NCBI GenBank assembly: GCA_964505885.1
Contig: CAZDKB010000001.1
Location: 26,908 to 74,220 of the forward strand
DNA from: an uncultured Flavobacterium sp.
Lineage (GTDB): Bacteria > Bacteroidota > Bacteroidia > Flavobacteriales > Flavobacteriaceae
Reading direction: 5' to 3'
DNA: 47,313 nucleotides
Shown: positions 1 to 47,313 of the stretch, one piece after another
Layout: the number at the start of each line of letters is the position of its first letter
Position numbering within the stretch: position 1 is the stretch's first letter
Notes under the pieces: generated by a model
The model's database searches: none
What the model was told of the DNA's origin: nothing
What the model saw: only the letters and a program-made list of their open reading frames with translations
Program-made: the position numbers and the translations under genes

Positions 1-69
1 CTTAAAAGTACTGTTCTCTGCCCAGTACTTCTGCCATTTCTTTTCTATTTCTCTGAAATTATATTGCAT
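1..69 (-). CDS. leuS: Leucine--tRNA ligase, N-terminal fragment (runs off window start)
   Basis: Manual translation from ATG at 69: MQYNFREIEKKWQKYWAENSTFK, the typical LeuRS N-terminus (IExKWQxxW); TAAATTTG promoter at 91-98. Confidence 0.85.
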   Translation of the reverse strand, partial: MQYNFREIEKKWQKYWAENSTFK

Positions 70-90
70 CTCAATTGCTCTTAAAGTGGG

Positions 91-98
91 CAAATTTA
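91..98 (-). promoter_or_regulatory. Bacteroidota sigma70 -7 element for leuS
   Basis: TAAATTTG on minus strand matches TAnnTTTG. Confidence 0.6.
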
Positions 99-147
99 CG
101 CTTATTCTCCCAAAGAATAAAGGCTATTGTACAGTAAATAAAGGGTA

Positions 148-194
148 TAAAAAATCACGATCACTTCTAAAAGAATTTAGAATATGATCGTGAT
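148..194 (-). terminator. Intrinsic terminator after DUF2911 gene
   Basis: ATCACGATCA(154-163)/TGATCGTGAT(185-194) outer stem with TTCTAAA/TTTAGAA inner stem, followed by a U-tract on the minus strand. Confidence 0.7.
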
Positions 195-221
195 CTGAGG
201 GAATATAAACTTAGTTGTTTA

Positions 222-752
222 CTATTTGATCGGAACCATAACATGAGTGGTACCCCATGCCATATGAAGACTCATGTCTTCTCCGAACATCATTGAGAAT
301 TCCTCAACTGATTTGTCTAATTTTTTCACTGTACCCTTAACGCGAACAACGTCCTCGCTTTTTTTATAGAAATAAGAACCCCAAACATTTAATTGTTTGC
401 TTAAGATTACTGTCCACTCGTTTTCTCCAGGAATCGTAACTAAAGAATAAGTTCCTGCTTTCACTGCAGATCCTCCAAAAGTAACGTCTTTATAAAAAGT
501 GATTTCTGGAACTTCATTTGCTCCTGTTCTCCAAACTTTTCCAGCTGGAGCTAATTTTTCTAAGGACCTTCCTTTCAATTGAGGTCTACTGTAAGTGATT
601 CTTACAACTTTATCTGAAACTCTATAACTAGATGGAAAAGAGGCTTGATCCATTGGACTCTTGTCTAATCCCTTAAACTCTTGAGCATTTGCTTGGTTAG
701 TAAAGACAACAGCTAATACCAAAGCTGCAATCAATGAAATGGTTTTTTTCAT
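222..752 (-). CDS. DUF2911 family secreted protein
   Basis: Signal peptide MKKTISL...ANAQ; YSRPxxKGR, WRTGANE and WG motifs; start moved to ATG at 752. Confidence 0.8.
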   Translation of the reverse strand: MKKTISLIAALVLAVVFTNQANAQEFKGLDKSPMDQASFPSSYRVSDKVVRITYSRPQLKGRSLEKLAPAGKVWRTGANEVPEITFYKDVTFGGSAVKAGTYSLVTIPGENEWTVILSKQLNVWGSYFYKKSEDVVRVKGTVKKLDKSVEEFSMMFGEDMSLHMAWGTTHVMVPIK

Positions 753-911
753 GGTTAATAGGTAATTTTGATTGAATTGTAAAAGTACCACTCCTTTTAT
801 GGAGGAAGTATTAAGGTTGTGTTAAATTGGGTCAAATGAACAAGGGTTAAAAGAAAAAGGGCAAGACTAACCTTTAAACCATTACCTTTCTACTTTCACC
901 CTTCTACCAGA

Positions 912-1025
912 TCAACATCCACAATCTGGTCCGCAACCTGAGTTGGTCTTAGGCTTAAAAAAGAATTTTCTAACCAAGAAATACACGGCTCCTGCGACGA
1001 TTATGTATACAATAACTTCTTGCAT
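912..1025 (-). CDS. FeoB-associated Cys-rich small membrane protein
   Basis: MQEVIVYIIVAGAVYFLVRKFF...SGCGPDCGC; TM helix plus Cys-rich tail; ATG overlaps the feoB stop (TAATG). Confidence 0.85.
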   Translation of the reverse strand: MQEVIVYIIVAGAVYFLVRKFFFKPKTNSGCGPDCGC

Positions 1026-3139
1026 TAGCTTAAGATTTGGTAAACGATAAAAGAAGAGATATACGCTAAGAATCCCATTCCAAAGAGTTGGATCATTGGC
1101 CACTTCCAAGTTTTGGTCTCTCTTTTAACAATGGCTAGGGTAGCCATACATTGCATGGCAAATGCATAAAATACAAGTAAAGACATCCCAACAGGGAAAT
1201 TAAAACGTGGCTTTCCTGTGGTCGGATTCATCTCAGAGGCCATCCTTTCTTTAATGGTAGTTGTATCCTCGTCATCGCTTTCAACTGAGTAAATAGTTGC
1301 TAAAGTTCCAACAAACACCTCACGAGCCGCAAAAGAACTGATCAATGCAATACCTATCTTCCAGTCGTAACCCAAGGGTTCAATAACCGGTTCAACGGTT
1401 TTCCCCATAATCCCGATGTAAGAATTCTCTAATCTTACTGAGGCGATCATTTGATCAATCTCATCTTGAGACAGCTCTTGACCAGATACATTTTCAATCA
1501 CATTCTTTTCAGCATCTTGAAATGATTGTGGTCCGTTTGAAGCTAAAAACCACAAAACAATTGAGATGGCGAGAATGATCTTACCCGCATCAAAAACAAA
1601 GGTTTTTGTTTTTTCAACTACATCTAAGATTACATTCTTTGCTGATGGCAACTTGTAGTTTGGCATCTCAACTACAAAGAGTGAATTACTTTTGATCTTT
1701 AGTGTTTTATGCAGTATGATAGCTGCTATGATCGCGGTCATAAAACCAAGTAGGTAAAGACAAAGTAGCGTAAATCCTTGAAGGCTTAAAAAGCCAAATA
1801 TTTTTTCATTTGGAATGATCAAGGCAATCAAAATGGCATATACAGGGAGCCGGGCAGAGCAAGTAATAAAAGGAGTTACTAGAATCGTAACCAATCGCTC
1901 TTTCCAACCTGAGATGTTTCTTGTAGCCATTACAGCGGGAATGGCACATGCAGTTCCTGAGATCAATGGGATAATACTCTTTCCACTCATTCCAAACTTA
2001 CGCATGATCTTATCCATCAAAAAGACAGCGCGACTCATATAACCTGTTTCCTCAAGAATGGCGATAAACATGAAGAGAATTGCTATCTGTGGTATAAATA
2101 TCACGACTCCTCCAATACCAGGAATGATTCCATCTGTAATAAGATCCCGAAGCACCCCTTCACCCATATTGGACTTAATAAAATCACTGAAACTCGCGAA
2201 AGTAGCGTCAATGAAATCCATGGGCACAGTTGCCCATTCGAAAATAGATTGAAATATCAGTAGTAAAATTCCGAAGAATAAGATATAACCAAAGATCTTG
2301 TGGGTAAAGATTTTATCGAGTCTGGCTCTAAGATCAGTGGCTTTAGATCTATCAACATGATATACCTTTTTTAAGATCTGATTGATCTTTTGATATCTTA
2401 AGATGGTCTCTTTTTGCTGATATTTCTTTAGATCTTTTGAATTGTTTTTAAAATTGAGCACCTCTTCTTTATCTTCCTCAGTAATGTCTTTTGGAAAAAT
2501 ATCTTGTGTGATCATTAACCATAATTCATACAAGGGATACTTCGGATTTAACTGCTTCAACTCTTCAAAATAGCTAGCATCAATTCTTTTCGTAATCTCA
2601 CATAAAGGAGAAGCCTCTCCACTTTCAAAAGCCGCAACAATGGCCTCTTTAACAGGTCTTACACTCGAGTCTTTTCTTGCACTAATCAGCACAACTTCAT
2701 TTCCTAGCTCTTGCTGTAAAACCGCCAGATCCACTGTTATTCCCTTTCTCTTCATCTGATCTGCCATATTGATCACTAAGACAGTTGGGATCTCGAGGTC
2801 TTTGATCTGGGTAAAGAGAAGAAGATTTCGTTTTAAATTCTCGACATCGGCCACTACAACCAGGACATCAGGTGTTTTATCATAGCGCGAATTCAATAAA
2901 GTTCTTAAAACAATCGTTTCATCTGCGGAAGTCGGATTAATACTGTAGGTCCCCGGTAGATCGGTAATCACAGCTTTATAGTCCTCAGATAGATTGGTAA
3001 CACCTTCTTTTTTATCGACAGTAACTCCAGGATAATTACCCACTTTTTGGGTCAACCCTGTTAACTGATTAAAAAGAGAGGTTTTCCCAGTATTTGGGTT
3101 TCCTACCAAAGCAACATTTATCGATCTTTTGTTGCTCAT
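1025..3139 (-). CDS. feoB: Ferrous iron transporter B
   Basis: G1 GNPNTGKT, GNYPGVTV, DLPG, NMAD GTPase motifs plus polytopic membrane domain. Confidence 0.97.
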   Translation of the reverse strand: MSNKRSINVALVGNPNTGKTSLFNQLTGLTQKVGNYPGVTVDKKEGVTNLSEDYKAVITDLPGTYSINPTSADETIVLRTLLNSRYDKTPDVLVVVADVENLKRNLLLFTQIKDLEIPTVLVINMADQMKRKGITVDLAVLQQELGNEVVLISARKDSSVRPVKEAIVAAFESGEASPLCEITKRIDASYFEELKQLNPKYPLYELWLMITQDIFPKDITEEDKEEVLNFKNNSKDLKKYQQKETILRYQKINQILKKVYHVDRSKATDLRARLDKIFTHKIFGYILFFGILLLIFQSIFEWATVPMDFIDATFASFSDFIKSNMGEGVLRDLITDGIIPGIGGVVIFIPQIAILFMFIAILEETGYMSRAVFLMDKIMRKFGMSGKSIIPLISGTACAIPAVMATRNISGWKERLVTILVTPFITCSARLPVYAILIALIIPNEKIFGFLSLQGFTLLCLYLLGFMTAIIAAIILHKTLKIKSNSLFVVEMPNYKLPSAKNVILDVVEKTKTFVFDAGKIILAISIVLWFLASNGPQSFQDAEKNVIENVSGQELSQDEIDQMIASVRLENSYIGIMGKTVEPVIEPLGYDWKIGIALISSFAAREVFVGTLATIYSVESDDEDTTTIKERMASEMNPTTGKPRFNFPVGMSLLVFYAFAMQCMATLAIVKRETKTWKWPMIQLFGMGFLAYISSFIVYQILS

Positions 3140-3372
3140 TCTTCTGCTTTTATGATTTGAATCTTGGCTGCAGTTTCTTTTCTAATCGCGAGATGACTCC
3201 CATTTACACAAATATATAGGGGGTCATTTAATGGAGCTATCTGGATAAGCTCTACTTCTGCCCCAGGCAAACATCCCATTTCTAAAAGTTTTAATGGTAT
3301 ACTATCTGAAGAATCTTCAGCTATATAACCCAGTTCGCCAATATGTAAGGATGCTATTGTTGTCAAGAACAA
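3136..3372 (-). CDS. feoA: Ferrous iron transport protein A (start may be TTG at 3366)
   Basis: LLEMGCLPG...APLNDP...LAIRK motif, directly upstream of feoB. Confidence 0.92.
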   Translation of the reverse strand: MFLTTIASLHIGELGYIAEDSSDSIPLKLLEMGCLPGAEVELIQIAPLNDPLYICVNGSHLAIRKETAAKIQIIKAEE

Positions 3373-3383
3373 ATTTTAGATTG

Positions 3384-3411
3384 CAAAGATATTAAATTAG
3401 AATGATTCTAA
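3384..3411 (-). promoter_or_regulatory. feoAB promoter (-7 TATCTTTG) with adjacent Fur-box-like palindrome
   Basis: TATCTTTG at 3391-3384; perfect 7-1-7 palindrome TTAGAAT-G-ATTCTAA at 3397-3411. Confidence 0.75.
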
Positions 3412-3421
3412 ACAGTTAATT

Positions 3422-4096
3422 CTATTCGTATTCTCGTTTAAGAATCACCATATCGGACTTTAGTTTTTCCATGGCCTCAAGTTCGGTACCATCATAAAAA
3501 CCTCTAATTCGCCGCTCTTTGTCGATCAGTACAAAAAGATTGGTATGTATAAAGTCTTGCTCACCACCATCACCTTCATCTTCGGCAGCAAAGTAACTTT
3601 TTCGAGCTAGATCGTAAATATGTTTCTTAGGTCCTGTTGTAACGTTCCACTTTCCATCAATAACTCCTTTTTCTTCGGCATAAGCTTTTAAGACAGGAAC
3701 ACTATCCATCACGGGCGTTACAGAATGAGATAAGAACATAATATCATTATCATCCTTGTAGAACTCTTGAAGTTCATGCATATTATAAGCCATTTTAATG
3801 CAAATGGTTTTGCATCTTGTAAAGAAAAAGTCTGCAACATAGATCTTTCCTTCATAATCTTTTTGAGTGATGGTCTGGCCATTTTGATTGAGAAGTTGAA
3901 AATCTGCAATGGTATGATTCTTCCTTACATTTTTAACAGAATAATCGACAAGCTTTCGATTGACATCAATGGGGTTGTATATCTTCAATCTTTCTTCGGT
4001 GTCTAATAACTGATAAAAAACAGTAATTCCAATTACCGAAAAAACAGCCAAAAAAATAAGAGTGGGTATAGACTTTTTAAAGAAGCTCAAGTTCAT
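3422..4096 (-). CDS. SCO1/SenC family copper chaperone
   Basis: FFTRCKTIC (CxxxC) and conserved His (FIHT), N-terminal TM; start moved to MNLS; TAAATTTG at 4114-4121. Confidence 0.9.
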   Translation of the reverse strand: MNLSFFKKSIPTLIFLAVFSVIGITVFYQLLDTEERLKIYNPIDVNRKLVDYSVKNVRKNHTIADFQLLNQNGQTITQKDYEGKIYVADFFFTRCKTICIKMAYNMHELQEFYKDDNDIMFLSHSVTPVMDSVPVLKAYAEEKGVIDGKWNVTTGPKKHIYDLARKSYFAAEDEGDGGEQDFIHTNLFVLIDKERRIRGFYDGTELEAMEKLKSDMVILKREYE

Positions 4097-4270
4097 GATT
4101 CTCAATTCTATTGCAAATTTACTGCTTAGAAATTCACTGGTGAAATGATTTGATTTCTTTTATGCCATAAATCTTTGTTAAATCCTTTCTAGGATTGAAA
4201 AACAATCTTTTACAACTGTACTGAAAAGTGTACATTTGTGCACTTACAAACAAAAAGACATTTATTGTTA

Positions 4271-5620
4271 ATGGAAATATTGATCAAAGCTTCTCAGTTC
4301 ATTCTTAGCTTGTCTCTTCTGATAGTTTTACACGAGTTAGGACACTTCATACCTGCGAAACTTTTTAAAACTCGAGTTGAAAAATTCTACTTGTTCTTCG
4401 ATGTAAGCAAATTCTCAATTTTCAAGAAGAAAATCGGAGAGACTGTTTACGGAATCGGATGGCTTCCTTTGGGAGGTTATGTGAAGATCTCTGGTATGAT
4501 AGACGAGAGTATGGATAAGGAGCAAATGAAAGAAGAGCCCAAACCATGGGAATTTAGATCTAAACCGGCGTGGCAAAGATTAATCATTATGCTAGGTGGA
4601 GTGCTGGTAAACTTCATATTGGGAATTTTCATTTACATCATGTTGATGTATACCTATGGAGAAAACTACCTTCCGAATGCGAATGTAAAAGATGGTATCT
4701 GGGTACAGGATTCACTTGCTATGGAAATTGGTCTCCAAACGGGAGATAAAATCTTAAAGGTTGACGGTCAGGAAATAGAAAAATTCAGTGATATCACTTT
4801 AGAATTTATCAATGGTAATAATTTCACGATTGAAAGAAACGGGCAGATCATTGAAAAAGAACTTCCTGTTGATTTTATATCAAAATTGGTTGAAAGAGGA
4901 AAAGACAAAGGACCTGTAATTGCTCCGAGATATCCTTTTACAATCCGCGAGATTCCTGAGGATTCTCATAATGTAAACTCTGGTTTGCAACAGAAAGACA
5001 TGATCGTTGGAATTAATGGACAGTCTGTTAAATATTATGATCAGGTTGCTGGCGAACTACAGAAATACAAAAATGACACCATCAATATTTCTGTGATGCG
5101 TGGTGAGGAAATGAAAGACATATCTGTTACCATTAATGGAGAAGGAAAGATTGGCGCCTACTTTGGAGCACTTAAACTTTCGGATCTTGAAAAATTAGGC
5201 TACTACGAACTTGCGAATAAGTCATATTCTTTTTGGGAAGCCATTCCAAGAGGATATAATGAAGCTGTAAATACACTTGCTAATTATGTGAAGCAGATCA
5301 AAAAGATTGCGAATCCAGAAACAGGTGCTTATAAAGGTTTGGGAGGATTTATCTCTATTGCAGATATTTTCCCAGCAAAGTGGAACTGGCAAATCTTTTG
5401 GGATATGACAGCATTATTATCGATCATGTTAGGGTTTATGAACTTACTTCCTATTCCAGCCTTAGACGGAGGACATGTGATGTTTACCTTATGGGAAATG
5501 ATTACAGGTAGAAAACCAAGTGACAAATTCTTAGAGTATGCTCAAGTAACAGGGTTTATCATATTGATCGCCTTGCTGTTATTTGCAAACGGAAATGATA
5601 TCTTCCGACTCTTTCAATAG
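4271..5620 (+). CDS. rseP: RIP metalloprotease RseP (site-2 protease, PDZ)
   Basis: HELGH (HExxH), GGYV, NLLPIPALDG, PDZ-like GLQTGD; ATG at 4271 after TACATTTG at 4231-4238. Confidence 0.95.
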   Translation: MEILIKASQFILSLSLLIVLHELGHFIPAKLFKTRVEKFYLFFDVSKFSIFKKKIGETVYGIGWLPLGGYVKISGMIDESMDKEQMKEEPKPWEFRSKPAWQRLIIMLGGVLVNFILGIFIYIMLMYTYGENYLPNANVKDGIWVQDSLAMEIGLQTGDKILKVDGQEIEKFSDITLEFINGNNFTIERNGQIIEKELPVDFISKLVERGKDKGPVIAPRYPFTIREIPEDSHNVNSGLQQKDMIVGINGQSVKYYDQVAGELQKYKNDTINISVMRGEEMKDISVTINGEGKIGAYFGALKLSDLEKLGYYELANKSYSFWEAIPRGYNEAVNTLANYVKQIKKIANPETGAYKGLGGFISIADIFPAKWNWQIFWDMTALLSIMLGFMNLLPIPALDGGHVMFTLWEMITGRKPSDKFLEYAQVTGFIILIALLLFANGNDIFRLFQ

Positions 5621-5639
5621 ATAATTGCATCAAAACATA

Positions 5640-5680
5640 AAAAAATGAGGGCTTGCCTAATGGCAAGCCCTCATTTTTTT
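5640..5680. terminator. Bidirectional intrinsic terminator
   Basis: AAAAAATGAGGGCTTGCC-TAAT-GGCAAGCCCTCATTTTTT perfect stem with A/T tracts on both sides, between convergent genes. Confidence 0.9.
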
Positions 5681-5850
5681 GCTTTTATCTTTCTTTTGAT
5701 CAAGATTGACATATCAATGAGTTCGAAATAAGCATAACGAGACCTGCAACTTTCACAGGTATATGCTTTTGTATATGGCAAATACTTCAGTAGATACTTT
5801 CTTTTCCGCCGACTCCTCTTCGTAGAACGACAGTTAGGGCACCGTTTCAC
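5671..5850 (-). CDS. Small basic zinc-ribbon protein (59 aa), absent from the ORF track
   Basis: GTG start; MKRCPNCRSTKRSRRKRKYLLKYLPYTKAYTCESCRSRYAYFELIDMSILIKRKIKAKK*; two CxxC pairs; fills the intergenic gap and ends in the terminator. Confidence 0.65.
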   Translation of the reverse strand: MKRCPNCRSTKRSRRKRKYLLKYLPYTKAYTCESCRSRYAYFELIDMSILIKRKIKAKK

Positions 5851-5923
5851 AATTTGAGATTTTTGATTATTAATTGTCTTGGGGACAATTGCAAGTTAAC
5901 TAATTAATAATCAGCTTTTATTA

Positions 5924-6796
5924 TCACATGTTAATATTTTTGGATCGGTGAGTTCTTTTTATTGCATAGTCATTTTTCCAATCGATCCATCTTTGACCTC
6001 TCAATCTTCTCATTAGATTATCTACGGATCGCATGATAACAATATTATAGATCGCCTTGCTTAAATTCACTGGGTTTCTTGCGATAGCTCTTAGACTCAT
6101 AGAAAATCCTGGTGTGATGTATCTCATATAATGCCAATAACCTTCAGGCATATATAAAACATTTCCATGTTCTAGATCAGCAACATAGCCCTTCGCATTT
6201 TTTAAGGCTGGCCATTTGTCAAAGTCAGGTTCTGCAAAATTGATATCCTCTCTTGTAATTAAAGAGTTTGGAATCTTATATAAGTATTTGTTCTGCTTTT
6301 GATCGAACAAAATACATTGCTTTTTACCTTCAAAATGGAAATGAAAAATATTCGCTAGATCTATATCGTAATGCATGAACGTGAAAGAGTCCTTTCCACC
6401 AAAGAAAAGCATTGGTAGTCCTTTCATCAGCTTTAATCCAAAATCTGGGAAAGAAAAATCCTTTTGAAGTTGAGGTACTTCTTTTAAAATATTCCAAAGG
6501 AAGATCCTGTATTTTGTAGGTTCTTTTTTTAAGAGGTCAACATACTCACTCATTTTCATTTTGGCATGAGGTTCGTTGAAACCATCTTTATAGTCAACCG
6601 GCCTATCATCATATAAAGGCACAGTCTTATCTCCTGCAATTTCTTTCATATAATCCAGTGACCATTTGGAATATGCAGGACAATCCTCAATAAACCTCTC
6701 AATAATGACCGGTTTTTGAGGTTTGAAGTAGTTCTTAATAAACTCTTCTTTTGTAATTGTTTTTACTCTATCAACAGCAATTAAATTCAAGCTCAT
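5924..6796 (-). CDS. JmjC/cupin-like Fe(II)/2-oxoglutarate dioxygenase
   Basis: KPVII, WSLDY, HYD...WH facial triad (HxD...H), G-K-C-I-L-F cupin strand; own TACATTTG at 6815-6822. Confidence 0.85.
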   Translation of the reverse strand: MSLNLIAVDRVKTITKEEFIKNYFKPQKPVIIERFIEDCPAYSKWSLDYMKEIAGDKTVPLYDDRPVDYKDGFNEPHAKMKMSEYVDLLKKEPTKYRIFLWNILKEVPQLQKDFSFPDFGLKLMKGLPMLFFGGKDSFTFMHYDIDLANIFHFHFEGKKQCILFDQKQNKYLYKIPNSLITREDINFAEPDFDKWPALKNAKGYVADLEHGNVLYMPEGYWHYMRYITPGFSMSLRAIARNPVNLSKAIYNIVIMRSVDNLMRRLRGQRWIDWKNDYAIKRTHRSKNINM

Positions 6797-6848
6797 TCAC
6801 AATTAATTTGAAAACAAATGTAATAAAACGGAAAAAATAGTCCTAAAA

Positions 6849-6882
6849 CAAAAAAACCACCTTCTCTAAAGACGGTGGTTTC
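6849..6882 (-). terminator. Probable intrinsic terminator after bioB
   Basis: AAACCACC...GGTGGTTT stem with a U-tract on the minus strand. Confidence 0.6.
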
Positions 6883-6902
6883 TTCTATTTGGTTGTCTGT
6901 AA

Positions 6903-8000
6903 CTAAACCTTTACTTCTTTTGCCTTTTGTTTGGCTTCTTCGTTTCTTTCAATCGTATGACCTGGTCTAGACCATTTTGGTTTTTCACCTAAAGATTCAT
7001 ATTGAGAATCTTCTGCTTCCACTGTTTTTGGCTGCATTTTTTTGATGAATGGCTTTTGAGGATTTAATCCTAATAGTTTGAACATCTCCATATCTTCGTT
7101 TACATCTGGATTTGGAGTGGTCAATAATTTATCTCCCGCAAAGATAGAATTCGCACCAGCAAAGAAACACATAGCTTGCCCTTCTCTACTCATTTCTGTC
7201 CTACCCGCAGAAAGTCTAACCTGAGTTTCTGGCATAACAATTCTGGTAGTTGCCACCATACGGATCATATCCCAAATTTCGACAGGATGTTGGTCTTCTA
7301 ATGGAGTACCTTCAACCGCTACTAAAGCATTAATTGGAACAGATTCTGGTTGCGGGTTTAATGTTGCAAGGGCAACTAACATTCCAGCTCTATCTTCTTC
7401 TTTTTCTCCCATTCCAATTATTCCACCTGAACAAACTGTTACATTGGTCTTACGAACATTGTCAATCGTTTCTAGACGATCTTCAAATCCTCTTGTTGAG
7501 ATTACTTCTTTATAATATTCCTCAGATGAATCTAAGTTGTGATTATAGGCGTACAATCCTGCTTCAGCCAAACGATGAGCTTGATTCTCTGTTAGCATTC
7601 CTAAAGTACAACAAACTTCCATATCCAATTTATTGATGGTTCTAACCATCTCTAATACTTGGTCAAACTCAGGACCATCTTTCACGTTTCTCCAAGCTGC
7701 TCCCATGCACACTCTTGAGCTTCCAGAAGCTTTTGCTCTTAGGGCTTGAGCTTTTACATGTGGAACTGTCATGAGATCGTTTCCTTCAATGTCCGTATGA
7801 TATCTTGCCGCTTGCGGACAATAACCGCAATCTTCAGGACAACCTCCTGTTTTTATGGATAATAAGGTAGATACTTGAACCGTATTTGGATCGTGATGTT
7901 TTCTATGAATCGTTGCCGCTTCGTAAAGCAGGTCCATCAAAGGTTTATTGTAAATCTCTAAGATCTCTTCCTTTGTCCAATTGTGTCTGGTGTTGCCCAT
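6903..8000 (-). CDS. bioB: Biotin synthase (radical SAM)
   Basis: CPEDCGYCPQ, YNHNLD, VCSGGI, SVPIN, RLSAGR, GANSIF motifs. Confidence 0.98.
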   Translation of the reverse strand: MGNTRHNWTKEEILEIYNKPLMDLLYEAATIHRKHHDPNTVQVSTLLSIKTGGCPEDCGYCPQAARYHTDIEGNDLMTVPHVKAQALRAKASGSSRVCMGAAWRNVKDGPEFDQVLEMVRTINKLDMEVCCTLGMLTENQAHRLAEAGLYAYNHNLDSSEEYYKEVISTRGFEDRLETIDNVRKTNVTVCSGGIIGMGEKEEDRAGMLVALATLNPQPESVPINALVAVEGTPLEDQHPVEIWDMIRMVATTRIVMPETQVRLSAGRTEMSREGQAMCFFAGANSIFAGDKLLTTPNPDVNEDMEMFKLLGLNPQKPFIKKMQPKTVEAEDSQYESLGEKPKWSRPGHTIERNEEAKQKAKEVKV

Positions 8001-8046
8001 AAAATGAGGTTGTTTATTTGCCGTAAAAGTAAGAAAAAACCCGCTT

Positions 8047-9171
8047 TTACTCTTTATTTTTTCCTGAATGATTCACCAATTGCCTACCTAATTCGGCAAG
8101 GAACGGAATCCCTATTTCATCATACTCATACTGATCATCGTTGAAGATCTGATTTTCATTTACATGAATCACAGCAGTAATGATATATTCCTTCTGAGTT
8201 CTGTCATTAACAATATACGCAGTATCTATCAAGTAGCCATAGGCATAGCCCACTTTATTGAAAATATGAATGTCTTTTGGCTTTTTATCTGTTGGAAGAT
8301 TATCCCCTAAAATTAGAAATTTCACATAGTTGTCTGGGTATACCTCTGGGTCCTTGCCATACTGTCTAGGAACCAATCCCATAGTATTGATCAGACCAAT
8401 TCTCTCACTTGGTTTTAATTTAAACCTTTGATCCTTTGGAAAGGTATTCGGAAAAATCAATCTTTTTACAATATTATGCAGCGAACGAGCTGGCATATAA
8501 TTCTTTTTTGAAAAGTCTTTTGGTTCATTTACAAGTTGATCGTCTTCCATATAACCTTTTCCCTTTTTTATACGTTCAAGATCCAAAGATTCAATAGGTT
8601 CATTCTCTCTTTGTACTAGAGTATAAGTAGAATCATTCGTTTTAAAAACAAATGATTTGCTAGTCAAATTGTCTGCGTCTGGAGTCGATAATCGATGTGC
8701 AAATCTTCCTTTGATGCCTCTAGCTTTCATTCGATCGTTTAATTCATCTTTCCCTACAAACTCAAAGACCCTATTGTATGATTCATTATCGCTTAAAAAG
8801 ATAGATTTTCTGATTTCATCACTAAGATTGGTTTCAATGCTATCGTTCTCCATTTGAAAAGGATTGTATCTACCAAATCTTTTAAACTCTGTGATCTTTT
8901 CTAAGGCGAATATAGCAGCAGGTAATTTTACCGAACTTGCAGGATAGAAGTATACATCATCATCCACATTGTATTCGTAATCATTGAAGGTAATATTTTG
9001 ATCACCTTGCCTGTTGACTTCTGTAAATAGTATTTGAACCTCATATTTATCAGGATCACTCATTACTTTTTTGATCTTTGGAAGATCTGATGCTAAGACG
9101 ATATCTATTGGAGTTGGTTCTTTACAGCCGATAAAAGCGAATAAAACAAGAAGAACTGAGGCGAATCTCAT
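8047..9171 (-). CDS. Class A beta-lactamase-like serine hydrolase lipoprotein
   Basis: Lipobox FIGC; SxxK (PASSVK), SDN, KVG motifs; start moved to MRFAS. Confidence 0.8.
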   Translation of the reverse strand: MRFASVLLVLFAFIGCKEPTPIDIVLASDLPKIKKVMSDPDKYEVQILFTEVNRQGDQNITFNDYEYNVDDDVYFYPASSVKLPAAIFALEKITEFKRFGRYNPFQMENDSIETNLSDEIRKSIFLSDNESYNRVFEFVGKDELNDRMKARGIKGRFAHRLSTPDADNLTSKSFVFKTNDSTYTLVQRENEPIESLDLERIKKGKGYMEDDQLVNEPKDFSKKNYMPARSLHNIVKRLIFPNTFPKDQRFKLKPSERIGLINTMGLVPRQYGKDPEVYPDNYVKFLILGDNLPTDKKPKDIHIFNKVGYAYGYLIDTAYIVNDRTQKEYIITAVIHVNENQIFNDDQYEYDEIGIPFLAELGRQLVNHSGKNKE

Positions 9172-9252
9172 AAACAAAAATTGGGTTTGAATGAGCAATA
9201 TATCAATTCTTTTACAAAGCAGAAAAATGGTTTAAAAAAGAATTTTCAAGGA

Positions 9253-10428
9253 TTATTTCGCAAGCAAAATAGAAACTGCATTTCCGCCAAAACCAACGGC
9301 GTTTACAAGAACTTTTTGAATTTTTGAGGGTTTGTTTTGCTCCGTTCCAAATGGAACGCGAATTACCTGTTCGTTTTGGATCATTCTAATGGCTAAATCT
9401 AAACTTAATAATCCTGAAGCTCCAAAAGTATGCCCCAACTTCCATTTGTTAGTAGTCAAGAAAGGAAGGTTATCACCGAAAATCTTTTGAATGGCCTTGT
9501 ACTCCGATTCGTCTCCCTTAATCGTTCCAGGGGCATGCATAACAACAGCATCTATTTCATTGGGATTAATATCGGAAATCGCCATTTTCATGGATCTTTG
9601 GAAGCATTCTGCTTCAGCAGTGATAGAGGTATTATGTTCTAAAATCTCTGTTGCATATCCTAAACCAATAATCTTTGCCAATGCCTCTTCCGAATCTCCT
9701 TCTTCAATACAAATTGCAGATGCACCTTCACCCAACACCATTGTGTTTCTTTTCTTTTGAAGGTCTAAAGCCCGACATGGAAATAAACCTTCGGTTGTAC
9801 CTCCTCTTGATTTTGATGATGCATAAATCTTCATCGCCTTCATCTGAGCAATGGTAAATTCGGTCAAAGAAGCCTCTGTTCCACCAACCAAAAACTTATC
9901 CGTCATACCAGATCGAATCCAAGCTATACCATTCAATAAAGAGTGTAAGGCTGTTGAGCAAGTAATAGAATGTGAAATATCCGGTCCTTTGGTCTGTAAA
10001 TCGTGGGCTATCCATGATGAGATATTTCCCAAGGTTGTTGTTGGAGAGCTTAATGTTGATGCTTTATGACCTGCAAGAAACTCGTCGTAATACTTCTCAA
10101 AAAGTTGAGTGGCTCCACGGGAAGAGCCAAAATTAACTCCAAAGCTAGACTCTGTATTCCAGCCAGCATCTTCAACAGCTTTTCTAGAAACATAGATGCC
10201 ATAAAGAACAGAGCTGTCTAGTTTTTTATACTTTGAATCAGAGTTCCTGAGCTCAGTGATTTCATTTTGTACTTTTTCCGGCAGCTCCGCAACCCATGCC
10301 TCAAAGTGTTCAAATTGCTTCTTTGTCAAATGATGATCGTCATTCAAATAATGATCCCAAATCTCGTTTGGTATATTTCCTAAGGCAGATATAGATGCTA
10401 AAGAAATTATTGAAATCGGTTTGTTCAT
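9253..10428 (-). CDS. FabF/FabB-like beta-ketoacyl synthase embedded in the biotin cluster
   Basis: Cys-His-His triad (ITCST, MHAPGT, KWKLGH), GEGA, GFGG; start MNKP; TATTTTTG at 10449-10456. Confidence 0.9.
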   Translation of the reverse strand: MNKPISIISLASISALGNIPNEIWDHYLNDDHHLTKKQFEHFEAWVAELPEKVQNEITELRNSDSKYKKLDSSVLYGIYVSRKAVEDAGWNTESSFGVNFGSSRGATQLFEKYYDEFLAGHKASTLSSPTTTLGNISSWIAHDLQTKGPDISHSITCSTALHSLLNGIAWIRSGMTDKFLVGGTEASLTEFTIAQMKAMKIYASSKSRGGTTEGLFPCRALDLQKKRNTMVLGEGASAICIEEGDSEEALAKIIGLGYATEILEHNTSITAEAECFQRSMKMAISDINPNEIDAVVMHAPGTIKGDESEYKAIQKIFGDNLPFLTTNKWKLGHTFGASGLLSLDLAIRMIQNEQVIRVPFGTEQNKPSKIQKVLVNAVGFGGNAVSILLAK

Positions 10429-10526
10429 TTTGGAGAATTCTCGGGCCACAAAAATAATTCAACTATAAGGATTAGCCATAAAAACTAGTGAAATATATTT
10501 TGTTATATTCATCCAAAATATTGAAA

Positions 10527-10949
10527 ATGGAAGAACAAATTCATCAAAGTTGGTTTAAGAGAAATTGGAAATGGTTTGTGCCTACTTTAGGGTGCGGAAC
10601 GATCATCATATTATTCGTAGTGCTCGCAATTACTGTGGTCTCTGGAGTTACCAATATGATTACTAATTCAGAACCATCTCAGCATGCTTTTGACTTGGCT
10701 TCCAAAAATGAAAGAGTCATTGAAATCATTGGAATTCCAATAGAAAAAGATGGCACAACCAGAGGGAACTTTCAATTTAGCGATACGGATGGTAGTGCTA
10801 TGGATATGCAAATTCCAATAAAAGGCCCTAGAGGAAGTGGAACTTTAGTTATTGTTGGAAACAAGTTTGAAGGAGAGGAATGGTCTTATTCTAAACTCCA
10901 TATCATCATTTCTGAGTCTGAGGAAAAGATCGAGCTCAAAGAGAATTAA
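10527..10949 (+). CDS. Coa1-family (cytochrome oxidase assembly factor 1-like) membrane protein
   Basis: SWFKRNWKW N-terminus, single TM, IPIKGPRGSG motif; start moved to MEEQ. Confidence 0.75.
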   Translation: MEEQIHQSWFKRNWKWFVPTLGCGTIIILFVVLAITVVSGVTNMITNSEPSQHAFDLASKNERVIEIIGIPIEKDGTTRGNFQFSDTDGSAMDMQIPIKGPRGSGTLVIVGNKFEGEEWSYSKLHIIISESEEKIELKEN

Positions 10950-12211
10950 ACGATATCTAAAGCTTCTTCCATTACTTGATAGACCTTCTGAAGTTCGTCT
11001 TGGGAGATTACATATGGAACTTGTAAATACAAGGTGTTTCCTAAGGGTCTTAAAAAGACACCTCTGTCCATAAAGAACTTTAGTAGCTTATCTCTGAGTC
11101 CACCATAACGTTCTGTTTCTGTATTAAGATCTAAGGCGAAAATAATTCCGATATGTCTAGTTGCTTTTACCTTTGGATGAGATGAAATTCTTTTGCCAAA
11201 TTCTTCATGTGATATGCTAATCTCTTTGATCTGAAGCTGTATACAATCTGTTTGCAATAACTCAATCCCCGCTAAAGCTGCAGAACAAGCCACAGGATTG
11301 GCAGAATAAGTATGACAATGAAAGAATCCTTTAGCGATATCATTGCTTAAAAAAGCTTCATAAATGGCCTCTGTACACGAGGTAATCGCCATCGGCAATA
11401 ATCCCGCTGTTAACGCCTTACTCAAACAAATGATATCCGGTTTCGTATCAACATAATCCGAAGCAAAGTTCTTACCCGTTTTTCCAAACCCTGTCATTAC
11501 TTCATCCGCAATGGTAAGTACATCATTGGCTTTACAGAATTTAAGAATCTCATTCAGATCTTCCGCTTCATGGATCTTCATTCCAGCGGCACCTTGAACC
11601 AAGGGTTCATAAATAAATCCTGCAATGGATTCATTGGAAATATGCGCTTCCAGAAGCTGAAGGATCTCTTCTAAATTCTCTCCATTAGGAACGGGAATTC
11701 GCTTTACCTCCATTAAAAAATCTTCAAACGGACCGTTATAAACAGATAATCCAGAAACGCTCATAGCGCCAAATGTGTCGCCATGAAATCCGTTTTTAAA
11801 AGCAATAAAGGTACTTCTCTTTTCACCTCTATTAAAGTGGTATTGAAGTGCCATTTTGATACTGGATTCAACGGCCGTAGAACCGTTATCATTAAAGAAA
11901 ATTCGGTTTTGTCCTTTAGGTAAAATCTTGATCAGTTCTTCAGAAAGTCGCACTGCAGGTTCATGCGTGAAATCGCTGAACATAACCTGATCTAGTTGCT
12001 GCATTTGTTCATAGACCTTCGATGTAATATACTCGTTACAATGACCAAAAACACAGGTGTACCAAGAAGAGATTGCATCGATGTATTCATTTCCATTTTC
12101 ATCGGTGAGAATGCATCCCTTAGCTCTTACAATCGCTAAACTTTCTGGATTTAGCTGATGTTGTTTTAGCGGATGCCACAAATGCTTTTTGTCTCTTTCT
12201 TGTAAATTCAT
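10946..12211 (-). CDS. bioA: 7,8-diaminopelargonic acid aminotransferase
   Basis: WHP, SSW, HGDTFG, EPLVQGA, IADEVMTGFG, PLP lysine (LSKALT), LRPLGN. Confidence 0.95.
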   Translation of the reverse strand: MNLQERDKKHLWHPLKQHQLNPESLAIVRAKGCILTDENGNEYIDAISSWYTCVFGHCNEYITSKVYEQMQQLDQVMFSDFTHEPAVRLSEELIKILPKGQNRIFFNDNGSTAVESSIKMALQYHFNRGEKRSTFIAFKNGFHGDTFGAMSVSGLSVYNGPFEDFLMEVKRIPVPNGENLEEILQLLEAHISNESIAGFIYEPLVQGAAGMKIHEAEDLNEILKFCKANDVLTIADEVMTGFGKTGKNFASDYVDTKPDIICLSKALTAGLLPMAITSCTEAIYEAFLSNDIAKGFFHCHTYSANPVACSAALAGIELLQTDCIQLQIKEISISHEEFGKRISSHPKVKATRHIGIIFALDLNTETERYGGLRDKLLKFFMDRGVFLRPLGNTLYLQVPYVISQDELQKVYQVMEEALDIV

Positions 12212-12215
12212 CTTT

Positions 12216-12239
12216 TGTCATGCTGAACTTGTTTCAGCA
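12216..12239 (+). repeat. REP-like short palindromic element
   Basis: TGTCA-TGCTGAA-CTTGT-TTCAGCA hairpin in the bioD-bioA spacer; resembles the GTCATGCTGAACTTGTTTCAGCA repeat recalled from Bacteroidota genomes; single copy in window. Confidence 0.55.
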
Positions 12240-12274
12240 CCTTTTCATTGTATATTATACAGTCCTTATTCAAA

Positions 12275-12889
12275 CTACAATTTGTCCCTAAATGAATCTG
12301 CGTATTCTTTGATCACATTTTGATCAAAATAGGGTTCATCATCAATTCTTCCTAAGACCTTAACCCCAGACATTTTTTCAATAATAGATTCTGTAGTTGG
12401 GTGCTCATCACCTGAAAAAATAATAGAAACATCAAATCCTTTTTCCTTTAGTAAGGTTAAAGATAGAAGAGTATGATTAATGCTACCCAAATAATGTCTT
12501 GAAACACAAATCACCTTATATTCTGGTTTGATGACATCCAAAATCGTATCCTGATCATTCAATGGAACCAATAAACCACCAGCACCTTCAATTACCAAAT
12601 GATTCTTTGTTGTGGGTTCTTTAATATTTTTCAATTCTATCTTCACTCCGTCGATCTCTGCGGATGCATGCGGACTCATAGGAGTTTCTAAGGCATAAGA
12701 ATTGGGATGAAAAACCGATTTTGAATTCGATACCATTGACTTCACCTTATCTGAATCCGAAAAATGTAAATCTCCAGATTGCACAGGTTTCCAATAGTCG
12801 GCCTCCAAGGCTTCAGTGATAATTGCTGAAGCAATGGTCTTACCTACCTCAGTTGAAATTCCGGTAATAAAATATTTCTTCTGTTCCAT
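12275..12889 (-). CDS. bioD: Dethiobiotin synthase
   Basis: TGISTEVGKT P-loop, WKPVQSG, SPH, EGAGG, LGSINH. Confidence 0.97.
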   Translation of the reverse strand: MEQKKYFITGISTEVGKTIASAIITEALEADYWKPVQSGDLHFSDSDKVKSMVSNSKSVFHPNSYALETPMSPHASAEIDGVKIELKNIKEPTTKNHLVIEGAGGLLVPLNDQDTILDVIKPEYKVICVSRHYLGSINHTLLSLTLLKEKGFDVSIIFSGDEHPTTESIIEKMSGVKVLGRIDDEPYFDQNVIKEYADSFRDKL

Positions 12890-14020
12890 TCAGGATACAA
12901 AAATACGAAGCAAGCCTAAGACATCAGTTATCTCTTCAAAAGAATTATAGGCATGGAGACAAATTCGTATTCGCTCTTCTCCTTCAGGAACTGTAGGTGA
13001 TAAAATTGGCTTCACATCAAAACCTTGTTCTTGAAGATCTTTAGCAATTGATTTTACATTTGAATTACCCGAAATCAAACAACAATGTATAGCAGAATCA
13101 CTCTGAATAAATTTTTCACTAAGGTTAAGTCTATCCAATTCTTGCTTAAAAAACTTAATGTTTCTGCGAAGTTTATGTTGATTTTGAGAATGAATCATCT
13201 CTTGATAACTGAACAAAATAGTTGAAAGAGAATGAGGAGGAAGTCCTGTTGTATAAATAAAACTACGGGCAAAGTTTACGAGATAAGACCTTAATTCGGA
13301 TGAGCCCAAAATCGCAGAACCATGGCAACCTAAAGCTTTGCCAAAGGTGATAATTCTAGCAAATATCTGTTTATTGAGTTCTTGTGCCAATCCAATTCCC
13401 TTCTCGCCAAAAACTCCCAGAGCATGAGCTTCATCAATTACAAGAAATACGTTAAACTCATTCGCTAGGTTTACCAGTTTTTCAAGATTGGGTGAATCTC
13501 CATCCATAGAAAAGACAGATTCTGTAATGATATAAACCGTATCTGATTCATCGAATTTGTTTAGCAATTCTTCTAAATGTTCTAGATCATTATGACGGAA
13601 TTTATAGGCTTTTGCATTATTCATTTGGATTCCATCTCGAATGGAAGCATGAGATAATTCGTCAAACAAGATTACATCTCCGCGTTGAGGAACTGATGAA
13701 AAAAAACCAATATTGGCATCATAACCTGAGTTGAAGATTAAAGACGCTTCAACATTGTGAAACTCAGATAAAAAATCTTCAACTTCATTAAAGAGTTGAT
13801 GGTTTCCAGAGATCAATCTAGACCCGGTAGCTCCATTGTTTTGCAAATCAATTTCAATCAAATACTCATGGGCTCTTTGAAAAACATTCTCATCCTGAGA
13901 TAAACCTAAATAATCATTAGAAGAAAAATCAACTCTTTCTCCTGCTGAAGGAAGTTTCCTCAAAGAGTCGTTCTCTTCTCTATCTCTAAGTTTCTTCTGA
14001 AGTTTTTCCGGTAGATTCAT
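12890..14020 (-). CDS. bioF: 8-amino-7-oxononanoate synthase
   Basis: FSSNDYLGL, GSRLISG, SGYDAN, HASI, FSMDGD, DEAH, TFGKA; abuts bioD. Confidence 0.93.
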   Translation of the reverse strand: MNLPEKLQKKLRDREENDSLRKLPSAGERVDFSSNDYLGLSQDENVFQRAHEYLIEIDLQNNGATGSRLISGNHQLFNEVEDFLSEFHNVEASLIFNSGYDANIGFFSSVPQRGDVILFDELSHASIRDGIQMNNAKAYKFRHNDLEHLEELLNKFDESDTVYIITESVFSMDGDSPNLEKLVNLANEFNVFLVIDEAHALGVFGEKGIGLAQELNKQIFARIITFGKALGCHGSAILGSSELRSYLVNFARSFIYTTGLPPHSLSTILFSYQEMIHSQNQHKLRRNIKFFKQELDRLNLSEKFIQSDSAIHCCLISGNSNVKSIAKDLQEQGFDVKPILSPTVPEGEERIRICLHAYNSFEEITDVLGLLRIFVS

Positions 14021-14025
14021 TAGAA

Positions 14026-14053
14026 CAAAAGTATGTAAAATCTAGTACCTTTG
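14026..14053. promoter_or_regulatory. Back-to-back divergent -7 promoter elements (bioFDA and hypothetical gene)
   Basis: TACTTTTG on minus at 14033-14026; TACCTTTG on plus at 14046-14053. Confidence 0.6.
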
Positions 14054-14064
14054 CCTTAGAACTT

Positions 14065-14427
14065 ATGAGTATGCAAAAAGTGACTTCCTTAAAAGAAAAA
14101 TGGGATTATTTGGTTGAAGAATTGACGAATCAATTCTCAGATGGAGAAGATCTAAATGTAGATGGAATCATTTATTTAATTGGTGTTCAAGAACTAGGGC
14201 AAGGAAAAAGAAGATTTAAAAAAGACGACAAGGTCAACCTAATGCATATTGCAATTTGCAAATTACTCGAGCCTTATGGTTATTACGAATTTGATTATTT
14301 TGATGATGACGGCTGGCCACATTATAAAATGCTCACAGAGTTACCTAACCTAAAAGCTGGAGAGCAAACCGTTCTGATGAAAGAGGCTATCGTTGCCTAT
14401 TTTGAACAAATAGACTTCTTTAAGTAA
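14065..14427 (+). CDS. Conserved hypothetical protein
   Basis: IGVQELG...LMHIAICKLLEPYGYY...GWPH; own promoter. Confidence 0.8.
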   Translation: MSMQKVTSLKEKWDYLVEELTNQFSDGEDLNVDGIIYLIGVQELGQGKRRFKKDDKVNLMHIAICKLLEPYGYYEFDYFDDDGWPHYKMLTELPNLKAGEQTVLMKEAIVAYFEQIDFFK

Positions 14428-15214
14428 CACTCAATTTTCTGATCATATAAGCAAAGATCCTTGGGAAGAATCTTTTTACAAAAACACCCAATTTCTCTTT
14501 GGCTCCGGCAATATGTGCTTCTTGCTTTTTCTTGGCAATTGCTTTCGACATGAGTTTAGCAAATCTCTCTGGTTTGATTCCGTTTTCAGTTGCCTTATCC
14601 ATACTTTGCTGAGCAGAACCGTCGCCAGTAAGCGCGTTCATAGAAATTCCTGTTGTTACATAACCCGGACAGATCAAGGTTACTGAAATATTATCATGGA
14701 AAACCTCTGCTCTAAAGCTGTCGAAAAATCCATGAAGTGCATGTTTCGATCCTGTATAGGTCGATCTTAACGGACTGGCAATCCTTCCAACTATGCTTGT
14801 TGTCACCACATAATGACCTTGCTTTCTTTCAATAAAATGAGGCAGTAAAGCTTTGGTAAGGGCAATGGTTCCCATGTAATTGATCTCCATAATTCTTTTG
14901 TCGACATCAAGAGCAGTGTCTTTTGCCAAGGCTCTCTGACTGATCCCTCCATTGTTCACCAAAATATCAATACGTCCAAACCATTTTAAGGCTTCTTCTA
15001 CTTTTTTGTCAAATTGGTCATAAACCTCTAAATCTAGTGGTAAAACCTTAATGTTTTCAGAATTTTTACAAGCATTTTTTACTTCATTCAACGCCTTCTC
15101 TTTTCTCGCTGACAAGATGAGTAAAGCTCCTTGTCTATCTAATTCCATGGCCAACGCTCTTCCAATTCCGGAAGAAGCTCCAGTAATCCACACTACTTTA
15201 TTCTGAAAACTCAT
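14420..15214 (-). CDS. Short-chain dehydrogenase/reductase (DHRS7-like)
   Basis: TGASSGIG, NNGG, YxxxK (YTGSK). Confidence 0.92.
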   Translation of the reverse strand: MSFQNKVVWITGASSGIGRALAMELDRQGALLILSARKEKALNEVKNACKNSENIKVLPLDLEVYDQFDKKVEEALKWFGRIDILVNNGGISQRALAKDTALDVDKRIMEINYMGTIALTKALLPHFIERKQGHYVVTTSIVGRIASPLRSTYTGSKHALHGFFDSFRAEVFHDNISVTLICPGYVTTGISMNALTGDGSAQQSMDKATENGIKPERFAKLMSKAIAKKKQEAHIAGAKEKLGVFVKRFFPRIFAYMIRKLSVT

Positions 15215-15396
15215 ATTTAAAATTTGAACCGAATTTACGGATTTTTACGCTCTTGGCTGAGTCTTGAAAGAAAGCTTATATGAATCAATTAATCAGGAGT
15301 CTTAGAACTACCTTAACAAAATATTTACTCCGCAATTCATGAAGAAACTGTACTTTTGGTATGCTTCTTGGAAAGCTTACATCAAATCGATTATCT

Positions 15397-16764
15397 ATGA
15401 GAATACTAGTGTTATTGCTTGTTTTAGCAAGTTCGGTGGCTCAGGCACAATACTCCATCAAAGGAACAATTCACCCTCCAAAAAAATATCAATGGGCTCT
15501 TTTGTATAAAGTAGAAGGTGCAAGACAGGTATTTGTAAAGAACACGGAGATTAAGAAGGAATTACAAAGAAAAGACGGTAAGACAAGAACCATTGGAACT
15601 TTTGAATTCGATCTACCTATGAATGCAGATCCAGGATCCTATAGAATTACCTATGATCTTCAACGAAATCAATTTGTAGATTTCTTATTCAACAAAGAAG
15701 ATGTAGAGTTATCGTTTAATCCAGGTGATACTGAAAACACGACCTATTTTACCAAGTCTCAAGAAAACAAATTGTATCGAAAGTACCTCTACGAAATCTC
15801 ATTTGCACAACAGATTGTTGATTCTTTGCAAGTTGCTTATCTACAATCTCCAAATACAGAGAGCAGTGAAGCCTATAAGAAAGCAGTAAGTAGAATCGAG
15901 AAAATTCAAAGAGATTATAACGATACATCCAAGGGAACGCTTGCTTACTATTTTATAAAAGCTACAGACAGATATAATGCACCAACCGTGGCAAAAACTT
16001 CGAGAGAGTATTTAAACGGAGTGGTTTCTCATTTCTACGATAAAATAGATTTTGAGGATAAGCATCTTTATAATTCTTCCTTTTTAGTAGATCGGGTAGC
16101 AGATTATGTTTTTTATATGAATTATGCGGCAGACCCAAGAGAACAGGTTGCTATGCATAAAAGAGCAGTAGATATTTCTATTTCAAAAGTAAAGGATGAA
16201 GATTTTAAAGCAGATGTTATTCAATTCTTGATCTCACAATTTGTGGCTCTAAAGAATATTGATCTTGTAGATTATTTGATGACCAATCATTTTGATAAAC
16301 TTCCCATTGAAAAACAAGATGCTGATTTTAGAAAGCAAGTAGAAGAAAATATGGCTATTGCCATTGGAAAAATAGCTCCTGATTTTTCATGGACCGAAAA
16401 CGGCAAAGAAATGAGTCTTTCTACCTTGAAAGGAGGGCAGAACTATTTATTGATTTTCTACAGTACCACTTGTTCTCATTGTGAGCGTGAAGTGCCTGAA
16501 ATATTTGATTTCTTAAAAGGAAAAACAAAAACCAAAGTCATAGCCTTTGCGATGGAAACCAGTGATGCGGGGTGGAATGTCTTTAAAACAAAACTTCCAG
16601 GTTGGCATCATGTTTTGGGATTGAAAAAATGGGAAAATAAGATCGCTAGAAAGTATCAGATCAATTCTACTCCTACCTATTTTGTCTTAGGGATGGACAA
16701 AAAAATCATCGCCAATCCTGATAAGTTAAGCGAACTAAAAATGATCTTGAATCAGCTTAACTAG
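15397..16764 (+). CDS. Secreted TlpA/thioredoxin-domain protein
   Basis: Signal peptide MRILV...AQA; C-terminal GKIAPDF, CSHC and TPT thioredoxin-fold motifs; TACTTTTG at 15351-15358. Confidence 0.85.
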   Translation: MRILVLLLVLASSVAQAQYSIKGTIHPPKKYQWALLYKVEGARQVFVKNTEIKKELQRKDGKTRTIGTFEFDLPMNADPGSYRITYDLQRNQFVDFLFNKEDVELSFNPGDTENTTYFTKSQENKLYRKYLYEISFAQQIVDSLQVAYLQSPNTESSEAYKKAVSRIEKIQRDYNDTSKGTLAYYFIKATDRYNAPTVAKTSREYLNGVVSHFYDKIDFEDKHLYNSSFLVDRVADYVFYMNYAADPREQVAMHKRAVDISISKVKDEDFKADVIQFLISQFVALKNIDLVDYLMTNHFDKLPIEKQDADFRKQVEENMAIAIGKIAPDFSWTENGKEMSLSTLKGGQNYLLIFYSTTCSHCEREVPEIFDFLKGKTKTKVIAFAMETSDAGWNVFKTKLPGWHHVLGLKKWENKIARKYQINSTPTYFVLGMDKKIIANPDKLSELKMILNQLN

Positions 16765-16769
16765 ACGGT

Positions 16770-17129
16770 TTAGAAGTGGTAAAAGGCGTCTTCCAGATGC
16801 TCTATTTCCAATTTTTTATTCTGAATTGTTATTGCAATAATATCAAAGCGAACCTCTACGTCTAGTTCTCTGCTTTGTACAAATTCGTCAACCGCTTTTG
16901 TGAGTAGACTTATCTTTTTGCTCTTTACGAAGTCTTGCGGATCACCAAAATCATTTGATGATCTAGTCTTCACTTCTACCGCAGCTAATGTTGAACCTTT
17001 TTGTACAATAATATCTACTTCAGCTTTCTGATAACGCCAATTAGTTTCCAATAATTGATATCCTTTTTGAAGTAATAGATCTACTGCCAACTCCTCACCA
17101 AAACTTCCTAACTCGTTATGTTTTGCCAT
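16770..17129 (-). CDS. YraN/UPF0102 family predicted nuclease
   Basis: GEELA...NWR...EVDII...VEVKTR...RFDII. Confidence 0.92.
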   Translation of the reverse strand: MAKHNELGSFGEELAVDLLLQKGYQLLETNWRYQKAEVDIIVQKGSTLAAVEVKTRSSNDFGDPQDFVKSKKISLLTKAVDEFVQSRELDVEVRFDIIAITIQNKKLEIEHLEDAFYHF

Positions 17130-17216
17130 AACCTCTTTATTTTATGGTTACTAGATTATAAAAAAGTTACTTTGGTATTGATAAAATGCTATTTTTGATA
17201 CGCTAGTCAACAATCA

Positions 17217-18389
17217 ATGGATTTTACCTTTTACTTTAATGAGAAAAGTGCACCACTGCTCATCTTCTTTTTACATGGTCTGTCTTTTTCATTTCTACTT
17301 TTAAGAAAAGGTATCATTCAACAGAGAACATCTCACAGGTGGTTAAGCTTACTTTTGTTTTTAAACGCAATGTATATCGCACCTTATATGTTAGGATATT
17401 CGGGTTGGTATTCTAATGGAATCACTCGGGAGATTCTGTTTTTCGTTCCTTTTATGCAGGTGCTATTGATTGGTCCTGTCATCTATTTTTACACCAAAAG
17501 TTTATTGCATATCAACTATAAATTGACCAAGAAAGATCTGATTCATTTTATTCCTGCCTTACTTTATTTAATCTATAGCTTGGTGGTATTTATCACTGAC
17601 AAATTGATCTTAGATGAATTCTATTTCTATGCAGACGGAAGAGATAAGGATCTTGCCAATTGGTATCAGGCTACTGGTTTCTTTTCCATTGCCTCGTATA
17701 TAGTTTTAAGTCTACGCTTCTATTCAAATTATAAGAAATTGGTTTTCGATAAAGTGAGTTTCGCAGAGTCAATTCTATTCCAATGGATTCGAAATTTCTT
17801 GATCGCTTTTCTTCTGGTTGTAGTTCTAAGAACCATTTTCTTCTTTACAAATACAGTTTGGGAACAATATGGGAGTCAGTTTTGGTATTATATCTTTTTC
17901 TCTTTTGTGTTTTATTATATCTCGATTAATGGATATTCGAATGCAGTCAAAGTTTCGGCTCTTTATGGATTGAAAGGAGAAGAGGTAGATGTATTCGATG
18001 ATGTTGATACAGAATCAGCAGAAGAAAAAAGTGAATCAGAAGAGAAAGATCTGGAAAAATGGAAAGGAAAAATTCTAGAACTAATTACAAAAAATAAGAT
18101 CTATGAAAACCCTAGATTAACCCTCTCTGATGTGTCAAAAGAACTTCAAGTTACCACCAAAACCGTGTCTAGTATTGTGAATTCGGGATTTGACCTCAAT
18201 TTTAACGACTTTATTAATTTTCATCGAATTGAAGCCTTAAAACAACTCTTAAAAGAAGGAAAACACAAAAAGTCAACATTACTCGGACTCGCCTTTGACT
18301 GTGGGTTTAACAGCAAAGCAACCTTCAATAGAGCCTTCAAAAAAAACACGGGAGTTTCACCAAAAGAATACCTCGACTCAATCCAATAA
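17217..18389 (+). CDS. Membrane-anchored AraC-family transcriptional regulator
   Basis: Multiple N-terminal TM helices; C-terminal LAFDCGFNSKATFNRAFKK HTH. Confidence 0.92.
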   Translation: MDFTFYFNEKSAPLLIFFLHGLSFSFLLLRKGIIQQRTSHRWLSLLLFLNAMYIAPYMLGYSGWYSNGITREILFFVPFMQVLLIGPVIYFYTKSLLHINYKLTKKDLIHFIPALLYLIYSLVVFITDKLILDEFYFYADGRDKDLANWYQATGFFSIASYIVLSLRFYSNYKKLVFDKVSFAESILFQWIRNFLIAFLLVVVLRTIFFFTNTVWEQYGSQFWYYIFFSFVFYYISINGYSNAVKVSALYGLKGEEVDVFDDVDTESAEEKSESEEKDLEKWKGKILELITKNKIYENPRLTLSDVSKELQVTTKTVSSIVNSGFDLNFNDFINFHRIEALKQLLKEGKHKKSTLLGLAFDCGFNSKATFNRAFKKNTGVSPKEYLDSIQ

Positions 18390-18393
18390 ATAG

Positions 18394-18415
18394 GTCTCAA
18401 ATCGAGATTTGAAGC
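18394..18415. promoter_or_regulatory. Putative AraC operator palindrome
   Basis: GTCTCAAATC-GA-GATTTGAAGC immediately downstream of the AraC gene and upstream of its putative target. Confidence 0.5.
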
Positions 18416-18465
18416 GATTCGACAGGATTAAGCTTGCACATTTGCATCAAAATTAATCATCAGTC

Positions 18466-20586
18466 ATGAAGACAATCATCACATCAATCGCTTTATTATT
18501 CTTTGTTTCAATATCAATTCAAAGCCAAGATTTTCAAAAAATAGATTCTATAGTTAATTCCAAGGTTCAACCAGATCATCCAGGAATTGCTGTGGGTATT
18601 ATTCAAGACGGTAAGATCATTTATGAGAAATATCGCGGACTCTCAAATCTTCAACATCAAATTGCATTTGATGAAAAGACCCGATCGAACATTGCCTCTA
18701 CTGCAAAGCAATTTACCGCGCTAATGATTTTAAAACTCTCCTATGAAAACAAGCTCAAATTAGAAGATGATATTAGAAAATATCTTCCGAATCTTTATCC
18801 AACTGTGAAGGAAGAGATCAAGATCAGGAACTTGTTAAACCATACAAGTGGAATTAGAGATTATGTGGAATTGATGAGTCTGGAAGGACCTGTTTGGTGG
18901 AAGCGATTTGGGTTGGATAATGATGATGTTTTAGCCTTATTAGAAAAGCAACAAGATCTTGGGTTTACTCCAGAATCATATAAAAACTACAGCAACTCTA
19001 ATTATAACCTTTTAGCAGAAATCATTGAGAGAGTATCTGGTAAAGGTTTTAACGAATATTCTAAAGACTTCTTTCAAAACCTGGGAATGAATGAAACCTC
19101 GTTTGTAGAAAGATATATGAGAGTTATTCCCAATAGAGCCAACCCATATTCTGATTGGGGACGAGGTGAATGGTGGGAAGCTCCAACGGTAACTAAAACC
19201 AATGGTGAAGGGTTTTTATACACAACCTTAAAAGATCAATTGATCTTTGAAAAAGCAATTCAAAATGCGACTTATAATAAAGATGTATTATTAATTGAAA
19301 GTCAGAAACCCATCCCAAACTCTAAGATCACACATTACGGATTTGGTCTTGAACTTTATGATAAACTAGGTCATACGGCCGTCCATCATTCCGGAGGAAC
19401 CTTCGGGTTTCATTCTCAAGTCTATAGATTTCCAGAACATAAGCTCACCATATTTATCATGAGCAATAATGGAAACATCAGTAGTAATTTGATCGCCCAG
19501 GAAATTGGACGACTATTACTTCCTCCTTCAACAAAAAAGCCAGCATATGATTCTAGATACAATCAAAATATGGTCTCCTCAGATAGAATACAAATTATCG
19601 GACAATATCGTTCTCCAAAAGGTCGACTCACTAGAATTGTGAAACAAGATGGGAAGCTATACTTCAGACAAAATAAATATTTCAGAATTGAGCTTATTTC
19701 TGAAGAAGAGAACAAATATCACTTCTCTTATGATCCGTCTGATAAGGTAATCTTCTACGAAAATGAGATGGTCTTATACGAAGCCAATGGAGATGTGACT
19801 CAGTTTGAAAGGGTAAGAACTGAAGCTGCAACTTTGGTAGATCTTGAAGGATTTGTAGGAAAATATTTCAATCCAGAATTAAAGTTAGAGTTTGAATTAA
19901 AGCTGAATAAGGATAAGGAGTTAGAACTCGCCTTTAATGGAGGTAATGAAATCGAGAAAGTAACCGTATTTAATAGAAACGAATTCCTTGCCTATGAGAG
20001 TTATGCTTTTGAAGCACTAAGAGATCCTTTTGATAGAATAACCGAGATCAGATTAGATTATGATAGAGCTCTGAATATTGGGTTCCAAAAGAAAACCAAC
20101 TTAAAGTTTCAACCTCAAATCCCAACACAAGGGGGTACCATTCAGGTCTCAACAATCGGATCTAGACATGGGAAAGGCTCTACCATTTTACTCACTAAAA
20201 ACAGACCCAATGGGAACGAGATCTGGTATAAAAGATTTGGCGGAACTAGCTATGACAAAGCAAGTTCTATTCTTGAAACAGAAGATGGTTATTTAATTAT
20301 TGGATCAACAAGTTCTTACGGGGTTGGAAACTACGATATGTTTGTAATCAAAACAGATAAAAACGGGAAAAAGCTATGGCAAAACACCTACGGAAAAGTA
20401 GATAACGATTATGGGTATACGGCTGAAAAAGTAGATAATGGATTTATTATCAAAGGAACAATCCAGCAGTGCAATTCTAGAGATGTCTTAAATCGAAAAT
20501 GCACAGTAAGTGTTTGGTATGTTAATATTGATGCAAATGGTAAGGAGATCTCAAATACCGTATTGGAAGAAATATCCTCTGATTAA
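18466..20586 (+). CDS. Secreted class C beta-lactamase-like serine hydrolase with extra C-terminal domains
   Basis: Signal peptide; SxxK (IASTAK), LLNHTSG, YSN, HSGG; C-terminal propeller-type repeats. Confidence 0.85.
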   Translation: MKTIITSIALLFFVSISIQSQDFQKIDSIVNSKVQPDHPGIAVGIIQDGKIIYEKYRGLSNLQHQIAFDEKTRSNIASTAKQFTALMILKLSYENKLKLEDDIRKYLPNLYPTVKEEIKIRNLLNHTSGIRDYVELMSLEGPVWWKRFGLDNDDVLALLEKQQDLGFTPESYKNYSNSNYNLLAEIIERVSGKGFNEYSKDFFQNLGMNETSFVERYMRVIPNRANPYSDWGRGEWWEAPTVTKTNGEGFLYTTLKDQLIFEKAIQNATYNKDVLLIESQKPIPNSKITHYGFGLELYDKLGHTAVHHSGGTFGFHSQVYRFPEHKLTIFIMSNNGNISSNLIAQEIGRLLLPPSTKKPAYDSRYNQNMVSSDRIQIIGQYRSPKGRLTRIVKQDGKLYFRQNKYFRIELISEEENKYHFSYDPSDKVIFYENEMVLYEANGDVTQFERVRTEAATLVDLEGFVGKYFNPELKLEFELKLNKDKELELAFNGGNEIEKVTVFNRNEFLAYESYAFEALRDPFDRITEIRLDYDRALNIGFQKKTNLKFQPQIPTQGGTIQVSTIGSRHGKGSTILLTKNRPNGNEIWYKRFGGTSYDKASSILETEDGYLIIGSTSSYGVGNYDMFVIKTDKNGKKLWQNTYGKVDNDYGYTAEKVDNGFIIKGTIQQCNSRDVLNRKCTVSVWYVNIDANGKEISNTVLEEISSD

Positions 20587-20614
20587 TCCGTATTTTTGCA
20601 GAAAGTAATTCTAC

Positions 20615-21301
20615 ATGTCACAAACCACTTTGATCTCTTTTTTTCAGTATTCAGGGCTTAAGAATAAGTGGCGCGCATTAGGAAGAATGGGAAGACCTCC
20701 GATTGTCTTAGATGAAGTGGATGGTCTTTCTTTTTTTAAGCCCTTAGGTACAGGAAGCGGAAATGGTTTTTCCATCAAACCTGATTTCTCCACCTTTGGT
20801 TTTGTTGCCGTTTTTGAAGCGGAAGAACTTGCCAAAAGACACCTACAAACAGATACTATTAAAGAGTATACCGAATCTGCCATTTCTTACAGTCATTTAT
20901 TGATGCATACCATAAAAAGTCATGGTGAATGGAGCAAACAAAATCCTTTTCAGGCTTCCGTTGAATTCGATAAGTCAAAACCTTTGGGAGTGATCACAAG
21001 AGCAACCATCAAACCGAAATTGGCTCATAAATTTTGGAAATATGTTCCTTCAGTTTCAAAATCAATGAATGATTATGACGAGCTTATTTTCTCAAAAGGT
21101 ATTGGAGAATTTCCTCTATTGATGCAAGCGACTTTTTCTTTATGGACAAATGCAGAAGCCATGATGAACTATGCCTATCAAAACCCGAAACATGCAGAAA
21201 TGGTACGTAAAACTCGGGAACTTGGATGGTATTCTGAAGAGCTCTTCGCTAGGTTTCAACCTTTTTATCAAGAGGGAAACTTAATTCCTCTCATCCCTTA
21301 A
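20615..21301 (+). CDS. CrtA (spheroidene monooxygenase)-like carotenoid-modifying protein
   Basis: FFKPLGTGSGNGFS, GIGEFP..QATFSLW, HAEM, WYSEELFARF motifs. Confidence 0.7.
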   Translation: MSQTTLISFFQYSGLKNKWRALGRMGRPPIVLDEVDGLSFFKPLGTGSGNGFSIKPDFSTFGFVAVFEAEELAKRHLQTDTIKEYTESAISYSHLLMHTIKSHGEWSKQNPFQASVEFDKSKPLGVITRATIKPKLAHKFWKYVPSVSKSMNDYDELIFSKGIGEFPLLMQATFSLWTNAEAMMNYAYQNPKHAEMVRKTRELGWYSEELFARFQPFYQEGNLIPLIP

Positions 21302-22660
21302 TTTTTGGATATAAACCTTTGTTTCCTTTAATACTTTTGGCGCTAGAATCACAGTAGCCAACATTGTAGGAATCGCCATCAGGGCAAATGTACTATCGAT
21401 TAAACTGATAATAGTTTCCAAACTAGAAGTTGCTCCAATGATAATACTCGCAATAAAGAAATAATTATAGAAATGCTTGTATTTAGCACCTACTAAAAAG
21501 GATAAAGACTTGGTTCCGTAATAAGAATAGGAAAACAAAGAAGAAATACTAAATACAGCAACACATATCATCAAAAGATACTTTCCATAAGTAGGTATCG
21601 CGCTTGCAAATGCCGTTGCTGTTAAGCTCACTCCGTTTGCATCAGAGGTCTGCCAAACTCCTGTCACCAAAATTGCTAAAGCCGTTAAAGTACAGACCAC
21701 GATGGTATCAATAAAAGGTCCTAACATGGCTACCAAACCTTCTCTTACTGGCTCATCAGTTTTAGCTGCTCCATGAGCCATGGGTGCTGTTCCAATACCT
21801 GCTTCATTAGAGAAAGCTCCACGTTGCACTCCATAAACGATCAAGGCTCCAATTGCTCCACCGAAAAAGGAATCTAATTTGGTATTCTTAGCTGAAAAAG
21901 CATCCGTAAAAATTAATTGTAAGTACTCTGGAACTACATCAATATTTACGATCAGAATGATCATTACCAAAACAAAGTATAACAGCACCATTGAAGGAAC
22001 CAAACGAGCGGTTACCTTACCGATTCTCTTTAATCCTCCCAGAATTACTACCGAAGTAATAAGTACCAATACAATTCCAAAAATGATCTTAGTGGTTAAT
22101 GTAACCTCAACTCCGTTCGGCGTAAGCATAATATCATTGAATGCCTGAGTCAACTGATTCACATTAAACACAGGTAATGCTCCTACCATAGCACAAAAAC
22201 TAAAGAAAACAGCTAAGGGTTTCCAGTTTTTACCAAGACCTTCAACAATGAAATACATAGGCCCTCCTTGTAACTCTCCTTCCGAATCCTTTCCTCTATA
22301 TAAAATCGCAAGAACGGAGGTGAAATATTTTGTAGACATCCCTACAATCGCAGAAATCCACATCCAAAAAATAGCTCCTGGACCTCCGATGGCAATGGCA
22401 ACAGCAACACCTGAAATATTACCCATACCTACAGTGGCAGAGAGAGCCGTTGTCAGCGCCTGAAAGTGACTAATCTGACCTGGATCATTGGGATCATCGT
22501 ATTTTCCTCGTAGAATCTGAATGGCATGACCAAAAAATCTAAAGGGTAAAAACTTTGATCGGATCAATAAGTACAATCCTCCTCCAATCAATAAAATAAG
22601 TAAGGGTAAACCCCAAATAAATGAGGCAAAACTTTGTATGGCTTCGCTAATAAAATCCAT
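21281..22660 (-). CDS. Alanine/glycine:cation symporter (AGCS family)
   Basis: GMGNISGVA, GGPGAIFWMW, GGPMY, RGAFSNEAGIG, FIDT. Confidence 0.95.
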   Translation of the reverse strand: MDFISEAIQSFASFIWGLPLLILLIGGGLYLLIRSKFLPFRFFGHAIQILRGKYDDPNDPGQISHFQALTTALSATVGMGNISGVAVAIAIGGPGAIFWMWISAIVGMSTKYFTSVLAILYRGKDSEGELQGGPMYFIVEGLGKNWKPLAVFFSFCAMVGALPVFNVNQLTQAFNDIMLTPNGVEVTLTTKIIFGIVLVLITSVVILGGLKRIGKVTARLVPSMVLLYFVLVMIILIVNIDVVPEYLQLIFTDAFSAKNTKLDSFFGGAIGALIVYGVQRGAFSNEAGIGTAPMAHGAAKTDEPVREGLVAMLGPFIDTIVVCTLTALAILVTGVWQTSDANGVSLTATAFASAIPTYGKYLLMICVAVFSISSLFSYSYYGTKSLSFLVGAKYKHFYNYFFIASIIIGATSSLETIISLIDSTFALMAIPTMLATVILAPKVLKETKVYIQKLRDERN

Positions 22661-23676
22661 TAAAATCTAACTTTAGAAAGGTTATCGGTAACTTCTATGT
22701 TCACTTTTCTTCCCATGATCATAGCTCTGTTATCGGGTTCGTGCCCCGCCGGAAAACCAAATAATATAGGGAAATCAAATTCTGAAGTTGCATCCAAAAT
22801 CAATTGCTCTATTGAGGTTCCCCACACGGTAGTATTCTTTTTAATATTGGTCATGTCCCCAACAATCAATCCTTTTAAATTGGTAAAATAACCTGCTCTT
22901 TTTAAGCTTTGAAGCATTCGATCAATATGGTACTTATACTCTCCGATCTCTTCAATAAATAAGATCTTACCATCAGTATTTAGCTGGCTGTCACCTCCCA
23001 ACATTGTCAATAAAATCGTAAGGTTTCCACCTACTAATTGACCTTCTGCAACACCTACTACATTATACTTTGAAGAAGGAATATCATAGACTATATCTTC
23101 ACCAAAAAGAGAGCTTTTCAAGGTTGCTTTACTTTTCTCTGTATCCTTTGGGTCAAATATCATACTTGCTCCCATCATACCATGAATAGTCTCGATTCCC
23201 ATATTGTGGATATGGTTATGGAATGCTGTAATATCTGAATAACCAATAATCCATTTTGGGTTTTCTATGAACTTTGAAAAATCTAATTTATCTAAAATTC
23301 TTACCGAACCATATCCGCCTCTTGCGCACCAAATGGCTTTGATATTTGGGTTGTTTAATGCTTTCTGAAAGTCTTCCGCTCGTTGTTCATCAGTTCCTGC
23401 AAAATGATTGTTGTCCTTATACAGATAATCGCCTAATAGTACTTTCAAGCCCCAACTTTCAGCAAGAACCTTAGCTTGATCAATGGCCTCTTTTTTACCA
23501 TTCAGAATCCCAGCAGGAGCAACAATAGCAATGGAATCTCCTGCTTTTAGATAGTCCGGTTGTATTAATGTCATTTCCTTAAGACTAATGGTATCATTTA
23601 TTTGTTGTGAAAAACTAGACAAACTTGATAGAAGAACAAACAAGTATGCTGATAACAGTTTTCGTCTACTGTTCAT
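22660..23676 (-). CDS. LD-carboxypeptidase (peptidase S66)
   Basis: RGGYG, GYSDIT (Ser), GGNL, EE, GH; start uncertain (23676 or 23727). Confidence 0.9.
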   Translation of the reverse strand: MNSRRKLLSAYLFVLLSSLSSFSQQINDTISLKEMTLIQPDYLKAGDSIAIVAPAGILNGKKEAIDQAKVLAESWGLKVLLGDYLYKDNNHFAGTDEQRAEDFQKALNNPNIKAIWCARGGYGSVRILDKLDFSKFIENPKWIIGYSDITAFHNHIHNMGIETIHGMMGASMIFDPKDTEKSKATLKSSLFGEDIVYDIPSSKYNVVGVAEGQLVGGNLTILLTMLGGDSQLNTDGKILFIEEIGEYKYHIDRMLQSLKRAGYFTNLKGLIVGDMTNIKKNTTVWGTSIEQLILDATSEFDFPILFGFPAGHEPDNRAMIMGRKVNIEVTDNLSKVRF

Positions 23677-23826
23677 ATAATTCCTTTGGGATAAAAGTAC
23701 ATGAAATTTTTTATTCATTTTTTTCATTTCTATTTCTACTCAGAATTAAACCTTCTGGAAAAACATATGTCTCATAAATGTAGTATCTTACCAACTATAA
23801 GGATCTATTATTGAAATAATTGCTGA

Positions 23827-25281
23827 ATGACTGTAACCTCCTGTAATACTAGTTCTCTTGCAACCTATGTGCCAAGCTCTGATAAGCCTTGGAATGCGAA
23901 AAGGGTAAATCACCTTTCTAGAAGATTAGGGTTTGGAGCAAATATTGAGGACGTGAATTCGGCATTAACCTCTACTCCTTCTGAATATATTGACTCCATG
24001 GTTGATCAGGCAATTGCTTTGCCACAAACTGAAGCTCCTGTCTGGGCTAACTGGAACTATAATGATTACATAAATAATGGGCTTGATTTTCCCGAGGCAA
24101 ACATAGATAACCAATATGAGTTAAGGATTACCGCAGTCAAGGATCTATTAAATGACGGACTTCGAGGTAGAATGTCCTTGTTTTGGCATAACCATTTTGT
24201 GACCGAAGTTCAGGTGTATTTCTGTTCTAGCTATATGTTTCATTATTATAATCTCTTACAGAGTAACTGTCTTGGAGATTTTAAAGAATTTGTGCGTAAA
24301 GTAGGAATTAGTGAGGCCATGTTGGTTTATTTGAATGGATTCGAAAACACAAATAATGCTCCCAATGAGAACTATGCAAGAGAATTGTATGAACTCTTCA
24401 CTTTAGGGGTAGACAACGGCTATACGCAGGAGGATATAGAAGAAACTTCTCGTGCCTTAACAGGTTATAATCACACGAATGTTTACTGCGATTCTATCCA
24501 ATTTGATGCAAGTACTTTTGATAATTCAGAGAAAACCATTTTTGGAAGAACCGGTAATTGGGGATATGATGATGTTATTGATATTCTATTTGAAGAAAGA
24601 GCTCCTTTGATAGCTCGATTCATCTGTGAGAAATTATATAAATACTTTGTAAGCCCACAAATCAATGAATCTATTATTGATGAGCTTGCTTCTTCATTTG
24701 TTGTCGACTTTAATATTGCTGAGCTTCTAAGAACTTTGTTTAAAAGTGAGCATTTCTTTGATGATGCAGCAATCGGGACTATTATTAAGAGTCCGTATGA
24801 CCTTACAAATAGTTATTTAAATATTACCAATTTTTCGGTTAACCCTGATGATTACGGAGCGATATTTTATTACAATGAAATCGGTGGACAAGAATTGTTT
24901 AACCCAGTAGATGTGGCCGGATGGCAAGGAGATCAGGATTGGATCAACTCCAGCACCCTTGGTGGAAGATGGTTAGCAATGGAAAATTTTGTCTGGTATA
25001 CTTGGAACAATTATCGTGAAGAATTGAGAGATTTTGCCTTAGATCTAACAGATCATAGCATCGACCCTGAGTTTATTACTCGATCTATCGTTGATAGGTT
25101 TATGCCCAACGGTTTTAATACAGAGTCAGATTATATTATTGCAACGGATGTGTTTAAAGGAGATATTCCTCAAAACTATTATGACGACCAAAGCTGGAAT
25201 TTGTACTGGGATACTGCTCCCTATCAGATCGTTTTATTGCTTATACACATTACAAAGATTCCTGAATTTCAATTAAAGTAA
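23827..25281 (+). CDS. DUF1800 family protein
   Basis: HLSRRLGFG, LFWHNHF, PNENYARELYELFTLG, ALTG, AGW, PEFQL. Confidence 0.9.
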   Translation: MTVTSCNTSSLATYVPSSDKPWNAKRVNHLSRRLGFGANIEDVNSALTSTPSEYIDSMVDQAIALPQTEAPVWANWNYNDYINNGLDFPEANIDNQYELRITAVKDLLNDGLRGRMSLFWHNHFVTEVQVYFCSSYMFHYYNLLQSNCLGDFKEFVRKVGISEAMLVYLNGFENTNNAPNENYARELYELFTLGVDNGYTQEDIEETSRALTGYNHTNVYCDSIQFDASTFDNSEKTIFGRTGNWGYDDVIDILFEERAPLIARFICEKLYKYFVSPQINESIIDELASSFVVDFNIAELLRTLFKSEHFFDDAAIGTIIKSPYDLTNSYLNITNFSVNPDDYGAIFYYNEIGGQELFNPVDVAGWQGDQDWINSSTLGGRWLAMENFVWYTWNNYREELRDFALDLTDHSIDPEFITRSIVDRFMPNGFNTESDYIIATDVFKGDIPQNYYDDQSWNLYWDTAPYQIVLLLIHITKIPEFQLK

Positions 25282-25286
25282 CCCCT

Positions 25287-26894
25287 ATGTGCGATCATAA
25301 ACCAACATACAAAAAGGTCAAAGAAGACATCCACGATCAAGAACACAAACATTGGAGTAGAAGGTCGTTTCTTCAAGCCTTAGGTCTTGTGGGAGGGGGA
25401 TCATTCCTGTTGGGAAGTAAAAGTGTTTCTGCATCCAGACCTTCGCCTTTGGCATCAGCTTTGGCGGCAAGTGAATCTGATAGAATCCTTGTATTAATAA
25501 GATTGAAAGGCGGTAACGATGGACTAAATACTATCGTTCCAATATATGATTACGATCGTTATTCGAATCTTAGACCGACTCTTAGACTAGATCAAAATTC
25601 TTTGTATAACCTATCTCCAGATTTTGGTTTGCCAAACTTCATGAGTGATCTGCAATCCATGTGGGGAGATGGTGCCATGAAAGTGGTTCATGGTGTAGGA
25701 TATGATGATTCGAGTTTATCTCATTTCTCGGGTTCTGATATTTGGGCTTCAACAGACGGAAATGATGTAGAACAAACAGGGTGGTTAGGAAGACATTTTG
25801 AGGATTTGTATCCAGACTATTTGGTAAATCCTCCTGAAGTTCCGCCTGCTGTTCAGATCGGAAGTATTGGAAACCTAATATTTGATGGCACACTCAACAA
25901 TTACGCTTTTTCAGTAGCCAATCCAGATCAATTGGAAAATATTGCCGAAAGCGGTGTAGCACATAGTATGACGGATCTGCCTAATTGTACCTATGGAGAT
26001 CAACTTGCGTTCATGAGAGGTACCACCAATACAACGTATAATTACGCAGGAGTGATTCATGAAGCATACGTAAGTTCCAGTAATTCTGTTAATTATTTAG
26101 ACGAAGAACTAGGTCAACAATTGGCAATTGTAGCTAGAATGATCAAGGGAAATCTTGGAACTAAGGTCTATATGGTAACTATCAATGGATTTGATACACA
26201 TGCGAATCAAGCTCAATATCATGCAGACCTCTTAAACAATCTATCCAACTCGGTAAAGTTGTTTTTCGACGATCTTGCCACCACAGGTCAAGACCAAAAT
26301 GTATTGGCGATGACCTTTAGCGAATTTGGTAGAAGACCCGATGAGAACGGATCTTTTGGAACCGATCACGGTGCCGCAGCTCCGATATTATTGTTTGGGC
26401 CAGCCATCGATAACAATGGTTTTGTGGGTACTCACCCGAGTCTTAGCAATCTTGACGCAGTTGGAAACCTCATTCATAGTATTGATTTTAGACAGATCTA
26501 TGCTTCCGTATTACAAGACTGGCTTTGCTTGGATTCAACTGCGGTTAATCAGGCTCTATTAGGTCAAACTTTTGAAACTTTAGATCTTGGATTTAGTTGT
26601 GACTCCTTGAGTGTTGATCCTATTGATCTTCAGCGCACCTTCTCTCACACCCCTTTATATGAAAATGACCAAGTCTCCATAAAGATCACCAATTTGAACA
26701 CCCAACACACCGTGGTTAAACTCTTTAATATTTTGGGACAAGAAGTGGCCACCTTGAAGAATGAGATTTTATTTGAAGGAGTTCATGTGATCAATATCAA
26801 ACAAGCTGCAAAAAGAAGGTTGTACCCTGGGCAATATATCTATCGAATTTCTGTAGGTAAGTCTCACTACAGTAGGTCAATTATTCTCCAGTAA
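25287..26894 (+). CDS. DUF1501 family protein with Tat signal and T9SS-type C-terminal domain
   Basis: SRRSFL; GGNDGLN, SHF, FDTH, SEFGRR, GTDHG; C-terminal LFNILGQEV...PGQYIY. Confidence 0.88.
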   Translation: MCDHKPTYKKVKEDIHDQEHKHWSRRSFLQALGLVGGGSFLLGSKSVSASRPSPLASALAASESDRILVLIRLKGGNDGLNTIVPIYDYDRYSNLRPTLRLDQNSLYNLSPDFGLPNFMSDLQSMWGDGAMKVVHGVGYDDSSLSHFSGSDIWASTDGNDVEQTGWLGRHFEDLYPDYLVNPPEVPPAVQIGSIGNLIFDGTLNNYAFSVANPDQLENIAESGVAHSMTDLPNCTYGDQLAFMRGTTNTTYNYAGVIHEAYVSSSNSVNYLDEELGQQLAIVARMIKGNLGTKVYMVTINGFDTHANQAQYHADLLNNLSNSVKLFFDDLATTGQDQNVLAMTFSEFGRRPDENGSFGTDHGAAAPILLFGPAIDNNGFVGTHPSLSNLDAVGNLIHSIDFRQIYASVLQDWLCLDSTAVNQALLGQTFETLDLGFSCDSLSVDPIDLQRTFSHTPLYENDQVSIKITNLNTQHTVVKLFNILGQEVATLKNEILFEGVHVINIKQAAKRRLYPGQYIYRISVGKSHYSRSIILQ

Positions 26895-26948
26895 AACAGG
26901 GAGAAACTTATTCTAAAATCCGTAATTTTACGCGCTCAAACGGAAACT

Positions 26949-29012
26949 ATGTCGAAACGATATACCATTACAGCTGCGTTACCTTATACCAACGGTCCAA
27001 TTCATATTGGGCACCTTGCTGGTGTATATGTCCCTGCTGATATTTATGCTAGATATTTACGATTAACTGGTAATGATGTTGCCTATATCTGTGGTTCTGA
27101 CGAACACGGGGTTGCGATTCCAATGAAGGCGAAAAAAGAGGGTGTATCTCCTCAAGAGATCATTGATAAATACCATGGAATCATCAAGCAGTCTTTTCAA
27201 GATTTTGGTATTTCTTTCGATAATTATTCTCGTACCTCGGCAGAGATTCATCATAAAACTGCCTCTGAGTTCTTTGTGAATTTGTATGATAAAGGTGAGT
27301 TTATCGAAGAAGTGACCGAGCAATTATATGATGAACAAGCGAATCAATTCTTAGCCGATCGTTTTGTGATTGGAACTTGCCCAAAATGTGGCTTTGAAGA
27401 AAGCTATGGAGACCAATGTGAAAACTGTGGAACCTCTCACAATGCAACAGATCTGATCAATCCGAAATCGGCGATCACAGGAAATGTGCCAACCTTAAAG
27501 ACTACAAAACACTGGTTCTTACCATTAGACAAGCATGAAGATTTCTTACGTGAATGGATTTTAGAAGGACATAAAAACGATTGGAAACCCAATGTATACG
27601 GGCAAGTAAAATCTTGGGTGGAAGATGGTTTGAGACCCAGAGCGGTAACAAGAGATTTGGACTGGGGAATTCCAGTTCCAGTAGAAGGTGGAGAAGGAAA
27701 AGTTCTGTATGTGTGGTTTGATGCTCCTATCGGATACATTTCTGCAACCAAAGAATGGGCAGAAAGAGGAGGAAAGAACTGGGAAGATTATTGGAAAGAT
27801 GAAGACACCAAATTGGTTCACTTTATTGGAAAAGACAATATTGTTTTTCACTGTATCATATTCCCGTCTATGCTAAAAGCACATGGTGATTATGTACTTC
27901 CAGAGAACGTTCCAGCCAATGAGTTCTTAAATCTAGAAGGAAATAAATTGTCAACTTCTAAGAACTGGGCAGTTTGGTTGCATGAATATTTGGAAGAATT
28001 CCCTGGACAAGAAGATGTATTGAGATATACGTTAACCGCCAACGCACCAGAAAGCAAGGACAACGATTTTACTTGGAAAGATTTCCAAGCTAGAAATAAT
28101 AATGAGTTAGTTGCCATCTTCGGTAACTTTATTAATAGAGTGGTTGTATTGACGCATAAGTACTTCGATGGAATCATACAAGAGCCTGGAGATTTTACAG
28201 AAGTAGATGAAGATACCTTAGCAAGTTTAAAAGACTTCCCTGGAATTATTGGAAAATCTATTGAACGCTATCGCTTTAGAGAAGCTTCTCAAGAATTAAT
28301 GAACTTAGCAAGATTAGGAAACAAATATCTCGCTGATGAAGAACCTTGGAAGAAGATCAAAACCGATGAAGAAAGAGTAAAAACCATCATGTATGTAGCA
28401 TTACAAATTGCTGCGGGAATGTCTGTGGTTTCTGAACCTTTCTTACCCTTTACTTCGAAGAAACTAAAGAAGATGCTTTGCATTGACTTCTGCAGAGAAG
28501 AAAAAGGTTTGTCATGGGAAGATATTTCAAGCAAAGATGTATTGCTAAGACCAGAACATCAAATTGGAAAGTCGGAGTTATTGTTCTCTAAGATAGACGA
28601 CAAGGTTGTGATAGCTCAACTAGAAAAACTAGAGGCTACAAAATTAGCGAATGAGCAAGCTAACAAACCTGTAGAACCTCAGAAAGAGACAATCGAATTT
28701 GAAGACTTTACCAAACTCGACATCCGAGTAGGAACCATCTTGGAGGCAGAAAAAGTAGCGAAAACCAAGAAATTACTTCAGCTTAAAGTGGATGTCGGAA
28801 TCGATGTTAGAACCATCGTTTCTGGAATTGCAGAAAGCTTTTCACCAGAAGAGATCATCGGGCAACAAGTGACAGTATTGACGAATTTAGCTCCAAGAAA
28901 GATTCGTGGAGTTGAGAGTCAAGGAATGATCTTAATGACCGACACTCCTGATGGTAAACTAGCCTTTGTAGAACCCGAAAGAGAAGTAAAAAACGGGCAA
29001 CAGATTAGTTAA
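26949..29012 (+). CDS. metG: Methionine--tRNA ligase
   Basis: HIGH, zinc knuckle CPKC/CENC, YVWFDA, KLSTS, C-terminal tRNA-binding domain. Confidence 0.98.
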
Positions 29013-29914
29013 TGCTCAAAATAGCCTATCATCCCATTTATAGACATCCTTTGCCTTTGGGGCATCGATTTCCAATGGGGAAATATGAGCTGTTGCATTA
29101 TCAGTTATTACATGAAGGAACTTGTGATCCTGAAAATTTTTTTGAACCAGAGATTCCTAATAACAAATACATCTTTCTGACTCATGATGCAGAATATGTC
29201 TCAGACCTTCTCAACCTAACACTTCCTCATAAAGAAGCCCGAAAAATTGGTTTCCCTCTGAGCGAGCTTCTTATAGAACGAGAATTAGTTATCTCAGATG
29301 GAACCATGAAAGCCAGTGAATATGCTCTCAAAAATGGGATCGCGATGAATGTTGCAGGAGGTACTCATCATGCATTCACAAACCGAGGGGAAGGCTTTTG
29401 CATGTTTAACGATCAAGCGATTGGTGCCAAGTATTTACAATACAAAGATCTTGTCAAAAAAATATTGATCGTAGATTTAGACGTACATCAAGGTAATGGG
29501 ACTGCCGAGATCTTTAGAGATGATGATTCTGTTTTTACTTTTTCCATGCACGGAAAGACCAACTACCCTTTTATCAAAGAGCAATCTGATTTAGATATTC
29601 CATTAGAAAACGGAATTGAAGACAAAGAATATCTAGATACTCTTAAAAATACTCTCCCCAAACTCATTTTGGAACAAGAACCTGATTTTATCTATTATTT
29701 GTCAGGTGTAGATGTAATAGAATCTGATAAATTAGGAAAACTCTCTTTAAGCATGGAAGGCTGTAAAGAACGCGATCGATTTGTTCTTCAAACCTGCAAA
29801 GATTTCAACATCCCAGTTATGTGCAGTATGGGAGGTGGTTACTCTAAAGAGATCAAAACTATCGTAGAAGCCCATGCCAATACCTTTCGATTGGCTCAGG
29901 ATATCTTCTTTTAA
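29012..29914 (+). CDS. Histone deacetylase family protein
   Basis: HRFPM, GGTHHA, GFC, DLDVHQGNGT, GGGY; start overlaps the metG stop. Confidence 0.93.
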   Translation: MLKIAYHPIYRHPLPLGHRFPMGKYELLHYQLLHEGTCDPENFFEPEIPNNKYIFLTHDAEYVSDLLNLTLPHKEARKIGFPLSELLIERELVISDGTMKASEYALKNGIAMNVAGGTHHAFTNRGEGFCMFNDQAIGAKYLQYKDLVKKILIVDLDVHQGNGTAEIFRDDDSVFTFSMHGKTNYPFIKEQSDLDIPLENGIEDKEYLDTLKNTLPKLILEQEPDFIYYLSGVDVIESDKLGKLSLSMEGCKERDRFVLQTCKDFNIPVMCSMGGGYSKEIKTIVEAHANTFRLAQDIFF

Positions 29915-30801
29915 TCTAATCCTAACTCTTTTCTAAGTTTGGTATCGGCTAAACTATTTTGTCCCCAATAAGGAAGCATCTTTTGAGCTTTAAGTGTAGC
30001 TTTTGTAGTTCTCTGTTTTCCGTCAAATGCCGATGGAAACGTATCTAGCCAACCCACGATTTTGTATGGGGCTTTATTCTCATAAATGATTCTAAGTTCT
30101 CTTTTTAACTCGGGGAAGTTGATTCTATACTCATTCAACTTTTCTCCTTTGAACTCCTTCTCTTTATAGGTTCTTATTCCTGCGTTTGCCTTGTAGGTTC
30201 TATTTTTAAGGTGTTTTAATTGCATGAAATTCAGAGCAGGAATCATTTGAAAAGTTCCTTTAGGCAGCAACTCTGGATTCATTCTTAATACTGTATACAC
30301 TTCATCTTCTAAAAAAGCTTTAGAGATAGAACTCGAAACATCTCCTTCTTTTTCGAAGTAAGATCTTTGTTGATAAGCATACTTATTTTCCTTGAAGTTC
30401 AATTGAGTGAAAATAGTCCCACACCATTCCTGCGAGGTAGCAGTAACCTTTAAACTTTGAGGGAATTTTGTTCGATCTATAGGGGTAAAGACTGAAGTGA
30501 ACAAGGAATAATCGTAGATTCCTGTTGTAAATTTTCTTAGCTGAATATTCTTAAAAGTCCATGTCGATTTAGGATTTGTATAATACTCGTTCTTTACTTG
30601 TTTATCCGTCAAAAAATCTTCTGTTACAAAAACACTCACAACCTTTCCAGGGTGATTGTCTTTATATCTATTCTGTGATAATTCGTAAACATTCACCTCT
30701 GCTTTTCCTTGTGTCCAATATTTGTTTGTAGATACATCATTTTGCTGAGCATAAAAGGAAAATGAAACTAAAAAAGCGATAAATAAACTAAGCGTTCTCA
30801 T
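29911..30801 (-). CDS. Secreted hypothetical protein
   Basis: Signal peptide; YWxxGKAE, VFVTEDF, TGIYDY, QEWCG; start moved to MRTLS. Confidence 0.75.
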   Translation of the reverse strand: MRTLSLFIAFLVSFSFYAQQNDVSTNKYWTQGKAEVNVYELSQNRYKDNHPGKVVSVFVTEDFLTDKQVKNEYYTNPKSTWTFKNIQLRKFTTGIYDYSLFTSVFTPIDRTKFPQSLKVTATSQEWCGTIFTQLNFKENKYAYQQRSYFEKEGDVSSSISKAFLEDEVYTVLRMNPELLPKGTFQMIPALNFMQLKHLKNRTYKANAGIRTYKEKEFKGEKLNEYRINFPELKRELRIIYENKAPYKIVGWLDTFPSAFDGKQRTTKATLKAQKMLPYWGQNSLADTKLRKELGLD

Positions 30802-30862
30802 ACTTCTGATTTTAATGTAAAGATACTTCAAATTGAATCATAGCCTACCACAAGTTTGTCAT

Positions 30863-30893
30863 AAAAAAACTGACAACTATTTTGGTTGCCAGC
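30863..30893 (-). terminator. Intrinsic terminator of the DoxX operon
   Basis: Minus strand GCTGGCAACC-AAAA-TAGTTGTCAGT followed by a T-tract. Confidence 0.65.
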
Positions 30894-30901
30894 TCATTAA
30901 C

Positions 30902-31789
30902 TTATCCTTTTTCAAAGAGTTTGACGATTTTCCCTTCGTCTTCTGCCTTTATGGTTACTAGGAGTTTTCTTATCCCAAGTTTGTTTACTTTATAAACTTT
31001 CGTTCCTGTACTCCATTTCTCCTTTCTCGATGTTCCTGGCATCATCGGGAAACCATAACTAAACTTGGAACCATCTGCCTTAGGTCCAACTACAAAGAAA
31101 TTATTTCGATTCCATGAATTATTCTTGATCTTGAATTGAATCCATTTGATATCCAACTTCTCAGCCTTCGCGATTCTTGTCAAATATCGCTTGGTATCTC
31201 CTTTTAACTGTTTTGGTGTATTTACCAATTCCAATCTAGCATTCTCCTTTAATACAGAATACACTTCATTCTCTGCATATATGCTTGCGTTTCCCCAGCC
31301 CCAAATATTCACACGAACATTATCAGCCTTTAAATTAGAGGCATCAACCGTTCCGTTTTCCGATCCAACATTGAACTGCTTGGTCTTGCCTTCTACAACA
31401 ACCTTTCCTACAAAAGCCATAATATTTAAATAGTCATTATCAACATTTACAATTCTTAGTGTTTTGTGAGTTCCTTTTTCAACTCTCTTTAGGTTGGGAG
31501 GTCCAATTTTAATAACTACTTCTTGTGAAGGTTGAACCCATTTTATTTGATCTAAATGTAAAGTGTTGCCTTCCATTTCTGTATTGATCTTATCAAACAA
31601 ATTACTATCCATAGTGATGCTCATTGCTTCTTCAGTCGAATTATCGACGATAATGTTCGCATAGAAGTTTACTTTCAATAATTCAAGATTCTCAATCTCA
31701 AATGTTCTTGTTTCAATTTCTTTATTTCCTTTTACTTGTGCCATTCCTGAAAATCCGATCAAGAATAAAAGCATTGTTAACTTTTTCAT
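30902..31789 (-). CDS. DUF2807/GIN-like secreted protein with extra C-terminal domain
   Basis: Signal peptide, VKGNKEIETR N-terminus, beta-rich VDASNL...GNASIYA segments. Confidence 0.7.
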   Translation of the reverse strand: MKKLTMLLFLIGFSGMAQVKGNKEIETRTFEIENLELLKVNFYANIIVDNSTEEAMSITMDSNLFDKINTEMEGNTLHLDQIKWVQPSQEVVIKIGPPNLKRVEKGTHKTLRIVNVDNDYLNIMAFVGKVVVEGKTKQFNVGSENGTVDASNLKADNVRVNIWGWGNASIYAENEVYSVLKENARLELVNTPKQLKGDTKRYLTRIAKAEKLDIKWIQFKIKNNSWNRNNFFVVGPKADGSKFSYGFPMMPGTSRKEKWSTGTKVYKVNKLGIRKLLVTIKAEDEGKIVKLFEKG

Positions 31790-32175
31790 TTTCTATTGAT
31801 TTTAATGTCTGTGTTGTTATTAAATTTTGCTATGTATTCTATGGTCTCTGGTTTGTATTCAAATACGATTTCTCTATTCGGTTGATCTTTTAACTCGTAA
31901 TCAGTTCCTTGATTTACAAACTTGAATTCAATTCCATAAACTGCTGTTTTTTGGGATAGAGTAACCGTATAAATTCCGTCACCATCTTCGTCTGTTAATG
32001 AAATGGTTTCTCTCCACGATTTATCTGTAAAATCTCCTCGGACTCCAACCTTACCAACGTTTTCGATTCCATTCATATCTAAGTAGACTGTTACTGTCTT
32101 TTGGTACTCCTCTTGAACACAACTCGACATGATTAATGCAAGAAATAAAACGGATGTATATATACTTCTTTTCAT
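31786..32175 (-). CDS. Small lipoprotein with CBM20/CBM48-like Ig fold
   Basis: Lipobox MSSC; VGVRG...W...LTDEDGDGIY...EFKF. Confidence 0.6.
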   Translation of the reverse strand: MKRSIYTSVLFLALIMSSCVQEEYQKTVTVYLDMNGIENVGKVGVRGDFTDKSWRETISLTDEDGDGIYTVTLSQKTAVYGIEFKFVNQGTDYELKDQPNREIVFEYKPETIEYIAKFNNNTDIKINRK

Positions 32176-32179
32176 GATT

Positions 32180-32677
32180 TTATTTTTTAAAAGTTTTTGA
32201 GATTAAATAATCGATTCCGAATCTTCCAGAACCCAGATACATTGTGAAAAGTGATACCCATAAGAATCCCATTGCCGGAAGCATTCCCCAAATATGTCCG
32301 TTCCACTTTTGCATAAAAATGGCTACTAACATGGTGCACATAATTAAGAAGGAAGAAATTCTTGTCTTAATTCCAAGCATTAAGGTTAGTCCTCCAACCG
32401 CTTCACTAAACGCTCCCATCCAGGCAAAAAAGACCGGAAACATAGCGAAGATTCCTCCGTAGTCTGCAACATCTTTTGGAAACCATGCCGCCACTTCAAA
32501 CAATCCTAAATTGGCAGTTTGTGTCCATGGCATTCCAAATTTATCGGCTCCAAAACTAGAGGTTAATAAAAATCCGCAGATGATTCTTGGTATGGCAAAT
32601 AAGAAATCTCCAAACCAATGTTTTTGAACTATAGGTGTAGTTAAATTTTTTAATGTTGTAATAATTATCGTCTTCAT
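32180..32677 (-). CDS. DoxX family membrane protein
   Basis: PRIICG...GADKF, EAVGG, LGIKTR, GSGRFGID; start moved to MKTII. Confidence 0.85.
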   Translation of the reverse strand: MKTIIITTLKNLTTPIVQKHWFGDFLFAIPRIICGFLLTSSFGADKFGMPWTQTANLGLFEVAAWFPKDVADYGGIFAMFPVFFAWMGAFSEAVGGLTLMLGIKTRISSFLIMCTMLVAIFMQKWNGHIWGMLPAMGFLWVSLFTMYLGSGRFGIDYLISKTFKK

Positions 32678-32750
32678 GAGTTGGTGTTTTATCGATTTGA
32701 TGATACAAAGATGTAACTCATGCAAGCCCTGAGCGACTCATTCAGCACTA

Positions 32751-32780
32751 AGACGTCTAAGATTACGATATGAGTCGTCT
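32751..32780. promoter_or_regulatory. Putative AraC operator palindrome upstream of the DoxX operon
   Basis: Minus strand AGACGACTCATATC-GT-AATCTTAGACGTCT, alignable to 18394-18415. Confidence 0.5.
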
Positions 32781-32816
32781 TAATTTGTACTGAATTAGCT
32801 TCAGGAAGTCAAAAAA

Positions 32817-33977
32817 TTAGGAAATAGAATTTAAAAACTCTGTTGGAGAACTCTGAGTAAGTTTCTTGAATACTCTATTAAAAGTGGCCTTACTATTAAA
32901 GCCACAATCGTAGGCTATTCCGAGTAAAGAGAGTTGTTTATGCTGACCTTCGTTTAGTTTTTCTTTAAATGCATCCACTCGAAAACCATTTACAAAATCG
33001 TTGAAATTCTTGTTGAAACCCACATTTATCACCTGCGATAATTGGGCTCTAGTCATGTCTAGTTCTTCAGCAAGATCTGATAGGTTTAATTCAGGATTTA
33101 AGTAGGGTTTGTCTTCAAGCATAAACTTCTCAAGCTTATCTATCTCCTCATTTGGAATATCCGCAGACTTATCAGATTGAGGTATACTAATAGGATTTGG
33201 TGTAAAGCTGAAGGTCAATTTTTTAAGCTTAGAAGTATCGGTAAAATAGCCTGTAATTCCTACATATAGAACCAAGAGAGCCATAAAAATGTTATGCCAA
33301 TATTGTTGCGTATAGCTCAATGGAGTGATCAATTCACTGATCAATGTTTGAATCGTTCCATACAAATAATGCAGAGTAAACACAATCAAAAAACTCAGAA
33401 CCCAATTCAATTCCAGTTTATAGGTATTTGAGAAATACTGCTTGATCTTATTCCTATAGTTATAGAACAGTTGAAAGGTAAACGCCAAATACAAAAGCAT
33501 CGCTCCAGATCCCACAAAGAATAGAGCCGGTAGGAAAATAGGTTCATCTACAGCGAGCTTTAAAACTCCATTCTGCGTTTCATGAAATCCAGGCTGTAAA
33601 GAGTCATATATATAAATAGAAGTTCTAAAAGCGATGATTAAAAAAGCTCCTAAAAAATGTAACCAATCTTTTCCTTTGAAGAAAAACTTAGTAGCTGTGA
33701 TCGACTTCACATAGAGATAGATCATAGGTGCTAATGCCAATGCAATTGGAATAAGCCAATAGTTGATCTTGGTAGTTCTATATTCATTATACCAACCCAT
33801 AAACCCAACGGTGTAACAGATCTGATGATAACAAACTAATAGAAGTATCAGTGCTAATATCAAGTAAGAAGGGTTTTTGTGTCTGAAGTATTTTGCAAAA
33901 AGAAGGAATACAAAAATGAGTCCTTGCAAAACTAAGATCAGCAAAGGTGTACTATGAATATTAAAATCTGGAAACAT
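32817..33977 (-). CDS. Membrane-anchored AraC-family transcriptional regulator
   Basis: Multiple TM helices; IAYDCGFNSKATFNRVFKK HTH; TATCTTTG promoter at 34002-34009. Confidence 0.92.
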   Translation of the reverse strand: MFPDFNIHSTPLLILVLQGLIFVFLLFAKYFRHKNPSYLILALILLLVCYHQICYTVGFMGWYNEYRTTKINYWLIPIALALAPMIYLYVKSITATKFFFKGKDWLHFLGAFLIIAFRTSIYIYDSLQPGFHETQNGVLKLAVDEPIFLPALFFVGSGAMLLYLAFTFQLFYNYRNKIKQYFSNTYKLELNWVLSFLIVFTLHYLYGTIQTLISELITPLSYTQQYWHNIFMALLVLYVGITGYFTDTSKLKKLTFSFTPNPISIPQSDKSADIPNEEIDKLEKFMLEDKPYLNPELNLSDLAEELDMTRAQLSQVINVGFNKNFNDFVNGFRVDAFKEKLNEGQHKQLSLLGIAYDCGFNSKATFNRVFKKLTQSSPTEFLNSIS

Positions 33978-34041
33978 TGATTTTCATAAGAATTTCATTC
34001 TCAAAGATATAAGAAATATCTATCTGTGCTTTGGAAAGTAA

Positions 34042-34061
34042 GTCTCAAATCATATTGAGAC
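34042..34061. promoter_or_regulatory. Palindrome GTCTCAA-N6-TTGAGAC in the AraC/xdhC divergent region
   Basis: Perfect 7-bp arms; shares GTCTCAAATC with 18394-18403. Confidence 0.5.
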
Positions 34062-34146
34062 GTCAATTTATATTGGTTACTGTCTTTTAACAAAACTTCA
34101 ATATGAGAAAACTGTATCAATATGCTAAAATTTGTAATTTCGGAAC

Positions 34147-35157
34147 ATGCTTCACGAACTCAAGGACATCATAAGATCTGCTCAGCTTGCTGAACAAAAA
34201 GGAATTAAAACTTGTTTGGCCTCAGTAGTCTCTCTCGATGGATCATCTTATAGAAGACCCGGGGTACGAATGTCTGTGCAGAGTGACGGCAAAATGATTG
34301 GTGCTGTAAGTGGGGGTTGTGTTGAAAAGGAAGTATTGCGTCAGGCGCAATCGGTTTTTGAAACCGATCAACCAAAGTTGATGGTTTACGATGGAAGATA
34401 TCGATTGGGTTGTGAAGGAATCTTATTCATACTGATCGAACCCTTTCAGCCTGAATCTCCTTTTTATGAAGCTTTTGAAGAGCAATGTACTTCACGAAGA
34501 TCATTTAATATTAGTTCAACTTTCTCAAAGGAAGAAAATCATATGCATTATGGAATGTCAACATTTCATTTGAATGAAGCCTCTTTCCCTATGAGAAATC
34601 ATAAAAACACCGAAGACTTTCTTGAAACATTCGAGCAAAAGATCAAGCCGGGATTTAAATTGGTCATTGTAGGATCTGAACATGATGCGGTTCAATTATG
34701 TAAATACGCGTCATCAACGGGTTGGGAGGTCGATATTGTCGCTCCACCTGATGATCCAAAATCGATTGAGAATTTTCCCGGTGCTTCAAACTATTTAGGA
34801 ATAAATGAAGGAGAATTTGGTCAAATAGACTTCGATTCTCAAACAGCTTTGATGTTTATGACTCACAGTTATGTGAAAGACCTAAAGTATTTGTTAGCAA
34901 TTGTAAATAAGGAAGTTCCCTACATCGGATTGTTAGGTCCGAGCAAAAGACGCGAGAAATTGATCAATGAAATGTTGGAGAGGAATGAAGATATTTCAGA
35001 TGAATTTTTTGATCGATTACATGGTCCAGCCGGTATAAACATTGGTGCTGAAACCCCTCAAGAAATCGCAATTTCTATACTTGCTGAAATTTTGACTGTG
35101 ATTAGAAATCAAAAACCCGTATCTTTGAAAGACAAAACCGGTGGAATCCATCAGTAA
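34147..35157 (+). CDS. xdhC: XdhC/CoxI family molybdenum cofactor chaperone
   Basis: GSSYRRPG, SGGCVE, MTHS, YIGLLG, GAETPQEIAISI. Confidence 0.92.
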   Translation: MLHELKDIIRSAQLAEQKGIKTCLASVVSLDGSSYRRPGVRMSVQSDGKMIGAVSGGCVEKEVLRQAQSVFETDQPKLMVYDGRYRLGCEGILFILIEPFQPESPFYEAFEEQCTSRRSFNISSTFSKEENHMHYGMSTFHLNEASFPMRNHKNTEDFLETFEQKIKPGFKLVIVGSEHDAVQLCKYASSTGWEVDIVAPPDDPKSIENFPGASNYLGINEGEFGQIDFDSQTALMFMTHSYVKDLKYLLAIVNKEVPYIGLLGPSKRREKLINEMLERNEDISDEFFDRLHGPAGINIGAETPQEIAISILAEILTVIRNQKPVSLKDKTGGIHQ

Positions 35158-35747
35158 TGTCAAAGACCGCAATTTTAATTCTTGCCGCAGGTGAATCTAA
35201 GCGAATGGGACGACCAAAGCAGTTGTTACCCTATAAGGATTCGACTCTCCTTTTAGAAAAGATCAAACAATTCCAAAGTCTTGATAAAGTGCAAGTTTTC
35301 GTTGTATTGGGTGCATATTTCAAAGATATTTTCCCTTCATTAAGAGAACTTCCTGTGAAGGTTGTAATGAATTCAAACTGGCAAGAAGGAATGGGTAGTT
35401 CATTGAGTAAAGGAATTGAATTGATCCGCAAAAAAGAGATGTTCGATCGAGTTCTGATTACCTTAAGCGATTTACCATTAATGGAATCTTCTCACTATGA
35501 AGATTTGATTGAACTTTCTAAGAGCACCGGAAAGAGAATAATTCAAACAGAATATGATGAAACTTCAGGGGTTCCTGTAATCTTTGATAAATCTTTGTTT
35601 TCCAGCCTTGGGAAACTTAAAAATGAAGAAGGTGCTAAACCTTTAATAGAAAAGTATAAAAAAGAGGTTTTAAAACTGCGTTCTAAAACCCCTTATTTTG
35701 ATGTCGATACCTCTGATGCTTATCAGAAGTTATTAAATCTATCCTAA
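35157..35747 (+). CDS. mocA: Molybdenum cofactor cytidylyltransferase (MocA-like)
   Basis: LAAGESKRMGRPKQLL, GMGSS, DLP, DVDT; coupled to xdhC. Confidence 0.85.
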   Translation: MSKTAILILAAGESKRMGRPKQLLPYKDSTLLLEKIKQFQSLDKVQVFVVLGAYFKDIFPSLRELPVKVVMNSNWQEGMGSSLSKGIELIRKKEMFDRVLITLSDLPLMESSHYEDLIELSKSTGKRIIQTEYDETSGVPVIFDKSLFSSLGKLKNEEGAKPLIEKYKKEVLKLRSKTPYFDVDTSDAYQKLLNLS

Positions 35748-37949
35748 AATCTTTTTTGGCTTTTGATCTAATGCTTGAATAAATGGCTGTTTAAATAGCC
35801 TATTATTTGTTGCGGCATTAATTGCATTGGCAACAGCACCACCCGCTGGAGGTAACCCTGGTTCTCCTAATCCAGTAGGAGATTTTTCGTTTTGCACAAA
35901 ATGTACATCAACTTGAGGGGTTTCCATCATTCTAATCAATCTATAACGATCAAAATTAGTTGCTACAGGAGCACCGTTTTTAAACTGATAATCGCCATAC
36001 ATCGCATGACCAATTCCATCTAAGACTCCTCCTTCTACTTGGTTCTTAGCACCTGTTGGATTGACTACTATTCCACAATCAACAGCCACGGTAACTTTCT
36101 TTACAACAGGGTTTCCATCTACCATTTCTACATCAGCTACCTCAGCCACGTGCGTATTATGACTATAGTATGCGGCAAACCCTTGGAAGGTTCCCTCGGA
36201 TGTTTTTCCCCAATTCGATTTTTCTACGACTAATTTAATGGTGTCTTCCATTCTTTGACCCGAGTATTGGATTCTCTCGTCTGAAGTACCTTTTACTTTT
36301 TGGAGTAATTCTACCAATAATTTTGGATGGTCTTTTCCTAGTTCGTCAGCTAACTCTGCAAAGAAACTTTGCTCTGCAAAAGCTAAGAAATTAGTGTAAG
36401 GAGCTCGCCAAGCACCTGTGGTCATATCACTTACATAATTGCCGGTGCTTACCTTGTAGTTTGGGATACATCCTGCAGGGAAGAAATTTGGAATTAAACC
36501 ATACATATTACCGTTGATAGCGGCTTCCTTCAAATGATATCCGGTGATCTTACCATCTTTGATCGATGCTGCGATTCTGTATTTTATAGCAGGTCTATAG
36601 GTTCCTGCAGCCATATCGTCTTCTCTTGAAAAAACAACCTTCACAGGTTTTTTAATCTTGTCTGAGATCTCAGCAGCTTCTAGAACGAAATCACCGTACA
36701 ATCTTCTTCCAAAACCACCTCCCATACGTGTCATTTCAAGATGAATGTCTTCAGGCTTTTTACCAAATGCCCCAGCAACTAATGAAGCTGCCCATGCAGG
36801 AGTTTGAATAGGTCCAACTAAATGAGCTTTTTCTCCTGTCATATCAGCATAGAAGTTCATTGGTTCCATACAATTATGAGGTAAAAATGGAGATTCATAG
36901 GTTCTCTCGATCACCTTATCTGCTTGAGCAAAGGCCTTCTTTACATTTCCATCTTCACGACGTACATCGAATTTCTTTCCATTCAAGATCTTCATTAGCT
37001 CTTTATCGTGATCTTCGGTACTTTCAGGTTTTCCTTCATATTCCCATTGAGCTTCAAGGGCTTTTTTGCCTTTCATTGCCGCCCATGTGCTTGTAGCGAT
37101 AACCGCTACCTTATCTACCACACGAGTGAAGTTCACTTGGCCTTTAAGTGTTGCAAGCTTCTCTCCAAACTGAACAACATCGATGACTCCATTGACAGCT
37201 CTTGCTTTCGAATCATCAAAGGTTTTTAATTTCTGACCAAAAGCGGGTGGTCTCAACACGGAAGCATACACCATTCCTTCGGCTTTATAATCCAATCCAA
37301 ACAATGGTTTTCCTGTGGTAATTTTATCAAGATCAACATTTCTAGCATCTTGTCCAATAATCGTGTACTCAGAAGGTTCTTTTAATTTTACATTTTCAGG
37401 AACTTCCAATCCAGCTGCTTCTTTTACAACTTCTCCATAACCTAAGGTATCACCATTCGCATTTGTAATCACTCCTTGAGATGCTGAACAAGTTGAGGAA
37501 TCAACTCCCCATTTTGCAGCGGCAGCATTTACCAACATTTGTTTCGCCGTAGCTCCTGTTTGACGCAAAGCATCCCAACCGCTTCTAATCGACTGGCTTC
37601 CTCCAGCTACTTGTCTTTTGAAATTGACCATGTCCAGATCTCCCTGGGCAACATTTACCATATCCCATTTTACATCTAATTCTTCTGCAATGATCATCGG
37701 CATTGAAGTCTTAACTCCTTGACCAATTTCTGGATTAGGAGAAAAAATGGTTACATAACCTTCATCAGAAATTTTAATAAAGGCGTTGAAATCGTTAAAG
37801 TTCAATTTCGAAATATCAACTGGGGGTTTTGCCTCGGGTTTACATGCTGTGAAAAGATTGAATCCAATCAACATACCTCCTCCAGCAAGGGCTGAGGTTC
37901 TTAAAAAGTTTCTTCTGCTAAATTCTAATGAATTATTTTGAGCTTTCAT
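35739..37949 (-). CDS. Xanthine dehydrogenase family molybdopterin subunit (IorB-like), Tat-exported
   Basis: SRRNFL Tat motif; EIGQG, AGGSQS, GGGFGRR, GAWRAP, GLGEPG. Confidence 0.92.
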   Translation of the reverse strand: MKAQNNSLEFSRRNFLRTSALAGGGMLIGFNLFTACKPEAKPPVDISKLNFNDFNAFIKISDEGYVTIFSPNPEIGQGVKTSMPMIIAEELDVKWDMVNVAQGDLDMVNFKRQVAGGSQSIRSGWDALRQTGATAKQMLVNAAAAKWGVDSSTCSASQGVITNANGDTLGYGEVVKEAAGLEVPENVKLKEPSEYTIIGQDARNVDLDKITTGKPLFGLDYKAEGMVYASVLRPPAFGQKLKTFDDSKARAVNGVIDVVQFGEKLATLKGQVNFTRVVDKVAVIATSTWAAMKGKKALEAQWEYEGKPESTEDHDKELMKILNGKKFDVRREDGNVKKAFAQADKVIERTYESPFLPHNCMEPMNFYADMTGEKAHLVGPIQTPAWAASLVAGAFGKKPEDIHLEMTRMGGGFGRRLYGDFVLEAAEISDKIKKPVKVVFSREDDMAAGTYRPAIKYRIAASIKDGKITGYHLKEAAINGNMYGLIPNFFPAGCIPNYKVSTGNYVSDMTTGAWRAPYTNFLAFAEQSFFAELADELGKDHPKLLVELLQKVKGTSDERIQYSGQRMEDTIKLVVEKSNWGKTSEGTFQGFAAYYSHNTHVAEVADVEMVDGNPVVKKVTVAVDCGIVVNPTGAKNQVEGGVLDGIGHAMYGDYQFKNGAPVATNFDRYRLIRMMETPQVDVHFVQNEKSPTGLGEPGLPPAGGAVANAINAATNNRLFKQPFIQALDQKPKKILG

Positions 37950-37967
37950 AATTACTACTATTATTGA

Positions 37968-38426
37968 TTAGGAATTCTTAGCAGCCGTTTCAACCGCCTT
38001 TTCTATTCTGTTATACGAAGCACATCTACAAATATTTCCATGCATTGCCTCCCTGATCTCCTCTCGAGTTGGGTTTGGATTTTCTTTCAAAAAAGCGGAT
38101 GCTGTCATAATCTGACCTGCTTGGCAATATCCACATTGAGGAACATCAATCTCTTTCCAAGCTTCCTGAACAGGATGAGATCCATCTTCTGAAAGTCCTT
38201 CAATTGTAGTGATCGATTCGTCAATGGCCCTTGATACTGGAAGTGAGCAGCTTCTCATGGCAACACCTCCTACATGAACTGTACACGCTCCACATTGAGC
38301 AATACCGCATCCAAACTTGGTGCCGACCATGTCAAGTTCGTCTCTAAGAACCCACAATAACGGTGTATCAGCATCTACATTCACAGAAACCGACTTACCA
38401 TTAACTTTTAATGTATAATCTGGCAT
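37968..38426 (-). CDS. (2Fe-2S)-binding small subunit (IorA-like)
   Basis: [25 protein letters not shown]. Confidence 0.95.
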
Positions 38427-38843
38427 AATTAAGTTGATTTAGAAATTGAACTCTCAATTTACAAAAAAAACCAAGTAAGTCTCCTAAAGCATTATTGGAC
38501 TGATTTCATTTAAGAAGGATTTAACATCCAAAGCTAAATTATGACTACAACTAAGCTACTTGAATGTTAACAAATTGTAAATCAAAATGCAGATTTGACC
38601 CAATTTCAGACTTACTCCACCGTTTTCGTAGGTTAATTTACCCCTACAAATTTGAAAAATAACCATACATTACCACAACATTTAAAGCGTTTTACACCTT
38701 TAATATCGCGCAAAGACCCGAAAACAAAGGGTTTTACACCTAATTCGTGGTTTTTTTATCATGTATGTTTTTTGTAGTGTATTTTGTTAAGGATATCGTA
38801 ATTAAATAAGATATATTTATCAAAATCACAAAATCAAATTTAT

Positions 38844-41800
38844 ATGAGAAGACTCGTTCTTGTAATTGCATTGACTTTTAGTTCGGTAATTCTCTACGCT
38901 CAGACGTTCAACGTAAAAGGTGTTGTAACGGATGCAGTGACTGGAGAAACCTTATTAGGGGTAAATGTTATTGTAAAAAACTCTTCCAAGGGAGATGTAA
39001 CTGATTTTGATGGAAACTATCGAATTAGTGCGGTTCCGAAAGGATCTATCTTAGTTTTTAGTTATCTAGGTTACACGACCAAAGAAGTAGTTGTAGATAA
39101 AGAAACAATCAACGTAGCGCTTGAAGAAAGTGCTGAAAAATTAGACGAGATTGTGGTCGTGGGGTACGGAACCCAGCGAAAGAAAGAAGTAACCGGTGCC
39201 GTTTCTGTTCTGGGAAGTGAGACTATCGAGAGTTTAAAACCTACTCGAGTTGAGCAAGCCTTACAAGGACAGGTAGCCGGGGTGAACATTACTCAGCAAT
39301 CAGGTGCGCCTGGTGCTGCATCCAACATTCGAATTCGTGGTATCTCTACGAATGGTAATAACAACCCGCTCATCTTAGTAGACGGAAGTGTTATTGAAGA
39401 TCTTAGTGTGATCAACCCTTCAGATATCGAATCAATCAACGTATTAAAGGATGCAACTGCTGGTATCTATGGAGTTAGGGGTGCAAATGGTGTAATCTTG
39501 ATCACAACAAAAAGAGGTCGTAAGAATACAGACTTCAAAGTGACCATGAATGCTTATGCTGGTTTCCAGCAAACCACACGTAGAATTCCATTATTAAATG
39601 CAACGGAGTATGCTTTATTAGCGAACGAAGCTTATGCAGCAAATGCTGAGCCCTTACCTTTTACTAACATTTTAGGTCTTGGTGAAGGAACAGATTGGCA
39701 AGATGCTGTATTCGACAATGCATTTCAAACAAGCACAGACATTACCGTTAATAAGGGTACTGAGAAATCAACGTACTCTTTTGGTATTTCTTACTTAAAC
39801 CAAGATGGTATTGTAATGGCTGGAAAGTCGAACTTCCAAAGAACAACTGCGAAGTTTAACTTTGACACACAGCTTACTGAAAAATTAAAATTTACATCAA
39901 CAAATCTTTACACGCGTACAGACAACAGAACCTTAGCTGAGAATGCTTTAGGATCTGTTCTATTTAATGCGGTGAACATGCCTGCAACAACGCCAGTTTA
40001 TGATGCTAATGGAGATTTATCATTGGCTCCAACAACTGGAGTAGGTATTGAGGTAGTAAATCCTGTTGCGCAGGCTGAAAACACATTCAACTTAACGAAT
40101 GTAGATCGTTTCTCTGGAGCTTATGGTTTGAACTACAAAGTTGATGACTATTTAAGTGGTGAAACAAGAATTCAGTTCAACCACTCTACAGTTAGAACTA
40201 AGTTTTACTCTCCAGAGCAATACTATGGAGGTGGAAAGGTTTTCAATACCGTAAATGATATTGCAGATCTTATTGATGGAAACAACACTTCTACTGTAGG
40301 AGAGATCAAACAAGAATTTAAAGATTACACATTTGATGCATTTATCAGATACGAAAGAGTATTTGGAGAAGATCATGATGTAAAAGCCTTAATCGGTACT
40401 TCTGTATTTAGATCTCAAGGAGTAAATCTTCAAAATGAGCTTGGATTCGGAGCAAACGGGACAAGATTCCGCGACTACTCTGTAGCAACTGCTGATAGTT
40501 CTCAAGACAACTTAGCGATTGCTGGAAGAGCTTCAAGATTCTTCGACAGTAGATTATTATCTTACTTCGCAAGAGTTCAATATACTTTCAAAGGAAAATA
40601 CTTATTATCTGCTGTTGTAAGACGTGATGGATCATCAAACTTCGGTCCTAAGAATAAATTTGGATATTTCCCAACAGGGTCTTTAGGATGGATCGCTTCA
40701 GATGAGCCTTTCTTAGAAGATAACTCTGTAATTAACTTCTTGAAGATAAGAGCAAGTTATGGTATCATCGGTAACGATAGAATTCCATCATTCCGCTTTG
40801 TATCCTTATTAAATGGAGAAGGAGAATATGTATTCAATCAACAATTAGCATTCGGACAAGCTTTAGGAGCTATTGCAAACCCAGAAATCAGATGGGAAAA
40901 GCAAAAGCCATTTGATGTTGGATTTGATATAGGTCTATTCGATAAAGTTGATATTACAGTTGACTATTTCCACAAAGAAACAGAAGACTTACTTGTAAAC
41001 CCTGAAGTATCTGGAATCTTAGGTTCTAGTGCTCCTGGTTCTGGAGGTCCGATTGTAAACGCTGGAACAGTAGTTAACCAAGGTATTGAATTCTCTATTT
41101 CTTATGGAGAAGATATTACTGACGATTTCAACTTTAATTTGAACTATAACTTTACGACCCTAGATAACGAAGTAACTTTTGTAGGTTCTGATACTGGAAT
41201 TCTTCAAGGTGGAGCTTTCGGAGTTGGACAAGAGCCACCATCAAGAATGGAGGCTGGTTTCCCAATTGGATATTTCTACGGTTTACAGACAGACGGAATC
41301 TTCCAAAATCAATCAGAAGTAAACTCACATGCAACGCAAGTGAACGCAGCTCCTGGTGATTTGAGATATGTTGATCAGAACGGAGATGGCGTGATCAACA
41401 ACAATGATAGAGTTTATATTGGAGATCCAATCGCAGATATCACAATGGGATTAAACTTGACCTTTAACTATAAGAATTTTGATTTCAACATGTATGCATT
41501 TGCATCTATCGGAAACGAGATTGTACGTAACTACGAAAGAAATCAACCATTGACCAATAGAAGTGTATACTACTTAGATCGTTGGACAGGTGAAGGAACA
41601 AGTACAACATTCCCTAGAGTAACAACTGGAGCGAATAGCAACAGTTTATTCTCTGATTTCTACGTAGAGGACGGATCTTTTGTAAGACTTCAAAATGTAC
41701 AATTAGGATATAACCTAAGTGATGATATGTTAACTAAAATAGGATTCGACAAGGCAAGAATTTATCTTTCTGCTACCAACCTGTTTACCTTAACTGAATA

Positions 41801-41912
41801 TAGAGGTTTCGATCCAACTACTTCAAATGGTGCGCCAATTGGAGGTGGTATCGATCAAGGATTCTATCCTACGCCGAAGACATTCTTATTAGGATTCAAT
41901 GTTAATTTTTAA
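38844..41912 (+). CDS. susC: SusC/RagA TonB-dependent transporter
   Basis: CarboxypepD_reg-like N-domain, VVVGYG, IRIRG, DIESINVLKDA, YGVRGANGVILITTK, terminal Phe. Confidence 0.97.
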   Translation: MRRLVLVIALTFSSVILYAQTFNVKGVVTDAVTGETLLGVNVIVKNSSKGDVTDFDGNYRISAVPKGSILVFSYLGYTTKEVVVDKETINVALEESAEKLDEIVVVGYGTQRKKEVTGAVSVLGSETIESLKPTRVEQALQGQVAGVNITQQSGAPGAASNIRIRGISTNGNNNPLILVDGSVIEDLSVINPSDIESINVLKDATAGIYGVRGANGVILITTKRGRKNTDFKVTMNAYAGFQQTTRRIPLLNATEYALLANEAYAANAEPLPFTNILGLGEGTDWQDAVFDNAFQTSTDITVNKGTEKSTYSFGISYLNQDGIVMAGKSNFQRTTAKFNFDTQLTEKLKFTSTNLYTRTDNRTLAENALGSVLFNAVNMPATTPVYDANGDLSLAPTTGVGIEVVNPVAQAENTFNLTNVDRFSGAYGLNYKVDDYLSGETRIQFNHSTVRTKFYSPEQYYGGGKVFNTVNDIADLIDGNNTSTVGEIKQEFKDYTFDAFIRYERVFGEDHDVKALIGTSVFRSQGVNLQNELGFGANGTRFRDYSVATADSSQDNLAIAGRASRFFDSRLLSYFARVQYTFKGKYLLSAVVRRDGSSNFGPKNKFGYFPTGSLGWIASDEPFLEDNSVINFLKIRASYGIIGNDRIPSFRFVSLLNGEGEYVFNQQLAFGQALGAIANPEIRWEKQKPFDVGFDIGLFDKVDITVDYFHKETEDLLVNPEVSGILGSSAPGSGGPIVNAGTVVNQGIEFSISYGEDITDDFNFNLNYNFTTLDNEVTFVGSDTGILQGGAFGVGQEPPSRMEAGFPIGYFYGLQTDGIFQNQSEVNSHATQVNAAPGDLRYVDQNGDGVINNNDRVYIGDPIADITMGLNLTFNYKNFDFNMYAFASIGNEIVRNYERNQPLTNRSVYYLDRWTGEGTSTTFPRVTTGANSNSLFSDFYVEDGSFVRLQNVQLGYNLSDDMLTKIGFDKARIYLSATNLFTLTEYRGFDPTTSNGAPIGGGIDQGFYPTPKTFLLGFNVNF

Positions 41913-41922
41913 AAGAAGAAAA

Positions 41923-43395
41923 ATGAAAAAATTATATTTAAAAATTTCAGTAGTACTTCTGTCTTTCACCATGATCACATCGTGTAGTGATGATTTCATT
42001 GATGTTGAGTCTGGTGATGTAACTTCAGACAACTTTTTTACCTCAGAAGCAGATTATCAAGCAGCCTTAGTGGGAGCATATGATCTTTTACAGGCTTCTT
42101 ATATTAATGTTATGCTTGGAGAGATTGCTTCAGACAACACGTTAGCAGGGGGTGAAAGTGCGACAGACGTAATTGGTATTCAAGAGATAGATGATATGAT
42201 TCACACTCCCGTGAATTCAAATCTAAGAGATATTTGGAACTGGATGTTTGCCGGTGTAAACAGAGCAAACTTCATTTTAGAGTTCCAAGATAAAACCGAT
42301 TTTAACGGTAGAGAACAAGTAATAGCTCAGGCAAGATTCTTAAGAGCATATTACTATTTTGAATTAGTAAAATGGTTCGGTGCAGTTCCGTTATCTGTAG
42401 ATAAGCAAATCTTATTTGGAGAAGAGACCGCTGCTGAAAGAACTCCTGTGAGTGAAATTTATGCTCAAATTGAAGCTGATCTTCAGTATGCAGCAGATAA
42501 TTTACCTTATGTTCAATCAGAAGCAGGTAGAGTTACAAAAGGAGCTGCACAAGCTTTATTAGGTAAAGCCTATCTTTATCAAGATAAATTTTCAGAAGCT
42601 GCAACCACATTAGAGAATTTGATCAACGCTGGGCCTTATAGCTTAGCCTCTGATTATGCCTCTATCTGGGAAGAAGAAGGAGAGAACGGTCCTGGTTCTA
42701 TTTTCGAGATTCAGTATACTGATGAGCAAGGAGCTGGTTTCGGATGTTTACAGTGTTCTGAAGGAAATGTTGCTGTAGGTTTCAACGGTGTAAGAAATTA
42801 TGATGGTCCAGATTTTACTTCTGGGTTTAGTTTCAACGTACCTGTGCAAGAAGCTTACGACGCTTTCGAAACGGACGATCCAAGAAGAGATATTGCTATT
42901 TTAGATATCGATGCATGGGCAACACAAACAGGTGCGACTTACGGTACAGGTTTTGAGCACACAGGATTCTTCAATAGAAAATATATTCCTAGAAAAAGAA
43001 GCACAACTGCTCAAGGTGATTTGAATTTGACAAATCCAAACAATTATAGAGCAATTAGATATGCTGATGTACTTCTTATGGCTGCTGAAGCTTTAAATAG
43101 AGGTGGAATTAGCGACGCTAGAGCATTGGATTATTTGAACCAAGTAAGAAGAAGAGGATTTGGAGATATGAATCATGATATCACATCTTCAGGATCTGCA
43201 TTAACAACCTCTATTTACAATGAAAGAAGAATAGAGCTTGTAGGAGAAGGACACAGATTTTTTGATCTGGTAAGAACAGGAAGAGCTGCTGCAGAAATCC
43301 CTGGCTTTGTTTCTGGAAAACATGAATTATTTCCAATTCCAGATATCGAAATTCAGTTAGCAGGTAATAATTGGGCTCAAAATCCAGGATACTAA
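41923..43395 (+). CDS. susD: SusD/RagB lipoprotein
   Basis: Lipobox ITSC; FLRAYYYF, RYADVLLMAAEA, ERRIEL..EGHRFFDL, QNPGY; start MKKLY. Confidence 0.96.
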   Translation: MKKLYLKISVVLLSFTMITSCSDDFIDVESGDVTSDNFFTSEADYQAALVGAYDLLQASYINVMLGEIASDNTLAGGESATDVIGIQEIDDMIHTPVNSNLRDIWNWMFAGVNRANFILEFQDKTDFNGREQVIAQARFLRAYYYFELVKWFGAVPLSVDKQILFGEETAAERTPVSEIYAQIEADLQYAADNLPYVQSEAGRVTKGAAQALLGKAYLYQDKFSEAATTLENLINAGPYSLASDYASIWEEEGENGPGSIFEIQYTDEQGAGFGCLQCSEGNVAVGFNGVRNYDGPDFTSGFSFNVPVQEAYDAFETDDPRRDIAILDIDAWATQTGATYGTGFEHTGFFNRKYIPRKRSTTAQGDLNLTNPNNYRAIRYADVLLMAAEALNRGGISDARALDYLNQVRRRGFGDMNHDITSSGSALTTSIYNERRIELVGEGHRFFDLVRTGRAAAEIPGFVSGKHELFPIPDIEIQLAGNNWAQNPGY

Positions 43396-43404
43396 AAAAC
43401 GATT

Positions 43405-45600
43405 ATGATGAAATATTTAAAGAAAATACTTAATCCGCTATTGGTCTTATTAGTAATGATAAGCTGTGAGGATAGTGTAGATTTAAGTTTTGTAGATGAA
43501 GCGGCGTTACCAATTGAAATTACTGCTGCTTACAATATTACACAGGATAACACTGGTTTGGTTACCATAACCCCAGCTGCTAGAAATGCTGTATCGTTCG
43601 AAGTTTATTTTGGCGATGGTACAGACGACCCAGCGGTTCTTTTACCTGGTGAAGGAGCTGACCATATTTTCGCAGAGGGTACTTATTCGGTTAGAATTGT
43701 AGCGTATAATGTGAATGGAGAAAGCAACGAAGCTTCACAGCAATTAGTTGTTTCTTTTCAGGCACCTTCTAACCTTGTTGTAGTCATTGAAAACGACGCA
43801 AACATTTCTAAACAAGTTAATGTTACCGTTAATGCTGATTTTGCTACGATGTATGACTTCTATACAGGAGACCCTGCATCAACTGATCCAGTAAGCGGGA
43901 ACATCGGTGATACCGTTTCTTATCAATATCCATCTGCTGGAACTTACTCTTTGAGAGTTGTAGTTAAAGGGGCGGCTATTGAGGTTACAGAATATACTGT
44001 AGACTTTGAAGTAACAGAAATTCTTTCACCATTAGATACTGCAAACACTCCACCACCTAGAAATGCCACAGACGTTGTTTCTATCTTTAGTGATGCTTAT
44101 GATGACGTTACTTTAGATGAATTACCAACAACCTGGTCTGGTATCGGAGGATTCGAAGCAACAACAGTTGACTCTGACAATGTTTGGAAAATAACATCTG
44201 TAGACTTTATGGGAATTGTTACAAACTATGCTGCAGGAGTTGATCTTTCTCAAATGGAAATGATGCATATTGATTATTGGGTTCCACAAGGACAAACCAA
44301 TGAATTACTTATGAAGATCGTAAACACTGTTGATGGTGGAGAAGATATCGCTTCTTTCGGAACTACAGTCGACGGATCTTGGCAAAGTATTGACATTCCG
44401 ATGACAGAATTTGATCAAGGAGATCTAGCGAATAAAGAAAAGATCACGCAATTGATCTTCGATTCTGATGGAGTTTCTCCTGTAGTTTACCTAGATAACT
44501 TCTATTTCTGGAAAGCCCCAGCTGGAGCTTCACCTCCAATCTTATCTGATGATTTTGAAGGAGCTGGATTAGGATGGACTGGTGATGCTGCGGGAGCAAA
44601 TGTGATTGCAAACCCTGCAAACAATGCAGGAAACTTCTCTGAAAATGTATTAGAATATACCGATACAGGAGGGCAATTCGCCAATGTTCAGTTTACAGGG
44701 CCACAGAAATTTGATTTGATGAATGGTCAGAGTGTATTCTCTATCAAGATTTATGTTCCATCTTCAAGTGTTACTGGTACTCAAAACAACCAAGTATCCT
44801 TGAAATTACAGAACAGTGATTTAGGAGGAAATTCTTGGCAAACTCAAACTGAGATTATAAAGGATATTGTCTTAGACCAATGGCAGACAGTAACATTCGA
44901 CTTTGTGAATGACAACTGGATCAATATCAATTTCACAGGAACAGATCCTGATCCTGTAGATCGTACAGATCTTGATAAAGTAGTAATTCAAGTAAATGGC
45001 GAGAATAACAACGATAATGTAACTGCTTATATCGACGATTTCTATTACGGGCTCGCTCAGATTCCAGAACTTCCTCCATTTGTTAAAGATGGGTTTGAAG
45101 GGTTTGGTAATATTACAACTTGGGCTGGTGATGCCGCTGGAGCGGATACTGCATTTGCAAATCCATTCGTAGATGCTGGTAACAACTCAGCGACTGTATT
45201 AGAATATACAGATACTGGTGGAACATTCGCGAATGTTCAATTTACAGCAGGACAGAAATTCAATATTGCAGACAAGAGTACTTTCTCTATAAAAATCTAT
45301 GTTCCTTCATCTAGTATAACTGGAACTCAGAACAATCAAGTTTCACTCAAGCTACAGAATAGTGATTTAGGTGGTAACTCATGGCAAACACAAACAGAAA
45401 TTGTGAAGAATATCGTGTTAGATCAGTGGCAAATTTTAACTTTTGACTTTGTCAATGATAACTGGATGAACATCAACTTTACAGGAACAGATCCAGATCC
45501 AATTGATCGTACGGACCTAGACAAGGTAGTGATCCAAGTTAATGGTGAAAATAATGGTGACCATGTAACGGCTTACATTGATAATGTTGACTACTATTAA
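43405..45600 (+). CDS. Surface glycan-binding lipoprotein (PKD-like plus CBM-like domains, two tandem C-terminal repeats)
   Basis: Lipobox ISC; YFGDG PKD-like motif; VSIFSDAY; duplicated ~170-aa domain. Confidence 0.8.
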   Translation: MMKYLKKILNPLLVLLVMISCEDSVDLSFVDEAALPIEITAAYNITQDNTGLVTITPAARNAVSFEVYFGDGTDDPAVLLPGEGADHIFAEGTYSVRIVAYNVNGESNEASQQLVVSFQAPSNLVVVIENDANISKQVNVTVNADFATMYDFYTGDPASTDPVSGNIGDTVSYQYPSAGTYSLRVVVKGAAIEVTEYTVDFEVTEILSPLDTANTPPPRNATDVVSIFSDAYDDVTLDELPTTWSGIGGFEATTVDSDNVWKITSVDFMGIVTNYAAGVDLSQMEMMHIDYWVPQGQTNELLMKIVNTVDGGEDIASFGTTVDGSWQSIDIPMTEFDQGDLANKEKITQLIFDSDGVSPVVYLDNFYFWKAPAGASPPILSDDFEGAGLGWTGDAAGANVIANPANNAGNFSENVLEYTDTGGQFANVQFTGPQKFDLMNGQSVFSIKIYVPSSSVTGTQNNQVSLKLQNSDLGGNSWQTQTEIIKDIVLDQWQTVTFDFVNDNWININFTGTDPDPVDRTDLDKVVIQVNGENNNDNVTAYIDDFYYGLAQIPELPPFVKDGFEGFGNITTWAGDAAGADTAFANPFVDAGNNSATVLEYTDTGGTFANVQFTAGQKFNIADKSTFSIKIYVPSSSITGTQNNQVSLKLQNSDLGGNSWQTQTEIVKNIVLDQWQILTFDFVNDNWMNINFTGTDPDPIDRTDLDKVVIQVNGENNGDHVTAYIDNVDYY
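44548..45597 (+). repeat. Intragenic tandem domain duplication (44548-45048 and 45088-45597)
   Basis: Both copies contain TGTQNNQVSLKLQNSDLGGNSWQTQTEI and DRTDLDKVVIQVNGENN. Confidence 0.92.
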
Positions 45601-45603
45601 AAT

Positions 45604-46551
45604 ATGATTATTATGAAAAATTTTAAATATATCCTTAGTATACTAGTCTTAACTACCCTTGTTTTTGTGGGCTGTCAAGATGAAGATCAAGTATTTGGCG
45701 ACATTTTAGCTCCAAGTAATATTCAGATTTCAGCTGTTATTGAAGGAGCAGACGCAAATAATCCTAACGGAGATGGGTCTGGAGTTGTGCATTTCACAGC
45801 TACAGCAGATGATGCGATTACATTTACCTATGTGTACAATGGATCTCGTACAGCCTCTCCATCGGGAATGCAATCGTATAGTTTTGCTAATTTAGGAGTG
45901 AACACCTACACAGTAACTGTTGTTGCTGTGGGTACAGGTGGGGCTTCTTCATCAGCAAGTATTCAGGTTGATGTATTATCTACCTACTCACCACCACCAG
46001 CTTTATTAGACAAGTTACATGGTGGTGCCACGAAGACTTGGAGAATCAAAGAAGAAAGTGATAGCCACTTTGGTCTTGGACCTCCTCCAAGTAATCCAGA
46101 TTTTCAAAATTTCTTCGGACAGTGGTTTAGTGCAGGTTCTGGTACAAAAGCAGGTGTAGGAATGTATAATGATCGTTATATCTTTAACGTAGATGGAACA
46201 TTTACTCACATCACGGATGCTACTAATGATTCTGGAGGTAATGATCCAACCGGTGATATTTTCGGAAGAGATCCATTAATCTATAATGATCTTGGAAATA
46301 GTGGTGCGGGTACTATTGACGGTGCAGACGTATTGAACTTCCCTTGGGATGACTATAACGAAAACTGGTTCTTAACAGCTCCAGGTGGTGTTGAAACCTT
46401 AAATTTAACTGGTGATGGATTCATCGGATATTATACAGGTGGTGATCACACTTATAAAATCTTTGATAGAAGTGTCCCTGGTGAACTTGTTCTAAATACA
46501 ATAGATGGAAATGGCGAATTTACTTGGTGGTTTACAATTGTAGATTATTAA
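45604..46551 (+). CDS. PKD-like surface lipoprotein of PUL (laminarin-PUL type)
   Basis: Lipobox VGC; NPNGDGSGVVHF, KTWR...HFGLGP, GFIGYY. Confidence 0.75.
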   Translation: MIIMKNFKYILSILVLTTLVFVGCQDEDQVFGDILAPSNIQISAVIEGADANNPNGDGSGVVHFTATADDAITFTYVYNGSRTASPSGMQSYSFANLGVNTYTVTVVAVGTGGASSSASIQVDVLSTYSPPPALLDKLHGGATKTWRIKEESDSHFGLGPPPSNPDFQNFFGQWFSAGSGTKAGVGMYNDRYIFNVDGTFTHITDATNDSGGNDPTGDIFGRDPLIYNDLGNSGAGTIDGADVLNFPWDDYNENWFLTAPGGVETLNLTGDGFIGYYTGGDHTYKIFDRSVPGELVLNTIDGNGEFTWWFTIVDY

Positions 46552-46577
46552 AAAAAAGTAAGTTTACAACAATAATT

Positions 46578-46617
46578 AAACTCCTTTTTCTTGTTTGAAA
46601 AAGGAGTTTTTTCTTTT
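46578..46617 (+). terminator. Intrinsic terminator ending the susCD unit
   Basis: AAACTCCTTTTTC-TTGTTT-GAAAAAGGAGTTT plus T-tract. Confidence 0.88.
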
Positions 46618-46804
46618 GTTGAGGTCTCTTAAAATACCCTACAATCTCGTATAGTTTTTCAATTCTAACAAAACTTTCACTATACACATTAAAGTAATTT
46701 CCTTATTTTTAGCCATCTCTAGAGATTTAACAACCCCTACAAAGTCCACTTTCGATTTCACTGAAATGAACTATGTAAATGATTATAACGCCTAAATGTA
46801 AGTG

Positions 46805-47313
46805 ATGTTTAAGAGACTTATTTCCTTTTTATTTATTCTGATATCCAGTTCTGCTCTTGCTCAAGAACTACCTCCAATCGAGACCTTTATGCCAGAGATT
46901 TATGGAGCAGAAGATCAAAATTGGGCGATAACTCAAAGTACGGATCAATCAATTTTTATAGCTAATAATAAAGGGTTGTTAAGCTATAACGGTGCAAAAT
47001 GGAAGCTTTATAATAGTCCCAATTCATCAATTACCAGATCGGTAAAGTATATCGATGGAAAAGTGTTCACGGGTTGTTATATGGACTTCGGGTTTTGGGA
47101 AACAGATAAATTCGGCACTCTTCAATACACTTCTTTGGTTAAAGAAAAAGGTTTACAACTCAAAGAAGACGAAGAATTCTGGAACATTCTCAAACTTGAA
47201 CAATACATCCTATTTCAATCTTTAGATCGTATTTACATATACAATACACGAAGTAGTGAGTTCAACATCATTGAATCTGAGACCAGAATTACTAAGATTT
47301 ATAAAGTTGAGAA
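46805..47313 (+). CDS. Partial periplasmic beta-propeller sensor / PUL regulator (Y_Y_Y-LuxR type), runs off window end
   Basis: Manual translation MFKRLISF...AQELPPIETF...YGAEDQNWAITQ...ANNKGLLSYNGAKW...TGCYMDFGFW...EEFWNI; open to the window end; not in ORF track. Confidence 0.8.
   Translation, partial: MFKRLISFLFILISSSALAQELPPIETFMPEIYGAEDQNWAITQSTDQSIFIANNKGLLSYNGAKWKLYNSPNSSITRSVKYIDGKVFTGCYMDFGFWETDKFGTLQYTSLVKEKGLQLKEDEEFWNILKLEQYILFQSLDRIYIYNTRSSEFNIIESETRITKIYKVE

What the first reader, a model, noticed from the sequence alone, without database searches (positions are those of the whole stretch)
9253..10428. FabF-like ketosynthase inside the bio cluster with Arg at the acyl-pocket gate: candidate new pimelate-synthesis route
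Seen: a stand-alone Cys-His-His ketosynthase lies between bioA and bioB on the same strand, with no ACP/fab genes nearby and no bioC/H/G/W/Z/I/E in the window. Its GSSRGA (Arg codon 10117-10119, 53 residues before the catalytic Cys at 9958-9960) aligns by eye to E. coli FabF GSGIGG, putting Arg at Ile108. Known: Ile108 lines the FabF acyl tunnel and affects chain length, and alphaproteobacterial BioZ (FabH family) uses a pocket Arg to bind the free carboxylate of glutaryl-CoA. Inference: this is a convergent FabF-family BioZ analogue that elongates an unmasked omega-carboxyacyl primer (malonyl or glutaryl) towards pimeloyl-ACP, avoiding BioC/BioH methyl masking.
Basis: partly seen in the sequence, partly recalled or inferred. 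Interest (0 to 1): 0.88.

Follow-up and report, generated by a model that had tools for sequence, protein, structure and literature searches.

The report
Arginine-pocket ketosynthase for flavobacterial biotin
A divergent fatty-acid-type condensing enzyme with an invariant arginine at the gate of its acyl pocket sits among the biotin genes of this flavobacterium and accompanies them almost without exception across its family, so it likely builds biotin's seven-carbon precursor by an untested route that would skip the usual methyl-ester disguise.

Summary
Observation confirmed; interpretation well supported by genomics, untested biochemically. Window 9253-10428(-) encodes a 391-aa FabF-fold Cys-His-His ketosynthase (KS). 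Arg104 aligns with FabF Ile108. It is present in 80/80 close and 148/148 distant homologues covering the site, and in 0/34 ordinary ketosynthases. Several other pocket positions have also become polar. In 130 near-complete genomes of the family (one per genus), 84 carry the KS and 85 carry bioD. The one exception has an imported bioC-bioG operon. No BioE or BioW was found. The two bioB-only genomes lack the KS, and the neighbouring cupin does not track biotin genes. Best reading: the KS condenses an unmasked omega-carboxy-acyl primer with malonyl-ACP towards pimeloyl-ACP, convergent with BioZ. Three KS genomes lack markers of glutaryl-CoA catabolism, which slightly favours a malonyl-primed two-round route. 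Limits: Arg orientation was not measured, and BioZ's own pocket Arg is only partly required. Many other Bacteroidia have bioD with no identified route. No paper on this family was found in the open-access library; Rodionov 2004 proposed a similar idea for Desulfovibrio. The scan noted this family before on other genomes.

The parts
9253..10428 (-). Arg-pocket FabF-fold ketosynthase, 391 aa (candidate pimeloyl-precursor synthase)
   Evidence: AF2 pLDDT 96.9; FabF fold
10117..10119 (-). Arg104 codon, at the FabF Ile108 back-gate position
   Evidence: invariant; absent in 34 controls
10033..10047 (-). S128-P-T-T131-T132 motif, polar where ordinary ketosynthases are mostly aliphatic
9958..9960 (-). 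Catalytic Cys157
   Evidence: 149 of 149 covering
9844..9846 (-). Gln195 (Gly in 33 of 34 controls), next to Met196 at the FabF Phe202 position
9535..9537 (-). Catalytic His298
9430..9447 (-). Lys328 and second catalytic His333
12890..14020 (-). bioF, 8-amino-7-oxononanoate synthase (consumer of the pimeloyl thioester)
   Evidence: TIGR00858 best hit, 345 bits, under the cut-off of 426
12275..12889 (-). bioD, dethiobiotin synthase
10946..12211 (-). bioA, DAPA aminotransferase
6903..8000 (-). bioB, biotin synthase
10488..10949 (+). Antisense Coa1-like membrane gene; variable insert, not part of the pathway
   Evidence: 19 of 80 loci
8047..9198 (-). Beta-lactamase2-family gene; variable insert
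   Evidence: 3 of 80 loci
5924..6796 (-). Cupin_8 gene after bioB; syntenic neighbour that does not track biotin genes

Best explanation
This gene encodes a FabF-fold Cys-His-His ketosynthase with an arginine at the acyl-pocket gate that travels with the biotin genes, and it likely supplies biotin's pimeloyl precursor by condensing an unmasked omega-carboxy-acyl primer with malonyl-ACP. Inferred steps: a glutaryl group is loaded on Cys157 with its free carboxylate held by Arg104 and the polar Ser/Thr/Gln lining. His298/His333 drive decarboxylative condensation to 3-oxopimeloyl-ACP. Housekeeping reductases and dehydratase give pimeloyl-ACP for BioF, and the capped pocket stops further elongation. 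For the source of glutaryl I lean about 55:45 towards the same enzyme making it in a first round from malonyl, over catabolic glutaryl-CoA as in BioZ. Shown: sequence, predicted fold, conservation, linkage and distribution. Inferred: all chemistry.
For: Linkage: bioF, bioD, bioA each in 61 of 63 full-flank loci among the best 80 of 329 hits. Distribution in 130 genera: KS 84, bioD 85, KS without bioD 0 of 45. The exception G304 has bioB-A-F-bioG-bioC-bioD and is the only genome with BioC over cut-off. BioE 0 of 130 (the query rings in 7 of 71 other genomes); BioW 0 of 130. The KS is kept when the cluster splits: more than 10 kb from bioD or on another contig in 7 of 84, and apart from both bioD and bioB in 2. 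Both bioB-only genomes lack it, which places it upstream of dethiobiotin. In another family one genome has bioA-KS and another has bioE in its bio cluster. Arg104 invariant: 80/80, 148/148 covering, 239/239 by motif; one clade, SH-aLRT 100, quick tree. Ile108-Phe202 lies at about C7-C8 of a bound chain and glutaryl methyl ester equals a C7 acid in length (PMC9006962, passages). E. coli FabG/FabA/FabI process the unmasked C7 product of BioZ (PMC7645780). For two rounds: KS genomes G303, G325, G401 (99% complete) lack a GcdH orthologue, kynureninase, CaiB, saccharopine dehydrogenase and a lysine 6-transaminase over cut-off. None of 17 conclusively scored Flavobacteriaceae isolates needed biotin (PMC12448291 Dataset S1, 30 of 31 rows seen; their genomes not checked).
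Against: No enzyme or genetic data. The own genome is 76% complete. BioC absence rests on one HMM, and a divergent Tam- or BioT-like methyltransferase is not excluded. Fifteen bioD-positive genomes of other families in the class have neither KS nor BioE, and the 10 bioD regions I inspected show no linked bioC; bioC was not searched genome-wide there. So unknown routes exist, and missing known genes is weaker evidence. Genera are not independent and block deletion of an operon removes passengers too. FabF gate residues differ (Asn404 position is Ala/Cys, Asp265 mostly Glu); N404A cuts FabF to 2-3% (bioRxiv 10.1101/2021.02.13.431092, passages), though 7 of 34 controls share the N-then-Cys pattern. 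Against two rounds: GcdH is present in 81 of 84 KS genomes; BioZ does not use malonyl-CoA; no dedicated reductase or dehydratase is co-conserved.
Confidence: 0.72

Rival explanations
1. The enzyme is biotin-specific but does other chemistry: it elongates a methyl-masked primer made by an unrecognised methyltransferase, or moves or releases a pimeloyl group (transacylation between ACP and CoA, or reverse cleavage of a longer dicarboxyl chain) for BioF.
For: The profile shows a biotin role, not a reaction. Altered gate residues. Many unassigned methyltransferases (15 sub-cut-off hits in the own genome) and hydrolases exist.
Against: The whole decarboxylation set (His298, Lys328, His333, Phe380) is invariant, which a pure transacylase would not need (inference). 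No methyltransferase or esterase is co-conserved in 80 loci. An invariant cation suits a free acid better than an ester (inference).
Confidence: 0.18
2. The KS is a passenger with an unrelated lipid or secondary-metabolite role, lost with the operon by block deletion.
For: Other genes sit in the cluster: DUF2007 in 52, a Band-7 gene in 27, a SET-domain gene in 23 of 80 loci.
Against: Never found without bioD (0 of 45), even where unlinked; replaced by bioC-bioG in G304; still in a bio cluster in two distant lineages at 32% and 43% identity.
Confidence: 0.05
3. The Cupin_8 oxygenase after bioB makes pimelate by oxidative cleavage, like BioE or BioI.
For: Follows bioB in 59 of 80 loci.
Against: Present in 33 of 45 bioD-negative genomes and not found in 9 of 85 bioD-positive ones.
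Confidence: 0.03

Closest known systems
BioZ, 3-oxopimeloyl-ACP synthase of alpha-proteobacteria (PMC7645780, PMC8024396; passages read)
   Same: Condensing enzyme inside the bio cluster, in genomes lacking bioC/bioH; polar or basic residues proposed to hold a free glutaryl carboxylate.
   Different: BioZ is FabH-type (Cys-His-Asn, about 328 aa) and uses glutaryl-CoA supplied through CaiB. This protein is FabF-type (Cys-His-His); BioZ chains were not among the hits shown in its PDB searches; no CaiB was found in 5 genomes tested.
FabF / KAS II (E. coli, Listeria, Bacillus)
   Same: Fold (Foldseek TM 0.85-0.89; VIA Z 53.7, rmsd 2.1, 375 aligned), catalytic triad, GFGG loop.
   Different: 19-27% identity; 147.5 bits against the TIGR03150 cut-off of 493.75; back gate Ile/Phe replaced by Arg/Met; separate clade; a conventional FabF lies elsewhere beside an rnc-like gene.
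Extended biotin operon of Desulfovibrio (Rodionov 2004, PMC545781; one passage read)
   Same: A 3-oxoacyl-ACP synthase in a bio operon lacking bioC/H/G/W, proposed as a new pimeloyl route.
   Different: That operon also carries ACP, reductase and dehydratase and a predicted BirA site. Here the KS is alone and no conserved BirA-type site was seen. Homology to the Desulfovibrio KS was not tested.
BioE-BioL of Weeksellaceae (PMC12704756, PMC12915131; passages read)
   Same: Fills the same metabolic slot in related Bacteroidota; never found with the KS in the genomes searched.
   Different: Diiron oxygenase cleaving long-chain acyl thioesters; unrelated protein.
AmcF-AmcG of cispentacin synthesis (PMC10698177; passages read)
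   Same: Stand-alone KS that elongates an omega-carboxy C5 primer (2-oxoglutaryl-ACP) once, a precedent for a free carboxylate in this fold.
   Different: Heterodimer with its own ACP and loading enzyme; only a weak match here (66.5 bits against a cut-off of 325).

Membership tests
KAS I/II (FabB/FabF-type) superfamily | Thiolase fold with both ketoacyl-synt domains | tested here: met
KAS I/II (FabB/FabF-type) superfamily | Cys-His-His triad, conserved Lys, GFGG gate | tested here: met
   C157, H298, K328, H333, G379-G382
FabF proper (housekeeping KAS II) | Score over the TIGR03150 equivalog cut-off | tested here: not met
   147.5 against 493.75
FabF proper (housekeeping KAS II) | Hydrophobic Ile108-Phe202 back gate | tested here: not met
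   Arg104 / Met196
BioZ | FabH-type protein with Cys-His-Asn triad | tested here: not met
   Cys-His-His; FabF chains head all structure searches
BioZ | Located in the bio cluster of genomes lacking bioC/bioH | tested here: met
   bioH under cut-off in 5 of 5 genomes tested
BioZ | Condenses glutaryl-CoA with malonyl-ACP; complements E. coli bioC/bioH mutants | not testable with these tools
   needs bench assay
BioZ | Pocket residues contact the primer carboxylate | tested here: inconclusive
   Arg maps to the gate by alignment; no coordinates or docking available
Desulfovibrio extended bio operon | KS together with dedicated ACP, reductase and dehydratase | tested here: not met
   none co-conserved in 80 loci; SDR in 5 of 80
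Desulfovibrio extended bio operon | Orthology of the KS and the same Arg | not tested
   no Desulfovibrio sequence was fetched

The most novel reading that the evidence does not exclude
One ketosynthase builds pimeloyl-ACP from three malonyl units in two rounds with the carboxylate left free: the 'three malonates' route that was set aside because fatty-acid pockets are hydrophobic (PMC7645780, introduction). It would need neither methyl masking, nor lysine catabolism, nor oxygen, and would be the main start of biotin synthesis in Flavobacteriaceae.
Probability: 0.4. Interest if true: 0.85.

Novelty: new variant of a known kind. Interest (0 to 1): 0.72.

Why it matters
About two thirds of Flavobacteriaceae genera sampled carry the late biotin genes (85 of 130), and flavobacteria are described as primary marine biotin producers (PMC9561691, passages). 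Yet the routes listed in a 2025 survey (BioC-BioH, BioI-BioW, BioZ, BioE; PMC12704756, passages) were not found in them here. A single gene now fills that gap and can be tested with one plasmid in existing E. coli mutants. It would be a second, independent recruitment of a condensing enzyme to biotin synthesis, show how a FabF pocket is rebuilt for dicarboxylic chains, and correct genome-based predictions of biotin prototrophy.

Tried and rejected
Cupin_8 as the pimelate enzyme: rejected. Adjacent SDR as a dedicated ketoreductase: rejected, 5 of 80 loci. Hidden BioZ: two of the own genome's four FabH-domain proteins were searched against PDB; one scores 259 bits on FabH against 142 on BioZ, the other shows no BioZ chain at 1e-20; the other two were scanned only against NCBIfam; not tested family-wide. 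P450/BioI: 0 of 5 genomes. BioG in the own genome: none. Shared regulatory site: a BirA-type palindrome (pattern recalled, not from a call) and a spaced-palindrome count upstream of five genes gave nothing conserved; promoter and terminator scans were at chance level. The metagenome scan returned only close relatives (57-73%; 30 of 31 long loci bio-linked), so it added no distant context. Cluster look-up of 10 distant members gave no organism names; a search from one of them named Saprospiraceae members, whose gene context I did not see. Atlas search gave only generic names, Bacteroidota. The careful tree did not finish; the quick tree is quoted. No complex prediction was run. Literature: searches found no paper on this family; some searches served background. 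The library is open-access only, and supplements of the BioE papers, which hold a KEGG-wide survey, were not read.

Full report
Observation. The ORF at 9253-10428 on the minus strand gives a 391-aa protein with both ketoacyl-synthase domains. HMMER places Arg104 on Ile109 of Listeria FabF, which equals E. coli Ile108 (PMC5206705, passages). The gene order is bioF-bioD-bioA-KS-bioB. An antisense Coa1-like gene lies between bioA and KS and a beta-lactamase-like gene between KS and bioB; both are variable inserts, in 19 and 3 of 80 related loci. A conventional FabF lies on another contig.

Protein. The AlphaFold2 model (146-row alignment) has mean pLDDT 96.9 and matches FabF chains best. Identity is only 19-27%, and the score is far under the FabF equivalog cut-off. 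Arg104 is present in 80 of 80 genome loci and in 148 of 148 covering sequences among the best 150 of the 50%-cluster representatives, at 36-73% identity. By motif it is in 239 of 239 further proteins of 330 aa or more (2 shorter ones dropped). Comparing 26 family rows (24 distinct) with 34 other ketosynthases from the same searches, Arg104 is 26/26 against 0/34. Thr107, Ser128, Thr132 and Gln195 are each 26/26 and Thr156 is 25/26, where controls are mostly aliphatic, Ala or Gly. The family is one side of a branch with SH-aLRT 100 in a quick 41-row tree. At least 8000 clusters at 90% identity pass 1e-70; those of the best 120 that carry a name are called only generic beta-ketoacyl synthases. 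The Ile108-Phe202 gate sits at about C7-C8 of a bound chain, and I108F limits chain length (PMC9006962, passages). An Arg there would be placed to cap a glutaryl carboxylate; this is inference from alignment, as no coordinates could be measured.

Linkage and distribution. In the best 80 of 329 genome hits, all Flavobacteriaceae by title, bioA, bioD, bioF and bioB lie within 8 kb in 74, 72, 71 and 70. Among the 63 full-length loci the counts are 61, 61, 61 and 57. In 130 genomes of the family, one per genus, at least 97% complete, the KS is in 84, bioD in 85 and bioB in 87. All 84 have both bioD and bioB, and none of the 45 bioD-negative genomes has the KS. The exception, G304, carries a divergent bioB-A-F-bioG-bioC-bioD operon and is the only one with BioC over the cut-off. 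BioW was found in 0 of 130. A BioE-like query was found in 0 of 130 but rings in 7 of 71 other genomes. I identified that query by its place beside a MocR regulator and bioF, not by a database name. The two bioB-only genomes have a TonB receptor and a MocR regulator beside bioB and no KS. The KS is kept where it is separated from bioD (7 of 84, some at contig breaks) or from both bioD and bioB (2 of 84). In an independent phylum sample of 300, the same 16 of 22 family genomes have KS and bioD. Outside the family only 2 of 145 bioD-positive genomes have the KS, both in a bio cluster. Genera are related, so these counts are not independent events.

Results against the reading. Fifteen bioD-positive genomes of other families in the class have neither KS nor BioE, and 10 inspected bioD regions show no linked bioC, so further unknown routes exist. 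BioZ's R147A mutant keeps partial activity (PMC8024396). Gate-loop residues differ from FabF. Glu111 is as invariant as Arg104 and could pair with it. The own genome is 76% complete. No shared regulatory site was found.

Mechanism. I commit to condensation of an unmasked omega-carboxy-acyl primer with malonyl-ACP to give 3-oxopimeloyl-ACP, finished by housekeeping Fab enzymes and used by BioF (0.72). The own genome has a GcdH-like gene, kynureninase and a saccharopine dehydrogenase-family gene, and 81 of 84 KS genomes have the GcdH orthologue, so glutaryl-CoA is a plausible primer. But G303, G325 and G401 keep KS, bioD and bioB without that orthologue (best other acyl-CoA dehydrogenases 30-39% identical). 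They also lack kynureninase, CaiB, saccharopine dehydrogenase and a lysine 6-transaminase over cut-off. Elongating ketosynthases normally take ACP-bound primers (established knowledge). This tips me slightly towards two rounds from malonyl, although BioZ does not accept malonyl-CoA (PMC7645780) and three genomes are a small sample. Physiology fits: of 30 Flavobacteriaceae rows seen (31 exist) in Dataset S1 of PMC12448291, 12 were dropped by the authors, 1 was inconclusive, 12 were prototrophs and 5 needed B1 or B12; none needed biotin. I did not check those strains for the gene.

Comparison and novelty. It works like BioZ but is not a member (Cys-His-His, FabF fold). It belongs to the KAS I/II superfamily but is not FabF proper. 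Rodionov 2004 proposed a KS-containing pimeloyl route for Desulfovibrio with its own ACP, reductase and dehydratase (PMC545781, one passage); homology was not tested. AmcF shows that this fold can take a free-carboxyl C5 primer (PMC10698177, passages). Searches of the open-access library found no paper on this family. Term searches of the main text of the two BioE papers found no mention of FabF; their supplements were not read. Earlier notes of this scan describe the same family on other genomes. They are not evidence; I tested linkage, conservation, distribution and the cupin claim myself. Verdict: a real, widespread, undescribed candidate for the missing first step of biotin synthesis in Flavobacteriaceae; new variant of a known kind; interest 0.72.

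Noticed in passing
L165:60-4629 (G323) and L166:7441-11996 (G395): In both bioB-only genomes a BtuB-like TonB receptor precedes bioB, with a divergent MocR regulator (in G323, 38% identical to the regulator beside bioE). Candidate dethiobiotin or biotin uptake module under BioL-like control.
   Followed up: partly
L119-L123, L125, L126, L128, L130, L131: bioD-positive genomes of other families in the class with neither this KS, nor BioE, nor a linked bioC; some have a full bioBFDA operon. Possibly a further unknown pimelate route.
   Followed up: partly
window 5924-6796: Cupin_8 gene conserved after bioB in 59 of 80 loci and present in 109 of 130 family genomes, function unknown, not biotin-specific.
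   Followed up: partly
L105:9352-14775 (G304): A divergent bioB-A-F-bioG-bioC-bioD operon (30-36% identity to the window's genes) stands in place of the native cluster, likely imported.
   Followed up: partly
L006:9192-11210 and similar loci: A 190-aa membrane gene plus a Band-7/SPFH gene often sit between KS and bioB (28 and 27 of 80 loci); DUF2007 in 52 and a SET-domain gene in 23 of 80.
   Followed up: no
L106:9907-11256 (G384): Family KS of about 450 aa, about 60 residues longer than usual, with catalytic motifs intact.
   Followed up: no
L174:1839-8956 (own genome, contig C7): Small cluster with a type III PKS-like gene, an SDR-like gene, a divergent KS and what look by eye like dehydratase, ACP and PPTase genes.
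   Followed up: no
window 34147-38426: XdhC, MobA-like, molybdopterin-binding and 2Fe-2S genes of a xanthine-dehydrogenase-type molybdoenzyme.
   Followed up: no
window 8047-9198 and 18466-20586: Two beta-lactamase-fold genes (PF13354, PF00144); function not examined.
   Followed up: no
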